A DNA stretch of 10,094 nucleotides, taken from a virus. Positions 1-10,094 of the stretch are shown here, piece after piece. The stretch is from the UHGV virus genome UHGV-0117807; one strand, given 5' to 3'. How positions within the stretch are numbered: position 1 is the stretch's first letter; each line of letters opens with the position of its first letter. The position numbers and the translations under genes are program-made. A model generated the notes under the pieces. That model was not told where the DNA came from and made no database searches. It saw nothing but the letters and a program-made list of their open reading frames with translations.

Positions 1-1237
1 GCACACTACTGATGCGATTACCGGCGGCCCATTCGCGAACGAGGATACCGCGGTCGATGTGATCTGTAGCGAACCACAATTTCAAAAACTGGATTAAGGT
101 TGCGAGTTCAGGGATTTTTCCATCGACAGGGAAGACTTTCTTAACGGCATTCACGACTTTATGAATATCGTGCTCAATGGCTTTTTTGAATGCTTCCACA
201 TTCTCAGCTGCCAGCAGCAGGTTCTGGACGTACGCGTCATCGGTGTCCATCTCAAGGCGGACAATCTCATTTTTCTGCCCTGCGTCGATGTGATAGAGAT
301 ATTCACCATCACCGATGAACTGAGCCAGTACGCGCTGGCGGAATGGCAGGGTGGCAACAACGATCAGGTTCGGTTGCTGTGTCTGCTGGGATTGCTCTTC
401 GGTATCGACTTCACCATCAACGACGCCACCTTCTGCCCGGCCGTTCTCGTCGGTCTGGATACCGTCCTCAACAGTGAGATCTTGACCCGTTGTAACGTCA
501 GCAGCGTTGCTGGTTTCAGTTTTGAGCAACTGCAACTTACCACTGCGCCAGTCTTCTACCAGTTGATTGCGGTCACCGGCATCGGTGTTCACCCAGTCAG
601 ACATGAATGCAGCGATCAATCTTGGTTCGTGCTCTTCGTCTGGTGTGAAAATGTCCTTAACCGCCCGAATCATTTTCCACTCAGCATTCAGGCTGAGTTT
701 GGCGGTCGCGGGCACATCGTTCCTTGCCACAAGCAGGCTATGGAGATATGTATTGCCTTCATCCAGTGACATTTCGCTGGCAGCCAACTGCTGCTCTTTA
801 GTGACGTGGGTTTGGTATTTATCGTTCATCAGATGGACGGCAAAGCGGACCGCTGGAGTACGGTTTTCAACCGGGACAATTTCGGACGCAGTCGCATCTT
901 CAACGATTACGGTCGGAGTAGGTGTGTAGGGGGCGTCAACGGAACCAGTAGACACACCAGCGGCTTTTGGCAGCCAGGTGCGCCCATCGTCCTGAAGCTC
1001 GTAGCGATCACACCAGGTAAAATCAACTTCACCTTCTTTCGGCAGGCCGTCGACAACTGGGAAATCAGTGCGAATCGGTTTGGCGTAGTCCTTACCCCGA
1101 CCTGTTTCGATACCTGCATCTTCCAGCGCAACATCCAGCATCAGATTGGCGCGAGCCTCGGTTTTAGCAGTGAACCAGACCACTGCATCTTGCTTTCCGG
1201 ATTTCTGAGTGGCTTTAACCACATTAAAGAATTCCAT
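1..1237 (-). CDS. recE: RecE-like exodeoxyribonuclease VIII, N-terminal ~412 codons; gene continues past the window start (partial)
   Basis: Not in the ORF track because it is open at position 1. Own translation of the minus strand from ATG (rc of 1235-1237) gives MEFFNVVKATQKSGKQDAVVWFTAKTEARANLM...DFPVVDGLPKEGEVDFTWCDRYELQDDGRTW...DRGILVREWAAGNRISSV with no stop down to position 2. A GAGGA Shine-Dalgarno sits 6 nt upstream and an in-frame stop lies at 1247-1249. The FPVV(D/N)xLPxEGExDFTW and DRGxLxxEWxxGNR(I/V)S blocks match my recollection of the E. coli Rac RecE N-terminus. Recall-based, not searched. Confidence 0.6.
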   Translation of the reverse strand, partial: MEFFNVVKATQKSGKQDAVVWFTAKTEARANLMLDVALEDAGIETGRGKDYAKPIRTDFPVVDGLPKEGEVDFTWCDRYELQDDGRTWLPKAAGVSTGSVDAPYTPTPTVIVEDATASEIVPVENRTPAVRFAVHLMNDKYQTHVTKEQQLAASEMSLDEGNTYLHSLLVARNDVPATAKLSLNAEWKMIRAVKDIFTPDEEHEPRLIAAFMSDWVNTDAGDRNQLVEDWRSGKLQLLKTETSNAADVTTGQDLTVEDGIQTDENGRAEGGVVDGEVDTEEQSQQTQQPNLIVVATLPFRQRVLAQFIGDGEYLYHIDAGQKNEIVRLEMDTDDAYVQNLLLAAENVEAFKKAIEHDIHKVVNAVKKVFPVDGKIPELATLIQFLKLWFATDHIDRGILVREWAAGNRISSV

Positions 1238-1377
1238 GTGAGATCCTCATTTTTGGGTGTTAGAATCCCCGGACCATTGATAGCGCCCATTGGGTTAACT
1301 TTGGTTTTAATGTTGTTTCCGGTGTAACTTTGGTCGGTGAGGCCGGACATGGCGGGCCCACTTCGGTGGGCTTTCGC

Positions 1378-1665
1378 TTAACTGACGGCTACGATCGCCT
1401 CATTCATAAAATCTTGCTTGTATGTACGGTAGGTTCCCCAGCCGGCGTAATCGCTATCGCTGATTTTGAGTACCAGCAAGCTGATCTCCTCAATGGCGCA
1501 GTGCGGGCAATCAAACTTGCCAAGCACATAGCCACCGTCGAGAATGACTGTTGTTTCACCGTTTGTAGTTGAGTGAATAACGCCTGATACTTTCTTCTCG
1601 CAGTTGAATGCAGCCACTTCTTTATTCACTGCTTTCAGGTTCATTTCGATTTTTACGATTTCCAT
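1378..1665 (-). CDS. Hypothetical 95-aa protein at the RacC-equivalent position; contains CxxxC and CxxC pairs
   Basis: ORF-track ORF with GGAG 5 nt upstream of the ATG. It sits between the recE-like and ydaE-like genes on the same strand, and its size (95 aa) is close to Rac RacC (~91 aa). No recognisable catalytic motif. Confidence 0.5.
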   Translation of the reverse strand: MEIVKIEMNLKAVNKEVAAFNCEKKVSGVIHSTTNGETTVILDGGYVLGKFDCPHCAIEEISLLVLKISDSDYAGWGTYRTYKQDFMNEAIVAVS

Positions 1666-1750
1666 AAAATCTCCAGTTGTTAAATTAAGGGTGTAAGAAG
1701 CCGCGCCAAATTAATGGCGAATTTTTCATTTCATATTTCAGGACTGCTAT

Positions 1751-1909
1751 TTAACTTTCGTGCGCCATCTGGTCGTATTCAGCGCATTGCTTAGAGCAAT
1801 ATTCTTTTTCTTTCTGTGCCAGTTGCGAACCGTTGAGATAGAGCAAGGTGCTCTTTACTTCTGCGCCTTCTTCAACAGGCTTGTGGCAATAACCACATTC
1901 TTTTTTCAT
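1751..1909 (-). CDS. Small 52-aa four-cysteine (zinc-ribbon-like) protein, YdaE-like by position and size
   Basis: Below the 60-aa cutoff of the ORF track; own translation: MKKECGYCHKPVEEGAEVKSTLLYLNGSQLAQKEKEYCSKQCAEYDQMAHES. AGGA lies upstream of the ATG (rc of 1907-1909) and the stop is the rc of 1751-1753. It has a CxxC plus CxxxC arrangement, and the Rac ydaE product is a ~56-aa protein at the same relative position. Confidence 0.5.
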   Translation of the reverse strand: MKKECGYCHKPVEEGAEVKSTLLYLNGSQLAQKEKEYCSKQCAEYDQMAHES

Positions 1910-1942
1910 CACCTGTCCTTAAAGTGTTTTGGCAACTCTCCG

Positions 1943-2149
1943 TTAATGGCTGAGGCCATTCCCCAGACCGTTCAGATAAACTTCAACCAGCAAATCCCTG
2001 GTGTAAGTCATCTCAACGCCGCGATGCAGATACAAACGACCACGAGCATTAGCTGATGCCGTCCAGGTTGAATCCTTGTGTTTGACGAGCATCCCCGGCT
2101 GAACTGCGCCGCGGTTTACTGTCTGTGTACCGTAGTGCTGGTTTACCAT
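1943..2149 (-). CDS. Small 68-aa protein at the KilR-equivalent position (putative host-killing/division-inhibitor type early gene)
   Basis: ORF-track ORF with AGAGGA 5 nt upstream of the ATG (rc of 2147-2149). It is positionally and size-equivalent to Rac kilR (~73 aa). I cannot confirm sequence similarity from memory. Confidence 0.45.
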   Translation of the reverse strand: MVNQHYGTQTVNRGAVQPGMLVKHKDSTWTASANARGRLYLHRGVEMTYTRDLLVEVYLNGLGNGLSH

Positions 2150-2286
2150 GATTTCCTCTTGGCCTTATCGCGGCGAACGGAACGGTTAATACAAGACTTC
2201 AACGCATTTATTCAGTGTTTCAATGGGCGGTGGATGGCCGCCGGTTGTCATAAATGGGCAGACTCGAAAATCTGCCTATGTATGGC

Positions 2287-2310
2287 CGATAAAAAACCCG
2301 CCGGAGCGGG
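2287..2310 (-). terminator. Rho-independent terminator immediately after the 222-aa gene (tL1-like position)
   Basis: The plus strand reads aaaaaaCCCGCcggaGCGGG (2291-2310). On the minus strand this is a CCCGC/GCGGG stem with a 4-nt loop followed by TTTTTT, starting 1 nt after the stop codon (rc of 2311-2313). Confidence 0.5.
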
Positions 2311-2979
2311 TCATTCATTCTTTGGTATGCCGCAAAGGGCGTTTAGCGTTTCAACGGGAATGGCAAGTGCGGTGCTGGTCGCTTCACGGCGTTCCACCTC
2401 AGGCAAATATGGCACTGCCTCAGGCCACATCTCAGCCAGTTTTTTAACAGTTGAGACTTTGGTTAGAGCACCTTTAACCTGCAATTGGAAGGCATCAACT
2501 TCATCGTAAAGAACGTTGATGGTTACCGTCGATTCAGTGAGTCGGTCGTGTAATTTTCCAACTTTCTTCAGCGTGCTGTAACTTTCAGGAACGAAACCCG
2601 AATCAATTACAGGCGCGAAGGAAGCTCCGAAGAACAGGTCGCTTTCAAGATCGTGCTTACCAATATGTTTTCCACGGTGGCGATAGCGATGATCCAAACC
2701 GTTCCTGGCTAATTCGTGATACTCACCATTAATAATGACCTTTAAAATTGCAGTTTTAGCGCCGACCTGCATCTTGATGAAGGAGTTATCTTTGAAATCT
2801 TCCCGAGCCTTAGTTATTTGCTCATCGCTAGTGTTTTCCTGCTTGAGCAATGCCTGTCGAATTTCTTCAACAATTTTCGCCCTCTCATTAACCGCAGCTT
2901 TCGCTTTCTCAAACAATGGGGATGCGAGAAGCAGGTTATGGCATAGCTGATTTTTAATTTCGTTGTTAAGACGAATCAT
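2311..2979 (-). CDS. Hypothetical 222-aa soluble protein of unknown function (accessory gene in the leftward early operon)
   Basis: ORF-track ORF with GAGGG ~7 nt upstream of the ATG and a dedicated terminator downstream. No obvious transmembrane segment and no Walker or nuclease motif. It has a basic cluster RNGLDHRYRHRGKHIGKH containing R-x4-H spacings. Confidence 0.7.
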   Translation of the reverse strand: MIRLNNEIKNQLCHNLLLASPLFEKAKAAVNERAKIVEEIRQALLKQENTSDEQITKAREDFKDNSFIKMQVGAKTAILKVIINGEYHELARNGLDHRYRHRGKHIGKHDLESDLFFGASFAPVIDSGFVPESYSTLKKVGKLHDRLTESTVTINVLYDEVDAFQLQVKGALTKVSTVKKLAEMWPEAVPYLPEVERREATSTALAIPVETLNALCGIPKNE

Positions 2980-3036
2980 TGACTTACCCTCTGTCGTTAC
3001 CCGCTGATGCGGGAGAAATGCTTTATCTATCAGCTT

Positions 3037-3249
3037 CTACAACTCATCACGAATCTGTGAGAGTGTGCTGATCGCCTGGTAATGACCGCGACGCTGCTCT
3101 TCTGTTTTGAACGCACGCATATCGTCTTTTATCGATGCGATTGCCTTATTCAGAACTTCCACTTGCGCTTCTTTAATCGCCTGTTTGCGTGGCTTCTGAC
3201 GCTTCTTAGGAAGGTCTCTTAAACACGCCGGAATGTATGTCTGAGTCAT
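3037..3249 (-). CDS. Small basic 70-aa protein, first gene downstream of the putative PL; possible N-like antiterminator or other early regulator
   Basis: Strong ribosome-binding site (AAGAGGA, then 6 nt, then ATG; rc of 3247-3249). The N-terminus is Lys/Arg-rich (LPKKRQKPRKQAIKEAQ). It occupies the lambda N position (PL, ~300-nt leader, gene). No sequence identity to lambda or P22 N is claimed. Confidence 0.5.
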   Translation of the reverse strand: MTQTYIPACLRDLPKKRQKPRKQAIKEAQVEVLNKAIASIKDDMRAFKTEEQRRGHYQAISTLSQIRDEL

Positions 3250-3550
3250 AAAAAATCCTCTTGTGATTCAGCCCAGCCCACTCAACTTCGAATGGACTGG
3301 AATAAATCTGTTTGCGCTTCGCACCTCTCATCCCGCCAGTGTTGCCCGTTCCCACGCCTTTATCGCTCTCGCGAGGGGGTAGCCTCACACCGACCGGATC
3401 GCGCCCGGTGCTGCGCCGAATTTGTACGTTGGGGTCTAAACAGGATTACCGAGTGCTGTTCCGACTTTGCATGTTGTTAAAAAGCAGGCGACTTGCTGTC
3501 CGCCGCTGGCTAACTTCGCTCAGCTGTCGATGTTTCGTTTCGATGGGCTA

Positions 3551-3613
3551 ACAATAGCTAAAGCGATTATTTCAGTCAATCGCCAAAACGATATTTACCA
3601 TCGATAAAGCGAT
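3551..3613 (-). promoter_or_regulatory. Putative leftward early promoter and operators (PL/OL-like)
   Basis: On the minus strand there is a TTGACT -35 (rc of 3574-3579), a 17-nt spacer and a TATTGT -10 (rc of 3551-3556). Three copies of the 14-bp palindrome ATCG-N6-CGAT are present: 3579-3592 and 3600-3613 are perfect, 3554-3567 matches 7 of 8. The same palindrome occurs in the cI-cro intergenic region. Confidence 0.45.
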
Positions 3614-3714
3614 AATGCATTGAATGTTAAAGCGATATTTTTTTTAAACGAAGTAGGAAAAAGTGATGTTGAAGGCGGTTTGATGGGAGAGAATTGAAGG
3701 TAGAAGATGGAGGT

Positions 3715-3739
3715 ATAAAAAAACCGGCTTTCGCCGGTT
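3715..3739 (-). terminator. Rho-independent terminator ending the cI-lipoprotein (lysogenic) transcript
   Basis: The plus strand reads aaaaaaaAACCGGCtttcGCCGGTT (3715-3739). On the minus strand this is a 7-bp stem (AACCGGC/GCCGGTT), a 4-nt loop and TTTTTTT, lying 7 nt after the lipoprotein stop (rc of 3746-3748). Confidence 0.6.
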
Positions 3740-3745
3740 GGTTAA

Positions 3746-4222
3746 TCAGTTGCAGTTAACTTTCCTGCCTACGAAGATCAAGTCTCCGTACTCGTCATTG
3801 GTATTCTTAAACCTAAGAACCTGTCCGTTGCGGATAAAGGCCCAGTAGAGTTGCTTACCTGTGTATCCGCCATAAGAATTTTTTGCGTTCACGAAAACAC
3901 ACGTCGAGTAACCGTAAACAAAGTTCCTGTTCTCAACCATAACCTCTTTGCGGAGTGGAGAGAAGTCGCTGAATTTCGCGGAATCAGGATCCTTTAAGGC
4001 ATCCTTGATTGTTGCCTGAACCAGCTCTTTATAGTTCTTTGGCTTTTCACCGACATCGGCTGTTTCAAGATTGATATTTCTCACCTTCTCGGCAAACTCG
4101 GCATCATGTTTTTTAGCCTCAGCCATCTTCTGATCGTAATCAGAAGCAATACGGGCATAAGGTGGTTGCGCACACGCGCTGAGCAATGCAGAGGCGATAA
4201 CTACAGCTGCTAATTTTTTCAT
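3746..4222 (-). CDS. Predicted secreted lipoprotein (158 aa), co-transcribed downstream of cI; candidate lysogenic-conversion or superinfection-exclusion factor
   Basis: The N-terminus MKKLAAVVIASALLSACAQ is a classic signal peptide with lipobox L-S-A-C. The mature part is hydrophilic. The start lies only 35 nt after the cI stop on the same strand, and a terminator follows. Confidence 0.75.
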   Translation of the reverse strand: MKKLAAVVIASALLSACAQPPYARIASDYDQKMAEAKKHDAEFAEKVRNINLETADVGEKPKNYKELVQATIKDALKDPDSAKFSDFSPLRKEVMVENRNFVYGYSTCVFVNAKNSYGGYTGKQLYWAFIRNGQVLRFKNTNDEYGDLIFVGRKVNCN

Positions 4223-4257
4223 CTTCCCATCCCAGAGTAATTACTGTGTAAATTTTG

Positions 4258-4950
4258 TTATGCGAATCTTTTATAATCGACTGACTGTCTCAGCAGTACT
4301 TTAGCCATGACGTAGAACGCGTCCTCATCTTCAGGCTCGACGTACCATTTTTCGTAAATCGGGTTATCGGATATTACTGCCAGCCTGTCTCGCTGCATCT
4401 GCAGGCGCTTAACGTGCAGTGTCTTCCCAAATACGAAGACGTATACACCGTCACCATCAAAGTGCGTAACACCGGTATCAACGAAGATCTGATCACCAGG
4501 TGAAATAGTGCCGTCCATGCTGTCACCATTAACTGTGATCACTTTGACATGCGCAGCTGGACGATTGCCGAACAAGGCTCGCGCCTGCTCAGTCGTGTAT
4601 TCAATGGCTCGGATAGTTTCAATGAAATCGCTGGTGACAATGCTGCCCGGTCCAGCGCTGGCTTTAACGTCGAGTACATCCACGCGGTAAATCCCATTCA
4701 GTGACGGCTTAACCTGGTATAGCGCAGACGGTTCTCTTGCGCTACTGGAAGCCATTTCCCCTTCACCAGTAGACAGCCACTCCGGCCGCACACCAAGAAC
4801 AGAGGCAATCTCAACAGTTTTACGGGAGCCGTTCGCTTCCTTGAGTAGCTTATTGACGCTGGACTGAGCCATGCCGACATCTTTGGCTAATCGGCCCTGT
4901 GTATATCCAGCATATTTCATTGCCTGCGCCAGGCGCTCCGAGAATCCCAT
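4258..4950 (-). CDS. cI: cI-type prophage repressor (N-terminal HTH, C-terminal S24/LexA-like autopeptidase)
   Basis: ORF-track ORF. HTH region YTQGRLAKDVGMAQSSVNKL. Probable Ala-Gly cleavage site in KASAGPG. S24 catalytic Ser in VNGDSMDG and Lys in HVKRL. ATG at 4950 is preferred (AGAGGTGA SD with 5-nt spacing); the in-frame GTG at 4956 is an alternative start. Confidence 0.9.
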   Translation of the reverse strand: MGFSERLAQAMKYAGYTQGRLAKDVGMAQSSVNKLLKEANGSRKTVEIASVLGVRPEWLSTGEGEMASSSAREPSALYQVKPSLNGIYRVDVLDVKASAGPGSIVTSDFIETIRAIEYTTEQARALFGNRPAAHVKVITVNGDSMDGTISPGDQIFVDTGVTHFDGDGVYVFVFGKTLHVKRLQMQRDRLAVISDNPIYEKWYVEPEDEDAFYVMAKVLLRQSVDYKRFA

Positions 4951-4981
4951 ATTCACCTCTGTTAATGACTCCTTTAACTCT

Positions 4982-5063
4982 ATCGCTCAAGCAATTATTT
5001 AGCAAAAAATCGCCTATGCGATTGACATTCGCTAAAGTGATAACCATAATCGCTTTAAACTGA
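4982..5063. promoter_or_regulatory. OR-like operator/promoter region between divergent cI and cro: rightward PR, operator palindromes, and an unlocated PRM
   Basis: PR has a TTGACA -35 (5022-5027), a 17-nt spacer and a CATAAT -10 (5045-5050). A perfect palindrome AATCGCctatGCGATT lies at 5008-5023, with weaker ATCG-N6-CGAT-like sites at 4982-4995 and 5028-5041 and an AATCGC half-site at 5048-5053. A leftward -10 candidate AATAAT (rc of 4994-4999) has no good -35, as expected for an activator-dependent PRM. Confidence 0.6.
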
Positions 5064-5077
5064 TAGCTGAGGTGATT

Positions 5078-5329
5078 ATGAAGACCCCAACAGTAGAGAA
5101 GAACTCCGCAGTAGAGAAAGCGATCGCCATCGCTGGCAGCCAGAAAGAACTGGCAAAACGTTGCGGTAAAGCCCAGTCCACTATCTGCGACTGGCTTAAC
5201 GGAAAGAAACGCATCTCCCCGGTTCACGTTCCTGAGCTGGTGAAAGCGGTTGGTGGTGAAATCCAGGCTCATGAATTCCGCCCGGACCTGCCTTCCATCT
5301 TTCCACACCCTGACAACCATGCCGCCTAA
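5078..5329 (+). CDS. Cro-like small HTH regulator (YdaS/Cro family)
   Basis: ORF-track ORF (GTG 5072 alternative; ATG 5078 preferred, with GAGGTGA SD). HTH region GSQKELAKRCGKAQSTICDWLNG. It is the first gene transcribed from PR, divergent from cI. The C-terminal H-x-x-RPD motif resembles my recollection of YdaS-type proteins. Confidence 0.8.
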   Translation: MKTPTVEKNSAVEKAIAIAGSQKELAKRCGKAQSTICDWLNGKKRISPVHVPELVKAVGGEIQAHEFRPDLPSIFPHPDNHAA

Positions 5330-5359
5330 CCGGCGGCCCTAACAACGAAAGGGAAAGCA

Positions 5360-5905
5360 ATGCATTCACTTGCGTATCAACAAGGTAACAAATTTTCGCC
5401 AACGGCGATGATTTACCAGAATCGCCGGGAACCTGATTCCGCGGCGTTAAACATCGATGGGGTCCGCGCAGCTGTTCGCGCCTGGGCAGCTGATTGCCGC
5501 AGCCGTGAATTTGTCGCTGCTCTGATTGTTGAAGAGTGGCGGGCAACTGGCGGCACTGGTCTGGATATCCCGACTGACTCGCACCGCCAGATGCAGAAGG
5601 TATTTCGCTGGATCGATGGCGACACCGAATACGCCGCCAACAACATTCGCCAGCTGGCCCCGGCAATCATGTCGGTCCTGCCGCTGGAGTACCGAAACCG
5701 TCTGGCGCCGCAGAACGACACGATGTCGCTGATCGCCTCTGCGATGAAAGAGTGTGCCGAGGCTAAACAGGCCGTGCTGCTGGACGCACCAGAGCATCAG
5801 AAGCTGAAAGAGGTAAGCGAGGGTATAGCGTCGCTGTTCCGCCTCATGCCGGAGCAAGTAGGCCCGTTGATGACGATGGTGACGTCGATGCTGGGGGTTA
5901 TGTGA
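5360..5905 (+). CDS. CII-like regulator, YdaT family (181 aa)
   Basis: ORF-track ORF immediately after cro. The segments EEWRATGGTGLDIP and IRQLAPAIMSVLPLEYRNRL resemble my recollection of E. coli Rac YdaT (EEYLRQGGGELPLVP...IQKLIPAILAILPRELRHRL). Recall-based. Confidence 0.7.
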   Translation: MHSLAYQQGNKFSPTAMIYQNRREPDSAALNIDGVRAAVRAWAADCRSREFVAALIVEEWRATGGTGLDIPTDSHRQMQKVFRWIDGDTEYAANNIRQLAPAIMSVLPLEYRNRLAPQNDTMSLIASAMKECAEAKQAVLLDAPEHQKLKEVSEGIASLFRLMPEQVGPLMTMVTSMLGVM

Positions 5906-5994
5906 TGGGAAGTATCAAAAATGGCGAAAGCCAGTCTGCGCGAACAGAACTGGCCTTCAGATGCAAATCGTGTGCACTCATTGCAGGAGGAATA

Positions 5995-6141
5995 ATGGCA
6001 AAAAATCCACGCTATTACCATACCGCTGTACATAAAAACATAGCCCGCGACCGCTTCATCCGCTCGGTTAACCCGATTGTGGCAGAGAAGATGCGCGCCA
6101 TCCTGGAAGAATTGAAACGTAAGGAGAGTGGCCGTGGGTAA
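5995..6141 (+). CDS. Small basic protein (48 aa from ATG 5995; the ORF-track frame extends to GTG 5902)
   Basis: Strong SD AGGAGG (5985-5990) 4 nt before ATG 5995. Product MAKNPRYYHTAVHKNIARDRFIRSVNPIVAEKMRAILEELKRKESGRG. Its stop overlaps the start of the O-like gene. Function unknown. Confidence 0.4.
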   Translation: MAKNPRYYHTAVHKNIARDRFIRSVNPIVAEKMRAILEELKRKESGRG

Positions 6142-7033
6142 CGTATCCAATTTAGCCGAAGCCAGAGAGGCCAGAAGGCTCCAGAAACCGCGCACGAATG
6201 ACGGTAAGGGGTTTGCCTTGCTGCACCGTAAAATTATGGATGTGCCGTTCTACAAGGACGCTGAGGCGGCTCATTTATGGGTTCACCTGCTCCTGCGCGC
6301 TAATCACGAACAGACACTGGTATCGACTGATGTTGGCGATGTGATCTGCGAGCGCGGCGAGTTCATCACCGGGCGTAACACGCTGGCAATGGAAACGGGT
6401 TTGACCGCTGATCGCGTTAAATCACTGCTCCGTAAATTCCAGAATCTGGGCATGATCACCACCAAATCGAACAACCGTTTTACTGTTCTAAAAGTGGTCA
6501 AATATGACGAATATCAGTCAAATTTTTGTCCAGCCGATGTCCAGCCAGTGTCCAGCGCAAACGCAGTAATAACAATGCCTGTGGAGGATGTGTGTCCAGC
6601 CGATGTCCAGCCGGTGTCCACAGATAACAATATATTAAATAACTTACTACCTAAAGGTAGTAAGTATGTCGCAAATGACCAGAACCCCGCTGAAGAGAAA
6701 AAGTCCCGTTTGTCATGCGATGAAGTATGGCAATGCCTGAAAGACGAACTGCCTGAAGCCCGGGGATGGAGATGCCTCACTGATGAGCGACGCAATCTGA
6801 TCCGCACCTTCTGGGGTAAGGCTAACAAGATTGCCCGCAACCTGGACGGCAAGCCGATGGATATGGACGGTTTCAGAAGCTATCTGCGATATATCGCTCA
6901 AAACTGCCGCTGGATGCTTGAAGACCGACCAGACCAGAAATCCGGGAAAACCTGGCGCCGCATGAAATTCGATAAGTTCCTGACCGAAAAGCTCTACATC
7001 GAAGTGCGCGAGGGGGATCGTGATGACCGCTGA
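6134..7033 (+). CDS. Replication initiator, lambda O / P22 gp18-like (N-terminal DNA-binding domain, linker carrying the origin, C-terminal helicase-recruitment domain)
   Basis: ORF-track ORF (GTG 6128; GTG 6134 has better spacing from the AAGGAG SD). The N-terminal domain is a winged-HTH-like initiator fold. The central linker is encoded by the iteron repeats (CPADVQPVSS...CPADVQPVST). Its stop overlaps the helicase start. Confidence 0.8.
   Translation: MGNVSNLAEAREARRLQKPRTNDGKGFALLHRKIMDVPFYKDAEAAHLWVHLLLRANHEQTLVSTDVGDVICERGEFITGRNTLAMETGLTADRVKSLLRKFQNLGMITTKSNNRFTVLKVVKYDEYQSNFCPADVQPVSSANAVITMPVEDVCPADVQPVSTDNNILNNLLPKGSKYVANDQNPAEEKKSRLSCDEVWQCLKDELPEARGWRCLTDERRNLIRTFWGKANKIARNLDGKPMDMDGFRSYLRYIAQNCRWMLEDRPDQKSGKTWRRMKFDKFLTEKLYIEVREGDRDDR
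6527..6664. repeat. Putative phage replication origin inside the O-like gene: two 31-bp direct repeats, each with three ~11-bp iterons, then an AT-rich segment with a perfect 9-bp inverted repeat
   Basis: TGTCCAGCCGATGTCCAGCCAGTGTCCAGCGC at 6527-6558 and TGTCCAGCCGATGTCCAGCCGGTGTCCACAG at 6593-6623, with the GTCCAGC core recurring at 11-bp phasing. An AT-rich stretch (6624-6642) follows. CTTACTACC (6643-6651), taaa, GGTAGTAAG (6656-6664) form a perfect inverted repeat. Confidence 0.6.
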
Positions 7034-8456
7034 ATTCATGGCTGTGCCACAAAACCTCGAAGCGGAGCAGAGCGTTATCGGTGGCCTGCTGCTGGATGAT
7101 GACAACAGCGAGCGAGTCCAGAAGGTTCTGGCGATGCTCAAGCCTGAGTCGTTCTACAGCCGACCTCACCAGCTGATCTTTGCCGAGATGCGCCAGATGT
7201 TCCGCGACAACAAGCCAGTCGATGGTCTGACATTGTTCGACGCGCTCGAAGGCAAAGGGCTCGCGGAGCAGGTAGGTGGCTTTGCTTACCTGGCGGAGAT
7301 CGCCAAGAACACTCCCAGCGCTGCAAACATCGTGGCATACGCTGCGTCAGTCCGGGAAGCCGCAATGGAGCGCTACGGTATCAGCCGCCTGACCGAAGCT
7401 ACTGAGCTGCTGTATTCCCGCAATGGCATGAGCGCCACGCAGAAGTACGAGGCTATTCAGGGTATTTTCACCCAGCTCGCAGACCATTCAAAAACCGGTA
7501 GTCGCCGTGGGTTGCGGTCGTTCGGCGAGGTTATGGATGACTGGGTGGCAGATCTGGAGAAGCGATTTGACCCTTCAGGCGAACAGCGCGGAATGAGTAC
7601 CGGAATCCCGTCACTCGACCGACTGCTGGCGCCGAAAGGTCTGGTTAAAGGCTCTCTGTTCGTGATTGGCGCAAGGCCAAAGATGGGCAAGACAACCCTA
7701 TACGGGCAGATGGCGATCAACTGCGCGGTTCGTGAGAAAAAGCCAGCGCTGATGTTCAGCCTGGAAATGCCAGGCGACCAGATCCTCGAAAAACTGGTTG
7801 GTCAGAAGTCGGGCATTAACCCGAGCATTTTTTACATGCCCGCCACGGATGATGCCGATGACCAGTACCAGGGCGACTACGACGGCGACTTTAAGAAAGC
7901 GATCGCCACAGCCGGTCGGTTGAGTGAAATCGACATGCTATACATCGACGACACTCCTGGCCTGTCACTGGCGCACATCGTTAGCGAAAGCCGCCGAATC
8001 AAGCGCGAGAAGGGCTGCGTAGGAATGATTCTGGTTGACTACCTGACGCTGATGACCGCCGAAAAAGCCGACCGTAATGACCTGGCCTACGGGATGATCA
8101 CCAAAGGTCTGAAGAATCTCGCAAAAGAGCTTGGCTGCGTCGTCGTGCTGCTGACCCAGCTCAACCGCGAACTGGAGAAGCGAGTGAATAAACGCCCGTT
8201 ACCGAGCGATTCCCGCGACACAGGACAGATTGAGCAGGACTGCGACTACTGGGTTGGCATCCACCGTGAAGGTGCTTTCGATGAGAGCGTGCCACCAGGC
8301 GAAACCGAGCTAATCCTGCGGCTTAACCGCCATGGCAGTACCGGCACGGTTTATTGCAATCAGATCAACGGTGCAATTTACGACACAGACCAGCAGGCCG
8401 CCGCCGCAGAACGCCGCGGGCGTGAGCAGCAGCCGAAAAAGAAAGGGGGATTCTGA
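7023..8456 (+). CDS. DnaB-family replicative DNA helicase (phage-encoded, P22 gp12-like)
   Basis: ORF-track ORF of 478 aa. The N-terminus PQNLEAEQSVIGGLLLDD is the DnaB N-domain signature. Walker A GARPKMGKT; Walker B-like MLYIDD; LLTQLNR motif. GAGGGGG SD upstream; the start overlaps the O-like stop. Confidence 0.9.
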   Translation: MTAEFMAVPQNLEAEQSVIGGLLLDDDNSERVQKVLAMLKPESFYSRPHQLIFAEMRQMFRDNKPVDGLTLFDALEGKGLAEQVGGFAYLAEIAKNTPSAANIVAYAASVREAAMERYGISRLTEATELLYSRNGMSATQKYEAIQGIFTQLADHSKTGSRRGLRSFGEVMDDWVADLEKRFDPSGEQRGMSTGIPSLDRLLAPKGLVKGSLFVIGARPKMGKTTLYGQMAINCAVREKKPALMFSLEMPGDQILEKLVGQKSGINPSIFYMPATDDADDQYQGDYDGDFKKAIATAGRLSEIDMLYIDDTPGLSLAHIVSESRRIKREKGCVGMILVDYLTLMTAEKADRNDLAYGMITKGLKNLAKELGCVVVLLTQLNRELEKRVNKRPLPSDSRDTGQIEQDCDYWVGIHREGAFDESVPPGETELILRLNRHGSTGTVYCNQINGAIYDTDQQAAAAERRGREQQPKKKGGF

Positions 8457-8800
8457 TGACCATAACAATCCGTGGGCAGATTCTTGCAGCCCTGCGCAAT
8501 AACCCAGGGCTGAATAGTGCTCGTATTGCCAGCATGATCGGCATGACCACAAAAAAGATATCCGGAACGGTGAGCACGCTGCTGGCAGACGGCTTGATCG
8601 AGTTCGAAGGCAAGCACGGACAGCGGCTTTATCGGCTGACCGATTACGGCATGAAATACGCACCAGAAACAATCCCGGCTATGCCGAAGGGAAATTCGAA
8701 GCTGGTGCAGCGTACAGAGGCAAACGTGATCTGCCAGGAGTGCCGCAACAGCGCGGCGATGAAGCGAGTATTGATGGTTTGGGGGAGGGCAGGGGTATGA
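8456..8800 (+). CDS. Winged-helix DNA-binding protein (114 aa), nin-region
   Basis: ORF-track ORF with AAGGGGGA SD; the ATG overlaps the helicase stop (TGATG). The N-terminal ~60 aa (GQILAALRNNPGLNSARIASMIGMTTKKISGTVSTLLADGLIEF) look like a MarR/winged-helix fold. A C-terminal CQEC motif is present. Confidence 0.65.
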   Translation: MTITIRGQILAALRNNPGLNSARIASMIGMTTKKISGTVSTLLADGLIEFEGKHGQRLYRLTDYGMKYAPETIPAMPKGNSKLVQRTEANVICQECRNSAAMKRVLMVWGRAGV

Positions 8801-9285
8801 GCAATAAATACGAAGATCTGATTAAAAGCGCCAGGATGAATGCCGATTGTGGTGAGCACATGTCACCTGAAGAGGTTACGACTTTGCTTAACGTGGTTGA
8901 AACCACATTCGCGGCGCTGGCTGCGGAGAATGCGTGGCTGAAAGGCACTCTATCAGCAGTGATTGACCGCAGTAACGAGCCTGATTATCAAAGCATCGGA
9001 ATGGGCTGTGGTGTTGAGGATAACGGTCTTCAGACTGACGGTTATAACGCCTGTGAATATGGATGGCTCGAAGCAATGGATCGCATTTACTCAGAAGTTA
9101 TTCCAGACACTATTCCTGAAACCCCAGCAACCGACGCCTTCCTGGCTGAAGTGCGGGCGCAGGGCGTGGAGATGTTAGTTAAACACTGCGAGCAGAAAGC
9201 GCTGGAAAAATCCTATGACTTCTTCATGGATGCCGGAGCGGTTGCAGCACAGTTCGCGGCCCAACTTCGCCAGGAGGCCCAATGA
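8797..9285 (+). CDS. Acidic hypothetical protein (162 aa from ATG 8797)
   Basis: The ORF-track frame 8740..9285 is trimmed to the internal ATG 8797, which overlaps the preceding stop (ATGA) and follows a G-rich SD. Product MSNKYEDLIKSARMN... is rich in Asp/Glu. No recognisable domain. Confidence 0.6.
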   Translation: MSNKYEDLIKSARMNADCGEHMSPEEVTTLLNVVETTFAALAAENAWLKGTLSAVIDRSNEPDYQSIGMGCGVEDNGLQTDGYNACEYGWLEAMDRIYSEVIPDTIPETPATDAFLAEVRAQGVEMLVKHCEQKALEKSYDFFMDAGAVAAQFAAQLRQEAQ

Positions 9286-9620
9286 GCAACATCGACAAAT
9301 TGAAATCAGCCGCGGCTAAAGCGGTCGATAACTTCGACCCGAATATGTTCGTGGAAACTCGCGATGTGCTGGCGCTGCTGGATGAGCTGGAAGCCTCAGA
9401 AGAACGCTATGAGGATATGCTCCTTCAGGCCCGATCTTTCCGCGAGGCTCACGATTCTGCTTCAGAGTTAATTCGGAAGATGGAGCGCAATAAACCCACT
9501 GTGAAACTGCCAACTACTCGCCTATGGGCTGGAAAAATAGCGTGCTATGAGGAATCCGAGGTTGTCGCAATGCTAGAAAGAGCTGGCATCAACATTGCCG
9601 CAGCCGGTAAAGGAGAGTGA
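9282..9620 (+). CDS. Hypothetical protein (112 aa), nin-region
   Basis: ORF-track ORF with AGGAGG SD 4 nt upstream; the ATG overlaps the previous stop (ATGA). Probably helical and acidic. No recognisable motif. Confidence 0.6.
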   Translation: MSNIDKLKSAAAKAVDNFDPNMFVETRDVLALLDELEASEERYEDMLLQARSFREAHDSASELIRKMERNKPTVKLPTTRLWAGKIACYEESEVVAMLERAGINIAAAGKGE

Positions 9621-9622
9621 GC

Positions 9623-9799
9623 ATGAAATACGAAATACCGGAATCAGAAGATATTGAATGGCAGCAGGATATGCTCCGTGAAATAGACAGCGCCCTTGAC
9701 ATCTTGCGTGATGAGCATGAGCACGCAGTGGTGGTGCAGGAAATCATCAATGATATCACCGCGAGAATAGCATCACTCCGCGCGTACTCTGGATACTGA
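9623..9799 (+). CDS. Very acidic small protein (58 aa from ATG 9623)
   Basis: The ORF-track frame 9617..9799 is trimmed to ATG 9623, which has an AAGGAGAG SD. Product MKYEIPESEDIEWQQDMLREIDSALDILRDEHEHAVVVQEIINDITARIASLRAYSGY. Confidence 0.5.
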   Translation: MKYEIPESEDIEWQQDMLREIDSALDILRDEHEHAVVVQEIINDITARIASLRAYSGY

Positions 9800-9809
9800 G
9801 GACTAGCCT

Positions 9810-10094
9810 ATGAGCACTATTACCAAACAGGCCGTGCAAGCAGTTGCCGATTTGAAAGCTGGATACACCCTCGGTCACGCTGATGTGGCAATCCTGAATG
9901 AGCTGGCGCGTATCGCGCTGGCATCGCTCGAAGCGGAGCCTGTGGCGTGGGCGCACAGATTAATCAACAAGCGTAACGGAGTCGTTCACCCTTGGGTTTA
10001 CGGTAGCGCAGAGGCATGTCCAAGCGAGGGGGATATCTTCAATATTGAGGTAATGCCACTTTACACAGCCCCGCCAGCGCCGGTATCTGTGCCG
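9810..10094 (+). CDS. Hypothetical protein, 5' portion (95 codons, open at the window end)
   Basis: GAGGA SD 7 nt upstream of ATG 9810. Own translation MSTITKQAVQAVADLKAGYTLGHADVAILNELARIALASLEAEPVAWAHRLINKRNGVVHPWVYGS... has no stop to the end of the window. Absent from the ORF track because it is incomplete. Confidence 0.55.
   Translation, partial: MSTITKQAVQAVADLKAGYTLGHADVAILNELARIALASLEAEPVAWAHRLINKRNGVVHPWVYGSAEACPSEGDIFNIEVMPLYTAPPAPVSVP

Follow-up and report, generated by a model that had tools for sequence, protein, structure and literature searches.

Profile matching identified the 222-amino acid (AA) protein encoded on the minus strand of the window, the whole 10,094-nt stretch of virus genome UHGV-0117807 analysed here, as a canonical, stand-alone and full-length member of the Nmad5 (Nucleotide modification associated domain 5) family, PF18757 / PHROG 1965. 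Its gene is carried by a mobile cassette that occupies a variable slot of a repressor-controlled early-left operon, upstream of kil-ydaE-recE-recT. As to function, we give a probability of roughly 0.4 to the reading that Nmad5 is an early, non-catalytic binding protein that serves counter-defence or host takeover as an accessory factor, in the setting of DNA replication and recombination.

The match to PF18757 scored 107.6 bits (cutoff, 27 bits; E=1.2e-30) and aligned residues 2-219 of the protein with profile positions 1-206 of 206. PHROG 1965, to which no function is assigned, was matched at E=2.5e-49. The original prediction had found no assignable motif in this protein, a statement overturned by the end-to-end PF18757 match and by the PHROG match. 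A 100% tblastn match was obtained with the E. coli RefSeq protein WP_023277197.1, named 'Nmad5 family putative nucleotide modification protein'. Gene, family, and RefSeq name had all been catalogued before, and the annotation question is settled. The whole-gene dN/dS, measured against six cassette variants, was 0.04-0.22, indicative of purifying selection; because of this and the full-length HMM match, the 222-AA ORF is regarded as a real gene and not a chance ORF.

The 90%-identity cluster of the protein holds 285 sequences, and phmmer, run exhaustively on 1.84 billion representatives, returned 132 relatives at E<=0.001, nearly all of them stand-alone proteins of 170-290 AA. The profile search gave single-domain PF18757 proteins only, with no domain fusions, and the query length fits the stand-alone phage and prophage type of about 180-250 AA. 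The homologs were set in phages and prophages, and a search with a 15-sequence motif subset yielded 13 viral and 5 genomic loci. The NCBIfam scan of the protein gave no match, and the PADLOC scan, whose library consists of defence and not anti-defence proteins, returned 0 families. Other labels were considered and rejected. The 'DNA polymerase' label of phrog_15487, a profile of ~250 positions that matched 18 of 90 Nmad5 members, is probably a misannotation because the match is confined to the C-terminal Nmad5 motif. The BFVD entry A0A2I6PHY8 from Pseudomonas phage PMBT3, labelled 'DNA polymerase A', showed weak resemblance to the Nmad5 model, and the family of phrog_15487 and A0A2I6PHY8 (~250 AA) is probably a divergent Nmad5 branch with misleading annotation. 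The 'NMAD' domain found in a validated defence system from DefensePredictor belongs to Nmad2 (PF18753) and not to Nmad5, so it is irrelevant here.

The features of the locus are collected in Table 1. The ORF, the ribosome-binding site (RBS), and the dedicated terminator that had been proposed for this gene were all confirmed. The terminator hairpin has a 7-bp stem (5 GC pairs) and a loop of 4 followed by UUUUUU, and its minimum free energy was -16.1 kcal/mol (z=-2.9 relative to shuffles).

Table 1 Features of the Nmad5 locus and its surroundings in the window.
Feature	Coordinates	Strand	Description
Nmad5-family CDS	2311..2979	minus	ATG start, 222 AA, stop codon within coordinates
Shine-Dalgarno GAGGG	2987..2991	minus	7 nt 5' of ATG, read from sequence
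Intrinsic terminator	2289..2312	minus	hairpin 2312-2295 plus U-run; overlaps Nmad5 stop codon
Mobile cassette, maximal extent	2136..3024	minus	blastn of window 1300-4300 against loci L008-L026
42-nt conserved leader / left junction	2983..3024	minus	hairpin CCCGC-AUCA-GCGGG, then RBS
Candidate PL promoter and operator-like repeats	3551..3636	minus	sigma-70-like consensus scan, repeat motif
kil (FtsZ-inhibitor family)	1943..2149	minus	PHROG 294, E=1.7e-34; first gene past cassette terminator
70-AA basic ORF	3037..3249	minus	PHROG 5305 (no function assigned); facultative neighbour, outside cassette

The cassette spans ~0.8-0.9 kb and consists of a 45-nt leader with the RBS, the ORF, and its own terminator, which lies within the cassette DNA shared by related loci and so moves with it. 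The left junction is sharp, with every cassette match beginning at window position 3024 (45 nt before the ATG), and the position of the right junction ranges from 2136 to 2226. At 89-100% identity, the cassette was present in ~18 IMG/VR lambdoid contigs whose neighbouring genes otherwise differ, and one further contig carried it at 72%. It lies 5' of three different RecT+YqaJ pairs in these contigs, and RecE/RecT take the place of these pairs in the window. Among 5,426 complete E. coli genomes, 8 carried the full cassette. Prophages with 99-100% identical orf95, YdaE, and Kil proteins have other, unrelated small genes where the window has Nmad5 and the 70-AA ORF. The slot had been described as a cargo site and its comparison across related prophages had been recommended; the gene content at the Nmad5 position does vary, and the cassette recurs in many backbones. 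Loci without Nmad5 also match the leader in blastn. In other prophages it stands before cargo genes unrelated to Nmad5, and searched alone it has matches in many E. coli genomes, including K-12 strains. Its 42 nt fold weakly (-10.1 kcal/mol, z=-1.6 against shuffles), and it may be a module-boundary or recombination linker, or an RNA element. A protein of ~276-369 AA without a Pfam match was encoded 3' of the cassette and 5' of RecT+YqaJ in 18 of the 19 lambdoid backbones examined (for example L011:7316-8422, plus strand).

Cargo of the lambdoid early-left slot in phage lambda and the Rac prophage includes Ral, SieB, and similar proteins. Nmad5 resembles such cargo in its location, a slot of variable content that separates PL from the kil/recombination genes, and in its accessory, mosaic distribution. 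Unlike SieB, it has no transmembrane segment; an internal promoter was not detected. In 19-residue Kyte-Doolittle windows along the 222-AA protein, the maximum mean was 1.18 and no segment of membrane-helix grade was found, and the earlier call of a soluble protein that is not of the SieB membrane type therefore stands.

The window corresponds to the immunity and early region of a lambdoid prophage of the Rac type. Its genes are ordered as RecE/RecT (at or beyond the left edge), a 95-AA ORF, YdaE, Kil, Nmad5, the 70-AA ORF, and a lipoprotein gene, beyond which lie an S24-type repressor, a YdaS-like Cro, a YdaT-like CII, and replication genes. Read leftward, kil, whose NCBIfam match of 60.5 bits fell below the 92-bit cutoff, is followed by ydaE and then by the RecE/RecT module. 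The candidate PL comprises a -35 box TTGACT (3579-3574), a 17-nt spacer, and a -10 box TATTGT (3556-3551) on the minus strand. Three TAAAGCGAT(A/T)A repeats starting at 3559, 3605, and 3628 surround it, and the same motif occurs again in the cI/cro intergenic region (4985-5057). The repeats on the PL side and the cI/cro side are consistent with OL and OR of this immunity type, the arrangement to be expected, and the candidate PL is presumed to be the source of the transcript reading into Nmad5. Because this operator-flanked candidate promoter lies upstream, Nmad5 is placed ~570 nt into a repressor-controlled leftward early operon; the promoter with its repeats and the recurrence of the motif at cI/cro support the operon position given in the original prediction. 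A sigma-70 consensus scan of 3300-2980 (minus) detected no promoter-like site within or just 5' of the cassette, and since the operator-flanked PL lies upstream, Nmad5 is probably silent in the lysogen, although a weak promoter or one not of the sigma-70 type may have escaped the scan. The 70-AA ORF and Nmad5 occurred together in only 4 of ~20 close loci (L001, L014, L016, and L017), so this ORF is not considered a partner of Nmad5.

Several observations were made on other genes of the window. The N-terminal segment of the 70-AA ORF is Lys/Arg-rich (LPKKRQKPRKQ). The 95-AA ORF (1378-1665, minus; PHROG 2434, no function assigned) corresponds to a RefSeq 'DNA breaking-rejoining protein', and all related E. 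coli records examined flag this counterpart as a frameshifted pseudogene. Just left of it, on the strand opposite to the early-left genes, the Rfam family isrB (RF01386, an Hfq-binding sRNA) was matched at 1279-1376 (plus), slightly above its gathering score (38.2 versus 35 bits, E=4e-4). Directly 3' of the repressor gene, a predicted lipoprotein of 158 AA is encoded at 3746-4222 (minus; PHROG 2320, no function assigned), with a lipobox LSAC ending the signal peptide and a strong terminator of its own at 3739-3722 (-12.3 kcal/mol, z=-4.05). In lambda, rexAB lies directly downstream of the repressor gene. Among the genes of the window, this lipoprotein is the more plausible candidate for a conversion or exclusion factor expressed in the lysogen. 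Inside a replication-initiator-like ORF (6128-7033), iteron-like direct repeats (TGTCCAGCCGATGTCCAGCC and variants) were found at 6511-6620 (plus), including 33-nt copies at 6522-6554 and 6588-6620 that encode the repeated peptide PADVQPVS. The lambda ori lies inside gene O, and these repeats are probably the phage replication origin.

Sequence conservation in the family is concentrated at the two ends of the protein. In an alignment of 90 Nmad5 sequences, W185, P186, and N213 were invariant; T177, L181, P193, L212, and P219 were conserved at >=90%, and R3, L4, G85, G94, and P131 were strongly conserved too. The consensus is R-L-(T/N)-x-x-I-R at the N terminus and T-V-K-K-L-x-E-x-W-P-E-A-x-x-L-L-P ... 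L-N-x-x-x-G-(L/I)-P at the C terminus, and the query carries R3, L4, T177, K179, K180, L181, W185, P186, E187, P193, L212, N213, G217, and P219. The middle of these proteins varies in length and sequence, and the family alignment contained no invariant Asp, His, Cys, or Ser. In the predicted model, residues 6-47 and 143-172 form long helices and residues 78-91 a beta-hairpin; a loop of little order and a small helical unit at the C terminus are the other elements. When PDB sequences were searched with a profile, only coiled-coil noise came up (E of 0.14 or worse). The structure search of BFVD with the Nmad5 model recovered other Nmad5 proteins only, and the fold is therefore considered to be without a characterised relative; no enzyme-like fold occurred among the structural matches. 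DNA mimicry of the Gam, Ocr, or ArdA type was also considered. The query has a pI of 7.07 and a net charge of 0, with a family median pI of about 7, and no such proteins were among the structural matches; this reading was dropped because the family is charge-neutral.

A basic R/H patch in the middle of the protein had been likened, through its R-x4-H spacings, to HEPN-type RNase motifs. The patch itself is present at residues 92-109 (RNGLDHRYRHRGKHIGKH), but the spacing is superficial and not conserved. Residues 95-110 correspond to a gap in ~100 of 121 homologs and the cluster is lost already at 41% identity; the basic His/Arg insertion (residues ~95-110) is specific to the lineage of the query clade. 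The R-x4-H spacing within the basic patch is the only likeness to the HEPN RNases of abortive-infection systems, in which the motif is located at a helix N-terminus, whereas the patch of the query lies in a loop, the least confident stretch of the model. Neither a HEPN family nor a HEPN or other nuclease fold was recovered in the HMM and structure searches.

In the literature found, the sole functional genetics of Nmad5 comes from Dhillonvirus, in which a lysine substitution defeats the defence system Tmn (PMC11846954). Mutants escaping Tmn share one nmad5 substitution, K216E in SM_A8 and K296E in SMS22 (Yamashita et al. 2025, PMC11846954). Reverting the K-to-E change restores sensitivity to Tmn, and introducing it confers escape (PMC11846954). 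Deletion of nmad5, by contrast, gives no escape, and the gene is dispensable; wild-type Nmad5 gives no protection against Tmn, and the authors ascribed their failure to clone the wild-type gene to toxicity (PMC11846954). In T2, the Tmn trigger is RIIB, described in a preprint as an early replisome-associated protein (PMC13001434). The Dhillonvirus proteins share full-length homology with the query at ~24% identity and are likewise encoded by an accessory gene, but they are longer (>=254 AA) with different middle insertions, and their gene lies on the opposite strand in the head-gene cluster of a lytic phage rather than in a lambdoid early-left operon. K216 of SM_A8 aligned with K180 of the query, the second lysine of the T-V-K-K-L motif.

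These data are best brought together by the binding-protein reading, which we hold at the tentative level given above. Nmad5 would be produced right after induction or infection, but not in the lysogen, and would act as a non-catalytic binding or adaptor protein. In the predicted structure, a helical stalk (helix 6-47 with helix 143-172) and a beta-hairpin accompany a poorly conserved mid-chain loop, and the N-terminal R-L-(T/N) motif and the C-terminal T-V-K-K-L-x-E-x-W-P-E ... L-N-x-x-x-G-L-P block may together constitute the functional site. The proposed juxtaposition of the two motifs is suggested by isolated beta-bridge residues 3 and 177 in the DSSP string. This site would engage a conserved factor, from host or phage, with a link to early DNA replication or recombination, and the engagement would modulate host interference or defence, making Nmad5 an accessory counter-defence or host-takeover factor. 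It would be neither a nuclease toxin nor, in the query phage, a DNA-modification enzyme, and the single K-to-E change at the K180-equivalent lysine would retune the interaction of Dhillonvirus Nmad5 with Tmn. The accessory and mobile behaviour of the gene, its early, promoter-proximal position, the family's want of catalytic-type invariant residues, and the K-to-E allele, which represents an altered function, all argue for this reading. Against it, no homology to characterised anti-defence proteins was found, and wild-type Dhillonvirus Nmad5 does not protect against Tmn. The regional dN/dS analysis, run as an arms-race test, detected no positive selection, with values <0.4 even in the variable middle region, and catalysis by conserved Arg, Lys, Glu, or Asn residues could still occur. 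A more specific version is possible but doubtful: Nmad5 might be a new-fold, non-enzymatic counter-defence or host-takeover factor whose T-V-K-K-L ... W-P-E surface binds a component of host immunity or repair and can be retargeted by K180E, for example onto Tmn.

The distribution of the family bears on the alternatives. Relatives at <60% identity were identified in ~190 phage genomes, most of which were Dhillonvirus; the others included phages of Vibrio, Salmonella, Edwardsiella, Serratia, and Klebsiella, and also Guernseyvirinae. Across unrelated lineages, Nmad5 occurs in operons with exonuclease/annealase or replication genes. The query has RecE/RecT, and in Klebsiella phage VLCpiS11a the gene is located early, with an exonuclease and a gp2.5-like SSAP (annealing protein) encoded 3' of it. 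On two metagenomic contigs it is promoter-proximal: L049 has ERF, YqaJ, and NinB 3' of it, and L047 a ParB-like gene together with genes for a helicase and a RecE-like nuclease (DUF3799). A Pfam scan of 107 neighbouring proteins from 14 distant Nmad5 loci returned mainly replication and recombination families, namely DUF2800 (3), PD-(D/E)XK (3), AAA_24 (2), Enc34-type SSB (2), and PolA (2), with RecT and YqaJ also among them, and genes immediately 5' of some distant members encode SSB-type acidic tails. Together with the replisome association of RIIB as a Tmn trigger, these neighbourhoods favour a rather unlikely but substantial alternative, in which Nmad5 is a structural helper of phage replication or recombination that, for instance, organises or protects intermediates or modulates a host nuclease such as RecBCD, and defence systems merely sense it as Tmn senses T2 RIIB. 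The association is weakly specific, however, because early operons hold many such genes anyway. The cassette is optional and rare, otherwise near-identical RecET prophages being without Nmad5, and it combines with several different recombinase types. An all-against-all BLAST of the four neighbours on either side at 16 distant loci revealed no conserved obligate partner gene. In Dhillonvirus SM_A8, Nmad5 is half of an opposite-strand two-gene unit among the head genes and is dispensable, which likewise speaks against a helper. The protein has no structural likeness to Gam or Ku-like proteins and is not acidic.

Less probable still is the role implied by the name, that of an accessory of post-replicative base hypermodification or other DNA modification. 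The near-identical loci L035 and L036 and the related L040 share a gene of ~380-420 AA directly 5' of Nmad5, which may resemble aGPT-Pplase. Hypermodification families formed a minority of the 107 neighbours (HMUDK, 2; PLP enzyme/PALP, 2; thymidylate synthase, 1), and a Dam-like gene follows Nmad5 in L049 by a faint match. In M6-like phages, Nmad5 is found beside an aGPT-Pplase, a 5-hmdU kinase, a radical-SAM enzyme, and a PLP enzyme, and it was this linkage to thymidine-hypermodification cassettes from which the family name was derived (PMC9476957). Such linkage was nevertheless seen in only a minority of the distant loci examined and is absent from most of the Nmad5 contexts analysed. Around the query gene, no base-modifying enzyme was found in the scanned parts of the window and none was annotated in the 14-kb RefSeq context. 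The missing linkage lowers the nucleotide-modification claim and leaves Nmad5 membership unaffected. Nmad5 also lacks conserved residues of the catalytic type, no enzyme-like fold was matched, and its modification role was predicted by association, with no experimental test in the literature found.

It is very improbable that Nmad5 acts in the sieB/ral slot as a toxin of abortive infection or superinfection exclusion, whether HEPN-like or of another kind: the slot does hold other cargo in related prophages, with a YafO-family toxin gene nearby, the gene has its own, moron-like terminator, and the failed cloning of the Dhillonvirus homolog was ascribed to toxicity, but the R/H patch is unconserved and lies in the least confident part of the model, neither a HEPN/nuclease fold nor a PADLOC match was obtained, the gene is probably silent in the lysogen, and a prophage-type exclusion role makes little sense because homologs are common in strictly lytic phages (Dhillonvirus and Guernseyvirinae).

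The current name of the family may mislead, because the cassette is independent of modification genes and the Tmn-escape lysine falls in the core motif. That lysine belongs to the most conserved motif of the family and is kept in the query, and an inducible E. coli prophage is therefore well suited to tests of Nmad5 function. If the reading of Nmad5 as a new-fold counter-defence or host-takeover factor is true, the 'nucleotide modification' name would be a guilt-by-association artefact, and the lambdoid cassette would provide a tractable E. coli system for a widespread family of early phage proteins.

Follow-up and report, generated by a model that had tools for sequence, protein, structure and literature searches.

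A probable theta-replication origin within the initiator gene of a lambdoid prophage: six 11-bp iterons, an A+T-rich stretch and a conserved inverted repeat

The window analysed in this study is a stretch of 10,094 nucleotides from UHGV virus genome UHGV-0117807. Downstream of CI-like, Cro-like and CII-like genes it carries a replication initiator gene paired with a gene for a DnaB-type helicase, and the middle of the initiator gene holds an ordered series of DNA elements. The features of the locus are as follows:

6134-7033, plus strand: O-like / gene-18-like replication initiator gene, 299 aa (phrog_345 'replication initiation O-like', 1.9e-68)
6203-6517, plus strand: N-terminal winged-helix-like domain, presumed iteron-binding (residues about 24-128)
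6527-6559, plus strand: iterons 1-3, TGTCCAGCCGA TGTCCAGCCAG TGTCCAGCGCA, 11-bp units head-to-tail
6560-6592, plus strand: spacer between the triplets, 33 bp, conserved in length and variable in sequence and peptide
6593-6625, plus strand: iterons 4-6, TGTCCAGCCGA TGTCCAGCCGG TGTCCACAGAT, the sixth being a conserved half-unit
6626-6641, plus strand: A+T-rich stretch AACAATATATTAAATA, presumed DNA-unwinding element (16 bp, 94% A+T)
6642-6665, no strand assigned: perfect inverted repeat ACTTACTACCT-aa-AGGTAGTAAGT with 11-bp arms
6710-7033, plus strand: C-terminal helical domain, presumed helicase-recruiting (pLDDT about 80-89, residues 200-290)
7023-8456, plus strand: DnaB-type replicative helicase gene (P22 gene-12-like), overlapping the end of the initiator gene

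The longest open reading frame of the initiator gene begins at a GTG codon at 6128 (301 aa, 6128-7033), while relatives are annotated from the equivalent of 6134. Homologues of the protein number 1,674. It is 97% identical to CobraSix gp58 and 92.5% identical to Chronis gp46, a 'putative DNA replication protein' by annotation, and it shares 42-52% identity with Sf6 gp43, ST64T gp18 and the O proteins of HK630 and a Stx1 phage; in tblastn searches the identities were 42.5% for Sf6, 48.8% for ST64T and 51.8% for HK630, over 91-100% of the length. Its C-terminal stretch matches phrog_24933 (1.3e-37) and is weakly similar to the C-terminus of P22 gp18 (E = 8e-4). The helicase gene matches Pfam DnaB_C (5.2e-58) and DnaB (2.6e-31) as well as phrog_19 (2.3e-131). 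Comparison of the initiator with lambda O gave no significant similarity (BLASTP E = 2.3), and the Pfam family Phage_rep_O (PF04492), which recognizes lambda O at 5.7e-36 and P22 gp18 at 6.7e-38, did not match the initiator even at E <= 10. An hhalign comparison with a two-sequence profile of lambda O and P22 gp18 aligned the helix-turn-helix segments, though not significantly (E = 0.11, probability 0.5%), and a PDB profile search with the initiator family profile returned nothing meaningful (best E = 0.17).

The AlphaFold2 model of the initiator has a mean pLDDT of 60.7 because of a low-confidence linker, residues 123-193 (pLDDT <50), which lies between a winged-helix-like N-terminal domain and the helical C-terminal domain. 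The N-terminal domain is modelled with medium confidence (pLDDT 70-80) as four helices (27-37, 45-57, 83-90 and 94-106, numbered from 6128) and two hairpins (59-80 and 110-123). Foldseek comparison of the model with the PDB returned weak matches to CRP-type winged helices (E about 0.01, TM about 0.2-0.3), which are consistent with a winged helix and give no usable identification. Since the initiator shows neither significant similarity to lambda O nor a Phage_rep_O match, the presumed DNA-binding role of its N-terminal domain is predicted from the medium-confidence model and these weak fold matches. The whole region of repeats, A+T-rich sequence and inverted repeat falls inside the low-confidence, linker-coding part of the gene.

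Six 11-bp direct repeats occupy 6527-6625 in two triplets, the second starting 66 bp after the first. Tandem Repeats Finder reported 11-bp arrays at 6527-6556 and 6593-6620, and a general repeat search found the same structure as a 33-nt direct repeat (6522-6554 and 6588-6620, 91% identical, 66 bp from start to start). The units run head-to-tail, three and three, and none is dyad-symmetric in itself. All five copies of the 8-mer TGTCCAGC in the 10-kb window belong to the array (6527, 6538, 6549, 6593 and 6604), and the sixth in-phase site, at 6615, keeps only TGTCCA (the unit reads TGTCCAC), so that the unit at 6615-6625, TGTCCACAGAT, is a conserved half-unit. The shorter 7-mer GTCCAGC was observed nine times in the window against 1.31 expected, a count reached in none of 200 shuffles. 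Four of these occurrences fall outside the array, within the cI and cII-like genes; all four lack the complete TGTCCAGC core, and they were treated as chance. Directly after the last unit comes the A+T-rich stretch, and G+C content falls to 0.225 across 6620-6659. The arms of the inverted repeat that follows (6642-6652 and 6655-6665) are 11 nt each, 100% complementary and 2 nt apart. Perfect inverted repeats with arms of at least 9 were found in only 0.2% of control 80-nt windows, and when this one was folded as single-stranded DNA it formed a hairpin of -8.0 kcal/mol (z = -6.8). A possible DnaA box in the sixth half-unit (TGTCCACAG, 7/9 to TTATCCACA by eye) was rejected, class B relatives having TGTCCATAAAC there, and a scan with TTWTNCACA allowing up to one mismatch found no DnaA box in the candidate origin. 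An Rfam scan of the region matched no known RNA family.

An earlier note, made from the letters of this DNA, had described most of these elements. The model and the phrog_345 match bear out its placing of the sites where an O-like initiator gene codes for a linker. The A+T-rich stretch after the repeats is confirmed, and the duplicated peptide CPADVQPVS(S/T) that it named is found in the 301-aa reading frame. Both of its arrays of three approximately 11-bp iterons were confirmed, with the qualification that only five of the six units hold the full core. The perfect inverted repeat is likewise present, although its length had been put slightly short at 9 bp.

Comparison with relatives showed that the arrangement is conserved. 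In all 27 full-length relatives, whose proteins are 42-97% identical to the initiator and whose hosts include Enterobacter, Klebsiella, Salmonella, Escherichia, Shigella, Pantoea, Erwinia, Cronobacter, Raoultella and others, the same position of the gene contains three 11-bp units, a 33-bp spacer, three further 11-bp units, an A+T-rich gap and an inverted repeat with arms of 9-11 bp. The spacer measures 33 bp in every one of these loci; its sequence differs among them and the peptide that it encodes is hypervariable. The gap is 84-100% A+T and is 16-22 bp long in 26 of the 27 loci, with a single locus (L018) at 8 bp. In the 13 loci of the window's repeat class (class A), all 65 of the 65 units have TGTCCA without change, 62 have G7 and 61 have C8, and the sixth unit is TGTCCACAGAT in all 13. 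The class A array was also found on at least 120 IMG/VR contigs, where the arrays were 66 bp apart in 101 of 103 double matches and a reading frame with the N-terminal-domain motif lay upstream of the arrays in 103 of 107 cases. About 20 contigs carry Salmonella variants with a single triplet, the result of a 22-aa deletion (66 bp between the triplets) that leaves a 277-aa protein; it may be that not all six sites are needed, or these prophages may be defective.

A period of 11 bp does not divide into whole codons, so the reading frame crosses identical 8-mers in each of the three codon phases (TGT CCA GCC / GTC CAG CC. / TCC AGC). Identity at third codon positions is 0.82-0.91 over the first triplet, compared with roughly 0.5 for the N-terminal domain, which is equally conserved, and in the other repeat classes the encoded peptides are different (VPADYQQIT, CPTVVQRLS, VPTECQQ...) while the DNA geometry is unchanged. 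Comparison of these sequences thus indicates that selection on the repeats acts at the DNA level, with synonymous sites frozen. It is very unlikely that the repeats are simply a duplication within a flexible protein linker, selected as peptide or not at all and having no role as DNA. The triplets do encode a duplicated peptide, and a stretch modelled with such low confidence would tolerate duplications, and a 22-aa deletion variant is known; however, an 11-bp sub-period running through three codon phases cannot arise by selection on a peptide, the synonymous positions of the core are invariant in 65 of 65 units, third-position identity lies far above that of the flanking domain, and quite different peptides in other classes keep the same DNA geometry.

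The same regularity bears on an existing annotation. In the genome of Enterobacter sp. LU1 an identical repeat, TGTCCAGCCGATGTCCAGCCAGTGTCCA, has been reported as a CRISPR region with one spacer at evidence level 1 (PMC7402333), and by that reading the window would hold a minimal array of two 28-bp repeats around one spacer. We regard this as scarcely credible, because the array sits inside a conserved reading frame, the supposed repeat itself consists of three 11-bp units, the supposed spacer is fixed at 33 bp in all relatives, none of the 18 window reading frames scanned matched a Cas family, and the LU1 array itself is within a region called an intact prophage (PMC7402333). No cas genes, leader or spacer turnover were seen.

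Five repeat classes were distinguished among the relatives, with cores TGTCCAGC, TGTCCAAC, TACCAGC, TGCCAAC and TACCAAC. The variation among them is confined to three core positions, the two letters preceding CCA (GT, TA or TG) and the one following it (G or A). Identity of the N-terminal domain separates cleanly along these classes: it is never below 0.73 for members of one class or above 0.64 for members of different classes. Identity of the C-terminal domain does not track them, with values as low as 0.21 for members of one class and as high as 1.00 for members of different ones. Natural chimeras display the same division. In one relative (L022, protein P0016) the inverted repeat is that of the window and the C-terminal domain matches the window's at 98% identity, but the N-terminal domain reaches only 64% and the repeats read TACCAGC; another (L007) shares the N-terminal domain and repeats of the window and differs in inverted repeat and C-terminal domain. 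This pattern is in keeping with origin specificity being set by the initiator's N-terminal domain. Some of the tracking could reflect physical linkage during mosaic exchange, although linkage as the whole cause is disfavoured because the periodic structure is precise in every class.

These joints also raise the question of whether the elements are mainly 'boundary sequences' at which lambdoid phages recombine to exchange N- and C-terminal modules, and not an origin. Mosaic joints do lie here, as L022 and L007 demonstrate, and a 66-bp deletion between triplets has occurred. Short shared homology would cover such joints but not the 11-bp periodicity, the class-specific cores, the fixed spacer, the A+T-rich stretch or the compensated inverted repeat, and we consider boundary sequences without an origin highly improbable. 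A recombination joint at this position is compatible with an origin and probably follows from one.

The inverted repeat has diverged in sequence, and the peptide that it encodes is free to vary, yet its pairing has been kept. Among relatives there are 11 different arm sequences, compensatory double changes are seen at 9 of 10 pairs, and 98.3% of cells are paired, a result matched in none of 500 shuffles. The changes are almost purely Watson-Crick, with no one-sided change and a single G-T cell among 120. As judged from these alignments, there is clear evidence that the inverted repeat beside the presumed unwinding element is under selection. We know of no function assigned to an inverted repeat at this position, lambda included.

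One reading would give both elements a different task, the repeats being initiator-binding sites with a mainly regulatory role (autoregulation or titration, incompatibility with or exclusion of related phages, or a block to transcription) and the inverted repeat with its T-rich run being a leftward antisense terminator. Read on the minus strand, the inverted repeat and the TATTTAATAT that follows it did score as terminator-like, and cloned lambda iterons with oop inhibit rep-lambda phages (PMC3349717), so such arrays can have a second role. The stem has only 4 G-C pairs out of 10, however, and its tail is interrupted by an A; terminator-like sites in the region scanned numbered 4 against 2.4 expected, so that the match is not above background; and no minus-strand promoter-like site was found downstream in 4800-7200. 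The almost purely Watson-Crick compensation is more in keeping with a palindrome acting as DNA than with an RNA hairpin, and the invariant A+T-rich stretch beside the last unit would be left unexplained by a regulatory role. Taken as the main function of the locus, such a role appears improbable.

We consider it highly probable, on the evidence of sequence comparison, that 6527-6665 is the theta-replication origin of a lambdoid prophage, lying inside the linker-coding part of the gene for its own initiator; the host of the prophage is most likely of the Enterobacter/Klebsiella type. The proposal of the earlier note that the repeats belong to an origin is supported by the layout common to all 27 relatives and by the tracking of repeats with the N-terminal domain. 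From the arrangement we infer how binding, unwinding and helicase recruitment would proceed and how the inverted repeat would take part. Rightward early transcription would lead to synthesis of the initiator, whose winged-helix-like N-terminal domain would bind the 8-bp core, TGTCCAGC, within the 11-bp units. Asymmetric units that follow one another head-to-tail at intervals of one helical turn would place the bound domains on one face of the DNA, in two arrays of three that are 66 bp (six repeat periods) apart. The resulting nucleoprotein complex would strain and open the adjoining 16-bp A+T-rich stretch, and the C-terminal domain would recruit the DnaB-type helicase of the phage itself, encoded by the next gene. 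The inverted repeat may act through its structure, either as a hairpin or cruciform on the unwound DNA or as a symmetric landing site.

A more specific proposal can be offered only tentatively. It is possible, though rather doubtful, that the initiator-origin complex is built unlike the lambda O-some, with single winged-helix domains on asymmetric sites, two one-sided arrays of three and a conserved half-site by the unwinding element, and with the inverted repeat, maintained purely by compensatory change, required structurally as a hairpin or cruciform on unwound DNA for loading the DnaB-type helicase of the phage. If this were true, the three variable core positions would amount to a small, readable recognition code for origin specificity.

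For annotation, these results place the predicted origin of a common group of prophages of Enterobacter, Klebsiella and Salmonella and explain a recurrent false CRISPR call (PMC7402333). They add little that is new to the biology, extending to one more class the lambdoid rule that the origin lies in the initiator gene and that specificity lies in the N-terminal domain. Two by-products may be useful: the compensatory-change evidence for selection on the inverted repeat, and the five repeat classes matched to variants of the N-terminal domain, together with natural domain-swap chimeras.

Lambda provides the nearest model for the overall plan. In lambda, each iteron is bound by an O dimer. The lambda origin likewise lies in the middle of initiator gene O, between the parts coding for the N-terminal origin-binding and C-terminal helicase-recruiting domains (PMC7466680), in lambda O and P22 gene 18, as in the window, the repeats lead into an A+T-rich stretch and this into an inverted repeat, and in lambdoid O proteins origin specificity is set by the N-terminal domain (PMC2629481). 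The binding sites themselves differ, since lambda has four iterons of roughly 18 bp, each an imperfect inverted repeat (PMC7466680), whereas the window has six asymmetric 11-bp units arranged head-to-tail. The partners differ as well, with a phage DnaB-type helicase in the window in place of a lambda-P-type loader of host DnaB. The earlier description of the locus as a lambda arrangement is thus apt for the layout; it does not extend to the type of site or to the protein, which lacks both detectable sequence similarity to lambda O and a Phage_rep_O match. The 'six iterons' described for Shiga-toxin phages 933W and P27 (PMC7466680) are lambda-type 18-bp sites of a different family and are not the precedent for the array seen here.

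P22 has the same gene pair as the window, initiator gene 18 and DnaB-type helicase gene 12, and its origin, like the one predicted in the window, has repeats and an A+T-rich stretch, together with a short inverted repeat whose centre is CCTAAAGG. Its four repeats, about 20 bp long with core TCGGTAAAAC, are unlike the six 11-bp units, and the N-terminal domain of its gp18 is of the lambda type (Phage_rep_O), which that of the window initiator is not.

The N-terminal domain significantly matches PHROG families of 'DnaD-like helicase loader' proteins (phrog_2514, 6.7e-23), and tblastn found remote matches in staphylococcal phage genes (about 28-37% identity over 100-170 residues). The SPP1 gene 38 and staphylococcal DnaD-like initiators bind repeats within or beside their own genes. 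In these Gram-positive replisome organisers (SPP1 gene 38 with oriL, and the staphylococcal DnaD-like proteins), the C-terminal domains and the helicase-loading partners differ from those of the window.

The closest correspondence is with phages L, Sf6, HK620, HK022 and ST64T and the VT2-Sakai/Stx1 module, which have an initiator of the same family (42-52% identity, phrog_345) and the same geometry. The Sf6 protein matches phrog_345 at 5.9e-85, its array has identical geometry and is followed by an A+T-rich stretch and inverted repeat as in the window, and the homologous repeat region is annotated in the Sf6 record as a putative rep_origin. In Sf6, ST64T and CobraSix, as in the window, the DnaB-type helicase gene lies directly downstream of the initiator gene. 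Gene 18 of phage L has been described as containing six imprecise 11-bp repeats, TGTCCAACGGA, called the likely origin (PMC8022706), and the same paper cites genetic evidence that the replication modules of L and P22 are exchangeable only as wholes; our comparison with the L type of initiator was made through Sf6 gp43 and the ST64T-type gene-18 protein. Apart from the paper with the false CRISPR call, the phage L paper was the one publication returned by literature searches with the repeat sequence, and no experimental origin study for the 11-bp-repeat family was found in the literature searched. For L, Sf6 and HK620, too, the origin is a prediction. CobraSix and Chronis, the closest phages of the window's own class, have no annotated origin. 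The same layout having already been predicted in L, Sf6 and HK620, the window is an ordinary further example of it. What sets the window apart is its core, TGTCCAGC as compared with TGTCCAAC in L, Sf6 and ST64T or TACCAGC in HK630 and the Stx1 phage; the repeat sequence TGTCCAACGGA of L, Sf6 and ST64T is absent here, position 7 being G and not A in 62 of the 65 class A units, and the N-terminal domain is only 46-64% identical to that of relatives of the L, Sf6, ST64T, HK630 and Stx1 type. The repeats of the window are accordingly predicted to represent a separate specificity class within the L/Sf6/HK620-type family.

The gene content of the window is that of the immunity and replication region of a lambdoid prophage, with the O-like initiator gene lying 3' of an HkaW/orf48-like ORF and followed by a helicase gene.

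Genes of the immunity and replication region
4258-4956, minus strand: CI-like repressor gene
5072-5329: Cro-like gene
5360-5905, plus strand: CII-like gene, also matching Pfam YdaT_toxin (2.1e-27)
5902-6141, plus strand: HkaW/orf48-like small ORF (79 aa), matching phrog_1913, labelled 'tail protein'
6134-7033, plus strand: O-like initiator gene, matching phrog_345 (1.9e-68)
3' of the initiator gene: DnaB-type helicase gene (Pfam DnaB and DnaB_C)
3' of the helicase gene: Ren-like gene

HK620, HK022 and P22 have this HkaW/orf48 homologue in the interval from cII to O, so 'tail protein' is almost certainly a wrong label copied from record to record. Amid small ORFs without assigned function in the window's left part, positions 1279-1376 (plus strand) match the Rfam family of the isrB Hfq-binding sRNA (RF01386; 38.2 bits, gathering score 35, E = 4e-4). 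In the initiator gene, identity is 97% with Enterobacter phage CobraSix and 92.5% with Klebsiella phage Chronis, and origin annotation is absent from both records. AlphaFold2 predicts a winged-helix-like N-terminal domain (helices 83-90 and 94-106, hairpin 110-123), a middle part with pLDDT <50 (residues 123-193) and a confident, helical C-terminal domain; the following elements all lie inside the coding stretch for the low-pLDDT part.

Elements within the initiator gene
6527-6559: triplet 1, units TGTCCAGCCGA, TGTCCAGCCAG, TGTCCAGCGCA
Between the triplets: spacer, 33 bp
6593-6625: triplet 2, units TGTCCAGCCGA, TGTCCAGCCGG, TGTCCACAGAT
6626-6641: A+T-rich stretch, 16 bp, 94% A+T
6642-6652 and 6655-6665: perfect inverted repeat, 11-nt arms

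The earlier note had described six iterons, an A+T-rich stretch and a perfect 9-bp inverted repeat. Tandem Repeats Finder bears out the repeats (11-bp arrays at 6527-6556 and 6593-6620), as does a repeat search of the window (a 33-nt direct repeat, copies 91% identical, starts 66 bp apart); the A+T-rich stretch is where it was placed, and the inverted repeat is present with slightly longer arms. The sole correction concerns the sixth of the 11-bp positions (6615-6625, adjoining the A+T-rich stretch), a half-unit in which the 5' half is retained and the 3' half swapped. All five copies of the 8-mer TGTCCAGC in the window fall within 6527-6625, and the 7-mer GTCCAGC occurs 9 times against 1.31 expected, a count reached by 0 of 200 shuffles.

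These repeats very probably constitute the phage replication origin: the N-terminal domain of the initiator would bind them within its own gene, DNA would unwind in the neighbouring A+T-rich stretch (the predicted unwinding element), and the C-terminal domain would bring in the phage's DnaB-type helicase. The origin proposed in the earlier note is supported, through comparative evidence. A literature search found no experimental study on any member of the 11-bp-repeat family; this kind of origin was known before as a prediction, to which the window adds another member.

The duplicated peptide of the earlier note (CPADVQPVSS ... CPADVQPVST) is encoded in the ORF at 6128-7033, but a peptide-level duplication in the protein linker is contradicted by the three-phase periodicity of the repeats and by their frozen synonymous sites. 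Since 11 is not a multiple of 3, successive copies of one 8-mer are translated as TGT-CCA-GCC, (.)GTC-CAG-CC(.) and (..)TCC-AGC; the frame returns after three units (3x11 = 33), which is the only reason for a repeat in the peptide. Every core position falls on the third base of a codon in one of these phases, yet TGTCCA is invariant in 65/65 full units of 13 class A loci (the repeat class of the window). Third-position identity, averaged over pairs, is 0.82-0.91 in triplet 1 and 0.77-0.82 in triplet 2 but only ~0.5 in the N-terminal domain, where amino-acid identity is similar to or above that over the triplets. Other repeat classes encode unrelated peptides with the DNA geometry unchanged, and these patterns indicate that selection acts on the repeat DNA. 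Third-position identity is also high (0.83-0.91) from ~30 bp upstream of unit 1 (6494-6526, over AAATATGACGAATATCAGTCAAATTTT); the origin may extend left of the repeats, or a strongly conserved KYDEYQ peptide may lie behind this signal.

The repeats have also been taken for a CRISPR array: the same 28-bp repeat, TGTCCAGCCGATGTCCAGCCAGTGTCCA, was reported from Enterobacter sp. LU1 as a single-spacer CRISPR of evidence level 1 (PMC7402333, Table 4), at chromosome positions 1,143,757-1,143,850, which correspond to window 6527-6620 and lie inside a region called intact prophage (PMC7402333). However, the repeats are inside a conserved ORF, the reported repeat is itself built of 11-bp sub-repeats, and none of the window's scanned ORFs matches a Cas family; the LU1 call is a false positive from this predicted origin.

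Among fetched genomic and phage loci of relatives (42-97% protein identity), every full-length member (27 loci) has the same layout in the same place: three 11-bp units, a spacer of 33 bp and variable sequence, three further units of which the last is degenerate, an A+T gap (84-100% A+T; 16-22 bp in 26/27 loci, 8 bp in one) and a perfect inverted repeat (arms 9-11 bp). The unit sequences sort into five classes, with differences confined to two bases 5' and one base 3' of CCA.

Classes of repeat unit
Class A, TGTCCAGCCGA: the window, CobraSix, Chronis; Enterobacter, Kosakonia, Citrobacter, Izhakiella, Erwinia, Rosenbergiella and Tatumella prophages
Class B, TGTCCAACGGA: Sf6, ST64T, SW-70, ENT47670
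Class C, (G/T)TACCAGCAGA: HK630, a Stx1 phage, some Klebsiella and Enterobacter prophages
Class D, TGCCAACAGAA: Raoultella, Pantoea and Klebsiella prophages
Class E, TTACCAACAGA: Pantoea phage PA-1

In relatives too, the sixth position is always such a half-unit: TGTCCACAGAT in 13/13 class A loci, and TGTCCATAAAC, TTACCACAGAT and TGCCACAAAC in classes B, C and D, respectively. That a 'defective' site is kept so strictly points to a special function at the border of the predicted unwinding element. The class A module is common, as a pattern scan of IMG/VR for its triplet matched at least 120 contigs. Among the matches listed, the arrays are 66 bp apart in 101/103 double matches, a downstream inverted repeat of at least 9 bp is present in 108/117 contigs, and an open frame with the N-terminal-domain motif precedes the array in 103/107.

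There is evidence, worth keeping, that the inverted repeat is under selection for pairing. Perfect arms of 9-11 bp around a 2-4-nt centre occur in 28/28 loci (window included) with 11 different arm sequences, while perfect arms of at least 9 bp occur in 0.2% of control windows. Aligning 12 distinct versions shows 98.3% of cells paired, both-sided changes at 9/10 pairs and one-sided changes at none; no shuffle matched the pairing values, and slid registers drop to 29-51% paired. As single-stranded DNA the hairpins reach -7.5 to -8.7 kcal/mol (z between -4.8 and -6.8). With G-T intermediates nearly absent, selection of a palindrome at the DNA level is a better fit than selection in RNA. A consensus scan flagged the inverted repeat and a T-rich run as a minus-strand terminator, but the scan was not above background, the stem is weak, the T-rich tail is interrupted and the compensatory changes are Watson-Crick only. 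We infer a structural role beside the predicted unwinding element.

The repeat classes follow the N-terminal domain. In a comparison of 26 genes, two N-terminal domains (residues 24-128) share an identity of at least 0.73 if their repeats are of one class and of at most 0.64 if they are not, whereas C-terminal-domain identity falls to 0.21 within and rises to 1.00 between classes. This match of five classes to N-terminal-domain variants is worth keeping, together with the natural chimeras. Two Klebsiella pneumoniae prophage loci encoding initiator variant P0016 (L022, the cleanest case, and L023; 2893-3020) are domain swaps: their C-terminal domain is 98% identical to that of the window and the A+T-rich stretch and inverted repeat match, but the N-terminal domain is just 64% identical and the repeats are class C (TACCAGCAG), providing a ready-made specificity control. 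Locus L007 is the converse: its N-terminal domain and repeats are those of the window, its inverted repeat and C-terminal domain are not. The elements could also be read as a recombination boundary, which is compatible with an origin and probably its consequence, because the origin lies at the joint of two domains.

Several variants depart from the full layout. In two Salmonella enterica prophages (L024, L025; locus ~2893-2960), an initiator 22 aa (66 bp) shorter (P0008, 277 aa) carries a single triplet, TGTCCAGCCGA TGTCCAGCCGG TGTCCACAGAT, before the usual A+T-rich stretch and inverted repeat, which fits unequal crossover between triplets; because this protein is seen on ~20 contigs, either three units suffice or a defective prophage has spread. 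Variant P0028 (246 aa; a 2.3-kb ENA contig) is missing everything from just past triplet 2 up to the C-terminal domain, including the A+T-rich stretch and inverted repeat, and is probably a defective copy or assembly artefact. Distant initiators on IMG/VR contigs (L037/L074, L131, L155; 27-30% identity to the window's N-terminal domain) contain four to six contiguous 11-bp TGTCCAGC units ending in TGTCCAC and then A+T-rich DNA; the 33-bp spacer is absent and an inverted repeat is not obvious. On visual inspection, the C-terminal domain resembles lambda O in L131 (...WANDIRLMIERD...NVLSPSKLRKRF...) and DnaD in L037; the N-terminal domain and repeats may be a portable cassette joined to various helicase-recruiting domains. 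Homologous initiator and DnaB-helicase modules (48-52% identity) are also present in two phage-sized sequences deposited as plasmids, NZ_CP044141.1 (E. coli, 50,155 bp) and CP026278.1 (K. oxytoca, 48,636 bp); these may be phage genomes in circular form or extrachromosomally replicating phage-plasmids.

Compared to the lambda origin, to which the earlier note had likened this one, the layout is the same, and counterpart inverted repeats occupy the same relative place in lambda (TCAGAGAATTC...GAATCCTCTGA) and P22 (CCCCCT-aa-AGGGGG). The initiator, however, falls outside the strict lambda O family: it has no match to Pfam Phage_rep_O, for which lambda O and P22 gp18 score ~1e-36 to 1e-38, and no significant similarity to lambda O by BLASTP or hhalign. 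The sites also differ, being short, asymmetric and head-to-tail rather than dyad-symmetric. Likeness to P22 gp18 is limited to the extreme C-terminus (E = 8e-4), which fits both proteins working with a DnaB-type helicase. The tracking of repeats with the N-terminal domain matches classical lambdoid O proteins, whose N-terminal part carries origin specificity (PMC2629481; PMC8022706). In the Sf6 record, a rep_origin feature coincides exactly with the homologous repeats and is described there as a lambda-like origin ('repeat region reminiscent of the phage lambda origin; similar to phage HK620'), and gene 18 of phage L contains six imprecise 11-bp repeats (TGTCCAACGGA), likely its origin, unlike the four roughly 20-bp repeats of lambda and P22 (PMC8022706). 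In the class B phages core position 7 is A, where the window has G, and their N-terminal domain is 46-54% identical to that of the window. The window is therefore a member of the Sf6/L-type family with a different predicted specificity.
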